Source: Minisyncoccia bacterium (GTDB taxonomy: Bacteria; Patescibacteriota; Minisyncoccia; Phycocordibacterales; JAACPR01). From it: a DNA stretch of 64,000 nucleotides. Made by a program: the position numbers and the translations under genes. The notes under the pieces are model-generated. The model was not told the origin of the DNA. It made no database searches and worked only from the letters and a program-made list of their open reading frames with translations. The stretch is from contig JBGSLH010000012.1 of assembly GCA_041740795.1 (NCBI GenBank), positions 19,146 through 83,145 on the forward strand, in the 5' to 3' direction. Of the stretch, positions 1 through 64,000 are shown piece by piece (the first letter of the stretch is position 1; every line of letters begins with the position of its first letter).

Positions 1-52
1 AAATCAATGAAAAATAGCCCGACCCACAGTCCTAGTTTGCCTTGTCAGAACT

Positions 53-67
53 ATGCTAAAATACCCT
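53..67 (+). promoter_or_regulatory. Extended -10 promoter-like box (TGcTAAAAT)
   Basis: The 15-nt ATGCTAAAATACCCT is identical to the box at 3529-3543, which ends 1 nt (-10 hexamer 6 nt) before the ydeI-like ATG. Here no ATG follows. Confidence 0.35.
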
Positions 68-147
68 TACAAGGCTTGAACTCACTGGTACTTAACCCGA
101 GTGGCCCGCCATTGACAGGTAGCACGAGATAGGTTGCTATACATTTA

Positions 148-170
148 CAAAACACAATTAATGTGTTTTT
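148..170 (+). terminator. Intrinsic terminator-like hairpin
   Basis: AAAACACA-ATTAA-TGTGTTTTT: 8-bp stem followed by a T-run. Confidence 0.5.
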
Positions 171-252
171 GAATAAATAAACAAGTTCTTTCACATTCCC
201 GAAGTGATCGAATAAACAACTCAGTCGGATAAGGCCGGCAAGGGATCATAAC

Positions 253-2295
253 ATGATAACACCAAAAAACTACCAAGTTCCAGCCATTTCAAAAGGGTTG
301 GAGGCTCTTCGTATGTATGGCAAAGCTCTCCTTGTCATGGCAACAGGACTAGGAAAGACCGTCGTCGCTGCATTCATGACCAAAGGAGAAATCTTGTCGC
401 AAGGCAAAGTTTTGTTCCTCTGTCATGACTCGCGTATTCTCAAGCAAGCTCGCAAATCTTTTTCTGAAATCATTGGTTCAGATTGTACCCATGGAGAATT
501 TCATGGGAAGCAAAAGGATCATGATGATGTGAATGTTATCTTTGCAACCTTTCAGACAATGAAGGATTGGAAAGATGCATTTTTTGAAGATGAGTTTGCA
601 ACTATCATTGTAGACGAAGGACACCACTCACAAGCAATCACATTCAAGTCTGTTTTGGAATATTTCAATCCAAAATTCATGTTTGCTCTCACGGCTACGC
701 CGGATCGAGCAGATGGACTCGATATCCGTGATTTATTTGGTGAAGAGGTTGTCGATATTTCTCTTGAAGAAGCTCTTGCAAATCGCTGGCTTCCGCATGT
801 TGAGTATCGTGTACTCTCAGATGGTATCGGTCGTGGTGTTCTCAAAAAACTCACAAAAGATATCGTGCAAGATGGTAAAAGGGTTTCAATCAAGCAATTG
901 AACGAGACTATTTTTATCAAAAAGCGGGACGAAGAGATTTCGAGAATCATACAGGAGCAAGAACAGAAGCAGGGAATCATTTTCTGCGAAAGTATTGCTC
1001 ACGCACATGAATTTCAAAAATCTCTCCCGTCTTCGGTGACACTTCATTCCAAAATGTCGCAAAAAGCTCAAGACAAGGCTCACGAAGGATTCAAGGCAGG
1101 AACGTATTCGTACATTCTTGTGATTGATAAGTACAACGAAGGCGTTGATGTACCAGAGACGGACTTAATTGTCTTTCTCAGGTGTACTGACTCTCGTCGT
1201 ATTTTCCTTCAACAGCTTGGTCGGGGGCTTCATTGTACAGATACAGACAAAAAGGTACTCGTTTTGGATTTTGTCGCAAACTGTGACCGAATCCAAATGA
1301 TCAAGGAACTGACAGACAAGATTCTATCATTTCTTCCAAGCTGGTCCGAAATTGACAAGAGTCCAATACATGTTTCAGGAGAAGGATTTGACTTCGTCTT
1401 TGACGAAGAACAGATTCAACTCTTGGAAATTTTGAGGAGTTTGAGACCGACCTATGTCAGTGATGTTCCTCATCTTTTGGTAGAATACCACCCAACCAAA
1501 AATGACCTTCCTGCAGATCAAGTACGAGCAGGATGGAATAGGAATTTTTGGTGGAGGTGTTCGCTTGACTCAAGACACGAGTGGAAAGCACGTGCTTCTC
1601 ATAGGCAGTTTGGAGTGGGTTGTCCATTTTGCTCAAACAAAAAGATTCACCCAGAAACCAACTCGCTCGCAGTAACTCACCCTGAACTTGCAAAAGAATA
1701 CCACCCGACCAAGAACGAGCTTCCTGCAGATCAAGTATTTGCAGGAACTAATCAAAAATTGTGGTGGATATGTTCTAAGGATTCAAGACACGATTGGGAG
1801 GCTGTGGGATCTTCCCGAAGCGGTCTAAAAACAAACTGTCCTTTCTGTGCTGGTCAAAAAGTTCATCCAGAAACCAACTCGCTCGCAGTAACTCACCCTG
1901 AACTTGCAAAAGAATACCACCCAACCAAAAATGAACTTCCTGCAGATCAAGTTTCTGCTGGAACTCATAAAAAGTTATGGTGGATATGTCCGAAAGAATC
2001 CCGTCATGTATGGGAAGCAGCAGGAAATAGTAGGGTGGGAGGAAATGGTTGTCCATTTTGCTCAAATAAAATGATTCATCCAGAAACCAACTCACTCGCA
2101 GTAACTCACCCTGAACTTGCAAAGGAGTATCATCCAACGAAAAACGAGCTTCCTGCAAATCAAGTTTTTGCTGGGGCCAGAAGAAAGTTTCAGTGGATAT
2201 GTTCCAAGGACCCTCGTCATGAATGGGAGATGCCTGGTTACAAGCGTTTTATTGGAGTAGGATGCCCTCATTGTAGGCGTTCAAAAAATATGTAG
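253..2295 (+). CDS. SF2 helicase (ResIII/DEAD-like core) fused to four tandem treble-clef zinc-ribbon modules
   Basis: Helicase motifs ATGLGKT (I), IIVDEGHH (II), LTATPDR (III), QQLGRGLH (VI). The C-terminal half has 4 repeats of YHPTKNELPADQV..WWIC..H.W....CPFC. AAGGGA Shine-Dalgarno before the ATG. Confidence 0.85.
   Translation: MITPKNYQVPAISKGLEALRMYGKALLVMATGLGKTVVAAFMTKGEILSQGKVLFLCHDSRILKQARKSFSEIIGSDCTHGEFHGKQKDHDDVNVIFATFQTMKDWKDAFFEDEFATIIVDEGHHSQAITFKSVLEYFNPKFMFALTATPDRADGLDIRDLFGEEVVDISLEEALANRWLPHVEYRVLSDGIGRGVLKKLTKDIVQDGKRVSIKQLNETIFIKKRDEEISRIIQEQEQKQGIIFCESIAHAHEFQKSLPSSVTLHSKMSQKAQDKAHEGFKAGTYSYILVIDKYNEGVDVPETDLIVFLRCTDSRRIFLQQLGRGLHCTDTDKKVLVLDFVANCDRIQMIKELTDKILSFLPSWSEIDKSPIHVSGEGFDFVFDEEQIQLLEILRSLRPTYVSDVPHLLVEYHPTKNDLPADQVRAGWNRNFWWRCSLDSRHEWKARASHRQFGVGCPFCSNKKIHPETNSLAVTHPELAKEYHPTKNELPADQVFAGTNQKLWWICSKDSRHDWEAVGSSRSGLKTNCPFCAGQKVHPETNSLAVTHPELAKEYHPTKNELPADQVSAGTHKKLWWICPKESRHVWEAAGNSRVGGNGCPFCSNKMIHPETNSLAVTHPELAKEYHPTKNELPANQVFAGARRKFQWICSKDPRHEWEMPGYKRFIGVGCPHCRRSKNM
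1465..2292 (+). repeat. Coding tandem repeat, 213-216 bp period, 4 units
   Basis: GTAACTCACCCTGAACTTGC recurs at 1672, 1888 and 2101 (spacings 216 and 213 bp), with long near-identical stretches between units. Confidence 0.9.
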
Positions 2296-2345
2296 TTTAT
2301 CATCGTTATACGGCAAAAATGATGAGAGTGGCGAGCTTCGCTAAT

Positions 2346-2377
2346 GGAGGGAACAGGTAATGCTGCCCTCCTTTTTT
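2346..2377 (+). terminator. Intrinsic terminator after the helicase gene
   Basis: GGAGGG..CCCTCC stem followed by TTTTTT. Confidence 0.6.
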
Positions 2378-2558
2378 ATTATGTAAACTAAATACTTATA
2401 TTTTATCCTTCAACAAAATCCTTTCAGATATATTCTCAAATATATCCCTTTTCTCCTGCATGTCTCCATCTTTCAGAATAAACTTCACATAATTCTTGAT
2501 GATACACAGCTATGCAAAATTTTATTTTTACTTTATGGTCGTATGTTAAAATTCAAAT

Positions 2559-3161
2559 ATGGATATCAATAAATATACTATTCCAGACAATGGGGCACAA
2601 AATGAAATACTTCCAAACCTTTTGAATTTAGAAACTATAGAGGAAATCAATGAATCAGAATTCCTTGGTTTTGTGCGTGCACAGCAAAATGCAATTGATG
2701 AATTGTCGGATGACACAGTATTTGATGTTTCATATTTGTATAAACTTCACAAAGAAGCTCTTGAGCACCTATATTCTTTTGCAGGAAAATTACGAACAGT
2801 GAACATGTCAAAAGGGAACTTTGCTTTTGCTCCTGCAAGCTTCCTTTCTCAGTCAATGAAAGATTTTGAAACTGAATTTTTAGATGTATTAAAAAATGAA
2901 ATAACCGATGACACTATTCTTTTACAAAATCTTGCACGAATGCATGCAGAACTATTATTCATTCATCCATTTCGAGAAGGGAATGGAAGAACTGCCCGTA
3001 TGTTTACAGATATGTTTTATTTATCAAAGACAGGAAAACTACTCGACTCTACTTTTTTGTTAGATAATCTAGAAGCATATATTCTAGCAGTACAACAAGC
3101 GAATCAAAAAGAATACACTTTGATGGAGAAACTATTTCTTGAGATGTCCTCTGGTCTTTAG
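2559..3161 (+). CDS. fic: Fic/DOC family protein (AMPylase-type toxin)
   Basis: Canonical Fic motif HPFREGNGRTAR. About 200 aa, like stand-alone Fic proteins. No [ST]xxxE[GN] inhibitory motif seen in the protein itself. Confidence 0.9.
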   Translation: MDINKYTIPDNGAQNEILPNLLNLETIEEINESEFLGFVRAQQNAIDELSDDTVFDVSYLYKLHKEALEHLYSFAGKLRTVNMSKGNFAFAPASFLSQSMKDFETEFLDVLKNEITDDTILLQNLARMHAELLFIHPFREGNGRTARMFTDMFYLSKTGKLLDSTFLLDNLEAYILAVQQANQKEYTLMEKLFLEMSSGL

Positions 3162-3314
3162 TTTTGAAAACTGAGATTTGGTGAATTTAATACCTTCAAT
3201 AGCAAAAGAAGTTCTCATTGTTTCAAATGAGCGAGATTTGAGTGCTGACTTGTTTAAACTCTTTAGAGAGAAGGGTTTTTGAGTCTTTGATTTCTTAATA
3301 CTGGTTGCTTTCAT
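3132..3314 (-). CDS. VbhA-like Fic antitoxin (60 aa), start trimmed to the internal ATG
   Basis: MKATSIKK...MRTSFAIEGIKF contains S-x-x-x-E-G, the Fic inhibitory-helix motif. TGgTATAAT box 6 nt upstream of the ATG at 3314. Overlaps the fic 3' end by 30 nt. Confidence 0.6.
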   Translation of the reverse strand: MKATSIKKSKTQKPFSLKSLNKSALKSRSFETMRTSFAIEGIKFTKSQFSKLKTRGHLKK

Positions 3315-3356
3315 ATTGTTATTATACCATATTGGGCTTAAAAATAAAGTTAAAAA

Positions 3357-3405
3357 GTGACACATCGCTGTCACAAAAACCTGCAATAAGTGTCACTTTT
3401 GTCAC
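3357..3405 (-). promoter_or_regulatory. Candidate operator: GTGACA/TGTCAC repeats upstream of the antitoxin promoter
   Basis: GTGACA-N6-TGTCAC at 3357-3374, plus TGTCAC at 3391 and GTCAC at 3401. Confidence 0.35.
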
Positions 3406-3544
3406 TTTTTGCTCTGCTCGAGACTCATTGAAAGAAGGAAGACAATAAGGTTGTCTTGCGATCATGTTTAGTGTTATTGAACCATAGGAATACCAGGAAG
3501 ATCAAGAACAGGATTTTGAATTATAAACATGCTAAAATACCCTC

Positions 3545-3835
3545 ATGTCCAAAACTCCCACCCACCTCCCTCATACTACTCCTCCAGATCTACAAAAAAT
3601 GCTCGCATCTTCAAAGGCGGCACAAGCGACATGGGAAGACATCACTCCTCTTGCACGCAACGAATGGGTCTGTTGGATCACTTCGGTCAAAAAACCTGAG
3701 ACGAGAAAACTTCATATCGAGCGAGCTCGCGAAAATCTCACTGCCAGGAAACGTCGACCTTGTTGTTGGTCAGATTGCTCTCATCGATATGAGTTTGCAC
3801 GAACACATGCAGACGCATCTTCTCATTTGCGTTAG
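3545..3835 (+). CDS. YdeI/OmpD-associated (OmdA) family protein
   Basis: PPDLQKML...ITPLARNEWVCWITSVKKPETRKLHIERA..RKRRPCCW matches the family pattern. Leaderless-type -10 box at 3533-3538. Confidence 0.6.
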   Translation: MSKTPTHLPHTTPPDLQKMLASSKAAQATWEDITPLARNEWVCWITSVKKPETRKLHIERARENLTARKRRPCCWSDCSHRYEFARTHADASSHLR

Positions 3836-3844
3836 AATAGATGT

Positions 3845-4582
3845 ATGAAGAAAAGAAAGCTCACTCTCCTCTGGATACTTCTCATATTTGTTTTCATATA
3901 TCTTAATCGAACCTATGCGCATATTTACAACACGATAGATACGGTTTCGCTTCAATCTCCGCCAATGGAAATGAAATATGACCTCGGTAATACTTCCCAA
4001 AAACTTCTCACCTACGTCGCGATAGGTGACAGTCTCACTGCTGGTGTCGGTGTTGATGAATTCACACAGTCATATCCGTATCTGCTTGCCAAACAGATTG
4101 CTGATACGGACAAACACGTTGTACTTCACACGTTTGCGGTACAGGGTGCACGAAGCGATACAGCACGTAATTTCATTGATTCTGCAGTGGCGGTTCAGCC
4201 TGACATCATTACAATTCTAATCGGAGTGAATGACATACACGGAAATGTTTTTAAAAAGAAATTCCAAAAAAACTACGAACAGATTCTAACAAGGCTCACG
4301 ACCGAAACTCGTGCCAAAATCTATCTGGTCGCCATCCCGTATATCGGTGCGTCAGATCTGATACGTTTTCCATATTCGTATTATTTTGAATACCAGACCA
4401 AGAGATTTAATGAGACTGTCCAAGAGCTTGCAGACACATACTCGGCTCAATATATAGATTTGTACACACAGACCCATACCCAAGCATATTCCAAGGAGTA
4501 TTATTCTGCAGACTTGTTTCATCCATCACCTGCAGGATATACTCAGTGGTCCGATATCCTCTATGACAGTATCAATCATTAA
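3845..4582 (+). CDS. SGNH/GDSL hydrolase, membrane-anchored
   Basis: Block I AIGDSLTAG, block III GVNDI, block V DLFHPS. N-terminal TM segment. Confidence 0.8.
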   Translation: MKKRKLTLLWILLIFVFIYLNRTYAHIYNTIDTVSLQSPPMEMKYDLGNTSQKLLTYVAIGDSLTAGVGVDEFTQSYPYLLAKQIADTDKHVVLHTFAVQGARSDTARNFIDSAVAVQPDIITILIGVNDIHGNVFKKKFQKNYEQILTRLTTETRAKIYLVAIPYIGASDLIRFPYSYYFEYQTKRFNETVQELADTYSAQYIDLYTQTHTQAYSKEYYSADLFHPSPAGYTQWSDILYDSINH

Positions 4583-5675
4583 TCCAGTCCAGGCGACATA
4601 CATCTTTATCTGTATTGGGATTATTCTGCTTGCTTGTTCGATGAAGCGACGCAGTACAGACGGACTTTCTAATTCGGTAAGTACGGAGCTCAAGGGTTTT
4701 GCCATTCTAATGGTTATCTTCGCGCACATTGGATACATCCTGTCGAAGCAGCATGAGTTTCTTTTTCCGATATCCATTCTTGCAGGTGTCGGAGTAAACT
4801 TATTTCTTTTTCTTTCAGGTTATGGACTAACAATTAGTCAGATCAAAAAAAATGAATCAATTCTCAAATTCTATAAAAAAAGATTGCCTAAGCTATTCGT
4901 CCCATTCTGGATAGTTCTTGTGGTACTTCTTGTGCTTGATTATGTCACGCTCGACATTGTTTATACTCACCAATCCATTCTCAAAGCGTTCCTCGGAATC
5001 TTCACGCAGGCAGATGCACTCCGAGACATCAATTCTCCGATGTGGTATTTTACGCTCATCCTCGTCTACTATCTTCTCTTTCCCTTGTTATTTTCAAAAA
5101 GATATCCGTGGATATCGGCGATCATATTGTATTTTTTCACATGGTATGTCCTGTATCTCAAACTAGATTTTTTCAAGGATGTCTTGACGCTCTACAAGGT
5201 TCACTTACTGGCGTTTCCTCTTGGGATGGTCGGAGCGTGGTTTTCTCTGAGAGAAAACCAGTTTTCCCAAAAACTTTTTTCAAAAATAAAAGAACTGTAT
5301 GTGCGATTTGAAAAATATCTTCACTCAATCCTTGTTGTGGTTCTTTTGTTCATAATCGGATACACTGCAATTCATTCGGGAGTAGGCGAGAAGCCTCTCA
5401 TTGAGCAGACGATCAGTCTTGTGACAATGTTTGCTGTAATTCTTTTATTCATTATCAAAAAATACGAGTTCAGAATCCTTACTATCTTAGGAATCTACTC
5501 GTATGAGATCTACCTGTTCCATTGGCCACTTATGTATCGATACGATTTGTTCTACAAGTATGTTCCTGCCTGGCTGGCGACACTTCTGTATTTTTTCGTA
5601 TTTATTGGATTGGCACGGGTTCTTAAGAAAGTTTCCAATCGTGTAATACATGTACGACAAAACCCAAAAATCTGA
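4563..5675 (+). CDS. Acyltransferase family 3 (O-acyltransferase) membrane protein
   Basis: LKGFAILMVIFAHIGY near the N-terminus and about 10 hydrophobic segments. Overlaps the SGNH gene by 20 nt. Confidence 0.8.
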   Translation: MTVSIINPVQATYIFICIGIILLACSMKRRSTDGLSNSVSTELKGFAILMVIFAHIGYILSKQHEFLFPISILAGVGVNLFLFLSGYGLTISQIKKNESILKFYKKRLPKLFVPFWIVLVVLLVLDYVTLDIVYTHQSILKAFLGIFTQADALRDINSPMWYFTLILVYYLLFPLLFSKRYPWISAIILYFFTWYVLYLKLDFFKDVLTLYKVHLLAFPLGMVGAWFSLRENQFSQKLFSKIKELYVRFEKYLHSILVVVLLFIIGYTAIHSGVGEKPLIEQTISLVTMFAVILLFIIKKYEFRILTILGIYSYEIYLFHWPLMYRYDLFYKYVPAWLATLLYFFVFIGLARVLKKVSNRVIHVRQNPKI

Positions 5676-5689
5676 TATTATCTTGATAT

Positions 5690-6880
5690 ATGATAAAAAC
5701 GGATATTGAAAGCATTGACGAAATTTTGGAACGAGGGACGATCGTAAATATTTTACCTACAAAAGAGCAATTTCGAGAGAAACTGCTTTCTGGAGAAAAA
5801 TTGAGATTTTATATTGGTTTTGATGCGACAGCACCAACGTTGCATCTCAGTCACGCCAAAAACATTATGTTTCTTGAAAAGTTCAGAAAACTCGGGCATG
5901 AGGTAATCGTCTTGTTTGGAGATTTTACTGCCAGGATAGGTGACCCGACAGGAATGCATTCTCAGACTCGCAAGCAGCTTTCGCGAGAGGATGTCTTGTC
6001 GAATGTTCAGAAATGGAAAGTTCTCATTCAGCCACTGATGGATTTTGATGATGCTACAAATCCTCCGCAGATTCGATACAACCACGATTGGCTCTCTGTT
6101 CTCTCTATGGAGGACGTAATAAAATTAAGTGCAAACTTTACAGTTCAGCAAATGCTCGAGCGAGATATGTTCCAGAAGCGCATGTCAGAAGGAAGGCCGA
6201 TACATTTGCACGAATTTCTTTACCCATTAATGCAAGGATATGATTCTGCTGCAATGGATGTTGATGTAGAAGTATGTGGTACTGATCAGACCTTTAACGC
6301 GTTAGCAGGTAGAACGCTTCAGAAAAGAATAAATAATAAGGAAAAGTTTGTTGTTGCTGTAACGCTGATGGAGAATCCCAAGACAGGAGAGCTTATGTCA
6401 AAGAGTAATGGGACTGGAGTTTTTCTTGATGTGACGCCGACCGACATGTATGGTCAGATCATGGCTCAACCGGACGAAATGATCGAAATACTTTTCACGA
6501 ACAATACGCTTTTTTCTAAGCAGAAAATACGGGAAGTGATGACTTCAGAGAATCCAAAGGATGCAAAAATGAAACTAGCCCACGAAATCGTCAGGATTTT
6601 TTCAGGTGAAAATCTTGCTGATGAAGCACAGGTCTACTGGATCTCTACTTTTTCTAAAAAAGAAATTCCCGACGATATGCCCACATTCAAGATGATTAAC
6701 TCTGACATTCTTTCTTTGCTTGTTGATGGAGGACTTGTAACTTCAAAATCAGAAGCACGTCGCGCGATAGAACAAGGAGGAGTAAAGATAAATGGAGAGG
6801 TCTGCACTGATGTAAAGACTGAAGTTTCATCAGGTGACGTGATCCAAAAAGGCAAGATGCATTTTTTGAAAGTTGAATAA
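5690..6880 (+). CDS. tyrS: Tyrosyl-tRNA synthetase
   Basis: HIGH-type APTLHLSHA, KMSKS-type LMSKS, and C-terminal S4 domain SKSEARRAIEQGGVKINGE. Confidence 0.9.
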   Translation: MIKTDIESIDEILERGTIVNILPTKEQFREKLLSGEKLRFYIGFDATAPTLHLSHAKNIMFLEKFRKLGHEVIVLFGDFTARIGDPTGMHSQTRKQLSREDVLSNVQKWKVLIQPLMDFDDATNPPQIRYNHDWLSVLSMEDVIKLSANFTVQQMLERDMFQKRMSEGRPIHLHEFLYPLMQGYDSAAMDVDVEVCGTDQTFNALAGRTLQKRINNKEKFVVAVTLMENPKTGELMSKSNGTGVFLDVTPTDMYGQIMAQPDEMIEILFTNNTLFSKQKIREVMTSENPKDAKMKLAHEIVRIFSGENLADEAQVYWISTFSKKEIPDDMPTFKMINSDILSLLVDGGLVTSKSEARRAIEQGGVKINGEVCTDVKTEVSSGDVIQKGKMHFLKVE

Positions 6881-6907
6881 AAACCAGTTCGAACTTATAA
6901 TAAAAGA

Positions 6908-7429
6908 ATGTTTCGTATATTATCTCTCGTATTCGCAATTGTCATATTTGTAGGTGGTTTGATTTTGATAGTTGGGTACACGACCCTTCCGTCTTATAAT
7001 AGTTCAACCACATTTGAAGTAGGATATTCTCCCGAACTTGTTTGGCAGGAACTCATAAAGATACAACTGATCCCTTCTCGTAAGGGCGATGTTGTTTCTG
7101 TAAATGTACTTGAAGAATACGGAAAACTCATTGCGTGGCAGGAGAACCTGCGTAACGGAGGCTATCGGATCTACCGTATGAATGAACGACAAGAAAACAG
7201 CCGACTTGTTCTCGAACTGACAGATAGTTCATACGGACTTACGGGAATTTGGACATTTGACCTTCGTTCAAATAACAACAAAACCGATGTAACCATAACT
7301 GAACAGAGTGTCCTCGGTGATCTCAAACTGCGTGGGTACCGCGTCTTGTTTGGTCGCGACCATGATTTGTTAGTTTGGGTAAAATATATTAAAGTAAGTT
7401 TACTGCAATCATTACTCGTCACACCATAA
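6908..7429 (+). CDS. Membrane-anchored hypothetical protein (possibly SRPBCC-like)
   Basis: N-terminal TM followed by a ~140-aa soluble domain. The family assignment is weak pattern recognition only. Confidence 0.45.
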   Translation: MFRILSLVFAIVIFVGGLILIVGYTTLPSYNSSTTFEVGYSPELVWQELIKIQLIPSRKGDVVSVNVLEEYGKLIAWQENLRNGGYRIYRMNERQENSRLVLELTDSSYGLTGIWTFDLRSNNNKTDVTITEQSVLGDLKLRGYRVLFGRDHDLLVWVKYIKVSLLQSLLVTP

Positions 7430-7432
7430 TTT

Positions 7433-7954
7433 ATGCAAGAAACACTTCTCAAACTTATTTCTCTTGGATCAATCGTGTTGATTTGCATTTCTCTTGTTCT
7501 TGTATTTTTGAACCTTTTTGGAATCTCAAATCCGATCAGGACGTTCATGGTGCGTTACCGTCTCAATCTTTTATTTTTAATATCTCTCATAGGAACTCTG
7601 GGAAGCATCCTTCTTTCTATCTATTTCAAACTTGCACCGTGTGAATTGTGTTGGTACCAGAGACTTTTTCTTTTTAGTTCTCCTGTGATCGCAAGGATTG
7701 CCTTACTCAAGAACGATACGACTGCACACATATATATCTTCTGGCTTTCGTTCATCGGTCTCCTTATTTCGATATATCACAGTCTTCTCCAATCAAAGAT
7801 CTTTGCGCCTGACACTGTATTTTGCAATCCGACTTCTGTAATCGACTGTTCCGTTCCACAATTCGTCTACTACGGTTTTGTGACCGTGCCTGTAATATCA
7901 TTCTCTGTTTTCCTTCTTTTACTTCTTATTTCATATGATTACAAGAAAATTTAA
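7433..7954 (+). CDS. DsbB/BdbC-like disulfide bond formation protein
   Basis: Four TM segments, CELCWYQR signature and a second Cys pair CNPTSVIDC. Confidence 0.7.
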   Translation: MQETLLKLISLGSIVLICISLVLVFLNLFGISNPIRTFMVRYRLNLLFLISLIGTLGSILLSIYFKLAPCELCWYQRLFLFSSPVIARIALLKNDTTAHIYIFWLSFIGLLISIYHSLLQSKIFAPDTVFCNPTSVIDCSVPQFVYYGFVTVPVISFSVFLLLLLISYDYKKI

Positions 7955-8456
7955 GGAGCATGCGTCAAAAAAAATTTTCAGAATAATCCTGGGTACCATT
8001 GTGTATTTAACTTTTGCGTTCTATGCCGTACCTGTATTTCACATGATTCCATCTGTGTATCATAATGCGTATGCGTTCGTGAGCGAAAAATTTCTTTCCA
8101 ATAAGAAGAATATTATTATTGGAAACACATCTCTTCTTGTGGACGTTGCTGATACGCAAGACAAGAGAGTCAAAGGACTGTCTGGCGTGGCGCAGCTTCC
8201 TGTACGATCAGGAATGCTTTTTGTGTTCGATACGCCTGACCTCTACGGTTTCTGGATGAAGGATATGAACTTTGCAATCGATATTATTTGGTTCAACAAA
8301 TACGGAGAGATCATCTATTTTGTGCAGGAAGTGGGTCCTGATTCGTATCCAGAGACGTTTCTTCCTCCTCAGGATAGTTTGTACGTGCTCGAAGTCTCTG
8401 CTGGCTTCGTAAAGAAAGAAGGACTCAAGATAGGGGATAAGATTGATTTATATTAA
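7935..8456 (+). CDS. DUF192 family protein
   Basis: GLSGV..GMLFVF..FWMKDMNFAIDIIW is the typical DUF192 core. N-terminal TM. Confidence 0.7.
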   Translation: MITRKFKEHASKKIFRIILGTIVYLTFAFYAVPVFHMIPSVYHNAYAFVSEKFLSNKKNIIIGNTSLLVDVADTQDKRVKGLSGVAQLPVRSGMLFVFDTPDLYGFWMKDMNFAIDIIWFNKYGEIIYFVQEVGPDSYPETFLPPQDSLYVLEVSAGFVKKEGLKIGDKIDLY

Positions 8457-8487
8457 AACTCATTGTATAATAATAAAGCTCGATGAT

Positions 8488-8822
8488 TGCTGTGTTGTAA
8501 TATATACAGAGGAAAGTCCGGACATGGGCCTGAGCAATTAGGCAGACGTGTAGCGGGTAACTCCCGTCGACATTGATTTGTCAGAGGTGCGAGCAGAGAC
8601 GTCCTTGGCCGAAAGGCTTGGAATTCCGGGAGTAATTCTGGAATAGTCATATGGCAACATATGAGTGAAACGGCTAAATCCTTACATCCATGCAAGACCG
8701 TGTCCCATGAAGTTTCTGACTGATTGGGAAGAGTCGCTCGAGGCCATGAGTAATCATGGTCCCAGATAAATAATCATCCGTCATGCAAATGGTGACAGAA
8801 TCCGGCTTATGAGCACATACGT
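8488..8822 (+). ncRNA. rnpB: RNase P RNA (bacterial type A-like); ends approximate
   Basis: GAGGAAAGTCCGG at 8509-8521 and ACAGAATCCGGCTTA at 8795-8809 (universally conserved regions). P1-like pairing of TGTGTT at 8491 with AGCACA at 8812. Confidence 0.85.
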
Positions 8823-8912
8823 GAAAAACCTGCGGAAAACTCCGTGGGTTTTTCATTTGCTTTTGATATACTTACAAGTATACAAACAAATTATCAGTTT
8901 TTAGCTATACCC

Positions 8913-11261
8913 ATGTACATGTCAAAATTTAAAGTAATTAGTCAGAATATTCTGCTTGCCGTAATTGCACTCGTACCTATTTTGTTCTTACCACTTTCGG
9001 TTCTTTCACTTGAGCCACTCAAGACTTTCGTCTTCCTTTCACTTGGTGTGGTTTTTACTCTTGGAATTATTCTATACAAGATTAAGCAGGACTCTTTTTA
9101 TATTACTCGCAATTCGTTTATACTGTCGATCATTGGAATTATCTTTTCTGGATTCCTTGCAACTGTGCTTTCGAACAATATCGGCATATCGCTGATGGGC
9201 AGGCAACTTTCATACGGTTCATTTTTTGGCCTAATTTCATTATGTGCACTGATGTTCGTCGTGTACTCATGCTTTGATGGTTTTAAAGAAAAGACGCGGC
9301 TCTTTTTGACTATGTATGTTTCAGGAATTGTCGTTGTGGTAATCCATCTTCTTTCGATCATGTTGCCATTTTTTCCTACACTCGGATTTTTTGTGAATAA
9401 TACGATCAATACGATTGGGGGATGGCATGACCTCGGTTTTTTTGCGCTATTTATTGTTCTTTCGTCCGTTCTTGTGCTCCAATTCCTTGGACACTCTAAG
9501 TTCTACAGAATCATTGGTTGGATTGGTTTTGTTGTTGGAATCACGTTGATGGTTTTGGTCAACTCGGTCGTCATTTTCGTATTGGCTGTTATATTCTCAC
9601 TTCTATATATTGTTCTTAATGCAGTGATGCAGCACGACTTTGAACTGACTAACAGAATATCATACGAAGCACTTATTATTCTTGTAGTCTCTATTATCTT
9701 CATGTTGATCGGCGGTAAGACGGGTGTGCTTCTCAACTCCGCTTTAGGTCTTGAATCTAACGAAGTACGTCCTTCTCTTGTTGCCACATATAACGTTACG
9801 AAAGAGGTTATCATGAATAAGCCTATTTCAGGAGTTGGTCTTGATCGTTTCGACACTGCATGGCTTTTGTACCGACCAATCGAAAGCAACATCACTCGGT
9901 TCTGGGATACTGATTTTAGATTCGGATATTCCACTATTCTTTCAATGGGTGTGACACAAGGAATCGTGGGAATTCTTGCCTGGCTTGCCTTTATTGTTAT
10001 TGCTGTCTACTTTTCCTTTAAACTTCTCTTTGTTCCGACAGAACAAAAGAGCGAACTCTTCATGTACATGTACTCGGTACTCGGATTCATGTTCTTTCTG
10101 GTGGTGATGATCGTGCATACTCCATCTGTCGTACTTGTTTCGCTCATGTTTATTTTTATGGGCCTATTCCTTTCTAATCTTAAGAGTGCAGGACTTATCA
10201 AGTTCAAACAGATTGCAATCAATCAGAATCCGCGAATATCTTTTGTCTATATTCTTTCCCTTGTACTTCTTTTGATAGCCTTTATCTATGTTGGTTACAC
10301 ACACCTTAGTCAGTACAGTTCTCGGGTATTATTTGAACAGGCAACTGCAGAGTACAACCGGACAGGGAATATTCAAATACTTGAATTGAAAGTGAATCGT
10401 GCACAATTCATCTATAGTTCAGACATGTATGTCCGGGCGCTTGCAGAAATAGGAATGCTCAAGATCAATCAGATAGTTCAGAATAAGGAAATTACACAAG
10501 AACAGGCAGTAAGTCAGTTTACCGACACACTTCGAACGACTATTGCATATGCACAGTCTGCAATTGCGTATGATCCTCAGTCCTATATCAACAAAATGGC
10601 ACTGGTAAACGTATACAAGAACCTTATTCCGCTCGGTGTCGCTGATGCTAAGACAGAAGCACTGGCACTTCTTGACGCGACAACGCAGCTCACCCCTTCG
10701 AACCCCACGATCTCACTAGAGAAGGCACGTGTATTCGTGCTAGCACAGGAATTTGATTCTGCAATCGAACAGATCAAAAAAGCTATCGAGCTGAAACCAA
10801 ACTATGTTGATGCGGTATTTCTTCTTTCGCAGATCCAAGTTGAAAAGGGAGAAATAAATGAAGCAATTAGCAGTATCCAGTCTGCGATTCAAGTTGATCC
10901 ATACAATGCAAACCTTAGATTCCAACTTGGACTCTTGTACTACAACCAAGAAAAATTCAATGATGCAGTTGGAGCATTCGAGGATGCTGCAATTCTTTCG
11001 CCTTCATTTGCGAATGCAAAATATTTCCTCGGTCTGAGTTACTACAAGAACAATCGAACTTCAGACTCGATCAAAGTATTTGAAAACCTCAGTGCACAGG
11101 TTCCTGAAAATCCCGAAGTACGCCTTATTTTGAGCAATCTCAAGTCCGGCAACGATCCATTTGAAGGTATCCAGCCACCTCTCGATAATCGTCCTGAACA
11201 GCGCGAAGAACTTCCTCTCGAGGATGAAGAAGTTGAAGATGAGGCACAAACGCAGGAATAA
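8913..11261 (+). CDS. O-antigen ligase-like polytopic membrane protein with C-terminal TPR repeats
   Basis: About 12 TM segments, then TPR-like repeats (AIELKPNYVDA.., AIQVDPYNAN.., AAILSPSFANA..). Start moved to the ATG at 8913, downstream of rnpB. Confidence 0.7.
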   Translation: MYMSKFKVISQNILLAVIALVPILFLPLSVLSLEPLKTFVFLSLGVVFTLGIILYKIKQDSFYITRNSFILSIIGIIFSGFLATVLSNNIGISLMGRQLSYGSFFGLISLCALMFVVYSCFDGFKEKTRLFLTMYVSGIVVVVIHLLSIMLPFFPTLGFFVNNTINTIGGWHDLGFFALFIVLSSVLVLQFLGHSKFYRIIGWIGFVVGITLMVLVNSVVIFVLAVIFSLLYIVLNAVMQHDFELTNRISYEALIILVVSIIFMLIGGKTGVLLNSALGLESNEVRPSLVATYNVTKEVIMNKPISGVGLDRFDTAWLLYRPIESNITRFWDTDFRFGYSTILSMGVTQGIVGILAWLAFIVIAVYFSFKLLFVPTEQKSELFMYMYSVLGFMFFLVVMIVHTPSVVLVSLMFIFMGLFLSNLKSAGLIKFKQIAINQNPRISFVYILSLVLLLIAFIYVGYTHLSQYSSRVLFEQATAEYNRTGNIQILELKVNRAQFIYSSDMYVRALAEIGMLKINQIVQNKEITQEQAVSQFTDTLRTTIAYAQSAIAYDPQSYINKMALVNVYKNLIPLGVADAKTEALALLDATTQLTPSNPTISLEKARVFVLAQEFDSAIEQIKKAIELKPNYVDAVFLLSQIQVEKGEINEAISSIQSAIQVDPYNANLRFQLGLLYYNQEKFNDAVGAFEDAAILSPSFANAKYFLGLSYYKNNRTSDSIKVFENLSAQVPENPEVRLILSNLKSGNDPFEGIQPPLDNRPEQREELPLEDEEVEDEAQTQE

Positions 11262-12931
11262 TGGTAAAGCAGATACAGTCACTTCTCCAAACGCAAGTTC
11301 AAGGGCTTCATCAAGCCGCCTATATTTTGGGTGCGTTTGCAATTCTTTCACAAGTATTCGCACTGATTCGTGATCGGTTGCTTGCGTCAACATTTGGAGC
11401 AGGAGCTGAGTTAGATATGTACTATGCCGCATTTAGACTGCCAGATATTCTTTTTGTACTACTTGTAACTTTTTTTTCAGTATCAATCCTTGTTCCGCTT
11501 ATTGTAGAAAAGCAACATGACAAGAAAGAGATGGATAGATATTTTAATTCTATTTTTACCTTTGTTTGTATCGTAGCCCTATTACTATTTTCTTTAGCTT
11601 GGTATATTGCTCCGTACTTCCTTGAATTAATAGTTCCTGATATGTATGCACAGAATACACAAGACATAACTACTATGACTCGCATTCTTTTACTTCAGCC
11701 TTTACTACTCTCACTCTCTGGATTCTTTGGAAGCTTTGCACAGGCACAAAAAAAATTCCTTCTCTATGCTACAAGTCCTGTAATGTATAACCTTGGAATT
11801 ATTCTTGGTATTGCAGTACTGTATCCACTTTACGGACTCTATGGACTTGCTAGTGGAGTTGTATTAGGCGCTTTGCTTCATGTAGGATTTCTAATTCCAT
11901 TTACGACACAGTTTTATATTCCAAAATTTGCAAAAATTTATTTTGCAGACATCAAAAAATTAGTCTTTCATTCAATTCCACGTACTTTTGCTATGCTTTC
12001 AAATCAGATTCTTCTTGTTTCAGTAACATTTTTCGCTGGACTTCTTGCAACAGGTTCGATTGCAATATTTAATCTCGCATACAATCTTCAGTCAGTTCCT
12101 CTTGCTATTATTGGAGTTAGTTATTCACTCGCAGCCTTTCCAAGCTTAGCTTTGTTTTTCCAAGAAAAAAGATTCGATGAATTCTATGAATTACTCTCTC
12201 GAACCATTAGACATGTGTTTTTTTGGTCTTTACCTGTTGTTGCGTGTTTCATTATTCTTCGAGCACAAATTGTTCGTGTGATATTAGGATCAGGTAATTT
12301 TGATTGGAATGAGACTATTCTTGTTGCAGCCGCGCTTGCTATTTTTACACTGTCGCTTGTTGCGCAAAGTGCATCACAAGTACTTATCCGTGCGTTTTAT
12401 GCGATGGGTAGAACGATGTATCCGTTTATCGCAACATCTGTTTCGTTTATCCTGACACTTATCTGTATGTCTGTTTTGTTTATCCCAAATCTTATTTCTT
12501 CTGACATAGTAATTTATCTTGAAACTCTGTTTAGAGTTGATGTTGTTGCATCGAGTCTAGTTCTACTTTTACCAATCGCATTCACAATCGGGCAGTGGGT
12601 CCAACTCATTATGTTATTGGCCGGAATTGGTCAATTACGAAAGATATTTTCAAGACAATTTTTCATGAGTATCTCACAAAGTCTCATCGGTGCTGCTGTA
12701 ATAGCTCTAGTTAGTTATATCTCACTTGATTTTCTAAGTAGTGTTTTTGATCTTGATACGTTTGTCGGAATTGCATCGCAAGGACTCATTGCAGGACTCG
12801 CAGGACTCGTGAGTGGATTCGTATTCCTTGTAGTCATAGGCAACAGGGAAGTTATTACAGTCCTTGATATGAGCATGAAAAAACTCCGCACCCAGCCGGT
12901 TATGTTGCAAGAAGTGAAAGAGGAGTTGTAA
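11261..12931 (+). CDS. murJ: Lipid II flippase MurJ
   Basis: RDRLLASTFGAGAELDMYYAAFRLPD signature and about 14 TM segments. TAATG overlap with the upstream gene. Confidence 0.85.
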   Translation: MVKQIQSLLQTQVQGLHQAAYILGAFAILSQVFALIRDRLLASTFGAGAELDMYYAAFRLPDILFVLLVTFFSVSILVPLIVEKQHDKKEMDRYFNSIFTFVCIVALLLFSLAWYIAPYFLELIVPDMYAQNTQDITTMTRILLLQPLLLSLSGFFGSFAQAQKKFLLYATSPVMYNLGIILGIAVLYPLYGLYGLASGVVLGALLHVGFLIPFTTQFYIPKFAKIYFADIKKLVFHSIPRTFAMLSNQILLVSVTFFAGLLATGSIAIFNLAYNLQSVPLAIIGVSYSLAAFPSLALFFQEKRFDEFYELLSRTIRHVFFWSLPVVACFIILRAQIVRVILGSGNFDWNETILVAAALAIFTLSLVAQSASQVLIRAFYAMGRTMYPFIATSVSFILTLICMSVLFIPNLISSDIVIYLETLFRVDVVASSLVLLLPIAFTIGQWVQLIMLLAGIGQLRKIFSRQFFMSISQSLIGAAVIALVSYISLDFLSSVFDLDTFVGIASQGLIAGLAGLVSGFVFLVVIGNREVITVLDMSMKKLRTQPVMLQEVKEEL

Positions 12932-12969
12932 AAACTTAAAATTCTATTAGGATAGGGGACAACAACGCT

Positions 12970-14772
12970 ATGAATCTACAACATATAAGAAACTTCAGTA
13001 TTATCGCCCACATTGACCATGGCAAATCGACACTTGCAGATCGGATGCTTGAAATTACCCAGACGGTTGAGAAGCGCAAGATGCAAGACCAGGTCCTCGA
13101 CAGCATGGAACTCGAGCGCGAAAAGGGAATTACCATCAAGATGACGCCTGCTCGGATGCACTATTCCTACAAAGGAGAGGAGTATATATTGAACCTCATT
13201 GATACTCCAGGCCATATAGACTTCTCCTACGAGGTGTCGCGTGCCCTGAACGCCGTAGAAGGCTCTATTTTGCTTGTGGATGCGACCCAGGGAGTCCAGG
13301 CTCAAACACTGACAACTCTTGATATGGCACGCAAAATGGGACTTAGAATCATCCCTGTTTTGTCAAAAGTAGATGCACCTCATGCTCGGATCGACGACGT
13401 AAAGATGGAGATCTGTGAGCTTCTCAACTGCGACCTTGATGACGTCATGGAAACGTCTGGCAAGACCGGGTTTGGAGTAGATACACTGCTTCAGAATATT
13501 ATTGAAAAAATTCCCGCTCCCGAAAAGGAATATGAGAATGCTCGGGATCTGCGCGCACTTGTGTTCGACTTTCAGTATTCGAATCACCAAGGAGTGATCG
13601 TGTACACTCGAATTTTTGACGGGGAAGTAGCAGCAGGAACCAAACTCAGATTCAAGATCGCGGGAGAATCGTTCATTACGAACGAGGTTGGAATTTTCAA
13701 TCCTGCCCAGGAGAAAGTAGATAAGTTGCAGGCGGGAGAAATCGGATATATCGTAACAGGGATCAAGCGACCAGGAGTTGCAAAAGTTGGAGACACAATA
13801 GTACTCGACGCCAATCCACTCGAAGAACTTCCTGGATATGAGGAGCCTCGACCAGTCGTGTGGGCAAGTATTTTCCCTGAGAGTCAGGATGACTTCGATG
13901 TGCTTCGAGGTGCGCTTGAACGGCTCAAGCTTTCCGATTCATCCTATGCTTTTGAAGAGGAATCTTCAGGAACACTCGGACGGGGATTCAGATGCGGATT
14001 CCTCGGGATGCTTCATCTTGAAATCATCACGGAGCGTTTACATCGAGAATTCAATCTCGAACTCGTTGTGACACTTCCGACAATTAACTATCTCGTGAAG
14101 ACCAAAGGTAAGCCCGAAAAGCTGATTTATTCTCCGACTTTGTTCCCGGACCACGGAGATATCGAATGGGTGAAGGAACCATGGGTACTTGTGACAATGA
14201 TTGCACCGAGCGAATACGTGAGCCCACTCATGCAACTCCTTTTTATGCATGAAGCTTTTGTAAAAGATACGATTACAATCAACGACAGACAATCCATATT
14301 GGTTGAGATGCCACTTCGTGAACTGATGCGGAACTTTTTTGACGAGGTAAAGAGTGCATCTTCTGGATACGCGTCGCTCTCATACGAGCTCGGAGAATTC
14401 AAAGATGCCAACGTAACGAAGATGGAAGTGTTGGTTGCAGAAGAAGTCTATCCTGCATTCACTCGAGTGATCTCACGGGAACGAACAGACGAGGAAGCTC
14501 AGAAGACAGTTGAAAAATTATACAATGCGCTCCCACGTCAGATGATCGTCACTAAGATTCAGGCCATGATAAACGGAAAGATCATCGCATCCAAGACGCT
14601 TTCGGCCCTGAAAAAAAATGTAACCGCCCACATGTACGGAGGAGACATTACTCGAAAGATGAAACTGCGTGAGAAACAAAAGAAAGGGAAGAAGAAAATG
14701 CAAAAACTCGGAAAAGTCACCATCACTAATGATGTGTTCTTGAAGATGATGAGGGGAGGGGATAATAACTAG
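12970..14772 (+). CDS. lepA: Translation elongation factor 4
   Basis: IRNFSIIAHIDHGKSTLADR, DTPGHIDF and the LepA C-terminal domain. Confidence 0.95.
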   Translation: MNLQHIRNFSIIAHIDHGKSTLADRMLEITQTVEKRKMQDQVLDSMELEREKGITIKMTPARMHYSYKGEEYILNLIDTPGHIDFSYEVSRALNAVEGSILLVDATQGVQAQTLTTLDMARKMGLRIIPVLSKVDAPHARIDDVKMEICELLNCDLDDVMETSGKTGFGVDTLLQNIIEKIPAPEKEYENARDLRALVFDFQYSNHQGVIVYTRIFDGEVAAGTKLRFKIAGESFITNEVGIFNPAQEKVDKLQAGEIGYIVTGIKRPGVAKVGDTIVLDANPLEELPGYEEPRPVVWASIFPESQDDFDVLRGALERLKLSDSSYAFEEESSGTLGRGFRCGFLGMLHLEIITERLHREFNLELVVTLPTINYLVKTKGKPEKLIYSPTLFPDHGDIEWVKEPWVLVTMIAPSEYVSPLMQLLFMHEAFVKDTITINDRQSILVEMPLRELMRNFFDEVKSASSGYASLSYELGEFKDANVTKMEVLVAEEVYPAFTRVISRERTDEEAQKTVEKLYNALPRQMIVTKIQAMINGKIIASKTLSALKKNVTAHMYGGDITRKMKLREKQKKGKKKMQKLGKVTITNDVFLKMMRGGDNN

Positions 14773-14942
14773 TGAATCAATCAGAATTTAGAAAAGTCCG
14801 TATGCAGAAAGTGCAATCATACTGAACGTTACTAGGAAGGCGATAATGATGAAAAAGAATTTGATTACTTTTCGGCTTTTTTTGTGAAATAAAATTGACA
14901 TAATAGTACTACATTAGCAAATTTTGTGAGATAATCAAGGTC

Positions 14943-15314
14943 ATGGCATATGGTAAAAAAGTAGAAAAGAACCGGTTCCAATACATGGCAGGCTCTTTTT
15001 TGGCTACAATTGCGATAATCTATCTCTTTTTTAATATCGTTGATGGGTGGCACAAGTACACCGAGAGCACGAAGCGTCTCGAGGCTTCTGTTACGTCTTT
15101 TGCTGAGTTAAATAAACAGTATGAGGAGTTACAGAAGACAAAATCCCTTGAGACTTCCTCTACGGGATACGAAATGCATGTCAGATCAAAATTTGACCTC
15201 ATAAAACCGGGTGAGAATGTGGTATTTATCACTTCAGATGACGAGCCTGAGCCTCTCAAGGAAGAAAAGGGTATTCAGAAGATTCTCGATTCCTTCAAGA
15301 GTTTTTTTAATTAG
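14943..15314 (+). CDS. FtsB/DivIC-like septum formation initiator
   Basis: Single TM, a coiled coil, and the KPGENVVFI tail typical of the family. -10 box at 14930-14935, 7 nt before the ATG. Confidence 0.55.
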   Translation: MAYGKKVEKNRFQYMAGSFLATIAIIYLFFNIVDGWHKYTESTKRLEASVTSFAELNKQYEELQKTKSLETSSTGYEMHVRSKFDLIKPGENVVFITSDDEPEPLKEEKGIQKILDSFKSFFN

Positions 15315-15372
15315 GAATCGGATATCATTTTGTGTTAAAATAGCTCTACATTTATCAGTAAGGAAATTACAT

Positions 15373-15633
15373 ATGAAAACAGTTCACATTTACTCAACAC
15401 CAAGTTGTACATACTGCCAGGCAGCCAAGGAATATTTTACCCAGAACGGGGTAGAGTATGCAGAATTTGACGTTGCAGCTGATGAAGCGAAGCGAGCCGA
15501 AATGGTAGAAAAATCAGGACAGATGGGAGTACCAGTAATCGATATCGGAGGAACGATCATTGTCGGATTCGACGAACCTTTGATCAAGGCTGCACTCGAA
15601 GGGACTTCTGTGCCTGAAGAAGTTGCTGCATAA
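15373..15633 (+). CDS. Glutaredoxin-like protein
   Basis: MKTVHIYSTPSCTYCQAAKEYF with CxxC, and GVPVIDIGG. Start trimmed to the ATG preceded by AAGGAA. Confidence 0.8.
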   Translation: MKTVHIYSTPSCTYCQAAKEYFTQNGVEYAEFDVAADEAKRAEMVEKSGQMGVPVIDIGGTIIVGFDEPLIKAALEGTSVPEEVAA

Positions 15634-15656
15634 TTGAATTAAAAACGGAAGACAAG

Positions 15657-15684
15657 ACCACTGCGAGCAATCGTGGTGGTTTTG
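15657..15684 (+). terminator. Intrinsic terminator with GCAA tetraloop
   Basis: 10-bp stem ACCACTGCGA/TCGTGGTGGT, loop GCAA, then TTT. Confidence 0.6.
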
Positions 15685-15701
15685 TGTATAATGGCATCAT
15701 T

Positions 15702-15773
15702 GTCCCCGTAGTTAAATGGATATAACAGTCCCGTCCTAAGGGATAGTTGTAGGTTCGATTCCTGCCGAGGACA
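15702..15773 (+). tRNA. tRNA-Arg (CCU)
   Basis: Hand-folded cloverleaf: acceptor GTCCCCG/CGAGGAC (one C-A mismatch), anticodon loop GTCCTAA, T-loop TTCGATT. No encoded CCA. Confidence 0.85.
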
Positions 15774-15834
15774 CATTTTTGAAAGATTGGAAATAACGGT
15801 TGAAATATTCCTTGTTTAGGCTATAATGTCTTGC

Positions 15835-16116
15835 ATGTCCTTAGACACAGATATTGAACATCGACTTGAAGATATAGAAGAAAAGATAGACCAGAATTCC
15901 AAGGTTCTTCGATCGATCAAGCGCAAACAAACCTTTGATTTTTGGATCGGTATCATAAAGATATTCATCTTCATCGGAGCGTTCTACTATGCATATCAAT
16001 TTGCAGAACCACTTCTGATCCAATTCAAGGAAGCGTACATATCTTTTCAAGGCCTTAATGGAAAGATCAATTCATTCGACGGGTTTGATTTTTTCAAGCA
16101 GAGTCCGTCGCAGTAA
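15835..16116 (+). CDS. Hypothetical small membrane protein
   Basis: ORF with one TM. TATAAT at 15822-15827 lies 7 nt before the second ATG, so the start is moved to 15835. Confidence 0.45.
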   Translation: MSLDTDIEHRLEDIEEKIDQNSKVLRSIKRKQTFDFWIGIIKIFIFIGAFYYAYQFAEPLLIQFKEAYISFQGLNGKINSFDGFDFFKQSPSQ

Positions 16117-16123
16117 TAACTAT

Positions 16124-16184
16124 GTCAGAGTAGCTCCTAGTTATTTGTTGGCCGCTGAAGCAGAACAAATAACAAGGTAGAGCA
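16124..16184 (+). pseudogene. tRNA-Phe 5' fragment interrupted by a hairpin
   Basis: GTCAGAGTAGCTC and GGTAGAGCA (tRNA-Phe positions 1-13 and the D arm) are separated by a hairpin with arms TTATTTGTT and AACAAATAA. The rest of the tRNA is absent. Confidence 0.6.
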
Positions 16185-16206
16185 CTTACAGTTTAGGATA
16201 GAAAAT

Positions 16207-16279
16207 GTCAGAGTAGCTCAGTTGGTAGAGCATTCGCCTGAAGAGCGAAGGGTCACCGGTTCGACCCCGGTCTCTGACA
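16207..16279 (+). tRNA. tRNA-Phe (GAA)
   Basis: Acceptor GTCAGAG/CTCTGAC, anticodon loop CTGAAGA, T-loop TTCGACC. No encoded CCA. Confidence 0.9.
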
Positions 16280-16372
16280 CAGAAATTTAAGGATAAGGAT
16301 CTATACATTCGTGATGTCGCGACGCTTACTATTTTGAGCTCCTTGCGAAAAATAGTAAGCAAAGTCGACCAC
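16280..16372 (+). repeat. tRNA-trailer repeat, copy 1
   Basis: The first 49 nt, CAGAAATTTAAGGATAAGGATCTATACATTCGTGATGTCGCGACGCTTA, match the sequence after tRNA-Leu(UAG) at 45163-45115 (- strand) with 1 mismatch. Both copies end in GTCGACCAC. Confidence 0.8.
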
Positions 16373-16389
16373 CACAAGATTTAGTAAAA

Positions 16390-16570
16390 CTAGCAGGCAA
16401 GGCAGCTTTTCTCTCATCGGCTTCGACCTGGTAAAATATAGAAAAAGCCTCGCACAATTCAGGCAGCTGGGTGCCGTAATCGGCGGGTCCCCTGTCTGAA
16501 TTGTGCGAGGCCTTTTCGTATTTTGGACAAGTCTGCAGAATGATTCATTCAAAGCTACCTTGCCTGCTAG
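16390..16570. repeat. Nested inverted repeats (19-bp outer arms, 20-bp inner hairpin)
   Basis: CTAGCAGGCAAGGCAGCTT at 16390-16408 pairs with AAGCTACCTTGCCTGCTAG at 16552-16570. Inner arms GCCTCGCACAATTCAGGCAG at 16447 and CTGTCTGAATTGTGCGAGGC ending at 16511. Confidence 0.75.
16447..16511. terminator. Bidirectional terminator-like long hairpin
   Basis: 20-bp stem flanked by AAAAA on the left and TTTT on the right. Lies between tRNA-Phe (+) and hsp20 (-). Confidence 0.55.
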
Positions 16571-17145
16571 TTCGACTTAATCTGCAACTTTGTCTTCCTG
16601 TTCTTGTCGAGTTTGGGAAGGGTGATGACGAGCAGACCGTGTTTTTCTTTGGCGTCTGCAAGGTCGACATCCACTTCTTCAGGAAGGACGATTGTACGTG
16701 CAAACGTACCCCAGTAGAGTTCTCTCATGTGGAAGTTTTCATCTTCAATCTCGTGTTCGTCATTACGTGTTGCCTTAAGTGTAAGTGAATCCCGCGTAAT
16801 ATCTACATCAATGTCAGAAGGTTTTACTCCTGCAATCATGGCTTTGACCACTATTGAGTCCGGAGTATTGATTACGTCGACAGAAAGTTCTCCTGTATCT
16901 TCAACTGCATCATCGTCATAAAGTGTGCTTGGAGTTGAGTGTGCAAAATGCATGTGCTTAGGAGCAGGTTCTGAGGATTGTCCGTATTGGTTCTGCTGGT
17001 AAGGAACCTGATTGTATGTGGAATGATGAATCTGAGCGCGCTTTGATGGAGTTTCTTCTTCGAATTCAAAATCCTCTTCCTCATCCAAGTGTATTGCACC
17101 AGTCAATCTTTCAATTAATGTCTTTTTTTTCTTTTTCCCGAACAT
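16567..17145 (-). CDS. Hsp20/alpha-crystallin small heat-shock protein
   Basis: Alpha-crystallin domain: LSVDVINTPDSIVVKAMIAGVKPSDIDVDI...GTFARTIVLPEEVD...GLLVITLPK. Confidence 0.9.
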   Translation of the reverse strand: MFGKKKKKTLIERLTGAIHLDEEEDFEFEEETPSKRAQIHHSTYNQVPYQQNQYGQSSEPAPKHMHFAHSTPSTLYDDDAVEDTGELSVDVINTPDSIVVKAMIAGVKPSDIDVDITRDSLTLKATRNDEHEIEDENFHMRELYWGTFARTIVLPEEVDVDLADAKEKHGLLVITLPKLDKNRKTKLQIKSN

Positions 17146-17887
17146 TTTGAATTTTATTTACTTTAATTTTTTTAATGCGCTCGAACAAAACTATTATCAG
17201 GACAACGAATAACCAGATTATCAGAAAACCAACGAACCTATTTTGATTACCCTTTATTATAAATAAATTAAACAATGCATGCAATACGGTTGCGAGAATA
17301 AAACCAATTCCAATATATCTTCTTCTGATGGATCGCATAAAAAAAAGAGAGTAACCCATGAACATTCCGATCAGTGCGGAGCATGATATATGCACGAGTG
17401 TTGCTCCGATAAACCTGAGGCTTGTTGTGTTGATAATACTCTCGTTGTTGATAATAGTTGTTGCCAAAAAAAGCGTATTCTCAAGCGCCGCGAATCCAAG
17501 CGCTGCAGAAATCATATAGATAGGAACATCCACTGCTTCGTCGGTGATTGCTTTGCCTAGTCCTCCATTCCATGCTGCTTTGTATTTTACGTATTCTTCG
17601 ATTGCAGCCCATACGAATATGACCGCAAAAGCATAGACAAAGGGAAATTCTCCAACTGCTTCGGTATTGGGTATTGAAAACAGGGAATTGAATAAAAGTT
17701 GGAAGATAAATGCAAAAGGTACTGACAGTGCGCCGTAAAAAAAGGTCATCAGGATGTATTGAGGAGGTTCGGGGTGTTCACTGTCTTCTCGAAGCCAGAA
17801 CCAGAGCCACACAAAAGCGGGAACTGTTCCAAGTAGGAATGCAAAAAAGATTGTATTGAATATTTCCATTGTTATTGAAGTGGCCAA
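17111..17887 (-). CDS. PrsW family intramembrane metalloprotease
   Basis: AIEEYVKYKAA, ALENTLF and VLHALFN motifs on a polytopic membrane protein. Confidence 0.75.
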   Translation of the reverse strand: MATSITMEIFNTIFFAFLLGTVPAFVWLWFWLREDSEHPEPPQYILMTFFYGALSVPFAFIFQLLFNSLFSIPNTEAVGEFPFVYAFAVIFVWAAIEEYVKYKAAWNGGLGKAITDEAVDVPIYMISAALGFAALENTLFLATTIINNESIINTTSLRFIGATLVHISCSALIGMFMGYSLFFMRSIRRRYIGIGFILATVLHALFNLFIIKGNQNRFVGFLIIWLFVVLIIVLFERIKKIKVNKIQNVREKEKKDIN

Positions 17888-20067
17888 CGACTCACTATAA
17901 GCATTGTATTATCTTTGTGGATTGTTTGCCAGATTTCTTCGGTGATAAAGGGCATGAATGGGTGGAGTGCCTTGAGTTGATCTGTTAGAAGTGTTCGGAG
18001 CGTATACTGCGCTGACTTCTTGTCTTCCTCTGATACTGACTCTACTATTCTTTTTTTGCAGTCTTCTATGATAACGTCTGCAAATCTGTGCCAGAAGAAA
18101 TGATATAACTTCTCGCTTACGAGATAGAGTTTGTACTCTTCCATTTCTTTTGTGATTTCTGCAAGAAGCGTCTGAAATTCTTCGAGGTATGCTTGGTCTT
18201 GCGTCGCGAGAGATGCGGGCTTCTCGATGTTTTCATCTGAAGTCTGTTCAAGTACGAATCTTGTCGCGTTCCATATCTTGTTTGCAAACTTCTTGTATGC
18301 GCGGATCTTGTCTTCAGAAAAATTCACGTCGCTCCCAGGACCCGTTCCTACAAGCATAGACATTCGTAGTGCATCAGCTCCATATTTTTCTATCATATCG
18401 ATTGGATCAACCGCGTTTCCGATGGATTTACTCATCTTTTTCCCTTTGGCATCTCGCACGAGTCCATGAAGGTAGACCGTCTTGAAAGGAATTTCACCAA
18501 GCAGGTATGTACTCATAAGAATCATTCGTGCTACCCAAAAAAATATGATATCGTATCCCGTCTCGAGGAGGTTTGTCGGATGATATGTCTTGAAGTCTGC
18601 AGTTTCGTCTGGCCATCCAAGTGTAGAGAACGTCCACAGCGCGGAAGAGAACCAGGTGTCTAGTGTATCTTCGTCTTGTGTCCATGAGTCGTCATTTGGA
18701 TTTTCTCCGATCTGCATTGCACCATCCTTGTACCAGACAGGGATTCGGTGTCCGTACCAGATCTGCCGTGAGATACACCAGTCACGCAGATTGTCGATCC
18801 AGTGGAAATATGTCTTTGAGAAACGGTCGGGGAGAATCTCGATTTGATCGGAGGAGACAACATGTTGCATCAGTTCCTTGAGTGAAACTTCTTGTCCTAC
18901 ACTGATTCCTTTAAGATTAGATTTTGCGAGTTTGAATTTTTTGGTTACGTCGACGAACCATTGTAGCTTGGGAAGCGGTTCGATAATTGCACCGGTTCGT
19001 TCTGCAGTCGAGATGTTTTGTTCGATTTCCTTTTCATCAACCAGTAGGTTCTGTTCTCTAAGCCATTCGACTGTCTTGATTCGTGCTTCTTCAACCTTGA
19101 GTCCGTTTACGAGTTCGCTTGTTGTCTGCATCTTGGCATATTCGTTGATGACTTGTTTGAGTGGAAGATCGTTCCGGATCGCCATGTCATAGTCGACTTG
19201 AGAGTGTGCCGGAGTTACTCCGAGGGCACCTGTCCCGAACTCAGGTTCCACATGCTCATCCGCGATGATTTGGATTGAAAGTTTTTCTCCTGCAAAATCT
19301 ATATCGAAAGTTTGCCCAATGTATGTTTGGTATCGTGTATCGTCTGGATGTACAGCAACCGCAGTGTCCCCGAATTTCGTTTCTGGTCGCGTAGTTGAGA
19401 TTGCAATAGGGAAGTCCGTACTGTATTTGAAAGTGTACAAAAAAGCCTTTCGTGTTTCATACACGATCTCGTCATCAGAGATTACAGTCTGACCCTTTGG
19501 GTCCCAGTTGATTACTTTTTCTTTTCGATAGATCAGTCCGTCCTCGTACATTTTTTTGAATGCTGCATGTACCGCCTTTTCTCTTTGTGCATCAAGTGTA
19601 AAAGCTTCGCGTGACCAGTCAACGGAGGCACCCATCGCCTTGATTTGTGTCGTGATGGTGTCGTGACTCTCTTGTGCAAACGCATTCACTTCGGCGAGAA
19701 AAGCCTCGCGACCGAGATCATGCTTTCGTTTGCCGTCCTTGAGGAGTAATTTTTCTACTTTGGTTTGAGTTGCTATCGCTGCATGATCCGTTCCTGGTAT
19801 CCAAAGAGTTTTTTTGCCTCGCATGCGCTCGAACCTGATGATCGTATCTTGGATCGCGAGCATTGACGCGTGTCCGAGATGGAGTACTCCTGTTACGTTA
19901 GGAGGAGGAAGTACAATTGAAAAAGGTTCCGCGTCTGCAGAAGTCACACCTTCTCGAACGCAGATGTCTGGATTAAAAAAGTTAGACTTTTGCCACAAAT
20001 CATAGATATTTGATTCAACCTCCTTGGGTTCGTACGGTTTAAGGAATTTGTCGCTCATGTAGAACAT
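17872..20067 (-). CDS. valS: Valyl-tRNA synthetase (short form, 731 aa)
   Basis: PPPNVTGVLHLGHA, TDHAAIATQ, KMSKSIGN. No long C-terminal coiled coil. Confidence 0.9.
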   Translation of the reverse strand: MFYMSDKFLKPYEPKEVESNIYDLWQKSNFFNPDICVREGVTSADAEPFSIVLPPPNVTGVLHLGHASMLAIQDTIIRFERMRGKKTLWIPGTDHAAIATQTKVEKLLLKDGKRKHDLGREAFLAEVNAFAQESHDTITTQIKAMGASVDWSREAFTLDAQREKAVHAAFKKMYEDGLIYRKEKVINWDPKGQTVISDDEIVYETRKAFLYTFKYSTDFPIAISTTRPETKFGDTAVAVHPDDTRYQTYIGQTFDIDFAGEKLSIQIIADEHVEPEFGTGALGVTPAHSQVDYDMAIRNDLPLKQVINEYAKMQTTSELVNGLKVEEARIKTVEWLREQNLLVDEKEIEQNISTAERTGAIIEPLPKLQWFVDVTKKFKLAKSNLKGISVGQEVSLKELMQHVVSSDQIEILPDRFSKTYFHWIDNLRDWCISRQIWYGHRIPVWYKDGAMQIGENPNDDSWTQDEDTLDTWFSSALWTFSTLGWPDETADFKTYHPTNLLETGYDIIFFWVARMILMSTYLLGEIPFKTVYLHGLVRDAKGKKMSKSIGNAVDPIDMIEKYGADALRMSMLVGTGPGSDVNFSEDKIRAYKKFANKIWNATRFVLEQTSDENIEKPASLATQDQAYLEEFQTLLAEITKEMEEYKLYLVSEKLYHFFWHRFADVIIEDCKKRIVESVSEEDKKSAQYTLRTLLTDQLKALHPFMPFITEEIWQTIHKDNTMLIVSRWPLQ

Positions 20068-20106
20068 ACTATCAAAATAAAAGGATTCTTTCCATCAATA
20101 AAAAAA

Positions 20107-20155
20107 CAGGCAGACACAAACCTAAAACCAACAAAGTCCGGATTGTGTCTGCCTG
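20107..20155 (-). terminator. Strong intrinsic terminator 40 nt upstream of valS
   Basis: 13-bp arms CAGGCAGACACAA/TTGTGTCTGCCTG, with a T-run on the minus strand (A-run at 20101-20106). Confidence 0.65.
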
Positions 20156-20386
20156 CTGAATTTTTTGAAAGGGTACAATTTGTAGATTTGCCATGAACAA
20201 AGCTGAACCGTTTCTTTGTACCAGTATGGAGGAATTCACTCCTACCATAAGTGTTGCCTTGGCAACCCTGTCGCGAGCAGTCTATGAGGGGCTGGCTGTT
20301 GCGTTGCTGATGCGCTTGAAGCTTGATGCCTCACATACCGCTGACCTGTCTGGTTATATAGTAGAACGTTTTTATAAAAAAGTCAA

Positions 20387-21601
20387 TCAGTATGACAGGT
20401 TGCCCTGAGCCGTTATTTCTGGGTTAATCGTGGCCATCGTATTGAGAGACTCGATCGCACCAGCAACTGCAATCATCTGTGCGTTGTCGGTGGAATCGGA
20501 TATCTTGGGCAAAAGGAGAGGAATTTTCATTTGATGAGCAAGTTGTTCCACTTGTGTTCTAAGGTAAGTATTAGCAATGACACCACCAGATATTATGAGG
20601 GTTTTGTACTCACCTTGTTCAAATGCCTTGTTGATTTTGTACAAAATGACATCTGTGATTGCCTGTTCAAACTCGTGCGCAATGTTCATTTTAAGGGTAT
20701 CGGTAAGAGTCTCGATCTCCTTCACTTTGTAGAGTACGGAAGTTTTTAGTCCTGAAAATGAAAAGTCCAAGTCCTTGGTGTGGAGCATCGGACGAGGAAA
20801 CGTGAAGTCGCCGCTGCCGATACTTGAGTGCCGAGCGAGCGCAGCGAGCTCGGCGATCTTGGGTCCGCCAGGATATTCAAGTCCGATCATACGCGCGACT
20901 TTGTCGTACGATTCTCCGATTGCATCGTCTTTTGTTTTTCCTATAATTGTAAAGTCAGAAACGGAATTCATTTCGACAAGTTCGGTATGTCCGCCCGAGA
21001 TCAGGAATGCGAGTGTTGGGAACTTGATCTCTGTCTGGTTAAGTAGTACAGAAAATATATGCCCCTTCATATGGTTGGCTGGAACGAGCGGAATATTCCA
21101 GTACAGAGAAAGTGCGCGCGCAAAGCTGATGCCGACCCAGAGAGCTGGCTCGAGTCCTGGGCCTTGGGTAACTGTTAATAGATCAATGTCAGGCTTGGGA
21201 TACTTCAGAAGAAGCTCCTTGGTTTTTTCAAAAAGTCCGACTTCGCGTTCGAGGAGTTTTTCTATCTGAGACCACCTGTCATCCTGCACAGATTCGTCGG
21301 TAGACGAATCGTGTTGTGGGACCATGTTAGAATAATCACGAGATCCCGCATCTTCGCCTGTCTGCGACAGACTTCGTGCGGGATGACATGTTAATATTTT
21401 TTCCAACAACAAAGGTAACCACTTCGCATGTTCTCTTTTTGCAACTGCAGGGAAGACACCTCCGAATTCTTTATGGATGTCGATTTGTGAAAAGAGTTCA
21501 CTTTGAATCTCTCGCGCCGTGATACGTGTATCAGAAATCTGCACGTCTACAAGAGCGATACCTGTCTCATCACAAGATGTTTCTATTGCGAGGATTTTCA
21601 T
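20387..21601 (-). CDS. tsaD: tRNA N6-adenosine threonylcarbamoyltransferase TsaD (404 aa, with an internal insertion)
   Basis: MKILAIETSCDETGIALV, GPGLEPAL, SGGHTELV, ISGGVIAN. Confidence 0.9.
   Translation of the reverse strand: MKILAIETSCDETGIALVDVQISDTRITAREIQSELFSQIDIHKEFGGVFPAVAKREHAKWLPLLLEKILTCHPARSLSQTGEDAGSRDYSNMVPQHDSSTDESVQDDRWSQIEKLLEREVGLFEKTKELLLKYPKPDIDLLTVTQGPGLEPALWVGISFARALSLYWNIPLVPANHMKGHIFSVLLNQTEIKFPTLAFLISGGHTELVEMNSVSDFTIIGKTKDDAIGESYDKVARMIGLEYPGGPKIAELAALARHSSIGSGDFTFPRPMLHTKDLDFSFSGLKTSVLYKVKEIETLTDTLKMNIAHEFEQAITDVILYKINKAFEQGEYKTLIISGGVIANTYLRTQVEQLAHQMKIPLLLPKISDSTDNAQMIAVAGAIESLNTMATINPEITAQGNLSY
21278..21387 (-). mobile_element. Composite palindromic element inserted in frame in tsaD
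   Basis: On the + strand: GTCATCCTGCA..TGTGGGA, a loop, then CGAGATCCCGCA..TGCGGGATGAC. Translated through as HPARSLSQTGEDAGSRDYSNMVPQHDSSTDESVQDD. Homologous to 62721-62832. Confidence 0.7.
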
Positions 21602-21637
21602 ATAGGGGATAGTAGCACAAAAATAGCTTTTTAAAAC

Positions 21638-22480
21638 CTAAATACAAGCACAAAAGTCAGAATTAGACGAACCATCACACAAAGGTGTTGGACTATTTAA
21701 TGGAACTGCATTGTGTTGACATAATATAGAACCTGTTGGTATTGGTCGAAAAAATCCAAAACCTATTGCTGTTTGATTAGATAAAATTCTTTGAGTAAGT
21801 ATATCAGGATTTTGAATTGAAGCGCTTCCTGTACAAAAACCAATTTCAGCAGCAATTCTACATGCATCAGAAGGGAATTCACTTGGGTTCAAAGATGTTA
21901 ATGTTGCACAATTACAATTTTCTGGCGCTTGACGGGCATTAAAACAAGAGCTTGTCTCTGTTTGTTGTCCGATAGCAGGACAACTCCAATCATGATCACA
22001 AGAACCAAAGGTATAACTTTTTGAAGGAGAGGCCGAACAATATTTTTTTGTATTATTTGCAATACTGTTATTTAACTTTACTCCAAAGACAGCATCTATT
22101 TGATCTTCTGAAACCGCATACATATATCCAGCTCCCGTTGGACTGTATGGTATTTCTGAGAGGTAGCCACCATCTACCAGCGCTTGCATAGTTGGAATGT
22201 AATCAGAGTTTGGATCATTTTCATTATGGGTAATACCTATGTTTGTACTGTCTCCACCGCCAGATGTCTTTAAGGGTGCAAAACCATTGTGGTCATTTTT
22301 ATACAATGCAATCGCACTGCTTATCTGTTGTGCGTCAGCCTTCATGCTCGCATCCCTTCCCTTTTTCTTGGCCTCAGTTATGTTAAAAAAAATTACAGAT
22401 GACAAGACTGAAATCATTCCAGTTACGAGTAAAAGTTCAATAAGTGTAAAACCCTTTTTATTTTTTGAAGATGTTTGCAT
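21638..22480 (-). CDS. Type IV pilin-like protein with a Cys-rich C-terminal domain
   Basis: Prepilin N-terminus KGFTLIELLLVTGMISVL. 12 Cys in the C-terminal half. Confidence 0.75.
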   Translation of the reverse strand: MQTSSKNKKGFTLIELLLVTGMISVLSSVIFFNITEAKKKGRDASMKADAQQISSAIALYKNDHNGFAPLKTSGGGDSTNIGITHNENDPNSDYIPTMQALVDGGYLSEIPYSPTGAGYMYAVSEDQIDAVFGVKLNNSIANNTKKYCSASPSKSYTFGSCDHDWSCPAIGQQTETSSCFNARQAPENCNCATLTSLNPSEFPSDACRIAAEIGFCTGSASIQNPDILTQRILSNQTAIGFGFFRPIPTGSILCQHNAVPLNSPTPLCDGSSNSDFCACI

Positions 22481-22586
22481 AGGTATGATTATTTATAGAT
22501 ATAAGTTTACCATCATCTTAAAATGAGTAAAAACAAAGAAGTTAAGATGTTTACAACTATACGGATTGTGCCATTCTCAAAAAAGA

Positions 22587-23129
22587 ATGAAAACATCAAT
22601 TGGAGACAAACTGTTTCCTCCCAAATTCATAGCCAGTGTCATCTTTCCTGTCAAAGAGGGGAAAGTTTGTATGGCCATCAAGACTCGTGGAGTAGGTAAG
22701 AACAAGCGTAATGGATATGGGGGAGGATTGGAAGAAGGTGAAAACATGCTTGGATGCACCATTCGAGAACTTCGTGAAGAAGCCTGTGTAGAAACGGATG
22801 TCGCGAGTATCAAAAAAGTTGGATTTATCAAGATTCGAAATCTGAATGCGGATGGGTCACATAACTTTACATGCCATCTTCATGTCATTCTGCTTACTTC
22901 GTGGACGGGAGAGTTTGCGGAGACCGATGAAATGCTCGATCCCAAATGGTTTCCTGTTTCTGACCTTCCTGTTAGTGACATGATGCCTGCAGACCTGATA
23001 TGGGTACCTCGTATTCTTGCAGGTGAAAGCCTGCGGGGAGAATTCAGTTGTGGACCCGAACAGGTACTAGTCGGCGAAGCGATTTTGGAACCATGCACCT
23101 TCGGCGACCAAGACCTGGAAGCTTCCTAA
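22587..23129 (+). CDS. NUDIX hydrolase
   Basis: Nudix box GGGLEEGENMLGCTIRELREEACVE. Start set at the first ATG. Confidence 0.8.
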   Translation: MKTSIGDKLFPPKFIASVIFPVKEGKVCMAIKTRGVGKNKRNGYGGGLEEGENMLGCTIRELREEACVETDVASIKKVGFIKIRNLNADGSHNFTCHLHVILLTSWTGEFAETDEMLDPKWFPVSDLPVSDMMPADLIWVPRILAGESLRGEFSCGPEQVLVGEAILEPCTFGDQDLEAS

Positions 23130-23134
23130 ACTCA

Positions 23135-23162
23135 AGTGCTACAGGAAACTGTGGCACTTTTT
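23135..23162 (+). terminator. Intrinsic terminator with GAAA loop
   Basis: AGTGCTACAG-GAAA-CTGTGGCACT followed by TTTT. Confidence 0.6.
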
Positions 23163-23204
23163 AATATAAAAAAGAACTCTGAAATTCAATGTTTCGATCA
23201 CTGG

Positions 23205-23528
23205 TTACTTAAGCAGGTAGATGGAAATTACTCCAAGCAGGATTCCTACAATCTGTGACAATGTAAGGGGTTCGTTAAAATAAAAATATGTGAATATGAC
23301 GAGGATGATTGTATTGAAGAGGACTTGGATGATGCCGGCCGCTACGATGTTAATGTCGTATTTGTAACTTTCCACAAGTGCCATAGATCCGAGAAGATAC
23401 AGAAGAATACCTATTACGTAGGAAGCGGAGTATAAGGCTCCTTTTTCTACCCAGTTTTTGAATATAAGATCGCCTAGTGTGAGGATGAGTCCGCCTATAA
23501 ACAAGATTGTGAGCGGGATGAGATGCAT
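23205..23528 (-). CDS. Small 4-TM DMT-superfamily (SMR/ArnE-like) membrane protein
   Basis: 107 aa with four hydrophobic helices. Family assignment rests on architecture only. Confidence 0.55.
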   Translation of the reverse strand: MHLIPLTILFIGGLILTLGDLIFKNWVEKGALYSASYVIGILLYLLGSMALVESYKYDINIVAAGIIQVLFNTIILVIFTYFYFNEPLTLSQIVGILLGVISIYLLK

Positions 23529-23746
23529 TGGATTATTTTAGCATGTCAGAATTAAGATTCACAATGTTTATTGTGAGCTAAAGGCGTGGCTTTTAGAACT
23601 TTTGGGAAGGAGGGGTGATCCTAATGTATTGAACCATTACGCAGTATTGACAAATACGATTATCAATAGTACTTTAAAAATAAAATCGGGTTACAAGATA
23701 TTCCTCTCAGGACATCGCCCTTTTGCACATCAAATTAGATACCATC

Positions 23747-24637
23747 ATGACACCACTGATTCGCATCACACCTTCGGTATTTCAAATTCCTCCGGATGAT
23801 GGAGGTTATCTCAAAGCACAGAATCGAGAAAAAGACATGGACGATAGTGACCGAGTAGGTTCGCTTTTCTTGAAAGATCGTATTGGTGAAACAGGTAATG
23901 GAGGAAGCATCCTCCGTAGCGTGATCCAAAAAATGGAAAAGGATGCCAATCCTCCAGGAGCGACTTTATGGACACGGACAGTTGGCTTCAGTCAAAGAAT
24001 GGGCCCTGCTAGTAGCTGGGCACATATTCTTATGAGTCTCAAAGGTGATCCGTTCGAATTCGCCGTCTTCAGTCTTGAAGATCTCGGATTCACTGATCCT
24101 GAAGTAACGAAGCTTGCAACAGTAAAAGATTTACTCACAAGAGCTGAGGGAATGGGTTTAAAGACCTGTCCCCATGGACTTATGGCAGCTCTCGTACTTG
24201 CGCAACCCGTTGTAAAATTATACTCGACTATTGCGGTCATGACTGAACCTGTTCATGTTTATGAGGAAGGCTTATATTACTGGTCTCTTAAGGGGTGTGG
24301 AATGAACGGTTCTACCGTAGTACACCGTTTACAAGCTTATCCAGAATGCCAGATCCGTTGCATGGAAGAAGATGGGCTTGTTTTCGGTTCTTATGATGGG
24401 AAGTTAAATATTCCCCCTCCGAACAAGCTTGGATTCCTATATGTAGTTCCCCCAAACTTCAGACTTCCTTCACCCGTTCAAAGACAGGAGATCATCGAAA
24501 CGAAGCAATTGGCTCGGGTTGCAGCACTTGAGCAAAAACCTGACAACACGCCTATCTTCCAGTTTCCTGGAATTGAAGAGAATCGACTTCCACTTATTAG
24601 TATTACTACCTGTTTGCAGGATGCAATGCTCGTTTGA
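23747..24637 (+). CDS. Hypothetical protein with no recognisable domain
   Basis: Long ORF, visibly GC-richer than its neighbours. Start set at the first ATG; the ORF-track start at 23723 is TTG. Confidence 0.5.
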   Translation: MTPLIRITPSVFQIPPDDGGYLKAQNREKDMDDSDRVGSLFLKDRIGETGNGGSILRSVIQKMEKDANPPGATLWTRTVGFSQRMGPASSWAHILMSLKGDPFEFAVFSLEDLGFTDPEVTKLATVKDLLTRAEGMGLKTCPHGLMAALVLAQPVVKLYSTIAVMTEPVHVYEEGLYYWSLKGCGMNGSTVVHRLQAYPECQIRCMEEDGLVFGSYDGKLNIPPPNKLGFLYVVPPNFRLPSPVQRQEIIETKQLARVAALEQKPDNTPIFQFPGIEENRLPLISITTCLQDAMLV

Positions 24638-24725
24638 AGTATGGTGTCCAAAATCAAATTCGCCCAATTTAAATTATTAGATTGTGGCGGATTTTTATTT
24701 CCCCTTCCTCGAAAGATTGCCCTAA

Positions 24726-24758
24726 ATGGTGACCCTACGGAGAATCGACCCGCAGTTA
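24726..24758 (-). pseudogene. Degenerate copy of the tRNA-Glu 3' end
   Basis: TGGTGACCCTACGGAGAATCGA matches 21 of 22 positions (22 of the first 23) of the tRNA-Glu 3' end (TGGTGACCCCACGGAGAATCGAA at 24964), then diverges. The T-loop lacks 1 nt. Confidence 0.6.
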
Positions 24759-24963
24759 CTAAACTCAAACTTCGTCTTTCAGACTCGTTTTCGTTAAGTA
24801 CTGCTGGTCGCGGCTCGCTCATCCCAGGTCTGCTCTGTAGATGATTAATATAAAATTCGAGAAAGTATTCGCAGACGCAGGGGCCCTGGAGCTCCGCCGT
24901 TCTCATCTCCTTGGTGCCTACAAAAATAAATCGCCAAGACCTGCTCGGTCTTGGCTCATTATT

Positions 24964-25038
24964 TTGGTGACCCCACGGAGAATCGAACTCCGATTACCGC
25001 CTTGAAAAGGCGATGTCCTAACCGTTAGACGATGGGGC
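24964..25038 (-). tRNA. tRNA-Glu (UUC), CCA encoded
   Basis: Acceptor GGCCCCA/TGGGGTC, anticodon loop TTTTCAA, T-loop TTCGATT, 3' ACCA. Confidence 0.9.
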
Positions 25039-25367
25039 CATACTTGGACTTTTGTTTAAAAATCAAGTGTCACCATCATACCAACTTTTCCAAAAAAATC
25101 AAAGGTTATTGGGACCATTGGCTTAGATTGATTGACTGAATACTCTAAATGTGCTCTAATGGCACTCACTTTGTTCTTCGCATGCCAAAACCAACAATAC
25201 CAAACGATGTCATTACTGCATTTCACAACCTCCAGACATCTTCTTGTTGTCGTAAAGATTTATGGAGAATATGAGGCAACGGACACACATTGTGTGACGG
25301 GAGCATTACATTGACTTCCAAAGGCCCTACAGGAATTTCTGTAGGGCCTTTTATTTATACATATCCT

Positions 25368-25772
25368 TTACCCGCGTCTTTTTTCAAGGACGACAGAGAG
25401 TGCCAGTGCGATTATAACAATGTTTTTGATAATGTATTGTCCTGGAAGAGTCGGTACAAAAGCGAATTGCCACGTCATGGGTACGAGAAGAAAAAGGGGG
25501 AGGATCGTGGTGAACATGTGAGGGATGAGGATGATGACGGCAAGCTTGGTAGTCTTTGGAAAAAGAAACAGGATACCGATCAGCATCTCCACAAGTCCTA
25601 GTAGTACGATGAATACATCAAAACTCATTTGGTTAAGCAAAGGTATCTTTACAAAAAGCGCCTCAACAAGATCGTTTGCTGGAGATACTCCAAAAAGTTT
25701 CAATGCACCGAACCAGAAGAAGACAATGAAGAGTGCGATGTGTGCCAGCAAGTATGTGATTTTTTTATTCAT
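25368..25772 (-). CDS. DoxX/DUF417-like membrane protein
   Basis: 134 aa, four TM segments, FWFGALKLFG start typical of these families. Confidence 0.55.
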   Translation of the reverse strand: MNKKITYLLAHIALFIVFFWFGALKLFGVSPANDLVEALFVKIPLLNQMSFDVFIVLLGLVEMLIGILFLFPKTTKLAVIILIPHMFTTILPLFLLVPMTWQFAFVPTLPGQYIIKNIVIIALALSVVLEKRRG

Positions 25773-25773
25773 A

Positions 25774-26700
25774 TTATTTGTTTTGTTGTAGATAGATGTA
25801 AATATCCTCGAGCGCTTTCACTGCATCTCCGGCTGCGATATTGTTCTGATGATAAATCCCGTTGGTACAGTCGCCGGCAGCCCAGATGCCGAGCTGAGAA
25901 GTGCGCTGGTTCCACGGATCTGTCACAACACGGTTGTATTCGTCGAGTGTTACGATATCCTTGGCGTATGCAGTTGTCGGAACCGCTCCTATCTCGACGA
26001 AGATACCTTGGACTTCGAGAGAACCTTCTTCTCCAGTTTTGTTATTTTTGTATTTGAGTCCATTCACGAACGTTGCACCTGTGACTTCAGAGATGTCTAC
26101 ATTCGTAAGCGTCTTCATCTTGGGATCTTTGAGCACAGATTCGACAGTGACGGGATCAGCCTTGAACTTTGCATTTTTGTGTATAAGAGTCACACTCTTG
26201 CAGTAGGCAAGAAGTTGCGCTGCACTTTCGAATCCTGCATTTCCTCCACCGATTACTGCAACGTCCTTGCCAGTAAAAAGGGGACCGTCGCATGTTGCGC
26301 AGTAGGTGAGTCCTTTGTGTTCAAAAGTATCAGCACCAGGTGCAACAAGTTTTCTTCGTTGACTTCCTGTTGCAATAAGGATGGTTTTTGCTTGAATCTT
26401 TTCTCCTGTATGTAACGTAATTTCAAATCCATTATTAATCTTTGCAATATTTTGTGCATATAATCCTGTCTTAATATCTATGATGTCTCCAGCATATGCT
26501 TTGAGATGATTTTCGAGAGATTTTGCAAGATCTAATCCACTAATAGAAATTGTTCCAATCCAGTTCTCAATACTGTCAGAAACACTACTTTGACTTAAAA
26601 AATCTTTTGTAATGAATACGGTCTTTATCTTTTTTCGTGACGCGTATACTCCTGCCGCTACTCCTGCAGGACCTCCTCCGATGATTGCTAGTTCGTACAT
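25774..26700 (-). CDS. trxB: Thioredoxin-disulfide reductase
   Basis: IIGGGPAGVAAGVYA FAD motif, CATCDG redox centre, VIGGGNAG NADPH motif. Confidence 0.9.
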   Translation of the reverse strand: MYELAIIGGGPAGVAAGVYASRKKIKTVFITKDFLSQSSVSDSIENWIGTISISGLDLAKSLENHLKAYAGDIIDIKTGLYAQNIAKINNGFEITLHTGEKIQAKTILIATGSQRRKLVAPGADTFEHKGLTYCATCDGPLFTGKDVAVIGGGNAGFESAAQLLAYCKSVTLIHKNAKFKADPVTVESVLKDPKMKTLTNVDISEVTGATFVNGLKYKNNKTGEEGSLEVQGIFVEIGAVPTTAYAKDIVTLDEYNRVVTDPWNQRTSQLGIWAAGDCTNGIYHQNNIAAGDAVKALEDIYIYLQQNK

Positions 26701-26791
26701 GATTGAATAATTAGAAATAAGTAGGATTATTATACTAGAAAAAAAGCTCTTAGCTAATAGCTTTGAGCTTTTAATACTTCACTTTTTCAAA

Positions 26792-26821
26792 TTGCCAATA
26801 GCTAAAAGCTAACAGCTAATT
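26792..26821 (-). repeat. Heptad repeat immediately 3' of the ftsZ stop
   Basis: Plus strand GCCAATA GCTAAAA GCTAACA GCTAATT. In the mRNA sense this reads (NNTTAGC)x3 followed by one TTGGC heptad. Confidence 0.7.
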
Positions 26822-28055
26822 ACTTCAACTTAGACCTTCGTAGAAACGCAGGAACCGCGCTCCACTCATCTTCATCTTCCTGAGGTGGAAGAGGTTTGTT
26901 GCCGGCTTTAGGTGCTTCTTCTACATGTTGCTTGGGAGCAGGACGAGATTCGATAACTCGCTCAGGCTCAGAATCTTTTTCCTTTGAACCTATACCATTG
27001 AAGATCTTTGATCGTTCTGGCTTCTCTTCAACTGTCTCTGCCTGTTGTGGTCGGCTGAAAGAAGGAGACTGTTGAGCTTGCATGATCCGATTGTTTTGGT
27101 CGTCAGGGAATCCTGAAGCAATGATCGTAACTTTGACTTCTCCTTTATTGAGTTTTTCGTCCTTGATAGTTCCAAAGATAACTTTGGCATCAGGATCCAT
27201 GGACTCAGTAATAACCTTGGCTGCATCTTGGATCTCGAACATTGTAAGGTCATCGTTGCCAGCGATAGAGAATAGAACTCCTCGTGCGCCATTGATCGAA
27301 ACATCGAGAAGGGGAGAGTTGATAGCGATCCGTGCAGCTTCTTCTGCGCGCTTCTCACCACTTGCGATACCAATTCCCATAAGTGCAGAACCAGCATCCT
27401 TGAGGACTGCTTTTACGTCGGCAAAGTCGACATTGATGATACCTGGGGTTGTGATGAGGTCTGACATGCCTTCAACTGCCTGCTTGAGGACATCGTCACA
27501 CATTGCAAAGGCGTTCCTCGCTGTAGTTTCTTTTGAAATATTATTTAGAAGTCTGTCATTGGGGATTACAATGATCGCATCTACTTCGTTTCGAAGTGCC
27601 TGAAGTGCTTCGTTAGCAATTCGTGCCCGATGTTGTCCTTCAAAAAAGAATGGCTTGGTTACAACAGCAACGGTAAGTGCCCCCGTTTCTCGTGCAATCT
27701 GAGCGACGATAGGCGATGCTCCTGATCCTGTTCCTCCTCCAAGTCCGCAAGAGATGAATACCATATCCGAACCCTTGATAGCTTCTTGCACTTCTTCTTT
27801 TGTTTCTTCGATCGCCTTTCGGCCGAGATCTGGACTCATGCCAGTTCCAAGACCTTTAGTGAGATTTTTTCCGATGTGAATTCGTTTTTTTGCGAGCGAG
27901 TTATGTAAATCCTGCGCGTCAGTATTGACCGCGATAAAATCAACCCCTTTTACCTTCTGGTTGACCATATGGTTGACTGCATTTCCTCCTGAACCACCGA
28001 CACCGATGACTTTGATTCGTGCAAAACTTTCTACTTCTGGTTTAACTTGTGGCAT
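26820..28055 (-). CDS. ftsZ: Cell division protein FtsZ
   Basis: GVGGSGGNAVNHM, GGGTGSGASP. Confidence 0.95.
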   Translation of the reverse strand: MPQVKPEVESFARIKVIGVGGSGGNAVNHMVNQKVKGVDFIAVNTDAQDLHNSLAKKRIHIGKNLTKGLGTGMSPDLGRKAIEETKEEVQEAIKGSDMVFISCGLGGGTGSGASPIVAQIARETGALTVAVVTKPFFFEGQHRARIANEALQALRNEVDAIIVIPNDRLLNNISKETTARNAFAMCDDVLKQAVEGMSDLITTPGIINVDFADVKAVLKDAGSALMGIGIASGEKRAEEAARIAINSPLLDVSINGARGVLFSIAGNDDLTMFEIQDAAKVITESMDPDAKVIFGTIKDEKLNKGEVKVTIIASGFPDDQNNRIMQAQQSPSFSRPQQAETVEEKPERSKIFNGIGSKEKDSEPERVIESRPAPKQHVEEAPKAGNKPLPPQEDEDEWSAVPAFLRRSKLK

Positions 28056-28133
28056 GTTTGTATCGATTTAACCGCTATATAGTAATAGAGTCAGCATATC
28101 AGAAATAAAGAATATATCAATCAAACAAAGAGT

Positions 28134-29345
28134 TTAGGGCAAAAAACGCTTGATACTGCGCACTATTGTTTTGAACATCTTTTTAATCAGAATGATGAGA
28201 CCCTCAGCATTAATTGAACTATCATCGTCGGCAAAAGAACCGAATACGCAGAGACCATAAGAGACAGCCCATGACGCGTCTTTGATCTTGATGTTGCCTT
28301 CGCATGTTTTGTCATCTGTGAGACAGCTGATCTTGGCGATTTTGGATGGAAGTCGTAGATATGCCTTGACAACATCATCGACGGTTGCGATTCGCGATCC
28401 TCCTCCTGTGATAATCACTCCGGCAGGAAGCATTCCGTTCTTGCCGATTTTTTTGAGATGCGCATCTACAAGATCGAGCATGTCAGTAAGTCTAGTGGAT
28501 ACGATGTCATCGAGTTTCTTTTTTGAAAACCCATGGTTCTCACCCTTGTCGTGATCTTTCTTGATAACTTCTGCATCTTCAAGGGAAACTTGCAGACCGA
28601 GCGCGATATCGTTGGTAATGTCGTTTCCTCCGATCTGAAATACTTCAAGAGAGATCGGCTTATCGTCCATGTATATGATTATTGAAAGTGTCTCTGACCC
28701 AATGTTCACGAGAAGGCAGCCTGCGATCCGTTCTGCTTTGGTAAGTGAAACGAAGCTTGCAGCAAGAGGAGCAGCAACAACGTCAGTAATCTCATATCCA
28801 GCATCTTCCACTACTTCTATGAGGCCTTGGATGTGTGGTTCAAGAAGGGTAATGAAGAGTATTTTTGCTTCAAGACGTACTCCTTTGAGACCGACTGGAT
28901 GTCCGTGGACTTGTTGTCCATCAATAAAAAAATCTACAGGAGATTCATGAAGAATCCGTCGGTTTTGGATGTACTGAAGAGGGAGCTGTTCACGCGCCTG
29001 TGCAACCGCAGCTTCTAAATCTGTTTGAGTAATTTCAGAATCAGCTCGAGTAATCATCATCGCTCCTGTCGAAACGTAACTCGAAAGTCCGATCCCTCCG
29101 GCTCCGAGGAATACCTTTTTGACTTGTGTATTGTTGCCGAGCATTTTTTCTGCGGTTTTGATCGAGCGTCTGATGCTTTTGACCGCGTCCTGGTGATTAG
29201 TGATGTATCCATGACGTAGACCGAATGCAGGAGTGTCGCTGTGTGCTATTACTTCGGGGGTGTGACCCGTGTCAGAAGCGCGACAGATGACAGTTCTGAT
29301 CGTGCTTGTTCCGATATCTAGTCCGACAATTATGTTAGAAGCCAT
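28134..29345 (-). CDS. ftsA: Cell division protein FtsA
   Basis: VGLDIGTSTIRTV, actin-like ATPase fold motifs, and position upstream of ftsZ. Confidence 0.9.
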   Translation of the reverse strand: MASNIIVGLDIGTSTIRTVICRASDTGHTPEVIAHSDTPAFGLRHGYITNHQDAVKSIRRSIKTAEKMLGNNTQVKKVFLGAGGIGLSSYVSTGAMMITRADSEITQTDLEAAVAQAREQLPLQYIQNRRILHESPVDFFIDGQQVHGHPVGLKGVRLEAKILFITLLEPHIQGLIEVVEDAGYEITDVVAAPLAASFVSLTKAERIAGCLLVNIGSETLSIIIYMDDKPISLEVFQIGGNDITNDIALGLQVSLEDAEVIKKDHDKGENHGFSKKKLDDIVSTRLTDMLDLVDAHLKKIGKNGMLPAGVIITGGGSRIATVDDVVKAYLRLPSKIAKISCLTDDKTCEGNIKIKDASWAVSYGLCVFGSFADDDSSINAEGLIILIKKMFKTIVRSIKRFLP

Positions 29346-29416
29346 ACTTCCATGTATTGTAGTGCTTTTTTGTGAAATTTGAAAGTAAAAGTTTGGGAAA
29401 AGTAGAAGTCTTAACT

Positions 29417-29787
29417 CGTCATTCCCGCGAAGGCGGGAATCCAGGCTTTATTTTTTCTTGAGCAAGGGATCGTATTATTAAAAACATGAAGGAAAGTTAC
29501 GTATACATACTTGCCAGCGATAGAAACGGAACTTTATATGTTGGTGTAACAAGTGATCTTGATAAAAGAATACAGGAACATAAATTAAAGATACGAAAGA
29601 GCTTTACGCAAAAATATAATGTAGATAAGTTGGTTTATTACGAGGTACATTTTGATATTCAGACCGCAATTCATAGAGAAAAGTGTATAAAGAAATGGAA
29701 TAGAAAGTGGAAGATAGATCTTGTTGAAAGTATGAATTTGCAATGGGAAGACCTGAAACCTGGATTCCCGCCTTCGCGGGAATGACG
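29417..29787 (+). mobile_element. GIY-YIG gene bracketed by exact 29-bp inverted hairpin repeats
   Basis: CGTCATTCCCGCGAAGGCGGGAATCCAGG at 29417-29445 is the exact reverse complement of 29759-29787. Each arm is itself a hairpin, ATTCCCGC-GAAG-GCGGGAAT. Confidence 0.7.
29486..29785 (+). CDS. GIY-YIG nuclease superfamily protein (YhbQ/UPF0213-like)
   Basis: YVYILASDRNGTLYVGVTSDLDKRIQEH. The C-terminal residues PGFPPSRE and the stop codon are encoded by the right repeat. Confidence 0.85.
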   Translation: MKESYVYILASDRNGTLYVGVTSDLDKRIQEHKLKIRKSFTQKYNVDKLVYYEVHFDIQTAIHREKCIKKWNRKWKIDLVESMNLQWEDLKPGFPPSRE

Positions 29788-29792
29788 TGTTG

Positions 29793-30188
29793 CTAAAACT
29801 CAATTTCAATATCAAAATATTTCTTCATAAAAAAACTTTCCTTTGCACTCATTTCGTCGCTGTGATCAAAACCTTTGAGATGAAGCATGGAGTGAATAAG
29901 GAGATAATAGAGATAGTTTGTCACGGAAAGATCGAACTTGGGAGCCTCAAGTCGAGCTGTCTTTGGATTTAAAAAAATTTCTCCCATGGTCTCGTCGATC
30001 GGGAATGAAAGCACGTTGGGAATATAATCCTTGCCACGATATTCCTTGTTGAGCGAGTGTGCCCGTTTTTCACCAACAACAACAATGGACACATCGTACG
30101 ATGTGTCCAATATGTCGTCTGCTATTTTTTGCAAAAGAGTTTCTGAAAGGGGAAGTTCCTGTTTTGTTGTATTAGAAAAATCCAACAT
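29793..30188 (-). CDS. ybeY: rRNA maturation endoribonuclease YbeY
   Basis: Zinc motif HSMLHLKGFDH. Confidence 0.85.
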   Translation of the reverse strand: MLDFSNTTKQELPLSETLLQKIADDILDTSYDVSIVVVGEKRAHSLNKEYRGKDYIPNVLSFPIDETMGEIFLNPKTARLEAPKFDLSVTNYLYYLLIHSMLHLKGFDHSDEMSAKESFFMKKYFDIEIEF

Positions 30189-30194
30189 GGGAGA

Positions 30195-30440
30195 TTATCG
30201 ACCTCGACGTGTAGTCGCGGAGATCTTTCCGAGCTTGATCTGCTCCTCTCGAACTTCTCGGTTCTTGATGGACTTGAGTCGCTTTGTTTTCTTTACGTAT
30301 GCTGAAGGTGTTCTTTCAGAATACCGAATTCCCTTGACTCGAGGAATAATCCCAGACTCCTGAACTCGTCTTGTAAACTTTTTGATGAGAGTGACACTAT
30401 TGTCTTTTACTCCTTTTGTTATTTCTACGTTTGTTGCCAT
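30195..30440 (-). CDS. rpsU: 30S ribosomal protein S21 (probable)
   Basis: 81-aa basic protein, LIKKFTRRVQESGI..RYSERTPSAYVKKTKR pattern. Start trimmed to MATNVE. Confidence 0.6.
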   Translation of the reverse strand: MATNVEITKGVKDNSVTLIKKFTRRVQESGIIPRVKGIRYSERTPSAYVKKTKRLKSIKNREVREEQIKLGKISATTRRGR

Positions 30441-30485
30441 ATAGTGTCTTACGTTATCACGAATCTTAAAAACATGCAATTAGCA

Positions 30486-30624
30486 CGTCATCCCCGCGAA
30501 GGCGGGGATCCAGTCCATAGTAGAAAAATATTATTGGGGTTGTGTAAAGACTAGTTACTACTGTTCTCTGAAAGTTACTGTTTAACGCAAGTGATCCTGG
30601 ATTCCCGCCTCCGCGGGAATGACA
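30486..30624. repeat. ORF-less inverted doublet of the hairpin repeat
   Basis: CGTCATCCCCGCGAAGGCGGGGATCCAG at 30486-30513 and CCTGGATTCCCGCCTCCGCGGGAATGACA at 30596-30624, in inverted orientation, 82 bp apart. Confidence 0.75.
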
Positions 30625-30631
30625 GCTCACA

Positions 30632-31846
30632 TTACTTTGCCTTCTTCTTATCTTTTGCTGCCTTTGCCTCGTTCTTATCTAGATTTTTGATGTATTCCAC
30701 GAGGGATGTAAGCGGAATCGTCTTCTGGGAGTTGGTCTCGAGATGTCGTACACAGATGCTATTCTCGAGTGCTTCCTTTTGGCCCATGAGAAGGATGTAT
30801 TTCACACCTTTCTTGTGTGCGAACTGGGTTTGTGTTGCCATCTTGTCTCGACCGATGGACTGGTGGACAGGGATGCCTGCTTTTCGCAAGGTCTCGATTA
30901 CTTCGAGGCTCTTGAGCTTTGCACCGTATCCGAGCTGGATGAAGTAGATCTGACTGTCGTCGAGCTTGGGCTGCTTGCTTATGGGAACTTGTTTGAGTTT
31001 TGGAACCTTGATCGAAACGGAGACAGCGGGAATTCCTTTTCGAAGTACTGTTCTTTTTGAAAGGTCGTTGTACCGTGATCCTGTCGCGAGAATTTTCCCC
31101 GTCTTCTCTTCGATGATTGTAAAGATTGTGTGTGAAGAATAATGTGGATCTCCGAGCACAAACTTATTTATTTCAAAAGGAATCTTCTGTGATTCAAGAT
31201 ATTCGATCACTTCCTTGAAGTGATTTCGGTGCTCTTCATTCAAAAACTCGATAGGTGCAGGTGCTTCTTTGAGAAGATGCTGAACTCCCTTCACATTGCA
31301 TGTGACAAGTGTATGTCCGCCGAACTTAAGAAGTTCTTTACAGTCAGTATTGAGATCTGCCAACTTGCTTCTAAAATAATTAGTCGCGTGCTTGCTGTAC
31401 GTACTGAGTGTGTCGCGGTCTCCGATATTGTTGATCTCGACAGAAAGGTTTTTGTACCCCTCTTCATTCAAGATGGTGTAGGCAGTCTTAATTAAAATAG
31501 CTTCAGCGATGCTTTTTGGAGTACCGATGATGTGGAGCGAAACAGTATCACCTGACTTCTTCTTCACTTTCTTGTTGTGGGGATTTTTTACCTCTCCTTT
31601 TGTATAAAAAAGAACTGGCATCTCGCGTCGTTTTTGCTCGTCGCTGTTGGCATGTCGAAGTAGGGTAACTGCCTCTTCGATTTTGGGTAAATGTGCATGT
31701 TCAAAATCCTTGTAGGTCTTGATTTTTTGCGCTTTGTCGTGATCGTCCTTTTCTACCTGATGTAGTTCAAGACCTTCAAAACCATAATATTGGGAGATAA
31801 CAAATGCGTTATCCACTTTGGTCTTTTTTGGTGTCATGTGACTCAA
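30632..31846 (-). CDS. HisRS-like class II aaRS paralog with apparently degenerate catalytic motifs and an intact anticodon-binding domain
   Basis: Collinear with HisRS: LNEEHRNHFKEVIEYLES.., ATGSRYNDL in place of GGGRYDGL, LGDPHY in place of RGLDYY. No FRxERPQxGR motif 2 seen. C-terminal HGTP-type domain IYFIQLG..YILLMG. Confidence 0.7.
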   Translation of the reverse strand: MSHMTPKKTKVDNAFVISQYYGFEGLELHQVEKDDHDKAQKIKTYKDFEHAHLPKIEEAVTLLRHANSDEQKRREMPVLFYTKGEVKNPHNKKVKKKSGDTVSLHIIGTPKSIAEAILIKTAYTILNEEGYKNLSVEINNIGDRDTLSTYSKHATNYFRSKLADLNTDCKELLKFGGHTLVTCNVKGVQHLLKEAPAPIEFLNEEHRNHFKEVIEYLESQKIPFEINKFVLGDPHYSSHTIFTIIEEKTGKILATGSRYNDLSKRTVLRKGIPAVSVSIKVPKLKQVPISKQPKLDDSQIYFIQLGYGAKLKSLEVIETLRKAGIPVHQSIGRDKMATQTQFAHKKGVKYILLMGQKEALENSICVRHLETNSQKTIPLTSLVEYIKNLDKNEAKAAKDKKKAK

Positions 31847-31848
31847 AT

Positions 31849-32391
31849 TTAATAACTTCCTGGCAAAAAGTCAATTTTTGAAGGCGGGAAGAGGCGTACA
31901 AAGGCTTTTCCGACCACAAAGGATTTTTTGAGAGGTCCCCAACTTCGCGAATCGAGGCTTGCGAGCCGATTGTCTCCCATGACAAAATATTCGTCATTTG
32001 CGAGTGTAATTTCGACATCACTCTCTTTTTCAAACTCTATATAGGGCTCATCGAGGGTATAAAAATCAGCTGCGCCAATTTCTTTAATTTCGACTTTTGT
32101 TCCTTTGATTCGGATCGTCTCTCCTGGCAGTGCGATCACTCGTTTGATAAAAAATCGAGATGGAATAAGAGGGTATTTGAAGATGATTACTTCGCCTCGG
32201 TGAGGTTCTGAAATTTCATAGGATAACTGGTCGACAATGAGGTATTCATTTGTGTGAAAAGTAGGTTCCATAGATGATCCATTCACAACGAATGGTTGCG
32301 CGATAAATGTTCGTACAAAAAATACCATAAGGAGAGATGTTCCGATCAGGAGTGCGTATTCGCGAGCAGTCTGCAGAATATTTTCTTTCAT
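31849..32391 (-). CDS. lepB: Signal peptidase I
   Basis: VNGSSMEPTF (catalytic Ser box), GDNRLASLDSRSWG. Confidence 0.85.
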   Translation of the reverse strand: MKENILQTAREYALLIGTSLLMVFFVRTFIAQPFVVNGSSMEPTFHTNEYLIVDQLSYEISEPHRGEVIIFKYPLIPSRFFIKRVIALPGETIRIKGTKVEIKEIGAADFYTLDEPYIEFEKESDVEITLANDEYFVMGDNRLASLDSRSWGPLKKSFVVGKAFVRLFPPSKIDFLPGSY

Positions 32392-32433
32392 TTAGATTAA
32401 GCATACGTTATTTTTATGCTATAGTCTATTGAT

Positions 32434-32973
32434 ATGAAAATTCTCGTAGGGCTCGGGAACATCGGAGAAAAATACGTAGGCACAAGACACAATGTCGGAC
32501 GCGATTTTCTTTTCTGGTTTGCACGCAAGCATGACTTTTCCGAATTCAAGAAGGATTCTTTTCTCAAGGCACTCGTATCACAAGGAGAAATCGGTAATAA
32601 AAAATATATTTTCGTACTACCTGAGACATATATGAATCTTTCAGGACAAACAGTGAAGCATATTTTTGAAAAATGGACTGACACAACAAAGGAAGAAGTG
32701 ATGATTATCCATGATGACATCGACATTAATTTTGGCGAGATCAAAGTATCCAAGGACTCTGGTCACGGAGGGCATAATGGTGTGAAATCGATCCAGCAGG
32801 AAACAAAGGAGAACTTCATACGCATAAGAATCGGCATCTGTCCTAGGACATTTCTGGGTGGATATAAAAAACCGCACAAGGAAGAGGTTGCGGATTTTGT
32901 ATTGAAGAAGTTTGGGATGTTGGAGAGGAGGGAAGTGGAGACTGTGTATAGGAAAGTGGAAGGGTTGGTATAA
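32434..32973 (+). CDS. pth: Peptidyl-tRNA hydrolase
   Basis: MKILVGLGNIGEKYVGTRHNVG. TGCTATAGT box 8 nt before the ATG. Confidence 0.9.
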   Translation: MKILVGLGNIGEKYVGTRHNVGRDFLFWFARKHDFSEFKKDSFLKALVSQGEIGNKKYIFVLPETYMNLSGQTVKHIFEKWTDTTKEEVMIIHDDIDINFGEIKVSKDSGHGGHNGVKSIQQETKENFIRIRIGICPRTFLGGYKKPHKEEVADFVLKKFGMLERREVETVYRKVEGLV

Positions 32974-32974
32974 G

Positions 32975-33007
32975 AGAAAAGGCGCGCCCGAAGGGCGCGC
33001 CTTTTCT
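32975..33007. terminator. Bidirectional terminator
   Basis: AAAAGGCGCGCCC-GAA-GGGCGCGCCTTTT, between the convergent pth and rpsA. Confidence 0.7.
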
Positions 33008-33051
33008 CTTCTGTTTATTACGAGATTCCGGAATAAATCCGGGATGACAGA

Positions 33052-34185
33052 TTACTCCGCAGTCTTCGTAGAAAGCGTCATTCTCTGTTCCTTCGCTTCA
33101 AACAATGTGATTTTGAAATCATATGCCTTACCGAGTTGGAGAGTTTCTCGAAGTTTTTCTTCACTTTCAAATTCTGAAATATGAACTAGTCCAGCTACAC
33201 CTTCAGCAATTGATGCGAGAGCACCGTGTTTGTTGAATTTGATAACTATACCCTTGACCACATCACCTTTTTTGAATTTGGTTGCTGCAGTAGTCCATGG
33301 ATTTTCTTTCAATTGTTTGATAGAGAGAGAAACCTTTCCGTTTTTGATGTCAATAACTTTAACTTGAACTTTGTCTCCAACAGAGAAGAGTTTTTTAGGA
33401 TCTTCAACAAGTGACCAGTCCAATTCAGAAATGTGCACAAGTCCTTCGAGGTTGTCTTCGATTTTTACGAATACTCCGAATTCTACGACACCTGTGATAG
33501 TTCCTGCGAGAACGTCACCGAGTTCGTATTTTTCAGCCTTCTTAACTTCTGCCTCTTCGCCACCTGTGTGCTTTTCAGAGAAGATAAGTTTTCCGTCATC
33601 TTGTGTCGCTCCAATGATCGTAACAACGAGCTTTGTTCCAACGAGTCTTCGAAGTTCTTCCAAGATTCGATCCTTGTCACCATCTGCAACTCGTGGGTAG
33701 TGTTGCGCTGACAATTGTGATGCAGGAAGGAATCCTTGGAGACCTTGCCATGAAAGGAGAAGTCCTCCTTTGTTTGCTTCTTGGATCGGAAGTTCGAGTG
33801 GAGTCTTGTTTTTGATTGCCTGCTCTACTTCTTCCCATACCATTGCTTGTTTCGCTTCTTTGAGTGAAAGTTCAATGTATCCATTCTTGCTTTTGATATC
33901 AACTACCTTTGCAGAAACAGTGTCGGCAACGTGAAGCTTTCGGATCATGTCCCGGGCAATGATAAATTCTCGACCATAGATAATACCTGTTCCGAATGGG
34001 GAAAGGTCGATATAGATGGCTGACTTGTCCACAGAGATGACTGGACCTTCTACAACTTCACCTTCCTGAGGCGGGTTTGGAAGGTCTGTCATGTATTTTT
34101 GCATTGCGCTTTCTGGAGCGACAACTGCGTTTTCTTCTTGTTCCATATTAAATTTTCTTACTAATAATGAGATCTGCATATTCAT
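33052..34185 (-). CDS. rpsA: 30S ribosomal protein S1 (four S1 domains); start uncertain
   Basis: Repeated S1 motifs such as G.V..GTITGVVEFGVFVKIEDNLEGLVHISE. Confidence 0.85.
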   Translation of the reverse strand: MNMQISLLVRKFNMEQEENAVVAPESAMQKYMTDLPNPPQEGEVVEGPVISVDKSAIYIDLSPFGTGIIYGREFIIARDMIRKLHVADTVSAKVVDIKSKNGYIELSLKEAKQAMVWEEVEQAIKNKTPLELPIQEANKGGLLLSWQGLQGFLPASQLSAQHYPRVADGDKDRILEELRRLVGTKLVVTIIGATQDDGKLIFSEKHTGGEEAEVKKAEKYELGDVLAGTITGVVEFGVFVKIEDNLEGLVHISELDWSLVEDPKKLFSVGDKVQVKVIDIKNGKVSLSIKQLKENPWTTAATKFKKGDVVKGIVIKFNKHGALASIAEGVAGLVHISEFESEEKLRETLQLGKAYDFKITLFEAKEQRMTLSTKTAE

Positions 34186-34322
34186 ATAATCCCGTATGTA
34201 GTTAAGATAGAAGATTCTACCAGCTCATACATACACTCGTGGTCGCATACGCAGGGTTACTCTGTTTTGTTCTAATAAAACTGAGTAGGGTAAAAGTACC
34301 ATATAAATAGGGAAATGGGAAG

Positions 34323-34374
34323 GGATTCCCCGCGCTCCGACCGAGGGATTCCCCTCGGTCGGAGCGCGGGGACG
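34323..34374. repeat. Expanded copy of the hairpin repeat (20-bp perfect stem)
   Basis: CCCCGCGCTCCGACCGAGGG-ATTC-CCCTCGGTCGGAGCGCGGGG, with GGATTCCCCGCG / CGCGGGGACG outer arms like the 30486 copy. Confidence 0.75.
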
Positions 34375-34415
34375 ATGTAATTGACTTTTTTATACCATTG
34401 TATATAATCTGGTAT

Positions 34416-34691
34416 ATGAATACAAAAACCATCCTTAATATAAAGACTGACAAAGAACTTAAGAAGAGTGCGCAAGAAACAGCAAAAGAGTTAGGCATTC
34501 CTCTTACGACTGCGATCAACTCCTTTCTTAAGCAGTTTGTGCGGGACAAGGAGATAATCATCTCTGCTTCTTTTAAGCCTTCCAAGTATCTTCTTGAGAT
34601 TATTGATGAGACAGAAAAGGATAAAAAAGAAGGAAAAATTTCAGGTCCTTTTAATAATACTGATGATCTGATGAAGCATCTTAATTCGTAA
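34416..34691 (+). CDS. RelB/DinJ family antitoxin
   Basis: MNTKTILNIKTDKELKKSAQETAKELGIPLTTAINSFLKQFV. TTGACT-N16-TATAAT with the ATG 7 nt downstream. Confidence 0.7.
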   Translation: MNTKTILNIKTDKELKKSAQETAKELGIPLTTAINSFLKQFVRDKEIIISASFKPSKYLLEIIDETEKDKKEGKISGPFNNTDDLMKHLNS

Positions 34692-34694
34692 TCC

Positions 34695-34955
34695 ATGCAT
34701 ATTGCGACGACCAAGACTTTCGATAAGGAATTTAAAAAACAGACACAAAAAATAAAAGAACAGTTTGCCATTCGGATCCAATTGTTAAGGGTGGATATTG
34801 ATCACAAAATTTTGCATGTACACAAACTTTCTGGAAAAATGCAGCATCTTTGGAGCTTTAACGTTACAGGTGATATTCGGGTTCTTTTTGAAAAAAATAC
34901 AGAAAATTCTTTGTTGCTGACCGCTATAGGATCGCACAGCGAACTTTATTCATAA
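34695..34955 (+). CDS. RelE/YafQ family toxin
   Basis: LHVHKLSGKMQHLWSFNVTGDIRVLF..AIGSHSELY. Starts 3 nt after the antitoxin stop. Confidence 0.7.
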   Translation: MHIATTKTFDKEFKKQTQKIKEQFAIRIQLLRVDIDHKILHVHKLSGKMQHLWSFNVTGDIRVLFEKNTENSLLLTAIGSHSELYS

Positions 34956-34958
34956 GGA

Positions 34959-35633
34959 ATGACGTCCAAAAATGAATATGCTATACTACCCCTCATGATA
35001 ATCACATACGACGGCGTAGAATCTATAAAAGTTTCACATGGGGACTTTACGATCTCACTCAATCCAATTTCGAAAGAATCCAAATTCAAATTAGCAAACT
35101 TCGGGAGCGATGTTGTACTTATTACCGCCAATCACCCTGACTTTAATGGAGCAGACACAGCAACTCGCCAAGGCAAGGAACCTTTTGTTATCAAGGGTCC
35201 AGGAGAATACGAAGTACGCGGAGTGTTCGTGCGCGGATTCTCATCTAAGACCGTATATGACGGAGTAGAGCGGTTCAATACTGTATATACGTTCGAATTG
35301 GATGGGATTCGGATTGCATATCTTGGAGCAATCTCTGACAAGGATCTTGATTCAAAGGCAAAGGAAGAAATGGGGGATATCGATATCGTGTTCGTGCCGA
35401 TTGGAGGTGACGATGTGCTCGGAGGAGAAGATGCATACAAGATGGCGATGAAACGGGAACCACGAATCATTATTCCAATTCACTTCGGTGCAGTAGGTGC
35501 CAAGGATGCACTTGCAAAATTCCTGAAGGAAGCGGATGCGACGGACGTAAAACCTATAGACAAACTGACAATCAAGAAAAAAGATCTTCTCGACAAGCAG
35601 GGGGATGTTGTGGTGCTGTCTTCAACACTGTAA
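34959..35633 (+). CDS. MBL-fold (UPF0173/COG2220-like) hydrolase-like protein
   Basis: DVVLITANHPDFNG and overall length and pattern. The metal-binding motif looks incomplete. Confidence 0.5.
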   Translation: MTSKNEYAILPLMIITYDGVESIKVSHGDFTISLNPISKESKFKLANFGSDVVLITANHPDFNGADTATRQGKEPFVIKGPGEYEVRGVFVRGFSSKTVYDGVERFNTVYTFELDGIRIAYLGAISDKDLDSKAKEEMGDIDIVFVPIGGDDVLGGEDAYKMAMKREPRIIIPIHFGAVGAKDALAKFLKEADATDVKPIDKLTIKKKDLLDKQGDVVVLSSTL

Positions 35634-35642
35634 AATAAAGAC

Positions 35643-35867
35643 ATGATAAAAAAACATATTGAAAAAATAAGAACCCAGTCATATGCAGAAAAAAGTAACA
35701 AAGCATTTATCGGTTCACTCGTTCTCACGGGTCTTATTGCCACTTTGTGGTTTCTGACTATTTTTGCCAATCCTCAGGCGTATTTCAATCCTCAGCAAAA
35801 TAATGAAGCACAGAATCTTGCTAATTCAGGAAGCCTGTTCGACAGTGTTAAGGAAGGACTCAAATAG
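35643..35867 (+). CDS. Hypothetical single-TM protein
   Basis: ORF with one hydrophobic helix. No homology recognised. Confidence 0.4.
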   Translation: MIKKHIEKIRTQSYAEKSNKAFIGSLVLTGLIATLWFLTIFANPQAYFNPQQNNEAQNLANSGSLFDSVKEGLK

Positions 35868-35905
35868 TATAGATATTCACCCAACTTGTGATATAATTGC
35901 GCGAT

Positions 35906-38377
35906 ATGGCTAAAAAGAATCCCGAAAACACTCCCGACGAATCACAGAACAAGGGAACTCAGATCATCAATGCTCCCATCAGTGAAGAGATGAAACGGTC
36001 GTATCTCGACTATGCGATGTCAGTTATTACACAGCGTGCCCTCCCTGATGTACGCGACGGACTCAAGCCTGTACACCGACGAATTCTTTTTTCGATGCAC
36101 AAGAACGGTCTCAATTTCTATGCCAAATTCCGAAAGTCTGCAACCGTAGTTGGAGACGTGATCGGTTCGTATCATCCTCACGGAGATGTTGCTGTATACG
36201 AGGCGATGGTGAAGCTTGCACAACCATTTGCGACACGGTACCCGCTTATCATCGGACAGGGTAACTTCGGATCAATCGACGGAGATCCTGCTGCTGCACA
36301 CCGATATACAGAAGCCAAGATGAGCAAGATCTCGGGAGATATGATGAAGGATATCGAAAAAGATACGGTCATATTCAGGCCTAACTACGATTCCACCAAA
36401 AAAGAACCAACCGTTCTTCCTGCTGCTGTTCCCGCACTTCTTCTCAATGGTACGCTCGGTATTGCTGTAGGTATGGCATCCAACATTCCTCCTCATAACC
36501 TCAATGAGCTCATCGACGCGACTGTATACCTGATCGATAATCCCGACGCAACAAGCGAGGAGCTTTTTCAATTTGTACAAGGTCCAGACTATCCGACAGG
36601 AGGAGTTATTTTTAATCAGAAAGATATCCATCATGCATACCTACATGGGCGTGGAGGAGTTGTGTGTCGAGGTGAGGCCGAAATAATCGAACTTAAGACA
36701 GGGGCGACGCAGATCATTATTACCTCAGTTCCATATCGTGTGAACAAGGCAGAAATGATTACTCGAATTGCAGATCTTGTGAAGGATAAAAAACTTGAAG
36801 GGATCAAAGATATCAGGGATGAATCAACAGATGATATCCGAGTAGTAATCGATATCAAACCAAGTGCACATCCTCAAAACGTACTCAACTATATCTACAA
36901 GCATACTCAGCTCGAAGACACATTCCATTTCAATATGGTTGCGCTTGTGGACGGAGTTCCTCAAACTCTTTCACTCAAAGCCGCACTTCGAGAATTCGTC
37001 AAACATCGATTCGAAGTAGTTACCAAACGAACACGGTTTGATCTACAAAAGGCTCTAGATCGTGAGCACATTCTCCTTGGACTCAAAAAAGCTCTCGACC
37101 ATATCGATGAAGTTATTAAGTGTATTAGGGCATCAAAAGATACTCCAACTGCCCAACTTAACTTGATGAAACAATTCAAGTTTTCAGATAGACAAGCAGA
37201 CGCTATTTTGGAAATGAAACTTCAAAAACTTGCTGGTCTTGAACGAAAGAAGATTGAAGATGAACTTAAAATAATTCAAGCACTTATCAAAGAACTCAAA
37301 GAACTTCTTGAGAACGAAAAGAAGATGAAAGCTCTTGTAAAGAAAGAACTTGCAGAAGTTCAAGAAAAATATGGAGACGCTCGACGCACAAAAGTCATGA
37401 AACATGGCGTGAAAAATCTTTCTCAGGAAGACCTCATCCCTGATGATCCAACCGTACTCGTATTATCCAAGGGTGGATATATCAAGCGGACTGATCCGAC
37501 AGAATACAAGCAGCAACGACGAGGTGGAGTCGGTGTTGTCGACCTCAATACCAAGGAGGAGGACTTCGTACAGACATTTCTCAGTACGACCAATCACAGT
37601 GATCTTCTTTTTTTTACAGACAAAGGTAAAGTATATCAGCTCAAGACATACGAGATCCCAGAAGGCAAGCGGGCAACGCGAGGCAAGTCGATTGCGAACT
37701 TTCTCTCTATCGCGCAGGACGAACACATTACATCCATTCTTCCAATGCCAAAAGACATCAAAAAGTCTGACGGGCTCGCTGTCGTGATGGTAACTCGGCA
37801 AGGTGTGACCAAAAAAGTAGATGCACCAAGTTTCTATGATGTTAGACGAAATGGTATTATTGCAATCGGGCTCAAGGCTGAAGATGCACTTATCGAAGCA
37901 ATGTTCACGAACAAAAAAGATACTGTAGTAATTGCCAGCAAGAAGGGTCAATCGATTAGGTTCAAAGAATCTGATATTAGACAGATGGGACGGACAGCTG
38001 CAGGTGTTCGAGGATTCAATCTCAAAAAAGGAGACGAGGTCATTAGTGCAAGCGTTGTTTCAATAGAGTCAGTCAATCCACGCCTCTTTACATTCTCATC
38101 AAGAGGATACGGCAAGCAGACTGATCTTAAAGAATACAAAGTGCAGAACCGGGGAGGTTCGGGCATCAAGACCGCAAGCATTACCCCCAAAGTTGGTGAA
38201 CTTGTCGCAGGTAAGGTTATTACTGATGAATTCGAAGAAGTTGTAGCAATCTCAAAGAACGGACAGGTGATCAGGGTCGCACTCGGAGAAATTCCAAAAC
38301 TCGGAAGACAAACGCAAGGTGTTCGTGTGATGAAACTTCGAGAAGGAGATGAGATTGCATCGATTGTTTGTTTTTGA
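35906..38377 (+). CDS. gyrA: DNA gyrase subunit A
   Basis: [23 protein letters not shown]. Start moved to the ATG at 35906, 8 nt after TGaTATAAT. Confidence 0.95.
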
Positions 38378-38391
38378 CATATTTTGACATA

Positions 38392-38422
38392 TTTTTCTTA
38401 TGAGCGAAGCGAATTAGAAAAA
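38392..38422 (+). other. Conserved GAGC-GAA-GCGA hairpin, copy A
   Basis: TTTTTCT/AGAAAAA basal stem around TATGAGCGAAGCGAATTAG. The same 19-mer occurs at 53429-53447. Confidence 0.65.
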
Positions 38423-38428
38423 TAGAAA

Positions 38429-38484
38429 CGTCGAAAAAAATGCACCTATACAATTATAATTGTATAGGTGCATTTTTTTCGACG
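38429..38484. terminator. 56-nt perfect palindrome after gyrA
   Basis: CGTCGAAAAAAATGCACCTATACAATT-AT-AATTGTATAGGTGCATTTTTTTCGACG. Confidence 0.65.
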
Positions 38485-38537
38485 CAATTATCACCAATTA
38501 AAGTGACAGTTCGCTAATATCGGATATAATAATCTAC

Positions 38538-39065
38538 ATGTTTAGCACCCCTTCAACATGTCTTTCTCAATTTCATATCGAACCCGGAATGGTCGTTGCA
38601 GATTTGGGTTGTGGAATGGGTGCATACACTTTTGAAATTACTTCTCGTGTCACAACGATGGGCAAAGTCATCGCTGTCGACGTACAAAAAAATCTTGTCG
38701 AGTCTCTCTCTACTGAGTGTAAGTATCGAAAAATGCACAACGTATCAGTGGTGTGGGATGATATGGACGATACAAACGGAATTGCCTTGCAGGATTCTTC
38801 TGTCGATCGTGTTGTCATTGCCAATACACTTTTCCAGCTTGATGATATTCAAAAATTTGCGAGTGAAGTTAAGCGAATTCTTAAACCAAAAGGTTTGGCA
38901 CTTATTGTTGATTGGGCAGAATCATTTGGAGGAATAGGTCCAACACCGCAACAAGTAATCAGTGAGGCGCGTGCGCGCGAAACCTTCGCAAAAGTCCAGT
39001 TGTTCACAGTCAAAAGTATCAACGCAGGTGAACATCACTACGGATTTGTAGTACAATCTACATAA
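38538..39065 (+). CDS. Class I SAM-dependent methyltransferase
   Basis: VADLGCGMGAYT motif I. TATAAT box 7 nt before the ATG. Confidence 0.75.
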   Translation: MFSTPSTCLSQFHIEPGMVVADLGCGMGAYTFEITSRVTTMGKVIAVDVQKNLVESLSTECKYRKMHNVSVVWDDMDDTNGIALQDSSVDRVVIANTLFQLDDIQKFASEVKRILKPKGLALIVDWAESFGGIGPTPQQVISEARARETFAKVQLFTVKSINAGEHHYGFVVQST

Positions 39066-39068
39066 GAC

Positions 39069-40391
39069 ATGAAAAATATAAATATTATCCAAGTAGTTCT
39101 GATCGGCGTTTCTATTGTTGCAATTGTCGCCGCTGTAATCATGTTCTCTCTCTATACTGGTCGAGGTGGTGCATCCAAAAATGGTACGGTCGTTCTATGG
39201 GGAACTATCCCTTCCGCTGACTTCGACGGAGTCCTCCGTGAACTCGAAGGAGAACAGGTTCCGATAGAAGGACTAGAATATGTGGAAAAGGATGCTGCTA
39301 CTATGGATGACGAGTTACTCAAGGCAATTGCTGAAGGTCGAGGACCTGATCTTGTATTGTTTAACGAAAAGCAAGTTATCAACAATCAGAACCGTATGCA
39401 GATAATTCCGTTCTCATCTTTTCCACTTCGAAGCTATCAGGACCTCTTCTTGGATGAGTCTTCACTTCTTGTCACAGAAGAAGGTCTGCTTGGATTCCCG
39501 TTCCTTGTTGACCCTTTGATCATGTACTACAACAAAGATCTTTTGAGCAATGCTGGATTTTCAAAACCTCCGCAGACGTGGACCGAAGTCCTTGCGCTTG
39601 CACCGACTCTCACAGAAAAGGATTCATCTTTTAATATTTCAAAAAGCACCATCGCGCTCGGATCGTTCGACAACATCACAAATGCCAAAGACATCTTTTG
39701 GACACTTGTCTTGCAAGCGGGCAATCCTGTCATTAAGCGAGCGGTTAATCCTCAGACACAGGAGCGCATTTATCAATCTATACTAAACGAAAATCTGAAC
39801 TTTACGCTCAATCCTGCATACGCGGCAACTAATTTTTTTACTCAGTTCTCTAATCCGACCAAGACCGTATACTCATGGAACAGGTCACTTCCGAGCTCGC
39901 AGACATTTTTTACGTCAGGAGACCTTGTGTTCTATATCGGCTTTGCTTCCGAACTTGATACAATCAAGCGACTCAATCCGAATCTAAATTTTGATATTGC
40001 ACTTATCCCACAATCGCAGAGCAGTACACGCAAAGTCACATATGGATCAATGTATACACTTGCAGTACCACGTTCGACTTCTAACTTGACCGGTGCGATA
40101 AATGTAATTGCAGCACTTACGTCACAAGACGTGCAGACTCGTTTTGCCAAAAAACTTTCAATTGCACCTGTGCGTAAGGACCTGCTTGCAACTTCGGATG
40201 TGACAAGTCAGTACGAGAGTGTTTTCAATCGATCTGCAATCATGGCGCAAGGAATTCTCGAACCCGAAGGCGCTGCGACAAGTCTCATTATCAAAGAGCT
40301 GATCGACACCGTCGTGTCAGGTCAGTACGAGATAAGTGACGCCTTGACTCGTGCTCATGAAAAATTATCACTGTTGCTTCCATATGAATAA
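39069..40391 (+). CDS. ABC-type extracellular solute-binding protein (family 1-like), TM-anchored
   Basis: N-terminal TM plus a ~400-aa SBP-like domain. No permease or ATPase gene adjacent. Confidence 0.65.
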   Translation: MKNINIIQVVLIGVSIVAIVAAVIMFSLYTGRGGASKNGTVVLWGTIPSADFDGVLRELEGEQVPIEGLEYVEKDAATMDDELLKAIAEGRGPDLVLFNEKQVINNQNRMQIIPFSSFPLRSYQDLFLDESSLLVTEEGLLGFPFLVDPLIMYYNKDLLSNAGFSKPPQTWTEVLALAPTLTEKDSSFNISKSTIALGSFDNITNAKDIFWTLVLQAGNPVIKRAVNPQTQERIYQSILNENLNFTLNPAYAATNFFTQFSNPTKTVYSWNRSLPSSQTFFTSGDLVFYIGFASELDTIKRLNPNLNFDIALIPQSQSSTRKVTYGSMYTLAVPRSTSNLTGAINVIAALTSQDVQTRFAKKLSIAPVRKDLLATSDVTSQYESVFNRSAIMAQGILEPEGAATSLIIKELIDTVVSGQYEISDALTRAHEKLSLLLPYE

Positions 40392-40866
40392 AATAAAATA
40401 CATCAGCATACTCGTTCTTTTTTTGCTTACAATTGCTCCAACATTTTCTTATGGTGCCGCACCAACACAGGCTGAACTCGAGACTCCAACTGGTGCAGGA
40501 ACGAGCAAAGAAGATCCGTTGGTCAAGTGTGGAACAGGAGAAAGTAAGATTGACCCGACGACAGGAAAAGATCTGAGTGCTTGTGACGAGGATGATATCA
40601 ATGTTCTCCTGCAAGCAAGTCTGAATCTTGTATTTATTTTTGTAGGATTCATTGTGGCTGGGATGTTCATGTATGCAGGATTCCTGATGATTACGGCACA
40701 AGGTAATGTAAGTCAAATCCAAAAGGCCAAGGATGTGTTCAGGCGTGTTGTTATTGGATTTTTGATTATGTTCTTGTCATATGTGATAGTAAAAAATCTA
40801 CTCGAGAATATTGGTGCATTTGAGAATAGTGGTACACGGGAATTCTTTATAAAATTATTTAAATAA
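40384..40866 (+). CDS. VirB2/TrbC-like (T4SS-pilin-like) small membrane protein, paralog 1 of 6
   Basis: Signal peptide, then two C-terminal TM helices around a basic loop (FMYAGFLMITAQGNVSQIQKAKD). ATGA overlap with the SBP stop. Confidence 0.65.
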   Translation: MNKIKYISILVLFLLTIAPTFSYGAAPTQAELETPTGAGTSKEDPLVKCGTGESKIDPTTGKDLSACDEDDINVLLQASLNLVFIFVGFIVAGMFMYAGFLMITAQGNVSQIQKAKDVFRRVVIGFLIMFLSYVIVKNLLENIGAFENSGTREFFIKLFK

Positions 40867-40867
40867 T

Positions 40868-41212
40868 ATGAAAAAATATCTTTCAATCAGTACCTTCATC
40901 ACATCACTGTGCGTACCAATTGGATCAGTGCTTGCAGTTGCTCCGACAGCGATCGAACTTGTGAATCCAAGTAAATTCGATTCTGTTGCGACAATCCTCA
41001 AGGCATTCTTTGAAATCCTTGTGCAACTCGGGGCAGTTGCTGTGACGCTCGCGATCGTGTATGCAGGATTTTTGTTCGTGATGGCGCGCGGTAATCCTGA
41101 ACAACTTAACAAGGCCAAGATGACACTGTTTTGGACAATAATTGGAGGGCTCGTATTGCTTGGGGCGCAGGTGATCGCCAATATTATTCAGAATACTGTT
41201 GAAAAATTATAG
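40868..41212 (+). CDS. VirB2/TrbC-like small membrane protein, paralog 2
   Basis: Signal peptide, VYAGFLFVMARGNPEQLNKAKMTLFWTIIGG. Confidence 0.65.
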   Translation: MKKYLSISTFITSLCVPIGSVLAVAPTAIELVNPSKFDSVATILKAFFEILVQLGAVAVTLAIVYAGFLFVMARGNPEQLNKAKMTLFWTIIGGLVLLGAQVIANIIQNTVEKL

Positions 41213-41215
41213 TGT

Positions 41216-41635
41216 ATGGAAAAATCACTCATTGGACTCTTTGAAATATTACGAACGCTCATCAAGGGTGGTACAACTATAGTTATTGCACTAGCTACTG
41301 TTGGGTTTTTGTGGGGGATAGTCAAAATTCTTTTTAATTCTGACAATGAACTGGTCAAAAAGGAGGGAAGAAGCTTCATGCTTTATGGTGTCATCACACT
41401 GTTTGTGATGACATCACTTTGGAGTCTGGTGAATCTTCTTTCTGATACAATTATTCCAGAATCGGCAGCCAGTGGTCAAAATAAAAACAACAATCAGAAA
41501 GGCAACAATAATTACTTGGGAGATGTGAACGACCAATCATCAACGGGTTCAGGTACAAGACGTCCGGCTGCGCCACCACCGCCTCCAGATCTGGACAAGA
41601 TGTTCAAAAACCAGAATGAAGAGCGCGCAACATAA
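41216..41635 (+). CDS. VirB2/TrbC-like small membrane protein, paralog 3
   Basis: VGFLWGIVKILF..KKEGRSFMLYGVITLFVMTSLWSLV, with a Pro-rich tail. Confidence 0.6.
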   Translation: MEKSLIGLFEILRTLIKGGTTIVIALATVGFLWGIVKILFNSDNELVKKEGRSFMLYGVITLFVMTSLWSLVNLLSDTIIPESAASGQNKNNNQKGNNNYLGDVNDQSSTGSGTRRPAAPPPPPDLDKMFKNQNEERAT

Positions 41636-41643
41636 AATTCACC

Positions 41644-42048
41644 ATGTTAAAAAAATATATACTCAAAATACAAATACTCTCACTCATGCTATTTTTGTAT
41701 GCTCAGCAGATAATTGAGGCCTCAGAGCATGGTAAGGGCACTGGTGGTGGTAAAAATATTGGAAATTTGAACAACAAGACTATGCAGGAATTCGTGACGG
41801 ACTTCATTTGGCTTATTAGTAAGTATACACTTACGCTTCTTGTTGCATTGACCGTACTTACGTTCCTGTACGGATTAATGAAGTATATGTTCAAGGGACA
41901 AGGAAGCGACACTGCACGTTCAGAGGGACGCACACTCATGCTCTGGGGGATCATTGGATTGTTCGTGATGACATCGGTATGGGGACTTGTTAGTATTCTT
42001 GCAAGTGTCGTTGGACATACCGGAGTTGGAGTTCCTCAATTTAAATAA
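41644..42048 (+). CDS. VirB2/TrbC-like small membrane protein, paralog 4
   Basis: Signal peptide, RSEGRTLMLWGIIGLFVMTSVWGLV. Confidence 0.6.
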   Translation: MLKKYILKIQILSLMLFLYAQQIIEASEHGKGTGGGKNIGNLNNKTMQEFVTDFIWLISKYTLTLLVALTVLTFLYGLMKYMFKGQGSDTARSEGRTLMLWGIIGLFVMTSVWGLVSILASVVGHTGVGVPQFK

Positions 42049-42123
42049 CATTTATCCACATCTGCATAAAAATGATGTGAGTAAGTGATATAATAAAACA
42101 ACATTAATAATAGTAATAAAAAT

Positions 42124-42486
42124 ATGAAAAAAGTTTTACAAAAAATTTCAGTGGCATCAGTTGGATTCCTTACTCCAGCTCTTGTGTTCGCAGAACAAGG
42201 TTTAAATACAAGTGGACTTCAGGGTCTTTCAGAAAAGCTTTATAACCTTATTAGCAGTGTGATCCCTGTTCTTATTGCGCTTGGAGTGGTTGGATTCATG
42301 TGGGGTATCGTGCTCTATCTCTTCGGGAAAAACAAGGACGAAGGAAAAATGTTCATGCTCTGGGGGATCATCGCACTTTTTGTGATGACATCGGTATGGG
42401 GACTCGTAGGAATTCTTCGAGGAACCCTGTTTGATGGTACAGATAATGCGAGAAATGTACCTTTGCCACCATATCAGAGAAATTAA
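42124..42486 (+). CDS. VirB2/TrbC-like small membrane protein, paralog 5
   Basis: Signal peptide, DEGKMFMLWGIIALFVMTSVWGLV. About 85 percent nucleotide identity to paralog 4 over ~64 nt. Confidence 0.6.
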   Translation: MKKVLQKISVASVGFLTPALVFAEQGLNTSGLQGLSEKLYNLISSVIPVLIALGVVGFMWGIVLYLFGKNKDEGKMFMLWGIIALFVMTSVWGLVGILRGTLFDGTDNARNVPLPPYQRN

Positions 42487-42507
42487 TTTTGAAGCTTATT
42501 AATCAGC

Positions 42508-42780
42508 ATGGATGAATTCTTTGAGAAGGCGGTACAGGCCATTATCAACCCGATGATCCAGGTATTCTTCGCGGTAGCTCTTGTTATATTTGTCTACGGA
42601 ATATTCGAGTTCGTACGTGGTGCCGACAATCCCGAGGTGCGCAAGACTGGTCAACAACACATGCTGTACGGACTCATTGGGCTTGCGATCATGATCTCCG
42701 TCTTCACAATCATCCGCATCCTACTCAACACACTGGGACTTTCGGGAGATGAGATTCCTGCAATCCTCAAAAAAAACTAA
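42508..42780 (+). CDS. VirB2/TrbC-like small membrane protein, paralog 6
   Basis: VIFVYGIFEFVRGADNPEVRKTGQQHMLYGLIGLAIMISV. Confidence 0.55.
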   Translation: MDEFFEKAVQAIINPMIQVFFAVALVIFVYGIFEFVRGADNPEVRKTGQQHMLYGLIGLAIMISVFTIIRILLNTLGLSGDEIPAILKKN

Positions 42781-42886
42781 TCATATTGCATAAAGACAAC
42801 CGCGCCTTCTGCGCGGTTTTGTCTTTTATAAAGAAAGCCCCTGCCACATGAAGTGGAAGGGGCTTGATCGGTTTGAGTTAGAATGA

Positions 42887-43453
42887 TCATCTTGGCCAGT
42901 TGGGGATGAAGCGGGCGGTGTGAACCGTCGCTTTGTCCTCGTCATAGACAAACGTGATATCGAATCCTCCTTGACTGTTGTAGGTCATAGAGGTAACAGT
43001 TGCAGTAGTGAGTGAGCTACTGATAACGTCGCGAGGATCATCCCCGAACGTCAACTTGATCCTGAATCGTAGAGGACGTTCCTCGCGGAGCGTGCCATAC
43101 TTTTTCACAGGATCTAGACCGATTGTCGCTCTAAATGTTCCGTCCCCACTGTTGATGGGAACATTACACTCGAGGACAAGCAGTGAGTTCGAAGCCGACT
43201 TCACGTGATACAGAACTGACGAGACATATCCTTTGGAGTCCGTCGGGTCAGTGTAGCATGTGTAGGTGGGGGCGAACTTGATTTTCTCAGTTTCGGATTC
43301 GGATTGAGATGTGTTCGAAACTCGCTTTTCATTTGCAAGACGTGCAGGTTTCGAATCATTCCAATCTTTGATACCCATGCCGATTCCGGTGATGAACACG
43401 ACAAGTGCCAACATTCTTACAAAGCTGAACTTTCTTTTTTTGTCTTTATCCAT
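42887..43453 (-). CDS. Hypothetical membrane-anchored or secreted protein
   Basis: N-terminal basic region plus a TM. No domain recognised. Confidence 0.5.
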   Translation of the reverse strand: MDKDKKRKFSFVRMLALVVFITGIGMGIKDWNDSKPARLANEKRVSNTSQSESETEKIKFAPTYTCYTDPTDSKGYVSSVLYHVKSASNSLLVLECNVPINSGDGTFRATIGLDPVKKYGTLREERPLRFRIKLTFGDDPRDVISSSLTTATVTSMTYNSQGGFDITFVYDEDKATVHTARFIPNWPR

Positions 43454-43462
43454 GGTCGTACG

Positions 43463-44566
43463 TTACGGTTGTGTTGGTGGCGTTGATGAAGGTAATGTCG
43501 AAGCTTGTCCAGGAAGAGACTGCTGCACGGGGGCAGAAGTCGACTTGTGTCCAAGAACCAGTTGTGCAAGTTGCAACACTATTCCACCGATACCATTGAT
43601 TGTTTCTCTGCCGACATTGGAGGTGTCCGATGTTGTTGCTTCGCTGATATGTCCTGAAGCAAGTTGTGATGCTCTGAATACAAATTGGGGAGTAACGGTT
43701 GGATCCACTTTGCTTGTGTTTGCTGCAGTGGTTCTTGCGTTCTCCATCATGACTTCAATGCCGTTTGCCTTGTCTCGTGCAATGTTAACAACATCTGGCG
43801 AGTCCATGTCACCGACAGAAAACGTATCAACAAGTACTCCATACTGCTCTATGGTTGGATGTTTCTCTAATTCCCTATACACATCTATACCAATGCTAAT
43901 GACGTCTCCAATTACTTCATCAATCATGTCAATTGGATTACTTGGGTTGTTTTTGGCACTTTCGGCTGTTCGCTTTGAAATCACATATTCCAATACCTTT
44001 TGAACAATTCCCTTGATATTTTTTGTGACAACTGTTTTTCTGCCTGTTGAGCCCGAATCGGTCTCGTCACCCAAGAGATGAAGAGGAAGTAAGTGATGAC
44101 GTGCTGGCTTGGTCGTTCCTAATGCAGAAACAATCAAATCATATCCGCAAGCCGAAACACGGTACTTCTCTACTTCGAAATCCCATCTGATGTCGTACTT
44201 CCATGCCTCTTTCCATTTTGCAAAAATAGGAAGCACGATATGGAACCCGCCATCAAGCTTGAGAGCGAAGTTGAATCCTGGAATCATGATCTGGACAAAC
44301 TGCACAGATCCAGGATCAACCCGGAAAACATGCTGTTTGCTCTTGAGTAGGCTGTCGAGCACAAGCATGCTGATAACGAAGCCGACTGCACCATAGCTTA
44401 TCCAAGGCGAGAGATCTGTATCTCGCAATTCAAACCAAAGTTTGTTGGACACTATCCCTAGAAATCCTGGGATAATTATTCCAAAAACAATCACATACAC
44501 GATGATACTGAAAATGGTCCAGCCGATGCCGGCCCACTCTGGTTCGTCTCTGTCTTCTGTTTTCAT
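43463..44566 (-). CDS. Membrane protein with a possible SPFH/band-7-like domain
   Basis: Two N-terminal TM segments, FRVDPGSVQFVQ..GGFHIVLPIF, and later GVLVDTFSVGDMDSPDVVNIARDKANG. Confidence 0.5.
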   Translation of the reverse strand: MKTEDRDEPEWAGIGWTIFSIIVYVIVFGIIIPGFLGIVSNKLWFELRDTDLSPWISYGAVGFVISMLVLDSLLKSKQHVFRVDPGSVQFVQIMIPGFNFALKLDGGFHIVLPIFAKWKEAWKYDIRWDFEVEKYRVSACGYDLIVSALGTTKPARHHLLPLHLLGDETDSGSTGRKTVVTKNIKGIVQKVLEYVISKRTAESAKNNPSNPIDMIDEVIGDVISIGIDVYRELEKHPTIEQYGVLVDTFSVGDMDSPDVVNIARDKANGIEVMMENARTTAANTSKVDPTVTPQFVFRASQLASGHISEATTSDTSNVGRETINGIGGIVLQLAQLVLGHKSTSAPVQQSLPGQASTLPSSTPPTQP

Positions 44567-44687
44567 TCTAACTTGTCAAAGAACTCGGTTTCCTCATGTC
44601 GCGTTGCCTGCTCACCTGAGCAGTAGGTCAATTCCCTAGGGAATTGACCGCAGACGTGACATTCGGGAGTTCAAACTTTCTGATGGC

Positions 44688-44720
44688 ATATTAGCACATA
44701 TTATGTAAAAAGTCAAGTAT
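44688..44720 (-). promoter_or_regulatory. Sigma70-type promoter (TTGACT-N17-TAATAT) with an ACATAATATGT palindrome
   Basis: Minus strand ATACTTGACTTTTTACATAATATGTGCTAATAT, near-identical to 54131-54162. Confidence 0.5.
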
Positions 44721-44766
44721 GAAGAATAGAAAAAAGCTCTGAAAATAAAGGGAATATGGGGTGCTG

Positions 44767-44839
44767 TGCGCCCACTTGGATTCGAACCAAGGACCATCCG
44801 CTTAAGAGGCGGGTGCTCTACCAGCTGAGCTATAGGCGC
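44767..44839 (-). tRNA. tRNA-Lys (CUU)
   Basis: Acceptor GCGCCTA/TGGGCGC, anticodon loop CTCTTAA, T-loop TTCGAAT. Confidence 0.85.
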
Positions 44840-44882
44840 ATGTATGTGGGAACGGTATGTGGCAGATTGTACGCTGCCCATG

Positions 44883-44964
44883 TGCTCGGGACGGGGGTCG
44901 AACCCGTATCCCTTACGGGACAAAATTTTAAGTCTTGCGCGTATACCAATTCCGCCACCCGAGC
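44883..44964 (-). tRNA. tRNA-Leu (UAA)
   Basis: Acceptor GCTCGGG/CCCGAGC, anticodon loop CTTAAAA, long variable arm. Confidence 0.85.
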
Positions 44965-45067
44965 AAGGTATTGCTATAGTATCAAATAAAAAGATAAAAT
45001 CAAAAGGAAATGATGGGACTTGAAAATAATGACGGTAACGCAATGCGGTACCGTCATTATTTTCAAT

Positions 45068-45163
45068 GTGGTCGACTCTGCTAAGCCTTTTGTCGCTAGG
45101 TAGCTCCAGAAGTCTAAGCGTCGCGACATCATGAATGTATAGATCCTTATCCTTAAATTTCTG
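45068..45163 (-). repeat. tRNA-trailer repeat, copy 2
   Basis: Starts directly after the tRNA-Leu(UAG) discriminator base. 48 of its first 49 nt are identical to 16280-16328. Ends in GTCGACCAC. 3 nt longer than copy 1. Confidence 0.8.
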
Positions 45164-45245
45164 TGCCGAGGAGAGGACTTGAACCTCCATGGGTCACCCC
45201 GCTTGCTCCTAAGGCAAGTGCGTATACCAATTTCGCCACCTCGGC
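45164..45245 (-). tRNA. tRNA-Leu (UAG)
   Basis: Acceptor GCCGAGG/CCTCGGC, anticodon loop CTTAGGA, long variable arm. Confidence 0.85.
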
Positions 45246-45484
45246 ATGTAAAAGACATGATATCAGAAAATTGAGAAAAGGGAATTGGTCCGTGAAGGAA
45301 TCGGTCACGAGTCACTAAGTATAATTCTTCGCAGGCTTCGCCTACTCGAATTCTACTAAGTGCTCGCGACCCCGCCTCGCCGACCATGTTCGCTTCGCTC
45401 CACATGGTGCCCGGCTGCGGCTTTCGATTCCCGCTCGCAAAGCTTCGCTTTGCTCCAATCCAAAAACTCACTTCGTTCGTTTTG

Positions 45485-45556
45485 AGGCGTGGGCGGGAAT
45501 CGAACCCGCGCATGGAGGATTTGCAATCCACAGCGTTACCACTTCGCCACCACGCC
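45485..45556 (-). tRNA. tRNA-Cys (GCA)
   Basis: Acceptor GGCGTGG/CCACGCC, anticodon loop TTGCAAA, discriminator U. Confidence 0.8.
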
Positions 45557-45637
45557 TTTTATTCGTCCACTATATCAAATTGTGAGAGATTTGTCGTGAG
45601 ATGCGGAAGTCTGAAAGGAAGACTCCTTGAGGACTTT

Positions 45638-45961
45638 TTACATCTCCTCAGACAAATCTCGAATCCGCTGCGCGATTCTTTCTCCTTTGTCGAGTTCGAA
45701 GTCGAAAAACGGAATCCTTCCAATCTTCGCGTGCTTTTTGAAATATTCTTTGAACTCTCCTCGTAAACGTTTGAGGAAGTTGATTGCGTTTTCCTCCTGA
45801 CCTTCTGGAAGAACAGTCACAAGAATCGTGGCACGCTTGAGATCGCTCGGGATATATACTCGTGTCACTGTGATGAGGGAATTGCGATTCGATTCTCGTT
45901 CGATGAATTCACTTGCTGTTTTCTGAACCAACTGTTCAACTTTTTCTTGTCTGAAATCCAT
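45638..45961 (-). CDS. rbfA: Ribosome-binding factor A
   Basis: LITVTRVYIPSDLKRATILVTV pattern, and position directly after infB. Confidence 0.85.
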   Translation of the reverse strand: MDFRQEKVEQLVQKTASEFIERESNRNSLITVTRVYIPSDLKRATILVTVLPEGQEENAINFLKRLRGEFKEYFKKHAKIGRIPFFDFELDKGERIAQRIRDLSEEM

Positions 45962-45963
45962 AT

Positions 45964-47472
45964 TTAAAATTTAACCATTTTAACGACATGGAGGACATCG
46001 TGCTCTGCGAGATCAACTTTGGAATCTGTTGCGCATCCGAACTCTTCAGGTTCCGGAACCATGTCGACTTCGTGCTTGTTACGCTGAAGACCTTTGAATG
46101 AGCCCATGCCGATTTCTTCATTTCGTCTAAGAATCTTGAACTTAAGCCCTTTTTCGATTGTGCCTTCCTGCACTTTTGCTCCGATGATCTGGAGTTTTTT
46201 AGCACTTCCGAACACCTTGAGTATTTTGACCTGTGCAACCACTTCTTCTCGTTCGTGAGTCGGCTGCGCTTCGAGTGCGAGTTCTTCGACCCACTTCTGG
46301 ATTTCATAGATGATAGAAAAATTCTTCATTCGAATATTATTTCGTTCGATGATACTTTTTGCCTGATTATCCGCCTTTACATTGAATGTGATGATAACTG
46401 TTCGAGGGTTGGTAAGTGCGAGTTGTGTGTCAGCTTCGGTCACATCTCCTGTTTCTGAACGGATGATTTTGAGGATAACATGATTGATGACGATCTTGCG
46501 AAGTTCGTATTCGATTGCCTCCTTGCTTCCAAATACGTCTGACTTGATGATGATTGGAAGAAAAACTGAATGTTCATCTTTTTCAATTGCTAATTCTTTT
46601 GTAGTATTGAGTGGTTTGTGTTCAAGAATGTATTCTTCGGCTGCTTTTTTGGTCTTTACGACTTCAAACGTCTCTCCTGTGATCGGTAGTTCGTCAAAAC
46701 CCGAAACTGTAAAAGGTGCTGTACAAGTCACACTGTCGAGTTGCTTCATGTTCTGATCAAGAATGCTTCGGATAGGTGAGTAGGTATGCTTGGTCACAAC
46801 ATAATCTCCTTTGTATGCGGAACCGTTTTTGAGAATAAGTGTTGCGGTATTTCCCTTAAACTTGTCCTTCTGTGCTTCTACGACGTACCCAGACCCTGCA
46901 GCTTGTGCATTGGCGGTGTAGTTCTCGATCTCAGCAGTGAGGAGAATGATATCAAAAAGATTCGTGATGCCTTGTCCTGTCCGTGCAGAAATTTCTGCAT
47001 ATGAAATGGTTCCTCCGAGTCCTTCGAGATAGACTTCGTTCTCCATGAGTGATGCCTTGGTCATGTCGATATTCGCTTTCGGGGAATCAATCTTGTTGAT
47101 TGCGACTACGTAGGGGAGTCCTGCACTCTTGATGCAAGCGAGTGCTTCTTTGGTCTGTGGCTTCACTCCGTCTTCTGCAGAAACGATGAGTACTGCAATG
47201 TCGGCAATTCTCGCACCTCGTTCTCTCACTCCACAAAAAGCTTCATGTCCCGGAGTGTCGAGAAACGTAATTTTGTTTTTTGTCCCTTCATGATCATATT
47301 CGATTTCGTACGCACCCATGTGTTGTGTTATCCCGCCTGCTTCCTTTGACACAATGTTGCTCTTTCGGATAAAGTCGAGCAGAGTAGATTTGCCATGGTC
47401 AATGTGACCCATTATGGCAATGACAGGTGGTCGAACAGAGAGCTCTTCTTTTGTATGAGAGTTGGGAGACAT
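45964..47472 (-). CDS. infB: Translation initiation factor IF-2 (short form, 502 aa)
   Basis: RPPVIAIMGHIDHGKSTLLD, DTPGHEAF, NKID. Confidence 0.9.
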   Translation of the reverse strand: MSPNSHTKEELSVRPPVIAIMGHIDHGKSTLLDFIRKSNIVSKEAGGITQHMGAYEIEYDHEGTKNKITFLDTPGHEAFCGVRERGARIADIAVLIVSAEDGVKPQTKEALACIKSAGLPYVVAINKIDSPKANIDMTKASLMENEVYLEGLGGTISYAEISARTGQGITNLFDIILLTAEIENYTANAQAAGSGYVVEAQKDKFKGNTATLILKNGSAYKGDYVVTKHTYSPIRSILDQNMKQLDSVTCTAPFTVSGFDELPITGETFEVVKTKKAAEEYILEHKPLNTTKELAIEKDEHSVFLPIIIKSDVFGSKEAIEYELRKIVINHVILKIIRSETGDVTEADTQLALTNPRTVIITFNVKADNQAKSIIERNNIRMKNFSIIYEIQKWVEELALEAQPTHEREEVVAQVKILKVFGSAKKLQIIGAKVQEGTIEKGLKFKILRRNEEIGMGSFKGLQRNKHEVDMVPEPEEFGCATDSKVDLAEHDVLHVVKMVKF

Positions 47473-47490
47473 AGAAATATTGGAGTTATA

Positions 47491-47997
47491 TTACAAACTT
47501 AAGGAATTTTGGGCTTTTGTCAATGCTTGTTGTTCCTCTTCGGTAAGCATCACGAGTGCTTTAAAAGCTGTTATTTCCTTTGAATACACGTTCACTCGGT
47601 CGCGTGAATGGAGTGTGGACATGATCGCACCATTTCCTTTTTCATTAATAAGTGCGAGGGCAAAACTGTTTGTGCCTCCGGATTTCATCCCGTCGAATGC
47701 CTTGAACATCACGAGTCCGAGACCTCGTGGTGATGTTGTCACCTTGCGATCAAGAATTTTGAGATGGCTTGAGATTGTAATATTCTGCTCGTGATTTTTT
47801 TTGAGATAGTCATAAATCTCGACGAGCGATTTTTCGATATTATCCTTGTGTGCGGTTTTGACAAGTCTATTGAATCTGAAATTCAAATAGGCAATCCATC
47901 CAGTGAGTAGTAATATGATAGCAGTAGCTATTGCAAATATAATGACATTTTGTTCAAATACTCCTAACATACCAAAGATTATACAATATGAAGTCAT
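47491..47997 (-). CDS. DUF4446-like membrane protein
   Basis: N-terminal TM, coiled segment, and FKAFDGMKSGGTNSFALALINEKGNG core. Confidence 0.5.
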   Translation of the reverse strand: MTSYCIIFGMLGVFEQNVIIFAIATAIILLLTGWIAYLNFRFNRLVKTAHKDNIEKSLVEIYDYLKKNHEQNITISSHLKILDRKVTTSPRGLGLVMFKAFDGMKSGGTNSFALALINEKGNGAIMSTLHSRDRVNVYSKEITAFKALVMLTEEEQQALTKAQNSLSL

Positions 47998-49196
47998 TTT
48001 TAAATAATTTTATTAACACCAAAAAAGTTCATCTCGATTTTGCTGCCACAACCCCGGTCGCGCCCGAGGTGCTTGAATCCATGAAACCGTATTGGAGCGA
48101 AGATTTTTATAATCCCTCTGCAAGTTATGCTGCAGGTCAGAATATCAAAAAAATAATCAAGCGCGCGCGTGTAGATATTGCAAAATATCTACAGGTCAAG
48201 GAAAACGAAGTTCTATTCACACAAGGAGGAACCGAGTCGATCAATCTCGCACTGATTGGACTGGTACAACATGCGCTTAGGACTCTCGATTTTACTCCGC
48301 ACGTTCTCGTTTCTAGCATCGAACATCCTGCAGTGAGTGAATGCATCAAGTATATAAAGACTCTTGGAGTCGACGTCGAATACATACCGGTTCTTTCGAA
48401 AGGAATTGTTGATGTGCAGGCTTTTGAAAAAATGATCAACGAGCGTACAATCCTTGTTTCTGTAATTGGAGCATCGAACGAAACCGGAGTTATCCAACCA
48501 ATGCATCGGATTGCGAGTGTGGTAAAAAAATTCAAGAACGCGCATCAACGGATATTCGGACACTATCCGTTCGTGCACAGCGATGTAAGTCAACTTGTAC
48601 TCACGCATGATGTTTCGGTTTCAAAACTCGGAGTCGACATGCTTACGATTGACGGTTCCAAGATATACGCACCCAAGATGTCTGGAATACTCCTCAAAAA
48701 ACAATACGTCGAGATCGAACCATTGATGTATGGAGGAGGACAGGAATTCGGATTACGTTCTGGTACTGAGTCTGTCTCGAACATCGTCGCGTTGGATACA
48801 GCTCTCAAACTTATTCAAAAGCAAAGAGAAAAAGATAGTGAACATTTCAAAAAATTGAAAGAATTTTTTATACTCCAACTTTCTTCATCTTTGATTCCAT
48901 ATTCTATAAATGGAGAAGGAGAAATACTGCCTCACATTCTCAATATATGCATTCCAAAATTGAATAGCGACTTTGCAGTAATCCAACTCGACGAATACGG
49001 ATTGCAATGTGCCGCAATGACATCTTGTGCCGGTTCAAAAGGGATTCTCAAATCCGAAGTTCTGACTGCGATGCATAAGGAAGATTGTGCAGGGTCGTCA
49101 CTTCGATTTTCCTTTGGTCGATCAACGACGCTCCGTGACATAAAAAAAGCCATCGTGATACTCCGTAAAGCGTGCAAAGCCCAGAAAGTGGTCTAG
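47988..49196 (+). CDS. Cysteine desulfurase (class V aminotransferase, NifS/IscS-like)
   Basis: HLDFAATTPV, PLP-lysine region DGSKIYAPK, and a Cys loop TSCAGS. Confidence 0.85.
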   Translation: MKSFLNNFINTKKVHLDFAATTPVAPEVLESMKPYWSEDFYNPSASYAAGQNIKKIIKRARVDIAKYLQVKENEVLFTQGGTESINLALIGLVQHALRTLDFTPHVLVSSIEHPAVSECIKYIKTLGVDVEYIPVLSKGIVDVQAFEKMINERTILVSVIGASNETGVIQPMHRIASVVKKFKNAHQRIFGHYPFVHSDVSQLVLTHDVSVSKLGVDMLTIDGSKIYAPKMSGILLKKQYVEIEPLMYGGGQEFGLRSGTESVSNIVALDTALKLIQKQREKDSEHFKKLKEFFILQLSSSLIPYSINGEGEILPHILNICIPKLNSDFAVIQLDEYGLQCAAMTSCAGSKGILKSEVLTAMHKEDCAGSSLRFSFGRSTTLRDIKKAIVILRKACKAQKVV

Positions 49197-49223
49197 AAAA
49201 GAAAATTGGGATACAATACTGCT

Positions 49224-50036
49224 ATGGTTTTGAACACGCAACAAATCATTCTTCTGTGTCTACTCGTCAGTTTTGTAACCTCAATTGCTACAGGTATTAC
49301 TGTCGTGTCTCTCCTTCAGCAGACGCCAGAGCCCGTGACACAGACGATCAACCGAGTAATTGAGCGAACTGTCGAATCTGCCACTCAGCCTGTCGAAAAT
49401 ATTAAGAATTTCATCATACAACAGCCTTCAACCGGAACCAAAGACGTTGTGACTGTTGTCGTGAACCAAGAAGATCAGACGATCAATGCAGTAGCCAAAA
49501 ACGAGAATAGCATTGCACGAATCTATCTCAATACCAAAAGTCAGGAATTTGTAACGATCGGACTTGTGCTCAATACTGCTGGAGATATATTGGTCGATAA
49601 AAGGACAATTGATCGACGTGGCACATATGTAGCGACATATGGTTCCAAAAAATTCCTCGTCAAGTATGTTTCGGGTTCAGAGACTTATGACTTTATAAAA
49701 CTAAAGATCCAAGGAGAAAATCCAAATGACTTCGTTCCCGCGACACTTGCGGATTCAAACGGACTTAAACTCGCACAAAGTGTGATCTCATTGTCTGGAA
49801 CACAATCAACAAGCATTGGTGTTGGGGAGATCGTAAGCCTCAACAAGACCAAAGATGGTGCGCTCGCATCTATTTCGACCTCCGTGAACCCTCAGAATGT
49901 TCTCAATGGAAGCGTGCTGCTCAATCTGCAAGGTGCGGTCATTGGAATCAAACTTTATACAAGTGAAGATCGCACAATATTTTTTCCGATAAACAACCTC
50001 AAGACGCAGATCGACCCACCTCCTGCTGCTCCTTGA
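49224..50036 (+). CDS. Membrane-anchored trypsin/HtrA-like domain protein, catalytic His not evident
   Basis: DFIKLKI (Asp box-like) and NGSVLLNLQGAVIGI (Ser box-like), but ILVDKRTI where TNxHV is expected. TACAAT box 6 nt before the ATG at 49224. Confidence 0.45.
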   Translation: MVLNTQQIILLCLLVSFVTSIATGITVVSLLQQTPEPVTQTINRVIERTVESATQPVENIKNFIIQQPSTGTKDVVTVVVNQEDQTINAVAKNENSIARIYLNTKSQEFVTIGLVLNTAGDILVDKRTIDRRGTYVATYGSKKFLVKYVSGSETYDFIKLKIQGENPNDFVPATLADSNGLKLAQSVISLSGTQSTSIGVGEIVSLNKTKDGALASISTSVNPQNVLNGSVLLNLQGAVIGIKLYTSEDRTIFFPINNLKTQIDPPPAAP

Positions 50037-50083
50037 TTTTTTATCAAAATATTGTAGAATAAAACAATTAACGACACATCTAT

Positions 50084-52771
50084 ATGCAACCATTCAAAAA
50101 TTTTACATCAAAAGCAAAGGAAGTTATCCGCCACGCGCATGAACTTGCAATAGAACGGGGACAGAACCACGTGAATCCAATCCACTTGCTTCTTGCGCTT
50201 CTTCTGCAAGAAGAAAGCCTTATCGGATCAATTGTTGAAAAACTCGAGATAGACATCGTGCTCCTCACCGACATGTTGCTTGAAGCGATCGATGTTCCTG
50301 ACACAGGACACACTCTGTCACCTTCGTATCAGGTATATCTTGCTCCCGAACTTGCACAGGCAATCGAATATTCAACCAAGATCGCAGCAACGCTCAAAGA
50401 CGAATTCGTTTCTACTGAGCATCTTTTTCTCGCATTATTTGAAGTACCAAGTCGTGCCAAGGACATGCTTGCAAAGTTCAAGATCACGCGCGACGATGTT
50501 GTGCATATTCTTTCTGAAATAAAAACTGGAAAGGCGAAGATGTCTGAAACGACAAAGACGATGAAATCGATTCGCAAGTACACCGTGAGTCTTACTCAAA
50601 AAGCACGAGAAAACAAAATCGATCCTGTAATAGGACGAGACAAGGAGATCAATCGAATTATCCAGATTCTTTCACGTCGAACTAAGAACAATCCAATTCT
50701 CATCGGAGAAGCAGGAGTCGGTAAGACTGCTATCGTCGAAGGTCTTGCAAATAGAATCGTGCAAGGTGACATTCCTGAATCTCTTAAGGACAAAGAACTC
50801 GTGTCACTGGATCTTGGTGCGCTTGTTGCAGGAACCAAATACCGTGGAGAGTTCGAAGATCGACTCAAGAAGATTCTCAAAGAAGTGACGCAAGCACAGG
50901 GTAAGATTATTCTTTTTATTGATGAGATCCATACACTCGCAGGAGCCGGAGCTTCGGAAGGTTCTCTCGATGCATCCAATATGCTCAAACCAGCTCTTGC
51001 TAGAGGAGAACTCAAGGCAATCGGTGCGACAACAATCAAGGAATACCAGAAGTATATCGAAAAAGACGCGGCGCTTACCCGAAGGTTTCAGCCAGTTACT
51101 GTTGCTGAACCAAGCATTGAAGACGCAACTGCAATTCTACGAGGTATAAAAGAAAAATACGAGCTCTATCATGGAGTACGAATTACTGATGATGCAATCG
51201 TTTCTGCTGTACAACTTTCTTCACGGTATATTACGGACCGATTCCTTCCTGACAAGGCAGTTGACCTTATCGACGAGGCTTCTTCTACGCTCAAGATCTC
51301 ACTTGAGAACATGCCAGAAGAACTCGAAGATGGACGACGAAAAATCATGCGATACGAAATCGAACGTGAGGCTCTTACTAACGAAGAAAAACCGACAAGT
51401 ATACAAAAATCTCGACTCACCAAGATTGAAAAAGAAATCGCAGATCTTAAGGAAGGAATCCGTGAGCTTGATCTCAAGTGGCAGAATGAAAAGGAAGCTA
51501 TTTCAAATATAAAAGTATTCAAGGGTGATCTCGAATCATTACGAATTGAAGCTGAACAGGCCGAAGCTCGTGCCGACCTTTCTCGTGCTGCCGAAATCAG
51601 GTATGCAACTATTCCCATGATAGAAAAAGATTTGCGTTTACAAGAGAAGCGTCTCAAGGATCTGCAAGTTTCTCGAAAGATTCTTCGAGAAGAGGTGACC
51701 GAAGAGGACATCGCATCAATTGTTGCACGTTGGACTGGAATCCCTGTTGAACGGATGCTTGAAGAAGAGGCAAGCAAGCTTGCACGCATGGAAAAGGAAC
51801 TCAAGAGGCGAATCATTGGACAAGATAATGCTGTACGTAAGGTTGCAAATGCAATCAAACGTTCACGAGCAGGAATCTCAGATCCTGATAAGCCGATTGG
51901 ATCGTTCATGTTCCTCGGACCAACCGGTGTAGGTAAGACAGAACTTACAAAAGCTCTCGCCGACTATCTCTTTGACGATGACAAAGCACTCGTGCGAGTC
52001 GACATGTCAGAGTTCATGGAAAAACATTCTGTTTCAAAACTGATAGGATCTCCTCCTGGATATGTTGGACATGACGAAGGAAGCACATTTACAGATAAAA
52101 TCAGACATCGACCGTATGCTGTAGTACTTTTTGATGAAATTGAAAAGGCTCACCCCGAAGTGTTCAATGTGTTACTCCAGGTGCTCGACAACGGAAGACT
52201 TACGGACTCAAAGGGACGAATGGTCAACTTCAAGAACACTGTAATCATCATGACTTCAAATATCGGAGCGGAACACATCGACAAGATGGAGACTATTGGA
52301 TTTGCGTCCGACAAGTCTACTAAGACGCAGTATGAAGAAACCAAAGTGAATGTCGAAAAGGCACTCAAGGATCATTTCCGTCCGGAATTTTTGAACCGAC
52401 TCGATGATGTCATCATCTTTGATATTCTTTCTGAGAAGGCAATCGAAGAGATTGTGCATATTCAGATCGAACGAGTAGGATTACGACTTCTCGAAAAACA
52501 GATCAAGATCAAACTCGCCAAGTCTGTACTCACGTTTCTTGCAAAGGAAGGATACAATCCTCATTACGGAGCACGTCCACTCAAGCGTGTGATTCAGGAT
52601 CGAATTCTCAATCCTCTTGCACAACTTATCATTGCAAAAGGTCTCGGAGTTGGAAGTACGGTAACAGTTTCTGTCAAAAACGGAGGATTTGCGTTTGATG
52701 TTGCAGGCAAAGGCAAGAAGGGGAGCCTGATGTATAAGGAAAAAGATATTACTGAAGAAGCATTGGTGTAG
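50084..52771 (+). CDS. clpB: ATP-dependent chaperone ClpB
   Basis: Clp N-terminal repeats, two AAA+ modules ([16 protein letters not shown]) and a middle coiled-coil domain. Confidence 0.95.
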
Positions 52772-52803
52772 GGAGGCTTTTGGTAATTAGCCATTGGCAA
52801 AAG

Positions 52804-52833
52804 AAAAAGGGACGGCCGAAGGCCGTCCCTTTT
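52804..52833. terminator. Bidirectional terminator
   Basis: AAAAAGGGACGGCC-GAA-GGCCGTCCCTTTT. Confidence 0.7.
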
Positions 52834-52834
52834 G

Positions 52835-52869
52835 TCTAACTGCTAAATGCCAACAGCTAACCGCTATTT
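52835..52869 (-). repeat. Heptad repeat 3' of a stop codon
   Basis: Plus strand TCTAACT GCTAAAT GCCAACA GCTAACC GCTATTT. A mirrored GCCAATG GCTAATT copy lies at 52784-52800, after the clpB stop. Confidence 0.7.
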
Positions 52870-53103
52870 ATTCACCAACGCTGATCCTGCTGCAAAAGAG
52901 GCAATCCCTACAACGAATGATCCTATGATAAAGCAGATGACGATATCAAGCTTGAGATAAATTGCACACATGAGTGCGATGAAGAACATGATTCCTGCAA
53001 GCAGGAATACGATCCCTCCGATCGAAAGTAAAAAACCGATAAAAGACTTTTTGTCTGCTGTTAATGCATTTGTAACTTGTGTTGAATTTGTTTGTGGTTC
53101 CAT
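52864..53103 (-). CDS. Hypothetical small membrane protein
   Basis: 79 aa with 2-3 hydrophobic helices. Confidence 0.45.
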   Translation of the reverse strand: MEPQTNSTQVTNALTADKKSFIGFLLSIGGIVFLLAGIMFFIALMCAIYLKLDIVICFIIGSFVVGIASFAAGSALVNK

Positions 53104-53210
53104 GCGATTTATTATAGCACGCGTGGTTTACTGGTCACGACCTTTTGTCCAGGAATCATTTTAGCTGAGCTTGTAATATAAGGTATTTTCGATTATTATG
53201 TCTGATACAT

Positions 53211-53293
53211 GCGTAGATGGTAGAGCGGTCAATTACAAGGGACTGTAAATCCCTCGCCTTCGGGCTACGTGGGTTCGAATCCCTCTCTGCGCA
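53211..53293 (+). tRNA. tRNA-Tyr (GUA)
   Basis: Acceptor GCGTAGA/TCTGCGC, anticodon loop CTGTAAA, long variable arm, T-loop TTCGAAT (one U-U in the T stem). Confidence 0.8.
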
Positions 53294-53297
53294 CATA

Positions 53298-53340
53298 GAA
53301 AATAAGGAGAGCAAGACAATGTCTTGCTCTCCTTATTTTC
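53298..53340. terminator. 20-bp perfect hairpin after tRNA-Tyr
   Basis: GAAAATAAGGAGAGCAAGAC-AAT-GTCTTGCTCTCCTTATTTTC. Confidence 0.6.
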
Positions 53341-53413
53341 TTGCTCAGAGAGGGATTCTAAAGTCGGAGGTCCAGTCCCTGTATTTACAAAGCAAATCTG
53401 GGATGACCGAGAC

Positions 53414-53465
53414 GGGTTCGCGAGTACGTATGAGCGAAGCGAATTAGTAACTCGTGAACGAATCC
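53414..53465 (+). other. Conserved GAGC-GAA-GCGA hairpin, copy B
   Basis: The same 19-mer TATGAGCGAAGCGAATTAG as copy A, on a different basal stem (CGAGTAC/GTAACTCG, extended by GGGTTCG/CGAATCC). Confidence 0.65.
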
Positions 53466-53492
53466 TTTTTTCCTTGTGCTATAATCATTCCA

Positions 53493-54110
53493 ATGACGCC
53501 CAAAACTAAAAACTATATTTTTCTTGCGAGCCTGTCACTTGCTATTTTTACGGTCACATACACAGTACTCCTGATCATTGGACTTGTACCACGTCAGTTT
53601 GAGGGAACACAGAACGTTTTTCAAGTCATTCCTTTGGACAAAACATCTGAACCAGTTTCTACTGAAGACACAGACAAAAACCTCATTCCTCAACACGTTG
53701 AAATTCCAAAAATCGGTGTGGACTCAGTAATCCAGTTTCCTTCAAATATCGACGTGGCAACACTCGATACTGCACTTGCCAAGGGTGCTGTATATTATCC
53801 TGGATCTGGAACACTCCAGTCTGGCAACCTTTTTCTTTTTGGACACAGTACGAACTGGAAAGTTGTGAACAATCAGGCATACAAGACCTTCAATGATCTC
53901 GAAAAACTAGTTAAGGGTGACAAGATTATTCTTACAAGTGGTGACAAAAAATACACGTACACAGTGACAACAGTGCGACGTGCTGCTGATGATGACGTAC
54001 TTGTGGAATTTAATAAGGGAGATCGGATGATTACTATCTCTACTTGTGATACGTTCGGGAAAAAGCAGGATAGATGGGTGGTCGAGGCTGAATTTGAGGA
54101 AGTCGGGTAG
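53493..54110 (+). CDS. Sortase family transpeptidase
   Basis: N-terminal TM, LFLFGHS (His), ITISTCD (Cys), QDRWVV (Arg). TGcTATAAT box 7 nt before the ATG at 53493. Confidence 0.8.
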   Translation: MTPKTKNYIFLASLSLAIFTVTYTVLLIIGLVPRQFEGTQNVFQVIPLDKTSEPVSTEDTDKNLIPQHVEIPKIGVDSVIQFPSNIDVATLDTALAKGAVYYPGSGTLQSGNLFLFGHSTNWKVVNNQAYKTFNDLEKLVKGDKIILTSGDKKYTYTVTTVRRAADDDVLVEFNKGDRMITISTCDTFGKKQDRWVVEAEFEEVG

Positions 54111-54130
54111 GTAACGATAGTCACCGAGGG

Positions 54131-54162
54131 ATACTTGACTTTTACACATAATATGGTAGTAT
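54131..54162 (+). promoter_or_regulatory. Sigma70-type promoter (TTGACT-N16-TGgTAGTAT) with an ACATAATATG element
   Basis: ATACTTGACTTTTACACATAATATGGTAGTAT, near-identical to the promoter at 44688-44720 (- strand). Confidence 0.5.
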
Positions 54163-54298
54163 TTCTCTTCAGAAAGGCAAACCACATTCCTTACAAACTT
54201 GCATAACGTGTTACTGCCAGAAGATGGCCTCGTTCAGTTGCTTCATATACGTATGACTCAACTCAAGTTTTAATGGATAAAAGGTTTGAATTTGTACC

Positions 54299-55228
54299 AT
54301 GATAACAGATCCAGGCAATAATGATGACACTCAAGGTAATGATGACCTGAACGACCTTCAGGACAATCTTGCTCGCGACAGGGCACTGAAAAAGCAAGCT
54401 GAGGAAAGAAAAAAGAAGGTGGCGAGAAATCGTTTCATCGGTTACTTCCTCGGCCTTGTGCTGGCCTGTATCACTGTCTTCTTCCTCCTTTGGGCTATCA
54501 ATCGAGACAATTCGCCAAAACCCGTATCAGTATCGCCCCCGGGTTTCTCCGCGGAAGAACTGCAAGACGAACTCAAAAAGGCGCTTGCAGTAAAGGAGGA
54601 GGAGTTCAAAAAACTTCTTGCCAAGAATGGAGAAGATCAGGCAAGTTTGCAGCGCAGTCTCAACGATTACAAGGAGGAGCTAAGCATGCAGCAAAAGCAA
54701 GCAGAGGCAGCCCTCCAAGCTCGTTTCAAGGCGGAAACGGAACTCGCTGTAGCGAACAAGAAGGCCGAAGATGCCAGATTGTTAGCGGAGGCAGAAGCCA
54801 AGAAAACCAAAGATGCTGAAGCCGCGAAAGCCAAGGAAGCAGAAGTCGCGAAAGTGGCTTTGGCCTCAAAAACTGCCGAAGCCAAAGAGGTTGATGAAGA
54901 GAAGAAAATCGACATCAATCGTATGAAAGATGAGGTGTTCGATGCTTCAAAAAACTTCAACCCTAACGGACAATTCGACGTCGCCGACGAGGATGAGTTG
55001 AAGAAGGTCTGGGCTGGCTGGATTGAGTACAAGGGAAAGTATTTTCCTCTCATTACCAATCCTTCTGGCAACCCATCTCCCACCAAGGGTGATGTTGCGC
55101 CGGAATTCCTTGCTCCCAAAAATGCCAAATGGACCTACGAGACTATCATCTTGAACAATCCACGTGGCAGTGGGTCATACACGACCAAGGGGTGGGCTTC
55201 GAACATGAAGCCTGTCACGAAGAAGTGA
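54299..55228 (+). CDS. Hypothetical N-terminally anchored coiled-coil (A/E/K-rich) protein
   Basis: Acidic N-terminus, one TM, a long AEAKK-type coiled coil and a C-terminal globular part. Confidence 0.55.
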   Translation: MITDPGNNDDTQGNDDLNDLQDNLARDRALKKQAEERKKKVARNRFIGYFLGLVLACITVFFLLWAINRDNSPKPVSVSPPGFSAEELQDELKKALAVKEEEFKKLLAKNGEDQASLQRSLNDYKEELSMQQKQAEAALQARFKAETELAVANKKAEDARLLAEAEAKKTKDAEAAKAKEAEVAKVALASKTAEAKEVDEEKKIDINRMKDEVFDASKNFNPNGQFDVADEDELKKVWAGWIEYKGKYFPLITNPSGNPSPTKGDVAPEFLAPKNAKWTYETIILNNPRGSGSYTTKGWASNMKPVTKK

Positions 55229-55349
55229 TACGGTTAAGGATTTTTCTTAAAAATCCATTAAGACGCCCCTGGCAACACGGGCGTCTTTTTTAATTGACAT
55301 TTTCTATATATGTGATATACTATTTTAGTTAGAAAAATAATATAAAAGT

Positions 55350-56756
55350 ATGAAAAAATTAATTATAAATTTAAGCTTTATCTTCATTGCATTTCCTGCA
55401 GTGACATTTGCTAGTGGCGGATGGTACGGGGACGATTATTCTTATGACAGCAACAGCTGGTACGGAGATGACTATTCATACGGCAACAACAGCTGGTACG
55501 GAGATAACTACTCCTATAATTCGTCACCATGGTACGGGGATGATTATGGATATGACAACGGAAGCTGGTACGGAGATGACTATTCATACGGCAGCAACAG
55601 TTGGTACGGAGATAACTACTCCTATAATTCGTCACCATGGTACGGGGATAATTATTCATACGATAATTCCTATTACGCAAGTAACAACAACTACAATTAC
55701 AACAATTACGACTACAGTAATTACGACTACTCAAACTATGGGTACAACGACTATGATTACGGGTATAACGACTACGATTATGGGTATGATAATTACGACT
55801 ATGATTATAATGATCAGTATGCGTACAACTACGATTATGGATATAACTACGATTATAACCAGGATTATTACTACGACTATGGATATGATTACAACGAATG
55901 TACAACTTGTTCATGTCAGAACAATTGTTATAACGATGATGATGATTGTCGTTCAAACTGTACACCTCCTCCAACATACGACGATCTCGACCTTGTCTGT
56001 GTAGTATCTGATCGGAACGTAGAAGAAGGGGAATCTGTAACATTTACTGCAGAAGCTGACGGCGGAAGTGGTTCATACACCTACCGATGGTCTGGAGATG
56101 TTTCTGGTTCAAGTCGAATCATCAACACTCGATTTAACTATGAAGGAACATACTATGGAACTGTCAGAGTGACAGATTCACGTGGTAAGACCGCTACTGC
56201 AAACTGTTCATCAGTTGTCGTAGAAGAAGAGGAGGACGAGGACTTTGACGCAGTATGTAAGGTTTCAGATTCTTCAATCGAAGAAGGAGACCGAGTTACA
56301 TTTACTGCAGACGTTGACGGTGGAGACAGTCCATTCGATTACGATTGGTCTGGAGACGCTGACAGTTCAAGTCGAAGTTTTAGTAAGACGTTCAGTCGAT
56401 CTGGAACATACGAAGTTGACCTTAAGGTGATTGACGACGAAGGTCGTGTTGCTCGGGATACATGTACTGTTCGAGTAAAGGATGAAGATGAGGATAATGA
56501 CAACGATCGAGATATTAATGTCGTTGCCCGAACCAATCCTTCAAACAACGATGGTAACTTCGCTTCTGTCGACTCAGTATATCTGAACCAGGTTCCATAC
56601 ACTGGACCTGAAGACGTAGCAAAGGGAATTGCCTTTGCTGTCGGAATTCTCGCTTGGAGTATCGGTGGAGCGCTTATCATCCGAAACAAGATGGATAAGA
56701 AAGCAGTTTCAAACCGAATCGAAGCATTCAAGAGTGCGAACAAGACAAACGTCTAA
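55350..56756 (+). CDS. Secreted surface protein: D/Y/N-rich repeats, two PKD-like domains and a VPYTG-type sorting signal
   Basis: Signal peptide, 8 copies of SWYGD[DN]YSY, a YDYxNYDY tract, two 80-aa repeats VTFTA..GG...Y.WSGD (PKD-like), then VPYTG followed by a TM and RNKMDKK. Confidence 0.75.
   Translation: MKKLIINLSFIFIAFPAVTFASGGWYGDDYSYDSNSWYGDDYSYGNNSWYGDNYSYNSSPWYGDDYGYDNGSWYGDDYSYGSNSWYGDNYSYNSSPWYGDNYSYDNSYYASNNNYNYNNYDYSNYDYSNYGYNDYDYGYNDYDYGYDNYDYDYNDQYAYNYDYGYNYDYNQDYYYDYGYDYNECTTCSCQNNCYNDDDDCRSNCTPPPTYDDLDLVCVVSDRNVEEGESVTFTAEADGGSGSYTYRWSGDVSGSSRIINTRFNYEGTYYGTVRVTDSRGKTATANCSSVVVEEEEDEDFDAVCKVSDSSIEEGDRVTFTADVDGGDSPFDYDWSGDADSSSRSFSKTFSRSGTYEVDLKVIDDEGRVARDTCTVRVKDEDEDNDNDRDINVVARTNPSNNDGNFASVDSVYLNQVPYTGPEDVAKGIAFAVGILAWSIGGALIIRNKMDKKAVSNRIEAFKSANKTNV
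55413..55896 (+). repeat. Coding low-complexity tandem repeats (36-bp unit, 108-bp higher order)
   Basis: Reiterated AGCTGGTACGGAGATGACTATTCATAC-type units, then TAYGAYTAY-rich sequence. Confidence 0.85.
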
Positions 56757-56773
56757 ATTCTAAATTAGCAAAC

Positions 56774-56800
56774 GGCGCGCCCCTATGGGGCGCGCCTTTT
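56774..56800. terminator. Bidirectional terminator
   Basis: GGCGCGCCCC-TAT-GGGGCGCGCC followed by TTTT. Confidence 0.7.
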
Positions 56801-56809
56801 GTTTTGTTT

Positions 56810-58543
56810 CTACAACAGACCTTTGAAGAGTTCAATCACTTCCTCGACAGGCTTCTGTCCAAGCGGACCTTCGTCACGACTTTCCAGCGTGAACTTCTGA
56901 GCTTCAATGTCTTTATCGCCAATTATAACAAAGTAGGGAACTCGATCATCCTTGGCACGCTTTACCTTTTTTCCAAAATTATCCTTTGAATCAAGAAGTA
57001 CTGATCTGATGTCCAATTTTTTGAAATCGTCATGCAGACACTGAGCGGATTTGAGATGGGCATCTCCGATCGGAATGATTGCGACTTGTACAGGAGCCAT
57101 CCAGAAAGGGAAGTTGCCGGCGTAGTGCTCAATGATGATTGATAGGAATCTCTCAAGTGATCCTGCAATTGCTCGGTGAATCATCACAGGGGTCTTTTTA
57201 AATCCGTCTTTGTCTGTGTATTCAAGCTCAAAACGCTTTGGCATATTGAAATCAAGCTGCACTGTTCCGAGTTGTCGTTCTCGACCTATTGCATCTTTGA
57301 ATATGAAGTCGATTTTCGGACCATAGAACGCCGCTTCTCCTGGAATAATTTTGTACGGTAGATTTTCTTCCTTCGCAATTTCTTCAAGTGCCGCTTCTGC
57401 AATTGCCCAAGTCTCCTTGTCTCCAAGATATTTTTCTGGAGTTGCAGGATCTGAGAATGAGAGTGATACCCAATAGTTGCCTTCGTACATCAATCCGAGA
57501 AGTTCGTAAAACTGTTTGATGATTGAAACGATATTCCGGATCTCTTCCTTAACTTGTTCCGGTGTACAGAACACATGCCCATCATCCTGGGTAATGCTTC
57601 GAACACGTCCGAGTCCCATAAGTTCTCCGGATTGCTCGTCTCGATAAACTACACCTGGCTCTGTATATCGAACTGGAAGCTCTTTGTAGCTCCGTGCCTT
57701 CGATGCAAAGATCTGGGTGTGATGTGGGCAGTTCATCGGTTTCATCACAAAATCAGTTTCCTGACCCTTCACGTGGAAAAGCTCGTCCTTGAATTTGTCC
57801 CAGTGTCCAGACTTCATATAGAGTTCGGGTTTTGTGATGTGGGGAATCCATACTTCCTGATAGTCGAATGCACTTTGGAGTTGTTGAATTTTTGAAATGA
57901 TCGCTTTTCGCATCGCGGTTCCTTTTGGAGTAAAGAGGGGAAGTCCCGGACCTACCAATTCTGAAAAAGTGAAAAGATCAAGTTCCTTTCCGAGCTTGCG
58001 ATGGTCGCGTTCCTTGGCCTGTTCCATTCGTACGAGATATTCATCAAGTTCGACTTTATTTTCAAATGCGAGTCCGTAGATTCTTGTAAGCATTGAATTT
58101 TTTTCGTCTCCTCTCCAATACGCACCTGCTACTCGGTCAAGTTTGAAACTTTCGGGATCAATCTCGTTCATGTGTTCAACATGTCCACCACGACAGAGGT
58201 CGATGAATTCTCCAGATTGATAGAACGTAATATCTTCGTTTCGAGAAATTATTTCCTCGATAAGTTCGAGCTTGTATTTGTTGTCTTTGAAAAATTCACG
58301 CGCCTCATCAGGAGTTTTTGAAATTGCTGTAAAACCATCCCAAGTCGGGAGGATTTTTTTCATCTCTTTTTGAATTCGTGCAAGATCATGATCTGTAACT
58401 TTCTGTGCTCCAAAGTCACAGTCATAATAGAATCCGTTATCCGTAGCAGGACCGATAGTGAGTTTGGCTTCGGGATAGATACTTATAACTGCTTGTGCAA
58501 GCAGGTGGGCGAGTGAGTGCCGTTTTTCTTGTATTGTGGACAT
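56810..58543 (-). CDS. thrS: Threonyl-tRNA synthetase (short form lacking the N-terminal TGS region)
   Basis: Starts at the HSLAHLLAQAV editing-domain motif. Class II core and a C-terminal anticodon-binding domain. Confidence 0.9.
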   Translation of the reverse strand: MSTIQEKRHSLAHLLAQAVISIYPEAKLTIGPATDNGFYYDCDFGAQKVTDHDLARIQKEMKKILPTWDGFTAISKTPDEAREFFKDNKYKLELIEEIISRNEDITFYQSGEFIDLCRGGHVEHMNEIDPESFKLDRVAGAYWRGDEKNSMLTRIYGLAFENKVELDEYLVRMEQAKERDHRKLGKELDLFTFSELVGPGLPLFTPKGTAMRKAIISKIQQLQSAFDYQEVWIPHITKPELYMKSGHWDKFKDELFHVKGQETDFVMKPMNCPHHTQIFASKARSYKELPVRYTEPGVVYRDEQSGELMGLGRVRSITQDDGHVFCTPEQVKEEIRNIVSIIKQFYELLGLMYEGNYWVSLSFSDPATPEKYLGDKETWAIAEAALEEIAKEENLPYKIIPGEAAFYGPKIDFIFKDAIGRERQLGTVQLDFNMPKRFELEYTDKDGFKKTPVMIHRAIAGSLERFLSIIIEHYAGNFPFWMAPVQVAIIPIGDAHLKSAQCLHDDFKKLDIRSVLLDSKDNFGKKVKRAKDDRVPYFVIIGDKDIEAQKFTLESRDEGPLGQKPVEEVIELFKGLL

Positions 58544-58583
58544 GTCTTGTATAGTAGCAAAATAAAGACTTTTGTCATCCTAC

Positions 58584-58626
58584 TACAACGCCCAGAGCGT
58601 GACGTCGTCACGCTCTGGGCGTTGTA
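58584..58626. repeat. 20-bp perfect hairpin in the thrS / mazF-like divergent region
   Basis: TACAACGCCCAGAGCGTGAC-GTC-GTCACGCTCTGGGCGTTGTA, preceded by GTCATCC. Confidence 0.7.
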
Positions 58627-58698
58627 AAATAAATAGGGACAATAAAGATATAGAATTTCTTTATAGAGATTTGATAAAAAATCACTAGGATATATACA

Positions 58699-59082
58699 AT
58701 GAAGGATTTCGATCATTGGAATGTTTTGAAGAAGAATATTCAAAATGATATAAAAATAAAATATTGTAAACAGCGTGAAATTTGGTGGACATCAATAGGT
58801 TTGAATATTGGATCAGAAGAGGACGGAAAAAATAATTTATACGAAAGGCCTGTGTTAATCTTAAAAGTTTTTAGTCAGGATTTGATTCGAGTTCTTCCTT
58901 TGTCTAGTCGTCTAAAGAACGATGAACATAATGTTATTATAAAATATGAAAAAACAGTCTGTACAGCACTTCTTTCTCAGATGAAATCTGTCAGTAAAAA
59001 AAGACTGACTAGAAAGATTGGAAGACTTTCCAAATATGAATTCGAAGTAATTGTTAATAAAATTAGAACGTTCATTGTGTGA
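58699..59082 (+). CDS. PemK/MazF family toxin-like protein
   Basis: REIWWTSIGLNIGSEEDGKNNLYERPVLILKVF...VLPLSS pattern. No antitoxin ORF seen on either side. Confidence 0.65.
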   Translation: MKDFDHWNVLKKNIQNDIKIKYCKQREIWWTSIGLNIGSEEDGKNNLYERPVLILKVFSQDLIRVLPLSSRLKNDEHNVIIKYEKTVCTALLSQMKSVSKKRLTRKIGRLSKYEFEVIVNKIRTFIV

Positions 59083-59193
59083 TGTAAAACGAAACCCCAC
59101 TGGTTACAGTGGGGAATCTCGGAGCCCTAAGGCGTTGTATATACAATATTACCAAAGTTTATTGTGTAGTCAATCAGGAAATTTAGAATTCCT

Positions 59194-62100
59194 TTATTCC
59201 AACTTCTTGATCTTATCAACCAAGATACTCTTCTCCCCATTCCTCACCGAGATCGTCCCTTTGACCGCGATGCATCCATCACCTTCTATAATATCTTTGT
59301 ACTTCTCATACACTTTAGGAAAACAGACACATTCAAGCGAATCGGTGTAATCCTTTATCTTAAGAAATGCCATAGGCGCGCCCTTTTTGGTGAGGATCGG
59401 TTTGCATTCTTCGATTATTCCTGCAACAACAAGAGTAACACCATCTTTACTTTCTGCTTTTATTTTTTCTACCGTGTGTCCATTTGTTAATAAGTCCTTG
59501 AATTGATCGAGAGGATTCCCTGTAACGTAGAGTCCGAGCAGTTCCTTTTCCCATCCAAGCATTTCTTGTTTGGATATTGTAGGTCCTGGTTCGAGATGTA
59601 GATGAGAGATTTCGATACTGCTTGAAGTGAAGAGAGAGTCTTGGTCTGCATCTGCCTTGGCAATTTCCTTGTTGAACTTGAGAAGATTTTCGAAGTTGTG
59701 TAGAAGCAGAGCGCGGTCCGGATTGAGACTGTCGAATGCACCGGTCTTGATAAGTGCTTCTAGAGATTTTTTATTCAAATTCCGATCAACCACGCGTGTA
59801 AAAAAATCTTCAAGATCGACGAACTTGCCGTTCTCCTTTCGTTCCTTGATGATGGCATCGGCGATTCCTTGTCCAAAGTTTTTGATTGTTGTTAACCCGA
59901 AGCGAATAATCTCTTTGCCACGTTCGCCTGGTACCACACCGAAGTCTGCGAACGATTCGTTGATATCTGGTGGAAGCACAGTGATGCCCATTCGTTCGCA
60001 CTCGTGTACCATGGTCGCGATTTTGTCGACATCTCCTGAATCGGCAGTAAGTACAGATGCCATGTAGAGTACGGGATAGTTGGCCTTGAGATATGAAGTC
60101 AGGTAGGCAACTCGTCCATAAGCAGCAGCGTGAGCCTTGTTGAATCCGTATGCAGCAAACGTCTCGATCATGTCCCAGAGTTTGTGTGTATTGTCTTCCG
60201 AAAATCCTCCGACTTCAATACATCCCTTGATGAACTTTTCTTTTTGTTTCACCATTTCTTCCGGAATCTTCTTACCTACAGCCTTACGGAACTTGTCGGC
60301 TTCTCCCCAAGAATATCCTGCGAGGTTTACTGCAATCAAAAGAATATCATCTTGATAAATTAGAATTCCATATGTCGTCTCGAGATACGGTTTTAGTTTT
60401 GCATCAAAGTACACAACTTTCTCAGGATTGTGTTTTCGCTCGATATAATCAGGAATAAAGGCGAGAGGACCAGGTCGATAGAGTGCCACCATCGCATTGA
60501 TGTCATGGATATTCGAAGGTTTCAACTCTTTGAGGAATCGTGTCATGCCGTCTCCGTTGAGTTGGAAGGTTGCTTCGGTTTCACCGCGTGCCAACATGTC
60601 GAATGTATTTTTATTATCCAAAGGAATTTCATCAACATCAATTTTTTCTCCATACAATTTGTCTGCCATCTTTACTGTTTGAGCTATGATACTGAGGTTT
60701 TTTAGTCCAAGGAAGTCGAATTTGAGGAGACCTGCTTCTTCAACAGAGTGCATATCGTATTGTGTGATAATTTTTCCTTCACCCTTTGGATCCATCTGCA
60801 CAGGTACAAAATCAGTCATGGTTGTAGGTGAGATAACTACTCCTGCAGCATGAACACCAATGTGTCGTGCACATCCCTCAATCTTTCGGGCCATATCAAT
60901 AATTACTTTTGAATCAGCATCAGTCTTGTACAATTCGGCCAATTCAGGAGTGTCATCAAGTGCACGCTTGATGGTCATCGGGAATCCTTGAGCTCCGAGT
61001 GGAATAAGTTTTGCAATCGCGTCTCCTTTTGCATAATCAAATCCCATAGCACGCGCGGTGTCTCGCACTGCACCTTTGGCAAGCATTTTTCCGAATGTTC
61101 CAATTTGAGCAACGTTGTGTGCTCCGTATGTACGACGAGCGTATTCGATCATGTCATCACGCCTATTATCGGCGAAGTCCATGTCAATATCAGGAGGTGA
61201 AGGACGCTCAGGGTTGAGGAATCGTTCAAAGGGAAGTCCGTATTCGATTGGATCGACCGTGGTGATTCCTACAAGATATGAGACGAGTGATCCGGCCGCA
61301 GACCCTCGAGTGTTGGACTGGATACCTGCTTCTTTGGCATATCTGATAAGGTCTCCCACTACAAGAAAATATGGCGAGTATCCTTTGGTCTCGATAACAT
61401 CAAGTTCATACTCGACTCGTTTGAGAAGACTTTCTGTAGGTTCCATTTTTCTTCTTTCGATTCCAGCAAAGGCTTTTTCTCGGAGAACATCTTTGGCAAG
61501 TCTTCCTTCAAGGTCAATCGCAGGGAACACCCAGTTACCAAGTTCGAGCTCAATATTACATTTGTCTATAACTTCTTGAATGTTGTCGAGCGCTTCGGGA
61601 ATATCCTTGAAGTACTGATTGGCCTCTTTTTGTGAAATAAAAGAAAAATTCTCCTCGTCATCAACTCCTGCATCTCCACCGAAAGATGATTGTACCGACA
61701 TGAGTGTTCTACGAGCATCACGATCTTCAGGTTTGATGTAGTACACATCAGAGGCTGCGACTAGTTTTGTTCCAGTTTCTTTTGCAAATTCTTTTATGAG
61801 ACTCATCCGTCCTTCATGACCTTCGATTTCTGGATGATGAGTTATTTCGATATAGAAATCATCACCAAAAGTTTCTTTGTAGTACGCAAGAATTTCAAGG
61901 GCTCGTTCCTTGTTACTCATTGCTAATGCATTTACGATTTCACTATTGAATGAAGGGGAGATGCAAATGAGACCCTCGTGATGTTTTGTAATGAGTTCAC
62001 GATCTATTCGAGGCTTATAATAAAATCCATCAAGGTGGGAATCTGTAACAATTTGAATGAGGTTTTTATATCCAACTTCATTTTTTACCAATAAAATAAG

Positions 62101-62364
62101 TCTGGTTCGACGTGCATCCATTCGTTCCTTGTCCTTGCGAGTTCGTGCTGCGACATACGCATCGATTCCAATAATAGGCTTAATATTATTTTCAAGACAT
62201 TTTTTATAAAAATCTATCGCTCCGTATAAGTTTCCGTTATCAGTAAGTGCAAGTGCCTTTTGACCGTCAGCAACTGCTGCAGCGATCAGATCCTTTATCT
62301 TTGGAAGGGCAGTCAAAAGACTATAATGGCTGTGCACGTGCAAATGGGAAAAGGGTTTGCTCAT
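59194..62364 (-). CDS. dnaE: DNA polymerase III alpha subunit
   Basis: PHP domain FSHLHVHSHYSLL, polymerase core and OB fold. Start trimmed to MSKPF, 7 nt after TATAAT. Confidence 0.95.
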   Translation of the reverse strand: MSKPFSHLHVHSHYSLLTALPKIKDLIAAAVADGQKALALTDNGNLYGAIDFYKKCLENNIKPIIGIDAYVAARTRKDKERMDARRTRLILLVKNEVGYKNLIQIVTDSHLDGFYYKPRIDRELITKHHEGLICISPSFNSEIVNALAMSNKERALEILAYYKETFGDDFYIEITHHPEIEGHEGRMSLIKEFAKETGTKLVAASDVYYIKPEDRDARRTLMSVQSSFGGDAGVDDEENFSFISQKEANQYFKDIPEALDNIQEVIDKCNIELELGNWVFPAIDLEGRLAKDVLREKAFAGIERRKMEPTESLLKRVEYELDVIETKGYSPYFLVVGDLIRYAKEAGIQSNTRGSAAGSLVSYLVGITTVDPIEYGLPFERFLNPERPSPPDIDMDFADNRRDDMIEYARRTYGAHNVAQIGTFGKMLAKGAVRDTARAMGFDYAKGDAIAKLIPLGAQGFPMTIKRALDDTPELAELYKTDADSKVIIDMARKIEGCARHIGVHAAGVVISPTTMTDFVPVQMDPKGEGKIITQYDMHSVEEAGLLKFDFLGLKNLSIIAQTVKMADKLYGEKIDVDEIPLDNKNTFDMLARGETEATFQLNGDGMTRFLKELKPSNIHDINAMVALYRPGPLAFIPDYIERKHNPEKVVYFDAKLKPYLETTYGILIYQDDILLIAVNLAGYSWGEADKFRKAVGKKIPEEMVKQKEKFIKGCIEVGGFSEDNTHKLWDMIETFAAYGFNKAHAAAYGRVAYLTSYLKANYPVLYMASVLTADSGDVDKIATMVHECERMGITVLPPDINESFADFGVVPGERGKEIIRFGLTTIKNFGQGIADAIIKERKENGKFVDLEDFFTRVVDRNLNKKSLEALIKTGAFDSLNPDRALLLHNFENLLKFNKEIAKADADQDSLFTSSSIEISHLHLEPGPTISKQEMLGWEKELLGLYVTGNPLDQFKDLLTNGHTVEKIKAESKDGVTLVVAGIIEECKPILTKKGAPMAFLKIKDYTDSLECVCFPKVYEKYKDIIEGDGCIAVKGTISVRNGEKSILVDKIKKLE

Positions 62365-62383
62365 ATCTGATATTATACACACT
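62365..62383. promoter_or_regulatory. 19-bp divergent region with overlapping -10 boxes for dnaE and rnhB
   Basis: Plus strand TATTAT at 62371-62376 and minus strand TATAAT at 62372-62377. Each lies 7 nt from its ATG. Confidence 0.5.
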
Positions 62384-63112
62384 ATGGCAAAGGATTTAAG
62401 GTGGACAACTCAATACATCATTGGTGTAGACGAAGCAGGACGGGGCCCGCTTGCGGGCCCCGTTGCTGTCGGTGTTTCTTTTGTTCCAAAACTCTATCAA
62501 AAACAGGTATTTTCTTTTCTTAAAAAGGCAGGACTTAACGATTCTAAGCAAGTCAAAGAAGTGACTCGAGAATCACTGTATAAGACACTTGTCCAACTCA
62601 GAAAGGAACAAAAGTTAGACTGGGCAGTAACACTCGTCCCTGCAAAAATTATTTCAACCAAGGGGATTGTGTTTGCTGTTAATTTTGGAATAAAAATGGG
62701 GTTGCAGAAAGTTTTAGCACGTCATCCCGCAAGAAGTGGCTCCGTAGGAGGAACGAAAATGCGGGATCTCGCTATAAAAAATTACGAGATCCCGCAACTT
62801 CGCCGGCCTACGGCCGGCTCGTGCAGGATGACACGTAACATAGAACTCGAAATGGACGGAGCACTCAAAATTCCACCAGGAGAATGGAAAAAAGCATCAG
62901 TCATAATTAAAGGTGATTCAATTAAGCCAAGTATTATGATTGCATCTATACTTGCAAAAGTGACACGCGACAGATATATGAAAAAGATTTCAAAAATTTA
63001 TCCTCAATACTTGTTTGAAATTCACAAGGGATATGGAACCAAAAAGCATCGAGATTTGATTAAAAAATATGGAATGAACAAGGAACATCGGGTAGGGTGG
63101 TGTAAGTACTAG
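62384..63112 (+). CDS. rnhB: Ribonuclease HII (with an internal insertion)
   Basis: IIGVDEAGRGPLAGPV, KGDS, ASILAKVTRD, HKGYGT. Confidence 0.85.
   Translation: MAKDLRWTTQYIIGVDEAGRGPLAGPVAVGVSFVPKLYQKQVFSFLKKAGLNDSKQVKEVTRESLYKTLVQLRKEQKLDWAVTLVPAKIISTKGIVFAVNFGIKMGLQKVLARHPARSGSVGGTKMRDLAIKNYEIPQLRRPTAGSCRMTRNIELEMDGALKIPPGEWKKASVIIKGDSIKPSIMIASILAKVTRDRYMKKISKIYPQYLFEIHKGYGTKKHRDLIKKYGMNKEHRVGWCKY
62721..62832 (+). mobile_element. Composite palindromic element inserted in frame in rnhB
   Basis: GTCATCCCGCA..TGCGGGATCTCG, a loop, then CGAGATCCCGCA..TGCAGGATGAC. Translated as HPARSGSVGGTKMRDLAIKNYEIPQLRRPTAGSCRMT. Confidence 0.7.
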
Positions 63113-63169
63113 AAGTCGATCATTGTTCATTTTGACTTTCTTTTATAAATCTGTTATCTTACTATCACT

Positions 63170-63388
63170 ATGGTAATACGAATGAGACACACACGGGCGC
63201 ATACTGCCAACAGACGATCGCACCACGCGCTCTCTGCATCTGCAATTACAACAGATAAAGAGACTGGAGCAACTCACTTACGACACCGTGCTTCACGAGA
63301 CGGTATCTACAAAGGGAAGCTAGCAATCAAGCCTGTTGAAAAGAAAGCAATTGTGAAGTCGACAAAAACAAAAAAGGCTGTAAAATAA
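63170..63388 (+). CDS. rpmF: 50S ribosomal protein L32 (probable, non-zinc form)
   Basis: RHTRAHTANRRSHHALSA..HLRHR...YKGK pattern. Confidence 0.7.
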   Translation: MVIRMRHTRAHTANRRSHHALSASAITTDKETGATHLRHRASRDGIYKGKLAIKPVEKKAIVKSTKTKKAVK

Positions 63389-63431
63389 TTGAATAGGTAT
63401 TCAATTATTTTATTTATAGCACCTTCAATTT

Positions 63432-64000
63432 ATGGCAAATCGGCACCTTTCAAGATCCATCGTTCTGCAAACTCTTTTTGAGTGGGATTTTAATACATCA
63501 AAAACGAACGATGCTATTGATGCGCTTCTGCGCAATATTGCCGAATTTGCGGACAATTCTGCAGATCTTGAATTTATGAAAAGCCTAATGACGGGTGTGA
63601 TTGCAAAAGTTGAGGATCTCAACTCGATCATCAACAAGGCTGCACCCGAATGGCCAATCGATAAGATCTCAACAGTTGATAGAAATGTTTTACGAATGGG
63701 GCTGTATGAGCTTCTTTTTTCTGATCGTGAAGAAGTTCCACCAAAGGTTGCTATCAATGAAGCGATCGAGCTCGCAAAAAGCTTCGGAGGTGAGAATAGT
63801 GGAAAGTTCGTGAACGGAGTTCTCGGTGCCGTATACAAGGAGATCGGCGAACCAGGAAAGGATCAAGGAGCTTCTCGTAAAAAAGAACTAACCTTCGAAG
63901 AAATGCCGATCGAGAAAAAAGTAGGTGCGGTCGTATATGCCAAAGACGGCAACGATCTGTACTTTGCACTCGTGCATGACGTATTTGGACACTGGACTCT
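63432..64000 (+). CDS. nusB: Transcription antitermination factor NusB, continuing into a Nudix-like segment; 3' end beyond the window
   Basis: My own translation: MANRHLSRSIVLQTLFEWDF...VDRNVLRMGLYELLF...VAINEAIELAKSFGGENSGKFVNGVLGAV, then KKVGAVVYAKDGNDLYFALVHDVFGHWT. It has no stop in the window, so it is absent from the ORF track. Confidence 0.8.
   Translation, partial: MANRHLSRSIVLQTLFEWDFNTSKTNDAIDALLRNIAEFADNSADLEFMKSLMTGVIAKVEDLNSIINKAAPEWPIDKISTVDRNVLRMGLYELLFSDREEVPPKVAINEAIELAKSFGGENSGKFVNGVLGAVYKEIGEPGKDQGASRKKELTFEEMPIEKKVGAVVYAKDGNDLYFALVHDVFGHWT

Follow-up and report, generated by a model that had tools for sequence, protein, structure and literature searches.

Fic proteins of class I, in the classification of Engel et al. 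2012 (as cited in PMC3667792 and PMC7479194), are defined by the absence of an (S/T)xxxE(G/N) motif from the Fic protein itself and by an adjacent small gene that encodes this motif. In the FicTA modules (VbhT/VbhA, EcFicT/YhfG, Fic-1/AntF and Bep/BiaA) the (S/T)xxxE(G/N) helix is contributed by a small protein distinct from the Fic, and the gene of this protein lies upstream of the toxin gene, co-directional and co-transcribed with it. In Yersinia pseudotuberculosis YPIII, AntY is encoded by an ORF located downstream of ficY, convergent with it and equipped with its own promoter (Lu et al. 2020, Front Microbiol, PMC7479194). FicY AMPylates ParE at Tyr106, with filamentation and SOS induction as consequences; AntY inhibits FicY in vitro, blocking the AMPylation of ParE (PMC7479194). 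The locus described here lies in a 64-kb window (64,000 nucleotides, the whole stretch of DNA that was analyzed). Judged by its sequence, its gene pair belongs to the FicY/AntY type, already described, as a distant member from Parcubacteria. We consider it likely that the locus is a class I Fic toxin–antitoxin cassette of this kind, and the interpretation of the pair in the initial annotation is supported.

The fic gene occupies positions 2559-3161 of the plus strand (from the ORF list) and encodes a class I Fic protein of 200 aa, a predicted AMP-transferase toxin. The protein matches the Pfam Fic/DOC family PF02661 with 66.3 bits (cut-off 24, E = 4.6e-18), and a Fic fold is predicted for it (AF2, pLDDT 89.6). 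The top Foldseek matches of the model are EfFic, Bep, EcFicT and VbhT, with probability 1.00 and TM-scores of 0.65-0.78; the fold of VbhT is close to that of the window model (TM-score of about 0.75), but VbhT adds a BID domain. The catalytic motif HPFx[D/E]GN[G/K]R and the second arginine are complete (HPFREGNGRTAR, His136 to Arg147, plus strand 2964-2999, read from the sequence). Residues H136, P137, F138, R139, E140, G141, N142, G143, R144 and R147 are unchanged across 39 Fic homologues. A regex scan of the 200-aa sequence found no [ST]xxxE[GN] motif, in agreement with the earlier description of an intact active site and no internal inhibitory motif. The window protein resembles the class III Fic proteins (NmFic, EfFic) in being a single-domain protein of about 200 aa, and the solved structure nearest to it in sequence is among them (EfFic, E = 1e-15). 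They differ in having their own C-terminal inhibitory SYxYEG helix, which the window Fic does not have: 64 residues follow its Fic motif, whereas SYxYEG-ending class III relatives have about 90, a comparison that leaves no room for a C-terminal inhibitory helix.

An N-terminal SNEEEG, considered as an internal motif of the class II type, is seen in some Fic relatives of 65-68% identity and is absent from the window Fic. It sits in a variable acidic segment that is of low confidence in the model, and was therefore rejected as an inhibitory motif; the one SNEEEG-bearing locus examined (P0037, identical to L004) keeps the convergent antitoxin, which led us to reject the internal-motif reading. 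The PADLOC model PDC-S04 (PDLC04839) matches the window Fic with E = 7.1e-57 over residues 7-195 (model positions 5-200 of 205), whereas SoFic, a validated Fic defense gene whose product is a 361-aa class II protein, is a weaker HMM match. PDC-S04 is catalogued as a single-gene, unverified candidate and had no defense activity in one published test; the window locus adds a second gene, the antitoxin. In the plasmid collection, the nearest Fic matches reach just 33-38% identity.

The antitoxin gene lies on the minus strand at 3314-3132 (ATG at 3314, stop codon at 3134-3132) and encodes a 60-aa protein of the AntY type. The exact inhibitory motif that had been reported for this ORF, S36-F-A-I-E40-G41, was found at 3209-3192 of the minus strand and is invariant in the homologues. 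With this motif at residues 36-41 of a small gene product encoded next to fic, both features of the class I definition are found at this locus. An AF2 monomer of the protein has a helix at residues 30-39, followed by E40-G41, so that the motif caps the C-terminal end of the predicted helix, as expected; the N-terminal 28 residues are Lys/Ser-rich and of low confidence in the model. The motif alone is weak evidence, since [ST]xxxE[GN] is present in 9 of the 193 ORFs of 50-80 aa within the 64-kb window (4.7%). It is its conservation in relatives that lifts it beyond chance. Homologues of the 60-aa protein have 56-95% identity; ten of them, with 67-93% identity, share contigs with Fic homologues, and the SFAIEG core is identical in all 11 sequences of the small-protein family. 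Over codons 26-50, the differences at codon positions 1, 2 and 3 number 91, 58 and 261, the third position being dominant, and 150 of the 180 coding nucleotides lie outside fic. The substitution pattern thus clearly indicates a genuine gene under protein-level selection, strongest at the motif.

Searches of Pfam, NCBIfam, PADLOC and PDB sequences with the 60-aa protein returned nothing significant; matches to 2fb5 and CdiA were set aside as chance matches, and Foldseek with the small AF2 model gave no meaningful match, the protein being too small. The antitoxin family is without a model in Pfam or NCBIfam. One example carries the RefSeq label "hypothetical protein", and gene callers sometimes miss the gene. 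No DNA-binding domain was detected in the antitoxin by the Pfam and NCBIfam searches, and classical type II autoregulation is therefore not supported; in place of one operon autoregulated by a DNA-binding antitoxin, the locus has two separate promoters.

The two genes converge and their 3' ends overlap by 30 nt (3132-3161), as the initial annotation had noted. The figure is robust, as it is set by the positions of the two stop codons alone, and the overlap is kept in relatives: it is again 30 nt in L002, L003, L004, L085, L087, L093 and L095, and 33 nt in L089 and L091. The tail-to-tail pairing with an overlap of 30-33 nt was present in every Parcubacteria-type relative examined, and each Fic seen in this clade was accompanied by the small ORF. 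L001 has retained the antitoxin as an orphan after deletion of fic, an asymmetry that one would expect if the two genes form a toxin–antitoxin pair. Conservation of the small ORF next to Fic homologues had been named beforehand as the observation on which the pairing would stand or fall, and the ORF is conserved in close and distant relatives alike. All sequence features listed in that annotation are present, in the sequence and the ORF list, where it had placed them.

The window pair shares with FicY/AntY a class I Fic of about 200 aa without an internal motif and a motif carried on a downstream, convergent small ORF with its own promoter. Both window proteins are homologous to their counterparts at FicY/AntY-like loci, the small one by profile alignment with the convergent small ORFs of other phyla. 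A FicY-like Yersinia locus (L037) matches the window Fic by tblastn with 31% identity over residues 10-195 (E = 7e-26), and the histidine of its Fic motif is at residue 141, matching the position reported for FicY (PMC7479194). There are differences as well. The AntY-type motif of Proteobacteria is S-T-A-I-E-T (Glu-Thr), whereas that of the window is S-F-A-I-E-G (the canonical Glu-Gly); the overlap is 4 nt in the Yersinia-like locus and 30 nt in the window; the window host is of the Parcubacteria type, both window genes look leaderless, and activity, target and toxicity are predicted there by analogy. The convergent layout had been presented as a departure from the usual antitoxin-first operon. 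It is unusual when compared to VbhA/VbhT, but it is not new, having been biochemically validated in FicY/AntY (PMC7479194).

The assignment of the small protein to a VbhA type was borne out in part. The pairing with a class I Fic and the motif are conserved, but the profile search against VbhA and other antitoxin families reached no threshold: the window protein did not match the Pfam VbhA family PF18495 at E <= 1, its 10 homologues did not do so even at E <= 10, and the best match to this family among 39 convergent small ORFs had E = 0.095. The hhalign comparison of the window small-protein family (profile A1) with a small VbhA/BiaA set was weak (probability 6.6%, E = 0.0055). The profile of the convergent small ORFs of other phyla (A3) aligned with the same set at probability 61.5% and E = 7.8e-5, with the motif in register. 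The small protein is thus VbhA-like in its predicted working and not a demonstrated member of the VbhA family.

In the mechanism that we favor, Fic would act as an AMP-transferase, and the 60-aa protein from the opposite strand would block its ATP site. The helix that ends in S36xxxE40-G41 would dock over the Fic active site. There, by analogy, Glu40 would replace the γ-phosphate of ATP at Arg147, the second arginine of the Fic motif, so that ATP would bind unproductively. Fic set free from the antitoxin would AMPylate an essential target and growth would stop. Going by FicY and the FicT toxins, this target would most likely be GyrB or ParE, the ATPase subunits of type II topoisomerases; because identity to FicY is just 31%, the target specificity may differ from that of FicY. 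Our findings leave the understanding of Fic inhibition as such unchanged.

The pair could instead be a regulated AMPylase/deAMPylase switch, in which the complex of Fic with the small protein is the normal, active form that removes AMP, and AMPylation is transient. Similar behavior has been reported for Fic-1–AntF and for the glutamate-containing EfFic; the latter, the closest solved structure by both sequence and fold, is described as bifunctional, and the motif glutamate has been implicated in deAMPylation in the literature. We nonetheless judge this account unlikely. FicY, the nearest characterized relative with the same layout, is a toxin neutralized by AntY (PMC7479194), the cassette travels on mobile islands, and in L001 the antitoxin outlives the toxin gene. 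The switch and the toxin–antitoxin reading are, however, not mutually exclusive.

The tail-to-tail arrangement reads as real, widely conserved and not peculiar to the window. Fic relatives encoded at 81 loci in more than 10 phyla were compared; a convergent small ORF with the motif S..xE[G/T] was found at 56 of the loci, and at 60 when four variant motifs are counted. L036 and L056 have the co-directional form instead; some 1,800 homologues were detected in all. Hosts of the convergent pairs include Bacteroidota, Nitrospirota, Cyanobacteria, Proteobacteria, Verrucomicrobia and Roizmanbacteria. The small ORF overlaps the 3' end of fic in 49 of the 56 convergent pairs, with a median overlap of 23 nt and lengths across phyla of 4-68 nt; neither the length nor the sequence of the overlap is conserved. 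Across phyla, the motif glutamate is the sole invariant residue of the small ORFs and the motif serine is nearly invariant. Profile A1 aligns with profile A3 at probability 93% (hhalign, E = 2.9e-7, 29 columns centered on the motif), and a search of the whole PDB with A3 gave BiaA and VbhA as the sole matches (E = 0.24-0.83), with the motif in register. A convergent pair with overlap had been reported once, in Yersinia; this layout appears to be standard in a wide Fic subfamily whose range extends to CPR bacteria.

Each gene is preceded by a promoter-like box at a fixed distance from its start codon. The extended -10-like box of fic, TGTTAAAAT, lies at 2544-2552 of the plus strand, 6 nt before the ATG at 2559; the box and its exact 6-nt spacing are kept in L002, L003, L085, L087, L089 and L091, with a spacer of varying sequence. 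The extended -10 box of the antitoxin gene, TGGTATAAT, lies at 3329-3321 of the minus strand, again 6 nt before the ATG at 3314, and the arrangement TGnTAnAAT, 6 nt, ATG recurs with a variable spacer in 9 of 9 relatives. The constant distance to the ATG in relatives strengthens the proposal that each gene has its own leaderless-type promoter. Both genes are probably leaderless and served by two independent promoters, and transcription would start at the ATG in each case; the transcript ends are likewise our inference.

Beyond the start of the antitoxin gene lies a cluster of GTGACA hexamers (3357-3362 on the plus strand; 3369-3374, 3391-3396 and 3400-3405 on the minus strand). Four in 49 nt compare to 42 in the 64 kb (Poisson P of about 4e-8 per 49-nt span and about 6e-5 for the whole window). 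The four hexamers at 3357-3405 had been interpreted as half-sites upstream of the antitoxin promoter; the repeats are there, and a different structure is more likely to explain them. Read on the minus strand, 3345-3405 consists of an A-tract, a GTGACA/TGTCAC stem and a T-tract, and forms a terminator-like hairpin that contains all four hexamers (terminator scan and folding; scan match at 3374-3357, MFE -23.2 kcal/mol, z = -4.56). The 10-bp consensus stem is kept in nine relatives, including L093, whose hairpin interior is unrelated; no compensatory changes were seen in the stem among the nine, and two of them have an A-C mismatch. The 85-nt hairpin element has a second copy in L089, with no promoter after it. 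On account of the A-tract/T-tract hairpin, the stem kept in L093 and the promoter-less copy in L089, the operator reading was demoted, and we favor a terminator-like hairpin that would work in both directions and lies at the cassette's edge. A second GTGACA cluster, at 53917-53969, is inside a coding ORF and probably due to chance. Rfam matches within positions 1-4000 were below threshold (ohsC, for example, with 29 bits against a gathering score of 50) and were rejected.

No terminator-like structure was found within the gene overlap (folding z of +0.8 to +1.2), and the sole good plus-strand hairpin downstream of fic sits past the entire antitoxin gene. The fic transcript could therefore be antisense to the whole of that gene, and antisense or interference control of the pair is plausible. 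These two observations, along with the 3' overlap in 49 of 56 convergent pairs, would also suit an arrangement in which control is mainly at the RNA level, by convergent transcripts that are mutually antisense or collide, and the small protein is secondary. We regard this as very improbable: selection on the small ORF clearly acts on its protein, most strongly at the motif, this motif is the sole feature kept across phyla while the length and sequence of the overlap are not, and AntY protein alone inhibits FicY in vitro (PMC7479194). An RNA layer could add to the protein mechanism but could not replace it. That the 60-aa ORF is a chance antisense ORF downstream of fic with a coincidental motif, as its presence in 4.7% of the window's 50-80-aa ORFs and the lack of Pfam, NCBIfam and PDB matches might suggest, is effectively refuted by homologues called as genes in independent assemblies, the dominance of third-position substitutions, the 150 of 180 coding nucleotides outside fic and the recurrence of a motif-bearing convergent ORF in 56-60 loci of many phyla.

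With the protein-level toxin–antitoxin mechanism as the preferred reading, a further proposal can be offered tentatively, and as a whole we find it possible though doubtful. The overlapping layout may be a selected regulatory device of a largely unannotated Fic–antitoxin superfamily that spans more than 10 phyla, CPR bacteria included; fic transcripts without a terminator may run antisense through the antitoxin gene to the shared two-way terminator, and the antitoxin promoter, if the stronger, may hold fic down by collision or double-stranded RNA. If this were true, PDC-S04 would in reality comprise two genes, the second of them overlooked both by gene callers and in protein-family libraries. 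The PADLOC entry for the toxin is a single-gene candidate; cloning such a Fic alone would amount to cloning an unguarded toxin. The pair, with its two probably leaderless promoters and obligatory 3' overlap, is a small natural system in which control of a toxin by antisense RNA or interference could be studied.

The conserved toxin–antitoxin cassette extends over about 2505-3426, with 76-86% DNA identity to relatives by blastn; in the comparison of the window with related loci, these relatives lie in other genomic contexts. The fic gene adjoins a restriction-like helicase on a mobile island. The cassette is part of a decayed integrative island (serine recombinase, reverse transcriptase, helicases) whose recombinase has been lost in this genome, and its role is probably island maintenance and/or abortive-infection defense. 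In relatives, the serine recombinase gene is intact beside fic. In the window, the last ~34 codons of a large serine recombinase gene persist on the minus strand at 2401-2500, a stretch whose DNA matches the L089 and L085 recombinase genes at their 3' ends (86%), and the translation of this remnant (IIKNYVKFILKDGDMQEKRDIFENISERILLKDKI, then the stop) matches the C-terminus of the L089 recombinase.

The pair consists of a class I Fic, the predicted toxin, and an antitoxin carrying the inhibitory helix, encoded by a separate gene; the two genes lie tail-to-tail and share 30 nt. The features first noted are genuine, and the reading given in the initial annotation, a class I Fic with a VbhA-type antitoxin, is essentially right. 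By sequence and structural model, the 200-aa protein (2559–3161, plus strand, from the sequence and the ORF list) belongs to the class I Fic enzymes. It scored 66 bits with the Pfam Fic model (cut-off 24), and resembled the NCBIfam models for NmFic, E. coli Fic and VbhT, below their equivalog cut-offs. The active site is intact, as first described: the Fic motif HPFREGNGRTAR occupies residues 136–147 (nt 2964–2999, plus strand), and His136 and both motif arginines are invariant across the Fic family. The AlphaFold model, computed with 39 homologues as input, was confident (pLDDT 89.6). The nearest solved structures are EfFic, NmFic and VbhT, and the structural matches of the model were EfFic, the Bartonella Bep Fic domains, EcFicT and VbhT. 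A motif scan found no [ST]xxxE[GN] inhibitory motif within the protein, which bears out another point of that annotation. The Fic motif is followed by 64 residues, compared to about 90 in more distant class III relatives; the latter have a C-terminal SYxYEG helix of their own, whereas the window Fic is without one.

The motif is found instead on the 60-aa ORF of the opposite strand (3314–3132, minus strand, from the sequence and the ORF list; ATG at 3314, stop at 3134–3132), as S36-F-A-I-E40-G41 at 3209–3192. A motif of this type is commonplace by itself, being present in 9 of the 193 window ORFs of 50–80 aa, so the case for the pair depends on comparison with relatives. Ten homologues of the small protein (67–93% identity) were found among 5.8 billion proteins searched, one of them labeled as a Candidatus Parcubacteria MAG, and their contigs agree in length with those of the closest Fic homologues. 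The segment KSRSFE.MRTSFAIEGI.F is almost invariant in the family, and the Lys/Ser-rich N-terminus is variable. Across nine loci, differences within codons 26–50 fall at codon positions 1, 2 and 3 in the numbers 91, 58 and 261, and synonymous codon differences outnumber non-synonymous ones, a pattern that indicates selection at the protein level. Of 180 coding nucleotides, 150 lie outside fic. This sequence evidence marks the small ORF as a genuine gene that has been conserved. The monomer model has a helix at residues 30–39 ending in E40-G41 and a second helix at 46–54, a predicted placement that matches the site expected for the inhibitory motif, the C-terminal end of a helix. The gene was left uncalled by the gene caller in one metagenome assembly (L095:3583–3765, minus strand), and an antitoxin-type ORF on a RefSeq Marinomonas plasmid (L092:1968–2126, minus strand) is annotated as 'hypothetical protein'.

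The convergent pair was present in every Parcubacteria-type relative examined, down to 60% Fic identity. The overlap in the window (3132–3161, both strands), read from the positions of the two stop codons, has the same length of 30 nt in seven relatives (loci L002, L003, L004, L085, L087, L093 and L095) and is 33 nt in L089 and L091. We extended the comparison with a one-genome-per-species scan that gave 80 Fic loci at 28–49% identity to the window Fic; together with L002–L004, 81 loci with an intact Fic ORF were counted. In 56 of the 81, the 3′ end of fic is reached or entered by the end of a convergent small ORF with the motif S..[IVLF]E[GNTS], and in four further loci such an ORF carries a variant motif. 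The small ORF is thus kept beside Fic homologues both near and far. The genes overlap in 49 of the 56 convergent pairs, by 4–68 nt (median 23). Hosts outside the proteobacteria include Bacteroidota, Balneolales relatives, Nitrospirota, Nitrospinota, Cyanobacteria, Verrucomicrobia, Desulfobacterota and Roizmanbacteria; Beta- and Gammaproteobacteria (Yersinia, Serratia, Proteus, Pantoea, Shewanella and Salinivibrio) also host such pairs. None of the 13 class III loci of the census has a convergent motif-bearing small ORF, and the classical upstream, co-directional antitoxin was seen at only two census loci (L036 and L056). Among 39 aligned convergent small proteins, the Glu is the sole invariant column and the Ser the sole nearly invariant one. 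Profile alignment of the Parcubacteria small-protein family with these 39 gave a probability of 93% (E = 2.9e-7).

The convergent layout itself is not new, having already been described as FicY/AntY. FicY of Yersinia pseudotuberculosis is a class I Fic that AMPylates Tyr106 of ParE and causes growth arrest, filamentation and the SOS response; AntY blocks it in vitro in a dose-dependent manner, and the authors remarked that independent promoters may permit more specific regulation (Lu et al. 2020, PMC7479194). The Yersinia locus of our census (L037) is FicY-like: its Fic is 31% identical to that of the window, with the Fic-motif His at residue 141, and its convergent ORF encodes 56 aa. The overlap there is 4 nt and the motif STAVET, compared to 30 nt and SFAIEG in the window. 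The window pair is a new, distant Parcubacteria member of the FicY/AntY kind. In the literature searched, no paper besides Lu et al. mentions FicY or AntY, and we found no published statement of the generality of the layout or of the 3′-end overlap. The present analysis adds its generality: across a large Fic subfamily that is poorly annotated, convergent genes with overlapping 3′ ends are the rule.

The assignment to VbhA-type antitoxins is supported as to function. The window small protein and its family fell below every threshold in Pfam, NCBIfam and PDB sequence searches. Pfam has no model for the convergent family; VbhA, the most frequent match, was hit by 3 of the 39 members at E of at least 0.095, its threshold not being reached. 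NCBIfam likewise has no model and gave no relevant match for the 39. Yet a profile of these proteins, searched against all 177,635 distinct PDB sequences, gave exactly four matches (E = 0.24–0.83), all of them Fic antitoxins (BiaA twice, VbhA twice) with the motif in register. In profile–profile comparison with a small set of VbhA, BiaA and co-directional antitoxins, the broad convergent family matched at E = 7.8e-5, and the window's own family matched weakly (probability 6.6%). From these searches it is well supported that the small protein works like VbhA, as distinct from belonging to the VbhA family. For the window pair we infer the inhibition mechanism, the target and any RNA-level control.

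Each gene has a promoter-like box exactly 6 nt before its ATG: TGTTAAAAT for fic (2544–2552, plus strand) and TGGTATAAT for the antitoxin gene (3329–3321, minus strand). The arrangement is TG[GCT]TA[TC]AAT, six variable bases and ATG at nine loci on the antitoxin side, and T[GA][TA]TAA[AG]AT, six variable bases and ATG at seven loci on the fic side. Because box and spacing are conserved while the spacer varies, both are probably extended −10 promoters with transcripts starting at the start codon, so that the pair probably has two independent, leaderless promoters, as had been proposed. The geometry is not peculiar to the pair, as TAnAAT occurs at the same distance in 5 of the 46 large window ORFs; a Shine–Dalgarno-like sequence precedes only 8 of the 46. 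In many window genes a TAnAAT-like box lies 6–7 nt upstream of the start codon, and the host organism may often use leaderless expression. The antitoxin box is a perfect consensus and the fic box has one mismatch; by box strength, the antitoxin would be expressed more highly than fic.

The GTGACA/TGTCAC half-sites noted upstream of the antitoxin promoter are present as four hexamers within 3357–3405. Such a density, four copies in 49 nt against 42 copies per 64 kb, is very unlikely to arise by chance (about 6e-5 across the window as a whole). Read on the minus strand, the repeats form a hairpin: one arm consists of an A-tract and GTGACAC, the other of GTGTCAC and a T-tract, and further T's come after it. 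This hairpin has an MFE of −23.2 kcal/mol (z = −4.56, with none of 200 shuffles folding as well), and a consensus terminator scan flags its inner part. For nine relatives a stem of 10 bp is predicted, which L093 keeps despite unrelated enclosed sequence; among the nine there are no compensatory changes, and two have an A–C mismatch. Its flanks, A-rich at one end and T-rich at the other, could allow the stem to terminate transcription in either direction. The alternative, a simple operator of the antitoxin promoter, is argued against by relative L089, where the element of about 85 nt that holds the repeats is a direct repeat (2952–3028 and 3888–3964, 936 bp apart) and no promoter follows the second copy. 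We rate a putative terminator or cassette-edge element above an operator. The L089 copies flank a 159-aa ORF with a faint LAGLIDADG-like match (E = 0.035), and a site-specific insertion may have left this duplication. On the plus strand, the hairpin is the first good one downstream of fic and the overlap itself is unstructured; the fic transcript may therefore cross, and be antisense to, the entire antitoxin gene. Three further hexamers at 53917–53969 (plus strand), 23–24 nt apart inside a coding ORF (53454–54110), arise from repeated G-D-K-like codons and are probably due to chance.

DNA identity between the window and relatives (76–86%) is confined to about 2505–3426, and the pair therefore behaves as a cassette. 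In several relatives a large serine recombinase adjoins fic divergently, sometimes followed by a reverse transcriptase, with tRNA-Ser genes nearby. The full recombinase gene lies beside fic in L085, L086, L089, L090 and L003; in the window, matching to relatives reveals only its 3′ remnant of the last ~34 codons (2401–2500, minus strand, ending …IIKNYVKFILKDGDMQEKRDIFENISERILLKDKI and stop), so the island has decayed here. In L001 (2609–3772; compare L089:4001–7167) the fic and recombinase genes are deleted, and a reverse transcriptase ORF (Pfam RVT_1, E = 6e-27) ends in the last ten fic codons (…KKLFLKMSSGL). The orphan antitoxin there is intact, 95% identical and still overlapped by 30 nt by the reverse transcriptase ORF. 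Survival of the small protein after loss of the Fic is what one would expect of an antidote.

Transfer RNA-Ser genes flank the fic islands on both sides in L085 (2886–2973 and 7702–7789) and L087 (861–950 and 7070–7157), and one lies beside fic in L091 (4950–5039), which suggests that tRNA-Ser is the integration target. In L085 and L087 alike, ARAGORN gave one of the two tRNA-Ser genes the unusual anticodon ACT, which suggests that one copy could be a hybrid. In the window, 90 nt at 18–107, ending …GGCCCGCCA, are 96.7% identical to L087:5552–5641, far above the surroundings, and the 31 nt at 106–136 match the 3′ flank of the L085 tRNA-Ser(GCT) gene. The 90-nt segment had no ARAGORN or Rfam match and folded no better than shuffled sequences (z about −0.8 to −0.9); a degraded tRNA, an attachment site or an unknown small RNA are possible readings.

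The gene of a 96-aa OmdA/YdeI-family protein (3545–3835, plus strand; Pfam E = 7.6e-17) is divergent from that of the antitoxin; it falls immediately beyond the conserved cassette, and was not found beside the pair in relatives. In PADLOC, the window Fic has a full-length match to PDC-S04 (E = 7.1e-57), an unverified candidate that had no defence activity in the one published test found. Directly upstream of the cassette is a 680-aa helicase (253–2295, plus strand; ResIII and Helicase_C), whose C-terminal half is made up of DUF4379 treble-clef zinc fingers in four tandem repeats (E = 8e-61). In its helicase part it is similar to PbeA (PADLOC) and to type IV methyl-directed restriction enzymes (E = 3e-49), and on this basis the gene looks like a defence-type gene.

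What the first reader, a model, noticed from the sequence alone, without database searches (positions are those of the whole stretch)
21278..21387. Palindromic repeat element inserted in frame inside the essential gene tsaD
A ~110-bp imperfect palindrome lies inside the TsaD ORF. Its outer arms are GTCATCCTGCA / TGCGGGATGAC and its inner arms TGTGGGA / CGAGATCCCGCA. It is translated straight through as (TC)HPARSLSQTGEDAGSRDYSNMVPQHDSSTDESVQDD. It sits between ..LPLLLEKIL and ..DLLTVTQGPGLEPAL, where TsaD proteins normally have only a short linker; this TsaD is 404 aa versus the usual ~330-340. A homologous element is inserted in rnhB 41 kb away in the same orientation and reading frame, and both insertions begin HPARS. 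This is the behaviour described for Rickettsia palindromic elements (selfish DNA tolerated in frame in protein genes). I am not aware of it being described for CPR-like genomes.
Basis: partly seen in the sequence, partly recalled or inferred. Interest (0 to 1): 0.78.

Follow-up and report, generated by a model that had tools for sequence, protein, structure and literature searches.

The report
Hairpin repeat read through inside tsaD
A selfish hairpin-forming DNA repeat, of the family that includes some Rickettsia palindromic elements and the Neisseria repeats cut by the Ssn nuclease, sits in frame inside two housekeeping genes of a candidate-phyla-radiation (CPR) bacterium, and a gene for that type of nuclease lies 8 kb away.

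Summary
Window 21277..21388 is a 110-nt palindromic element, open in frame inside tsaD. It encodes residues C72/H73-D108, which AlphaFold2 models as a disordered loop. A 70%-identical copy (blastn E 1e-12) lies in frame in rnhB.

Each element is a pair of inverted hairpin units with the tags on the outside. A unit is an unpaired C/TGTC tag, the 8-bp stem ATCCCGCA/TGCGGGAT, then a C. This is the published CGTC-tagged REP superfamily (Di Nocera 2013), which includes Rickettsia RPE-4 and RPE-6 and Neisseria dRS3. It is also the Ssn-related motif (NTS/SRM) of Chenal 2025.

The window holds three more loci:
- a 99-aa GIY-YIG (Ssn-type) gene flanked by two inverted units that match the Neisseria NTS consensus 28/28 (29417..29787);
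- an intergenic dimer (30486..30624);
- a singleton (33022..33049).

Close tsaD orthologues carry empty, degenerate or quite different hairpin pairs at the same linker. Three genes 87-93% identical in DNA carry three different inserts. The nearest rnhB relative does the same.

This is a new member of a known family in a new phylum, not a new kind of element. How it moves is still unproven.

The parts
20387..21601 (-). tsaD (404 aa), the host gene
   Evidence: ORF. NCBIfam TIGR03723 TsaD scores 337 bits against a cut-off of 296, matched in two stretches. E. coli TsaD 4ydu aligns to residues 1-65 and 137-384.
21277..21388 (-). In-frame palindromic element: a dimer of two inverted CGTC/SRM-type hairpin units with tags outside. 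It encodes C72/H73..D108.
   Evidence: Inverted repeats, folds, translation. GC is 0.53 against 0.45 for the rest of the gene. AlphaFold2 pLDDT is below 50 for residues 77-102.
21340..21388 (-). Unit 1 of the tsaD element. Tag TGTC (21385-21388), stem ATCCCGCA (21377-21384), 26-nt loop with a nested hairpin (21351-21376), stem TGCGGGAT (21343-21350), tail CTC (21340-21342).
   Evidence: Unit scan finds a perfect 8-bp stem. The ssDNA fold keeps the stem and leaves the GTC tag unpaired.
21277..21325 (+). Unit 2 of the tsaD element, in inverted orientation. Tag TGTC (21277-21280), stem ATCCTGCA (21281-21288), loop with the nested hairpin GATTCGTC/GACGAATC, and a decayed inner arm TGTGGGAC (21315-21322, 5 of 8 positions pair).
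   Evidence: Sequence, inverted repeat I5, ssDNA fold.
62357..63112 (+). rnhB (RNase HII, 251 aa), the second host gene
   Evidence: ORF. NCBIfam RNase HII models match. RNase HII structure 7uwe aligns to residues 18-105 and 179-246.
62720..62833 (+). Second in-frame dimer of the same subfamily (R/HPARS..CRMT). Unit 1 is 62720-62770: CGTC, ATCCCGCA, 28-nt loop, TGCGGGAT, CTC. Unit 2 is inverted at 62786-62833.
   Evidence: blastn against the tsaD element gives E 1e-12. Sequence, unit scan, folds. GC is 0.56 against 0.38 for the rest of the gene.
29417..29444 (+). Canonical unit CGTCATTCCCGCGAAGGCGGGAATCCAG. It matches the Neisseria NTS consensus exactly and forms the left flank of the nuclease gene.
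   Evidence: The regexes for NTS and SRM taken from PMC11893778 both match. The ssDNA hairpin folds.
29486..29785 (+). 99-aa single-domain GIY-YIG nuclease gene, a candidate Ssn-family site-specific ssDNA nuclease. Its stop codon lies inside the right-hand unit.
   Evidence: Pfam PF01541, E 8.7e-18. Y7, Y18 and E65 have the same spacing as the catalytic Y6, Y17 and E64 of Neisseria SsnA. More than 7000 homologues were found, and 8 of 17 aligned ones end in ..FP(P/L)(S/A)RE*, which is a read-through into a 3' unit.
29760..29787 (-). Second exact NTS-type unit, inverted. It forms the right flank of the nuclease gene.
30486..30624 (.). Intergenic dimer with short 4-nt loops: CGTCATCCCCGCGAAGGCGGGGATCCAG ... 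CTGGATTCCCGCCTCCGCGGGAATGACA.
   Evidence: It lies between two minus-strand ORFs.
33022..33049 (-). Single unit TGTCATCCCGGATTTATTCCGGAATCTC, intergenic. It is of the same type as the left unit of the tsaD inserts in orthologues P0002 and P0007.

Best explanation
WHAT IT IS (shown)
- The 110-nt segment in tsaD is a non-autonomous repeat made of two inverted hairpin units.
- It belongs to the CGTC-tagged REP superfamily, also called Ssn-related motifs (NTS/SRM). That superfamily contains Rickettsia RPE-4 and RPE-6 and Neisseria dRS3/NTS.
- Each unit has an unpaired C/TGTC tag, an 8-bp stem beginning A-T then T-A, and a C straight after the stem. In this subfamily the usual 4-5-nt loop has grown to 26-28 nt holding a nested hairpin.
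- It lies in a clade-specific, hypervariable, disordered linker between helix 51-72 and helix 102-117 of TsaD. It has no stop codon and keeps the frame.
- A sister copy lies in a loop of RNase HII, a few residues upstream of the strand carrying the LEMDG motif.

WHAT HAPPENS TO IT (inferred)
- It is most likely translated as a tolerated surface loop. Intragenic copies survive only where they land in frame in a flexible loop.

HOW IT PROBABLY WORKS (partly shown, partly inferred)
- Shown: the same window encodes a 99-aa GIY-YIG gene bracketed by two inverted canonical units. This is the NTS-ssn-NTS layout.
- Shown for the Neisseria and Wolbachia enzymes by Chenal et al. 2025: Ssn binds such hairpins only as single-stranded DNA and nicks a few nucleotides upstream of the tag.
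- Inferred: nicking at hairpins exposed in single-stranded DNA, followed by templated repair or ectopic recombination with other copies, spreads, replaces, duplicates and deletes units.
- Inferred: this would explain why the same tsaD and rnhB loops hold different units in close relatives. I favour one or a few old insertions followed by unit-by-unit replacement and deletion over many fresh insertions.
For: ANATOMY AND SIGNIFICANCE
-.

FAMILY IDENTITY
- The definition of CGTC REPs and their equation with RPE-4, RPE-6 and dRS3 come from PMC3733652.
- Real Rickettsia RPE-4 DNA shows the same termini and plan.
- The published SRM pattern hits 3 units in the window against 0.2 expected from shuffles.
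- It also hits the tsaD inserts of orthologues L198, L201, L202 and L206, and two Rickettsia loci. It hits nothing in 250 kb of other tsaD loci.
- More than 116 genomic loci in many phyla, including at least 10 CPR lineages, carry GTCATCCCGCA-loop-TGCGGGATC. They show extra conserved positions beyond the search pattern.

NUCLEASE PARTNER
- Window 29417..29787.
- All three close homologues of the GIY-YIG gene in my data (window, L073, L019) have family termini within about 70 nt upstream and immediately downstream.
- Biochemistry from PMC11893778.

INSERTION IN A TOLERANT LOOP
- AlphaFold2, alignments to solved structures, and higher GC than the host gene.

TURNOVER AT THE SAME SITE
- The alignment and tree of 34 TsaD sequences show a patchy distribution.
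- Linker DNA of 10 orthologues.
- P0006, P0007 and P0008 genes are 87-93% identical in nucleotides yet carry three different inserts.
- The window and P0002 share the right half, with compensatory stem changes, but not the left half.
- The right unit in L202's tsaD differs by 1 nt from an intergenic copy 8.7 kb away in the same genome.
- The rnhB orthologue P0247 has a different short-loop dimer at the same site.
Against: - No mobility event is observed, and no target-site duplication is evident at either intragenic copy.
- A GIY-YIG hydrolase alone is not a transposase.
- According to Chenal et al., only the tag-5' strand of a unit is cut, and changing the stem sequence abolishes activity. 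The window's nuclease is flanked by ATTCCCGC stems, so it may not act on the ATCCCGCA long-loop units in tsaD and rnhB.
- The window units in tsaD and rnhB fail the published SRM pattern because of their long loops.
- RPE peptide models do not match them.
- Assignment of the 99-aa protein to CDD family cd10448 could not be checked.
- Translation of the insert is inferred only from the intact frame.
- In 16 hits from other CPR lineages none was clearly intragenic, so in-frame copies are the exception.
Confidence: 0.75

Rival explanations
1. Recurrent fresh insertions. The tsaD and rnhB loops are hot spots hit independently, many times, by different members of the repeat family, with old copies lost by deletion.
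For: - Sister sequences have an element-free linker (P0005 next to the window protein, P0009 next to P0013).
- The distance from the conserved EKIL motif to the tag varies from 0 to 3 codons, and the spacers differ.
- Three different inserts sit in genes that are 87-93% identical.
Against: - In every orthologue I inspected that keeps a left terminus, it is read in the same frame (HP.. or HS..). A unit is open in 5 of 6 frames, so frames are not forced.
- The window and P0002 elements are mosaics that share only their right half.
- No target duplication is seen.
- Palindromes are prone to deletion, so element-free linkers can be secondary.
Confidence: 0.3
2. The intragenic hairpins are kept because they do something. 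For example, they could mark tsaD and rnhB for Ssn cutting of incoming single-stranded DNA, as NTS-gene-NTS does in Neisseria transformation. Or they could act as an mRNA structure that tunes translation.
For: - In N. meningitidis, NTS repeats modulate natural transformation through SsnA.
- Hairpin symmetry is maintained in most orthologues even though the sequence changes.
- The predicted folds are strong, about -50 to -60 kcal/mol on the coding strand and -70 on the opposite strand of the rnhB copy.
Against: - Many close orthologues lack the element or carry decayed remnants.
- Unit 2 of the window tsaD copy has a decayed inner arm.
- The peptide is not conserved.
- Perfect stems can also be maintained without selection, by templated correction within palindromes. 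That point rests on established knowledge of quasipalindrome mutagenesis and was not tested here.
Confidence: 0.1
3. It is an ordinary lineage-specific protein insertion (a functional TsaD loop) whose DNA only happens to look palindromic.
For: The clade does have a genuine extra helix next to it, and its TsaD is 375-400 aa.
Against: - The peptide is not conserved, and the segment is absent from sister sequences.
- The DNA palindrome beats all 200 shuffles.
- A homologous copy lies in an unrelated gene, and canonical family units lie in intergenic DNA of the same window.
- AlphaFold2 models it as disordered.
Confidence: 0.03
4. The segment is removed before the protein functions, as an intron, an intein, or by programmed bypass.
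For: The only support is the strong secondary structure.
Against: - There is no Rfam match, including to intron or ribozyme families.
- At 37 aa it is far too short for an intein, and intein motifs are absent.
- All occupied orthologues keep the frame open and free of stops. Removal before translation would not require this.
Confidence: 0.03

Closest known systems
CGTC-tagged REPs (Di Nocera, De Gregorio & Rocco 2013, BMC Genomics 14:522; families CGTC-1 to CGTC-4)
   Same: - Unpaired CGTC or TGTC tag.
- 8-bp stem with A-T then T-A as its first two pairs.
- Units paired as dimers with the tags outside, with a short spacer (about 14-15 nt in the tsaD and rnhB copies, about 84 nt in the 30486 dimer).
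- Intergenic and occasional intragenic copies.
- Found across several phyla, including Micavibrio, Rickettsia, Coxiella and Bacteroidetes.
- The window's 29417, 29760, 30486 and 30598 units also have the 4-nt loop and the CCA tail.
   Different: - The tsaD and rnhB units have 25-28-nt loops with a nested hairpin, and a CTC tail.
- The host is a CPR (Parcubacteria/Paceibacteria-like) bacterium, a group not covered in that survey.
- That paper found no dedicated enzyme. Here a GIY-YIG gene is bracketed by two units.
Ssn nuclease with NTS/SRM repeats (Chenal et al. 2025, Nat Commun 16:2388)
   Same: - The units at 29417 and 29760 equal the Neisseria NTS consensus CGTCATTCCCGCGMAVGCGGGAATCYRG at all 28 positions.
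- They bracket a roughly 100-aa single-domain GIY-YIG gene, the NTS-ssnA-NTS layout.
- The GTC before the stem and the C after it, which that paper found critical for cleavage and binding, are kept in the tsaD and rnhB units.
   Different: - That work describes intergenic repeats around genes and a role in transformation. Its text does not mention intragenic in-frame copies, RPEs, CGTC REPs or CPR bacteria.
- The tsaD and rnhB units fall outside its search pattern because their loops exceed 5 nt.
- Activity of the window enzyme is untested.
Rickettsia palindromic elements RPE-4 and RPE-6 (Ogata et al. 2000, 2002; NCBIfam TIGR03777 for RPE4)
   Same: - Palindromic repeats tolerated in frame in housekeeping genes.
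- RPE-4 DNA fetched here has the same termini (TGTCATCCCG..CGGGATCC / GGATCCCG..GGATGACA) and the same two-hairpin plan.
   Different: - Different stem interiors and loop lengths.
- A different entry frame: HP.. here, SSR.. in the RPE4 domain.
- The RPE protein models do not match.
- Different phylum.
REPINs and RAYT transposases (GTAG-tagged REPs)
   Same: - Inverted doublets of short hairpins that can fold as one long hairpin.
- A single-copy gene for a nuclease that acts on single-stranded hairpins, flanked by the repeats.
   Different: - The tag is CGTC/TGTC, not GTAG.
- The flanked gene is a GIY-YIG hydrolase, not a Y1/HUH transposase.
- REPINs are essentially extragenic.

Membership tests
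CGTC-tagged REP superfamily | Unpaired terminal tag CGTC (variants TGTC, CCTC) at one end of the hairpin | tested here: met
   tsaD has TGTC on both units. rnhB has CGTC and TGTC. The units at 29417 and 29760 have CGTC, and the 30486 dimer has CGTC and TGTC. The tag stays unpaired in ssDNA folds.
CGTC-tagged REP superfamily | Stem of 8-9 bp whose first two pairs are A-T and T-A | tested here: met
   ATCCCGCA/TGCGGGAT is perfect in tsaD unit 1 and rnhB unit 1. rnhB unit 2 pairs at 7 of 8 positions and tsaD unit 2 at 5 of 8. ATTCCCGC/GCGGGAAT and ATCCCCGC/GCGGGGAT are perfect in the intergenic units.
CGTC-tagged REP superfamily | Loop of 4-5 nt and a 3-nt tail close to CCA | tested here: not met
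   Not met by the element under review: the tsaD and rnhB units have 25-28-nt loops with a nested hairpin and a CTC tail. The feature is met by the units at 29417, 29760, 30486 and 30598 (GAAG or GGAG loop, CCA tail). The 2013 paper notes loop-length exceptions in some families.
CGTC-tagged REP superfamily | Mostly arranged as dimers with the tags outside (HH), usually with 20-100 nt spacers | tested here: met
   tsaD, rnhB and 30486..30624 are all tags-outside dimers. Their spacers are about 14, 15 and 84 nt. The pair 29417/29760 is the same arrangement around a gene.
Ssn-related motif (SRM/NTS) | Match to the published pattern HGTCWYN(0-2)YYVSBRHN(0-5)WNVSBRGN(0-2)RNCYNB | tested here: not met
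   The tsaD and rnhB units of the window do not match, solely because the pattern allows loops of 5 nt at most. Three other window units match, against 0.2 expected from shuffles. The tsaD inserts of four orthologues also match.
Ssn-related motif (SRM/NTS) | GTC just upstream of the palindrome and C just downstream (the determinants of cleavage and binding) | tested here: met
   Present in all four units of the two intragenic elements..GTC-ATCC..GGAT-C... Their importance is taken from PMC11893778.
Ssn-related motif (SRM/NTS) | An Ssn (GIY-YIG) gene flanked by the motif in the same genome | tested here: met
   Window 29417..29787 holds NTS, a 99-aa GIY-YIG ORF and an inverted NTS.
Ssn-related motif (SRM/NTS) | Bound and cut as single-stranded DNA by the cognate Ssn | not testable with these tools
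   This needs purified protein and oligonucleotides.
Ssn nuclease family (cd10448), for ORF 29486..29785 | Single-domain GIY-YIG protein of about 100 aa with catalytic Tyr, Tyr and Glu | tested here: met
   PF01541 matches residues 4-77, E 8.7e-18. Y7, Y18 and E65 are invariant in 17 homologues and have the same spacing as SsnA Y6, Y17 and E64.
Ssn nuclease family (cd10448), for ORF 29486..29785 | Assignment to CDD cd10448, or E < 1e-10 against N. meningitidis SsnA | not testable with these tools
   Neither CDD nor the SsnA sequence was available. The match to the UPF0213 structure 1zg2 is weak (E 0.0024), so the ORF is not a close UPF0213 member.
Rickettsia palindromic elements (RPE) | Match to the RPE peptide-domain models (NCBIfam/TIGRFAM RPE models, e.g. 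TIGR03777 for RPE4) | tested here: not met
   No RPE model matches TsaD, RnhB, six orthologue inserts or translations of the elements in other frames. As a positive control, an RPE4-like peptide scores 51.6 bits against a cut-off of 23.95.
Rickettsia palindromic elements (RPE) | DNA architecture of RPE-4: tag, hairpin, spacer, inverted hairpin, tag | tested here: met
   Compared with real RPE-4 DNA at L204:2013-2095 and L205:1490-1572.
MITE (transposase-derived miniature element) | Terminal inverted repeats plus a target-site duplication and a related full-length insertion sequence | tested here: inconclusive
   Inverted termini are present. No direct repeat flanks either intragenic copy. No transposase-bearing relative was seen, but only 64 kb of this genome was available.
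REPIN/RAYT system | GTAG tag and an associated Y1 (RAYT) transposase | tested here: not met
   The tag is CGTC/TGTC. The repeat-flanked gene is GIY-YIG, not Y1. I did not make a full search of the window for a Y1 gene.
Intein or self-splicing intron | Intein splicing motifs and size, or a ribozyme fold | tested here: not met
   The insert is 37 aa. There is no Rfam match at E up to 10 other than three chance-level hits.

The most novel reading that the evidence does not exclude
In these small CPR genomes, Ssn-type nicking of hairpins followed by templated repair continually rewrites the same disordered loops of essential proteins (TsaD, RNase HII). It would swap, duplicate and delete hairpin units. 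This would be the first comparative evidence that CGTC/SRM repeats, and by extension Rickettsia RPE-4 and RPE-6, are currently mobile. It would identify the GIY-YIG Ssn nuclease as their long-missing dedicated enzyme, and show that the system drives variation in protein linkers.
Probability: 0.3. Interest if true: 0.65.

Novelty: new member of a known kind. Interest (0 to 1): 0.45.

Why it matters
THREE LITERATURES DESCRIBE ONE THING
- Rickettsia RPEs are known as selfish DNA inside proteins (2000-2002).
- CGTC-tagged REPs were described as having "no dedicated transposase" (2013).
- The Ssn single-strand nuclease and its NTS/SRM hairpins were described in 2025.
- This window shows all three aspects side by side. 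A canonical nuclease cassette, intergenic units and in-frame copies in two housekeeping genes lie within 42 kb, in a phylum where I found none of this reported.

OPEN QUESTIONS IT MAKES TESTABLE
- The patchy, fast-changing occupancy of one linker among close tsaD orthologues is a natural experiment on whether and how these repeats move.
- That question is open, as is the biological role of Ssn outside Neisseria.

PRACTICAL POINT
- Such inserts inflate protein lengths and create junk peptides (HP..RDD, VIPAKAGIQ, RLRGND types). They can mislead annotation and alignment of CPR proteins.

Tried and rejected
- Rfam gave nothing relevant for the element (E-value mode) or for 18 related loci (gathering mode).
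- Full-text search for the sequence GTCATCCCGCA returned only unrelated primer hits. Search for hallmark peptides returned nothing.
- The plasmid collection gave no match for the element. An RPE4-like query gave only chance-level Rhizobium hits.
- The Genome Research 2002 RPE paper (PMC186582) is not held.
- The Coxiella QMITE2 element may be related, since it has cross-phylum hits in alphaproteobacteria. No sequence was available in the text or supplements to check this.
- A metagenome scan for tsaD relatives returned few close ones. I fetched orthologue DNA one protein at a time instead.
- Testing pairing at fixed offsets inside the loop showed no in-register covariation. The position just inside the stem is a conserved C/A mismatch. 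Even so, the modules fold better than loop-shuffled controls in 90 of 121 cases.
- A generic AT[CT]C[CT] hairpin scan of the window was not better than shuffles: 8 hits against a mean of 4.3 and a maximum of 9. Two of its hits turned out to be tRNA T-arms.
- A profile search for more Ssn genes in the 116 pattern loci found only L073, L019 and one distant GIY-YIG in L099 with no adjacent tag. Most repeat loci therefore lie far from the nuclease gene.
- I considered a Y1/RAYT partner and dropped it as the lead once the repeat-flanked GIY-YIG gene was found. I did not screen all window ORFs for transposases.
Full report
**1. The observation**

tsaD is the minus-strand ORF 20387..21601, 404 aa. 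Window 21274..21391 contains a 16-nt inverted repeat, ACCTGTCATCCTGCAC / GTGCGGGATGACATGT, which is 88% complementary. It also contains a second pairing between the GATCCCGCA region (21332-21350) and the right terminus, and a perfect 8-bp inner hairpin.

The coding strand reads ..ACA TGT CAT CCC GCA CGA.. to ..CAG GAT GAC AGG.. without a stop. This gives TCHPARSLSQTGEDAGSRDYSNMVPQHDSSTDESVQDDR. As RNA the segment folds at -51.5 kcal/mol against -34.0 +/- 3.9 for shuffles (z = -4.5). The rnhB copy reaches z = -6.6 and -9.6 on its two strands.

The rnhB ORF is 62357..63112, and its element lies at 62720..62833. blastn of the tsaD element against the whole window finds only the rnhB copy, at 69-70% identity over 117-138 nt. 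The E-values are 1.4e-12 and 2.7e-11, one for each orientation.

An independent Logan assembly encodes the identical TsaD.

**2. Anatomy**

Each element is two inverted hairpin units with their tags on the outside.

- In tsaD, read on the coding strand, unit 1 is TGTC, ATCCCGCA, a 26-nt loop with its own hairpin, TGCGGGAT, then CTC.
- A roughly 14-nt spacer follows.
- Unit 2 is the mirror image, and its inner arm has decayed to 5 of 8 pairs.
- rnhB has the same plan: CGTC, ATCCCGCA, a 28-nt loop, TGCGGGAT, CTC, a spacer, then GAG, ATCCCGCA, a 25-nt loop, TGCAGGAT, GACA.

The cores are 110 and 112 nt long. Both are entered in the HP.. frame, but they are left in different frames..QDD in tsaD and ..RMT in rnhB. 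GC content is 0.53 and 0.56, against 0.45 and 0.38 for the rest of the two genes.

**3. Where it sits in the proteins**

AlphaFold2 was run with a 34-sequence alignment and gave mean pLDDT 86.7. Residues 77-102 score below 50, between helix 51-72 and helix 102-117.

E. coli TsaD (4ydu) aligns to residues 1-65 and 137-384. Seventy-one residues therefore replace 11. Only 37 of those come from the element. The remainder is a helix shared by all Parcubacteria/Paceibacteria TsaD, which are normally 375-400 aa.

In RNase HII the insert lies between residues 105 and 179, facing residues 84-118 of structure 7uwe. It is a few residues upstream of the LEMDG strand.

**4. Orthologues**

In an alignment of 34 TsaD sequences the linker after LPILLEKIL is hypervariable.

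- It is short and holds no element in P0005, P0009, P0018/19, P0029, P0033, L118 and L120.
- It carries 'CHP...RDD'-type peptides in P0002, P0003, P0004, P0007, P0011, P0012, P0014 and P0017. Related 'HS..' peptides occur in P0008, P0013 and P0023, and P0050 has a more divergent one.

The DNA shows that each occupied linker is its own palindromic dimer, with the same termini but different stems and loops:

- CCCGGATTTATTCCGGG in P0002 and P0007;
- CCCGCACTTGGTGCGGG in P0011;
- CCCCGTGTAAACGGGAA in P0014;
- a single short hairpin in P0003.

On a neighbour-joining tree built without the linker, occupancy is patchy. The window protein's sister P0005 has no element.

The tsaD genes of P0006, P0007 and P0008 are 87-93% identical in nucleotides outside the linker. 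They carry three different inserts, two with perfect stems and one a remnant.

The window and P0002 share a homologous right half in which two stem pairs have changed on both sides. Their left halves differ.

In L202 the right unit inside tsaD (CTGGATCCTCGCCTCCGCGAGGATGAC) differs by one base from an intergenic unit 8.7 kb away in the same genome.

rnhB behaves the same way. Most relatives are 200-215 aa with a short loop. The closest representative, P0247 (66% identity), has a different short-loop dimer at the same site: CGTCATCCCTGCGAAGGCAGGGATCCAGG..AGATTCCCGCCTTCGCGGGAATGACG.

It is not met.

**5. What family it is**

My estimate of the chance expectation is about 25 for the whole collection, assuming equal base frequencies.

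The hits span Alpha- and Gammaproteobacteria, Bacteroidota, Chloroflexi, Melainabacteria, Bdellovibrionota and at least ten CPR lineages. Positions outside the search pattern are conserved: C follows GCA and A precedes TGCGGG in 89 of 121 distinct cases. Fifty-eight of 130 hits also have the mirror terminus within about 230 nt.

From memory I linked the termini to Rickettsia peptides, and I tested that link as follows.

- A peptide, SSRGLTTGSS..LDPVVKPRDD, scores 51.6 bits on NCBIfam TIGR03777 'RPE4' against a cut-off of 23.95.
- The search recovered real Rickettsia RPE4 proteins.
- Their DNA reads TGTCATCCCGTGGCTTGACCACGGGATCCA..CTGGATCCCGTGGTCAAGCCACAGGATGACA. This is the same plan and the same termini as the window element.

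The window's own peptides do not match any RPE model, because their frame and stems differ.

The literature then supplied the formal family. Di Nocera et al. 2013 define CGTC-tagged REPs by:

- an unpaired CGTC, TGTC or CCTC tag;
- an 8-9-bp stem starting A-T then T-A;
- a 4-5-nt loop and a CCA tail;
- mostly tags-outside dimers.

They found them in five phyla, sometimes intragenic. They equate CGTC-4 with RPE-4, CGTC-1 with RPE-6, and CGTC-1 with Neisseria dRS3. They note that no dedicated transposase is known.

**6. More copies and a partner gene in the window**

A scan for tag-plus-stem units found 12 hits, against a mean of 4.2 and a maximum of 11 in shuffles. Five loci are convincing:

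- the two intragenic dimers in tsaD and rnhB;
- an intergenic short-loop dimer at 30486..30624;
- a singleton at 33022..33049, of the type seen in the tsaD inserts of P0002 and P0007;
- two perfect units at 29417 (+) and 29760 (-), which bracket a 99-aa ORF at 29486..29785.

That ORF is a single-domain GIY-YIG protein (PF01541, E 8.7e-18). Its stop codon lies inside the right-hand unit.

Chenal et al. 2025 showed several things about this type of system:

- Small GIY-YIG proteins of this type (Ssn, CDD cd10448) are site-specific nucleases for single-stranded DNA.
- They bind the hairpin repeat NTS, CGTCATTCCCGCGMAVGCGGGAATCYRG, and cut a few nucleotides upstream of it.
- The GTC is needed for cutting, and the C after the stem is needed for binding.
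- The genes are typically arranged NTS-ssnA-NTS.
- Rickettsia, Wolbachia and Neisseria carry more than 300 such motifs.

Both units that bracket the window ORF match the Neisseria NTS consensus at all 28 positions. The published degenerate SRM pattern hits 3 window units, against 0.2 in shuffles. It also hits the tsaD inserts of four orthologues and two Rickettsia loci, and nothing in 250 kb of unrelated tsaD loci.

The ORF has more than 7000 homologues, 60-70% identical across phyla. Y7, Y18 and E65 are invariant and have the same spacing as SsnA Y6, Y17 and E64. Eight of 17 aligned homologues end in ..FP(P/L)(S/A)RE*, which is the signature of a 3' unit overlapping the stop codon.

The two other close homologues in my loci (L073, L019) are also flanked on both sides by family termini.

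The Ssn paper's text does not mention RPEs, CGTC REPs, intragenic copies or CPR bacteria.

**7. Mechanism, and how sure each step is**

*Shown here:*
- family identity;
- in-frame, stop-free placement in a predicted disordered loop;
- a nuclease cassette 8 kb from tsaD;
- rapid change of the insert among close orthologues.

*Taken from the literature:* Ssn nicks single-stranded DNA next to the hairpin.

*Inferred:*
- The intragenic copies are translated and tolerated.
- Nicking followed by templated repair or ectopic recombination accounts for spread, for unit swapping, and for the tag-proximal duplications listed under 'noticed in passing'.
- The tsaD site was colonised once or a few times and has been rewritten since.

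*Against the Ssn link:*
- Recognition is sequence-specific, and the window enzyme's own units have a different stem from the tsaD and rnhB units.
- Only one strand of a unit is cut.
- A hydrolase is not a transposase.
- No target duplication is seen.

**8. Verdict**

The element is not a new kind of thing. It is a long-loop variant of a published cross-phylum repeat superfamily with a published partner nuclease, now seen in a CPR genome and inside two housekeeping genes.

The parts that go beyond what I found published are:
- the CPR host;
- the nested-hairpin loops;
- the explicit bridge between RPEs, CGTC REPs and Ssn motifs;
- the turnover at a single protein linker.

Interest is 0.45. Novelty is 'new member of a known kind'.

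Noticed in passing
window 29417..29787: A complete NTS-ssn-NTS cassette. Two inverted units identical to the Neisseria meningitidis NTS consensus (28/28) bracket a 99-aa GIY-YIG gene whose stop codon lies in the right unit. The identity of a 28-nt motif between a CPR bacterium and Neisseria, and the 60-70% protein identity across phyla, suggest horizontal spread.
   Followed up: yes
L202:10215..10440 (tsaD of orthologue P0014): Directly after the right terminus of the insert there are about five in-frame tandem copies of a 21-nt unit, GAGGATGACGTAGTTGGGAGT (EDDVVGS). The unit starts with the terminus itself. This is the region where an Ssn-type nick would be expected on the opposite strand.
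   Followed up: partly
L208:1330..1440 (rnhB of P0247); L203 (tsaD of P0011): These show duplications of host flank plus tag. In P0247, TTAGCATGTGATCCACAG.. is followed 13 nt later by TTAGCACGTCATCCCTGC... In P0011, GTGCGGGATGAC is followed 9 nt later by GTGCGGAATGAC. They look like footprints of repeated cutting and repair, or of slippage at the tag.
   Followed up: no
L003, L007, L011, L013, L017, L024, L031, L043, L044, L054, L069, L080, L082, L083: In Coxiellaceae, Bacteroides, Balneolaceae, Chloroflexi, Endomicrobiaceae, Defluviitaleaceae and Pseudovibrio, the left half-unit is directly duplicated: GTCATCCCGCAC, 8-10 nt, then GTCATCCCGCAC-TTGA-TGCGGGATCC. L083 (Pseudovibrio) holds an array of six such modules spaced about 240-320 nt apart.
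   Followed up: no
L119:729..1925 (tsaD relative): The same linker carries family units read in another frame (WIPAYAGMT .. MDSYLHKND). The HP.. entry frame is therefore common at this site but not universal.
   Followed up: partly
window 45400..45556 and 53211..53360: Downstream of tRNA-Cys (45484..45556, minus strand) and tRNA-Tyr (53211..53294, plus strand) lie sequences complementary to the T-arm or 3' end of the tRNA (CGATTCCCGC.., ..CAGAGAGGGATTC). They form long hairpins that include a terminator-like stem. Their meaning is unknown.
   Followed up: no
window 21638..22480 (minus strand): The gene next to tsaD encodes a 280-aa protein with a type IV pilin-like N-terminus (KKGFTLIELLLV..) and a cysteine-rich C-terminal part.
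   Followed up: no
window 32981..33001: A perfect GC-rich hairpin, GGCGCGCCCGAAGGGCGCGCC, followed by a T-rich run lies just after the 32434..32973 ORF, which I take from its sequence to be peptidyl-tRNA hydrolase-like (not tested). It lies 20 nt before the singleton repeat unit. It is probably an intrinsic terminator.
   Followed up: no
P0262, P0259, P0260, P0272 (RNase HII relatives, alignment A4): Other RNase HII proteins carry unrelated long inserts at the same loop, for example SPHFAKATRGKQ in P0262. The loop seems to accept insertions of several kinds.
   Followed up: no

Follow-up and report, generated by a model that had tools for sequence, protein, structure and literature searches.

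A probable NTS-ssn-NTS cassette of the Ssn nuclease-repeat system in a Parcubacteria genome

Chenal et al. (Nat Commun, March 2025; PMC11893778) described the Ssn/NTS nuclease-repeat system on the basis of biochemical and genetic experiments. SsnA of Neisseria meningitidis binds the NTS hairpin only as single-stranded DNA (ssDNA) and cleaves it a few nucleotides upstream (5'), and mutations of Y6, Y17 and E64 abolish cleavage (PMC11893778). The ssDNA-specific cleavage of NTS has been demonstrated for four homologues, the characterised enzymes coming from Neisseria, N. elongata, N. wadsworthii and Wolbachia, and the homologues differ in specificity (PMC11893778). The ssn genes are flanked by NTS/SRM motifs across phyla, on both sides in 42% and on at least one side in 71%, and Rickettsia is among the SRM-rich genera (PMC11893778). 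In N. meningitidis, 2% of the NTS are intragenic, and deletion of ssnA raises transformation about 5-fold, only with NTS-bearing DNA, an effect that is lost upon NTS mutation (PMC11893778). The parallel with IS200/IS605 and REP/BIME has already been drawn by the authors, and a mobile-element role of the cassette is raised there as a hypothesis (PMC11893778). Patescibacteria are not named anywhere in the main text of that paper.

A 64-kb stretch of DNA from a Parcubacteria/Paceibacterota (CPR) genome, called the window below, contains a locus that is very probably an NTS-ssn-NTS cassette of this published system (probability about 0.88), its activity being predicted by homology (Table 1). The 29-nt repeat and its exact reverse complement, which a sequence-only reading of this DNA had placed on either side of a GIY-YIG open reading frame (ORF), were verified by direct reading and pattern search, and folding with DNA parameters confirmed that each arm forms a hairpin with an 8-bp stem and a 4-nt loop (-9.2 kcal/mol, z about -3). 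An inverted match of the arm type was found in 0 of 100 shuffled sequences. The Neisseria NTS consensus CGTCATTCCCGCGMAVGCGGGAATCYRG, which consists of oriented flanks and the palindromic dRS3 core, is identical at 28/28 positions to nucleotides 29417-29444 and to their inverted partner, and both arms also fit the published SRM pattern. Trained on 85 NTS copies at loci of other genomes (ssn homologues or NTS-pair brackets), a covariance model matches the left arm at 29414-29447 (50.6 bits, E=6e-12) and the right arm at 29757-29790 on the minus strand (48.8 bits, E=1.9e-11). The CGTCAT heads of both arms point outward, and the left NTS is separated from the ssn start codon by 40 nt. The locus shares with the described system the repeat identical to the consensus, the NTS-ssn-NTS layout and ORF-less inverted NTS pairs nearby. 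It differs in its host, which belongs to a phylum unnamed in the paper, in its few copies, and in being a clean heads-outward cassette, whereas Neisseria ssnA lies in dense alternating arrays.

Table 1 Features of the NTS-ssn-NTS cassette and of NTS-related copies in the window
Feature	Position	Strand	Basis or context
Left NTS hairpin CGTCATTCCCGCGAAGGCGGGAATCCAGG	29417-29445	+	Direct reading, pattern search
Right NTS hairpin, exact reverse complement of left CGTCATTCCCGCGAAGGCGGGAATCCAGG	29759-29787	-	Direct reading, pattern search
Whole NTS-ssn-NTS cassette, 371 bp	29417-29787	+	ybeY-ftsA spacer
ssn gene, 99-aa single-domain GIY-YIG nuclease (predicted)	29486-29785	+	ORF, Pfam, homology
Doublet left NTS, 3 mismatches	30486-30514	+	Pattern search; covariance model 30483-30516, 45.1 bits, E=2.2e-10
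Doublet interior, 81 bp	30515-30595		blastn-short comparisons
Doublet right NTS, 2 mismatches	30596-30624	-	Covariance model 30594-30627 (-), 45.3 bits, E=1.9e-10
In-frame NTS-derived doublet in tsaD	21277-21388	-	Sequence, folding
In-frame NTS-derived doublet in rnhB	62720-62835	+	Sequence, folding z=-5.5
Expanded NTS relative (candidate): CGTC-CCCGCG...21-bp stem...CGCGGGGAATCC	34323-34374	-	Insertion vs related genome

The protein has the size (about 94-100 aa), the single GIY-YIG domain and the conserved catalytic residues of the described Ssn enzymes. PF01541 (GIY-YIG) is its sole Pfam match, at residues 4-77 (E=8.7e-18). An ungapped pairwise alignment with the 94-aa N. gonorrhoeae SsnA ortholog shows 48/85 identical residues (56%, E=8e-36), and tblastn against a 7.3-Gb collection found this ortholog with E=3e-25; the similarity lies within the E<1e-10 by which SsnA homology was defined by Chenal et al. 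(Nat Commun 2025; PMC11893778). This comparator is an ORF of N. gonorrhoeae (L209:1489-1773), taken from two chromosomes mislabelled as plasmids in PLSDB, and not N. meningitidis SsnA itself, with which it agrees in length and in residue numbering (Y6, Y17, E64). Y7, Y18 and E65 of the window protein align with these three SsnA residues and, like R28, H32 and N84, are invariant across 37 diverse homologues; 7153 homologues were found by a search with the window protein. Judged by its sequence, the protein is a member of the Ssn family (cd10448-type), a clade distinct from UPF0213/YhbQ, so that the earlier description of it as a YhbQ-like GIY-YIG nuclease is borne out by PF01541 in its second half and is imprecise in its first. 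No NCBIfam model names the Ssn family, and a PDB search returned no solved Ssn structure.

It is highly improbable that the protein is instead unrelated to the repeats, whether as a structure-specific nuclease of DNA repair of the YhbQ/UPF0213 or Slx1 type or as a GIY-YIG homing endonuclease that stands free. The GIY-YIG fold is common to all of them, and weak matches exist to 1ZG2 (BH0048, UPF0213; the best PDB match, E=0.0024, 21.7 bits) and to the group I intron endonuclease model TIGR01453 (23.3 bits). However, both matches are marginal, the latter lies far under its cut-off of 56.05 and covers residues 4-41 only, and the similarity to the Ssn ortholog is strong. UPF0213/YhbQ and Slx1 have a small GIY-YIG domain in common with the window protein but belong to another subfamily, for which no cognate repeat is known. 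Homing endonucleases of the I-TevI type combine a nuclease with a DNA-binding domain, whereas the 99-aa protein has no such domain and no intron context, and a search for its homologues in phages found none.

The last 8 residues of the window Ssn (PGFPPSRE) and its TGA stop codon lie within the right NTS, as the earlier reading had stated and as the codons CCT GGA TTC CCG CCT TCG CGG GAA TGA at 29759-29785 show directly. This distinguishes the gene from the published description of the system; an NTS-encoded C-terminus and stop are common to about one third of the Ssn homologues, and in 20 of the 30 loci with NTS on both sides the protein match runs on past the start of the downstream NTS.

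The nuclease-repeat link proposed for the window is already known (PMC11893778). The proposal that the GIY-YIG protein is tied to its bracketing hairpins in a REP/RAYT-like manner and processes them is supported by the data on the Ssn family (PMC11893778) and by the membership of the window locus in it; the other half of the proposal, that it mobilises them, goes beyond these data. By homology, the window Ssn would recognise the NTS hairpin by both sequence and stem, only in ssDNA, and would cut the NTS strand on the 5' side of the CGTCAT head, a few nucleotides away, being inactive on duplex DNA, RNA and the complementary strand. Because both heads point outward, the predicted cuts fall just outside the two ends of the cassette, one per strand, at about 29414 on the top strand and about 29790 on the bottom strand; these exact positions are extrapolations, since the homologues differ in specificity. 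The system could serve restriction or trimming of NTS-bearing ssDNA, for example incoming transforming DNA as in Neisseria, or could serve the self-propagation of the cassette and the ORF-less doublets.

The window system resembles REP/RAYT in layout only. A short hairpin repeat stands in inverted orientation on either side of one nuclease gene, doublets of the repeat are scattered through intergenic DNA, and in the Ssn family the hairpin is recognised in ssDNA with cleavage beside it. However, the RAYT (TnpA_REP, IS200/IS605-like) is a Y1/HUH tyrosine transesterase, whereas Ssn is a GIY-YIG hydrolase of unrelated fold, and the REP head is GTAG, whereas that of NTS is CGTCAT. No Y1/HUH transposase lies between the window repeats, where Pfam finds GIY-YIG only. 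A literature search combining GIY-YIG with YhbQ or RAYT returned nothing relevant.

The association of gene and repeat extends well beyond the window. Among 80 metagenomic loci of homologues, NTS-like hairpins oriented outward flank the gene on both sides in 30 and on at least one side in 55, and the density of the NTS motif is 4.9/kb up to 150 bp from the gene and 0.09/kb in the remaining sequence, an enrichment of about 55-fold. A scan of species-representative genomes on DNA alone, for NTS-N(300-330)-inverted NTS, found at least 120 stretches, and a homologue of the window protein is encoded in 88/120 of these loci among the matches listed, which come from Pseudomonadota, Chloroflexota, Planctomycetota, Nitrospirota, Bacteroidota, Patescibacteria and others. 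Both searches answer positively the question, posed by the sequence-only reading, of whether GIY-YIG copies elsewhere are flanked by the repeat. Canonical NTS pairs were present in Rickettsia genomes. The Neisseria loci from the scan were rejected as ssn cassettes, their brackets being NIME arrays without ssnA, and three loci on one Dehalococcoidia chromosome were rejected as multi-copy cassettes, being NTS arrays with no ssn match by tblastn.

The hairpins could in principle be terminators or RNA-stabilising stem-loops of neighbouring genes, the placement of the GIY-YIG gene between them being a coincidence. The right NTS lies 5 nt from the stop codon of ybeY (29793-29795), and the ORF-less doublet occupies the spacer between a hisS-like and an S21-like gene. 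However, no T-runs follow the hairpins, a terminator scan calls none, and copies occur within ORFs. Moreover, ssn homologues in dozens of phylogenetically distant genomes lie between copies of one and the same 24-28-nt sequence, at the enrichment given above, and this sequence has conserved, oriented non-palindromic flanks (CGTCAT and CCAG). The notion that the flanking repeats are just terminators of neighbouring genes, which had been considered as a counter-case, is contradicted by this cross-genome association and is scarcely credible.

The repeat census by covariance model that had been suggested was run over the 64 kb and returned exactly four copies, the cassette pair and the doublet pair (E<=2e-10). 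The published SRM pattern matches 3 of these four canonical copies, with 0.23 matches expected by chance in 64 kb. With four canonical NTS in 64 kb, the genome is not obviously repeat-rich like those of Neisseria or Rickettsia. A further match of the model at 52053-52079 is weak, lies within a long ORF and was discarded as a chance match. Covariation in the hairpin amounts to 45 double-change cells against 5.7 in shuffles, and the hairpin is 96.8% paired, a figure inflated because the alignment was pre-filtered for at least 7/8 pairs. Rfam has no family that matches the window hairpins.

The reported ORF-less doublet at 30486-30624 is present as an inverted NTS pair, and the whole of it folds as a long hairpin (z=-5.2). 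Its left copy is a ATCCCCGC/GCGGGGAT stem variant in which the T-to-C and A-to-G changes are compensatory, as previously read, and keep the stem paired; the pair is also flagged by the covariance model. In blastn-short comparisons nothing in the doublet interior resembles ssn, and the doublet is therefore rejected as an internally deleted cassette. This interior differs from those at the same site in relatives, giving a mosaic like that of NIMEs. The window repeat has its palindromic core ATTCCC-N8-GGGAAT in common with the Neisseria dRS3, and the window doublets, whose inverted copies enclose variable interiors, recall Neisseria NIMEs, but they belong to another phylum and are far fewer. In Neisseria, dRS3 is also a target of a phage recombinase (PMC11893778).

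The composite in-frame repeats noted in tsaD and rnhB proved to be real doublets, each with the unit GTCATCCCGCA-[26-28 nt inner hairpin]-TGCGGGATCTCG. The tsaD arms read GTCATCC(C/T)GCA... and form an enlarged two-tier hairpin; in a relative (L207), this codon position of tsaD is occupied by a canonical NTS doublet (covariance-model matches of E about 1e-7). In rnhB, CGTCATCCCGCA-[28 nt]-TGCGGGATCTCG is followed by a 13-nt spacer and the inverted copy, and the flank TTAGCACGTCAT is as for intergenic doublets. In contrast to N. meningitidis, with its 2% of intragenic NTS, the window has derivatives inserted in-frame in genes. Palindromic elements of Rickettsia (RPE) insert in-frame into protein-coding genes, and the window doublets are like them in insertion mode, being palindromic and preserving the reading frames of the essential genes tsaD and rnhB. 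The element at 34323-34374, one of two proposed expanded forms, is inserted relative to a related genome and has a CGTC head and a GGAATCC tail, and it is probably related to NTS; it was detected by neither the covariance model nor the SRM pattern, so that this assignment is tentative. Two other proposed copies escaped both the model and the published pattern and were not upheld: the supposed expanded form at 33022-33049 has weak similarity to NTS, and the hairpin at 58577-58626 has GTCATCC alone in common with it.

Among close Parcubacteria relatives, both the 371-bp cassette and the doublet are polymorphic by insertion or deletion. Three syntenic relatives (FtsA 87-88% identical) retain the order hisS-S21-ybeY-ftsA-ftsZ with no ssn in the ybeY-ftsA spacer. 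The hisS-S21 doublet is present at its site in two of the relatives and absent from the third, NTS are absent from 21 kb of one relative, and one (L202) has a solo palindrome. Four close ssn homologues with recorded neighbours lie in four different contexts; those with 70-84% amino acid identity lie between transketolase and ribulose-phosphate epimerase, between greA and a PBP gene, and between an unknown and an AlaRS-like gene. For three cassettes that could be compared with that of the window, contexts differ wherever neighbours are identifiable, and DNA homology runs only from about 6 nt outside CGTCAT to precisely ATGACG, ending at the NTS outer ends. Defined ends, filled and empty sites and differing contexts, by which insertion sequences are recognised, are all seen for the cassette. 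What is added here to the published system is this indel polymorphism of cassette and doublet, the end of homology at the NTS outer ends, and the in-frame doublets in tsaD and rnhB.

These observations lend some weight to the possibility that the cassette moves autonomously as a selfish element, with Ssn as its transposase or homing nuclease, which would nick on the outside of each NTS, and the doublets as non-autonomous, MITE- or REPIN-like derivatives. The empty ybeY-ftsA spacers, the close homologues between different gene pairs, the abrupt ends of homology, the doublets that come and go at one site and invade ORFs in-frame, and the homologues of 55-65% identity with the same NTS in many phyla all favour this possibility, which is also the hypothesis of PMC11893778. 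However, no target-site duplication is evident at the cassette ends, the window has one copy of ssn, and the two predicted cuts fall on different strands, whereas IS200/IS605 chemistry acts on one and the same strand. Strand transfer is not an obvious activity for a GIY-YIG hydrolase, the doublet interiors are unrelated to ssn and hence the doublets are no simple deletion derivatives, and recombination between repeats also yields indels, the solo palindrome of L202 being its expected product. It may tentatively be proposed that NTS-ssn-NTS is a mobile, horizontally spreading element whose sole protein is a GIY-YIG ssDNA nickase of about 100 aa, with the doublets as non-autonomous passengers that enter spacers and, in streamlined CPR genomes, even essential genes in-frame (tsaD and rnhB). 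If so, its mode of transposition or homing would be one not yet described, and the sampled Parcubacteria genus would be a natural system for reconstructing the mechanism. The selfish-element reading is compatible with the best explanation of the enzyme and differs on what the system is for.

A host-domesticated device that restricts or trims ssDNA, acting on NTS strands from transformation or replication forks and shaping the DNA that recombines as in N. meningitidis, is rather unlikely. The transformation phenotype of N. meningitidis ssnA, confined to NTS-bearing DNA, and the identity of NTS and of catalytic residues in the window support it. Genes for DNA-uptake machinery are common in Patescibacteria, and natural transformation occurs in some of them, which also favours such a device. 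However, this role is demonstrated in Neisseria alone, and the relatives without ssn at the locus, together with the one that is NTS-free over 21 kb, speak against a host function being conserved across the genus.

The canonical Neisseria NTS together with its nuclease in a CPR genome, at 56% protein identity, underlines wide and recent movement of the pair between phyla. The Parcubacteria allelic series of empty, solo palindrome, doublet and cassette states at orthologous sites provides data of the kind needed to judge mobility, and the in-frame NTS doublets of tsaD and rnhB link the family to long-known palindromic elements inside genes. The sequence TTAGCA recurs beside CGTCAT; it may belong to the element itself or reflect a preferred target.

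The GIY-YIG gene of the window (ssn, encoding Ssn) and its flanking repeats belong to the known Ssn/NTS system; repeat, protein family and architecture are all the same, and the distance is nil. The Neisseria Transformation Sequence (NTS) is a hairpin repeat with a CGTCAT head, and its link to the nuclease was published in 2025 (Chenal et al., Nat Commun 2025, PMC11893778). The NTS has been defined as 28 nt, CGTCATTCCCGCGMAVGCGGGAATCYRG, including the dRS3 palindrome, and homologues of ssnA, the Neisseria counterpart, are each one small GIY-YIG gene flanked by NTS or NTS-related motifs (SRM) across phyla, with at least one motif at 71% of them and motifs on both sides at 42% (PMC11893778). The 94-residue SsnA of N. 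meningitidis binds the NTS only in the form of single-stranded DNA (ssDNA) and cleaves that strand a few nucleotides upstream; duplex DNA, RNA and the opposite strand are not substrates, and the Y6A, Y17A and E64A variants still bind but no longer cut. Three further homologues behave in the same way, SsnA reduces transformation by NTS-bearing DNA, and the NTS-ssnA-NTS layout has been likened to an insertion sequence and to REP/BIME-RAYT (PMC11893778).

The sequence-only reading had described 29-bp inverted repeats bracketing a 99-residue GIY-YIG ORF, and direct reading, pattern search and Pfam all agree with it (see the table). No match as good as the CGTCATTCCCGCGAAGGCGGGAATCCAGG pair is found by pattern search in 100 shuffles of the window, and GIY-YIG (PF01541, E=8.7e-18) is the sole Pfam domain of the ORF. 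As that reading also held, the right repeat supplies the end of the ORF (its eight C-terminal residues, PGFPPSRE, with the TGA stop), each arm is a hairpin (an 8-bp stem and a 4-nt loop by folding with DNA parameters), and an ORF-less doublet lies at 30486-30624, its left copy carrying a T-to-C/A-to-G pair of changes that keeps the stem paired. The surrounding genes (ftsZ, ftsA, ybeY, S21-like, HisRS-like) are on the minus strand throughout, and the closest named FtsA relatives are Candidatus Parcubacteria/Paceibacterota, so the host genome belongs to the candidate phyla radiation (CPR).

NTS copies and NTS-derived doublets in the window
Feature	Position	Strand	Basis
Left NTS of the cassette, CGTCATTCCCGCGAAGGCGGGAATCCAGG	29417-29445	+	direct reading, pattern search
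Single ORF between the repeats (ssn), 99 aa	29486-29785	+	ORF call
Right NTS of the cassette, exact reverse complement of CGTCATTCCCGCGAAGGCGGGAATCCAGG	29759-29787	-	direct reading, pattern search
Left NTS of the doublet, no ORF in the doublet	30486-30514	+	pattern search, covariance model
Right NTS of the doublet	30596-30624	-	pattern search, covariance model
NTS-derived doublet in-frame in tsaD, enlarged two-tier hairpins	21277-21388	-	sequence comparison, folding
NTS-derived doublet in-frame in rnhB, enlarged two-tier hairpins	62720-62835	+	sequence comparison, folding

The window repeat fits the published NTS consensus at 28 of 28 positions. For the protein, the Neisseria ortholog was taken from N. 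gonorrhoeae by tblastn against PLSDB, which matched two chromosomes (NZ_CP119140.1 and NZ_CP119142.1, each of 2.17 Mb and entered there as plasmids). This ORF has 94 residues, with Y6, Y17 and E64 at the exact numbering of the paper, and 16 NTS copies in 3.2 kb surround it. Window Ssn is 56% identical to it over 85 residues without gaps (E=8e-36); Y7, Y18 and E65 align to the three residues, and their equivalents are invariant among 37 diverse homologues. The label "YhbQ-like" given earlier does not fit, because the best solved-structure match, the UPF0213 protein 1ZG2, reaches only E=0.0024 and a group I intron endonuclease model scores far under its cut-off. The nearest NTS copies at Neisseria ssnA face inward (upstream on the minus strand, downstream on the plus strand; L209, the N. 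gonorrhoeae locus, 599-2186) within a dense alternating array, whereas CPR and most other genomes carry a clean heads-outward cassette.

The gene-repeat association recurs across phyla. Window Ssn has 7153 detectable homologues by protein search, many with repeat-encoded C-terminal tails (GFPPSRE, WIPSQAGND, GLPDQVGQ) or N-terminal extensions (MCHSREGGNP, MDSRFRGND). At 80 metagenomic loci found via the protein, an NTS-like hairpin lies on at least one side in 55 and on both sides (plus strand within 150 nt upstream, minus strand at or after the stop) in 30; up to 150 bp from the gene the motif occurs 4.9 times per kb, versus 0.09 per kb in the rest of the loci. A DNA-only scan for two outward-facing NTS 300-330 nt apart, with one genome per species, gives at least 120 bracketed stretches. 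Those listed come from Neisseria, Rickettsia, Sphingomonas, Lysobacter, Dehalococcoidia, Planctomycetota, Nitrospirota, Ignavibacteria, Bacteroidota, Moranii-, Magasanikii- and Paceibacterota, among others; an Ssn homologue is encoded at 88 of these 120, and the Neisseria loci listed contain no ssnA. The test posed earlier, whether GIY-YIG copies elsewhere are flanked by the repeat, has a positive outcome in these scans. Stem covariation amounts to 45 double-change cells versus 5.7 in shuffles, in an alignment pre-filtered for pairing, which biases the percentage paired. That the flanking repeats are merely terminators of neighbouring genes, a scenario raised earlier as refuting the link, is rejected: no T-runs follow the hairpins, a terminator scan calls none, the conserved flanks are oriented, and gene and repeat go together across phyla.

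The proposal that the nuclease processes its bracketing repeats is essentially right, as published for Ssn homologues (PMC11893778). By analogy with them, window Ssn would cleave the NTS hairpin in ssDNA, strand-specifically, a few nucleotides 5' of the NTS, and the heads-outward pair would place cuts just outside both cassette ends, one per strand. Its role may be to restrict or trim single strands that carry an NTS, as in the transformation of Neisseria, to propagate the cassette and its doublets, or both.

A covariance model of 85 distinct NTS-like hairpins from ssn-homologue and NTS-pair loci, run with filters off, finds exactly four copies in the window, the cassette and doublet pairs (E<=2e-10), and no fifth match below E=0.1 except their palindromic reverse strands. 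The degenerate SRM pattern of Chenal et al. (PMC11893778) matches three of the four (0.23 expected in random windows). Both searches miss two further copies proposed earlier, at 33022-33049 and 58577-58626, which are unsupported. The former (TGTCATCCCGGATTTATTCCGGAATCTC, minus strand), a weak imperfect GTCAT-headed hairpin directly past the hairpin of the pth terminator (32971-33007), might have decayed from a CCGG-stem NTS variant common elsewhere. The other "expanded form", at 34323-34374 (minus strand), is probably an NTS relative. It has a perfect 21-bp stem, with CGTC at the head and GGAATCC at the tail, and L208, a related Parcubacteria stretch, lacks the insertion (about 5120-5130; ACATAT/CCCTTCCC), while just CGTCATA is left at the site in another, L207 (about 5340-5350). 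Nearby, a non-coding stretch of ~110 nt upstream of an S1-domain gene (CAGTTTTATTAGAACAAAACAGAGTAACCCTG..., minus strand, about 34190-34300) is conserved in L207 (5385-5500) and L208 (5150-5270) and has no match in Rfam. The composite forms noticed in tsaD and rnhB are real: both are doublets of the unit GTCATCCCGCA-[26-28-nt inner hairpin]-TGCGGGATCTCG, share the TTAGCACGTCAT flank with intergenic doublets and encode peptides such as CHPARS...AGSR within housekeeping genes, and L207 has a canonical doublet at the same tsaD position (17872-17944). They are reminiscent of Rickettsia palindromic elements.

Additions beyond PMC11893778, which contains no comparative genomics within the genus, are modest: the CPR host, in-frame derivatives in essential genes, and an allelic series that bears on the mobility hypothesis, still unproven. 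The order HisRS-like, S21, ybeY, ftsA, ftsZ is kept in relatives whose FtsA is 87-88% identical, and ssn is absent from the syntenic locus in all of these examined. The ybeY-ftsA spacer is 447 bp in the window, 371 bp of it cassette. In L204/L205 it is 121 bp long, AT-rich and free of NTS, in L206 it is 238 bp long and its hairpins are unrelated, and it is 96 bp with a solo perfect palindrome, TTAGCACGTCATCCTCGCCTGCGCGAGGATGACGTGCTAA, in L202/L203 (L202 4905-5000 = L207 9905-10000, L203 806-901). This palindrome is made up of one outer half from each of two inverted NTS and looks like their collapse product, as expected if the direct-repeat stems of the two arms had served as endpoints of a deletion. 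Other genomes, too, have palindromes of the CGTCAT...ATGAC type. The hisS-S21 spacer is empty (52 bp) in L204; the window, L202 and L206 each have an NTS doublet there, and these doublets have unrelated interiors and compensatory stem variants specific to each genome. NTS counts per 21 kb range from none in one relative to eight in another, and the gene pairs on either side of close Ssn homologues (70-84% identity) differ between genomes. In an alignment of four such cassettes, homology starts about 6 nt outside CGTCAT and stops at ATGACG; what varies from genome to genome is therefore the segment from NTS to NTS.

In an assembly made independently from short reads of the same organism, the contig (L001, Logan, 5549 bp) ends at the S21-like gene beside the doublet (window 30480-30630), a break consistent with multiple NTS copies in that genome. 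In L211 (about 1469-1545), about four tandem TTGTTTATTTAGCACGT(C/A)AT copies, the element's left end including the first NTS bases, lie in the left flank of a related cassette, directly outside it. TTAGCA or a near variant (TTAACT, TTAGGA) recurs directly outside the NTS head in the window, L202, L207 and L213, whether the element is a cassette, a doublet, the solo palindrome or one of the rnhB/tsaD insertions, and TTAGCA is also present in L204, at its empty hisS-S21 site; the motif either belongs to the element end or reflects a target preference.
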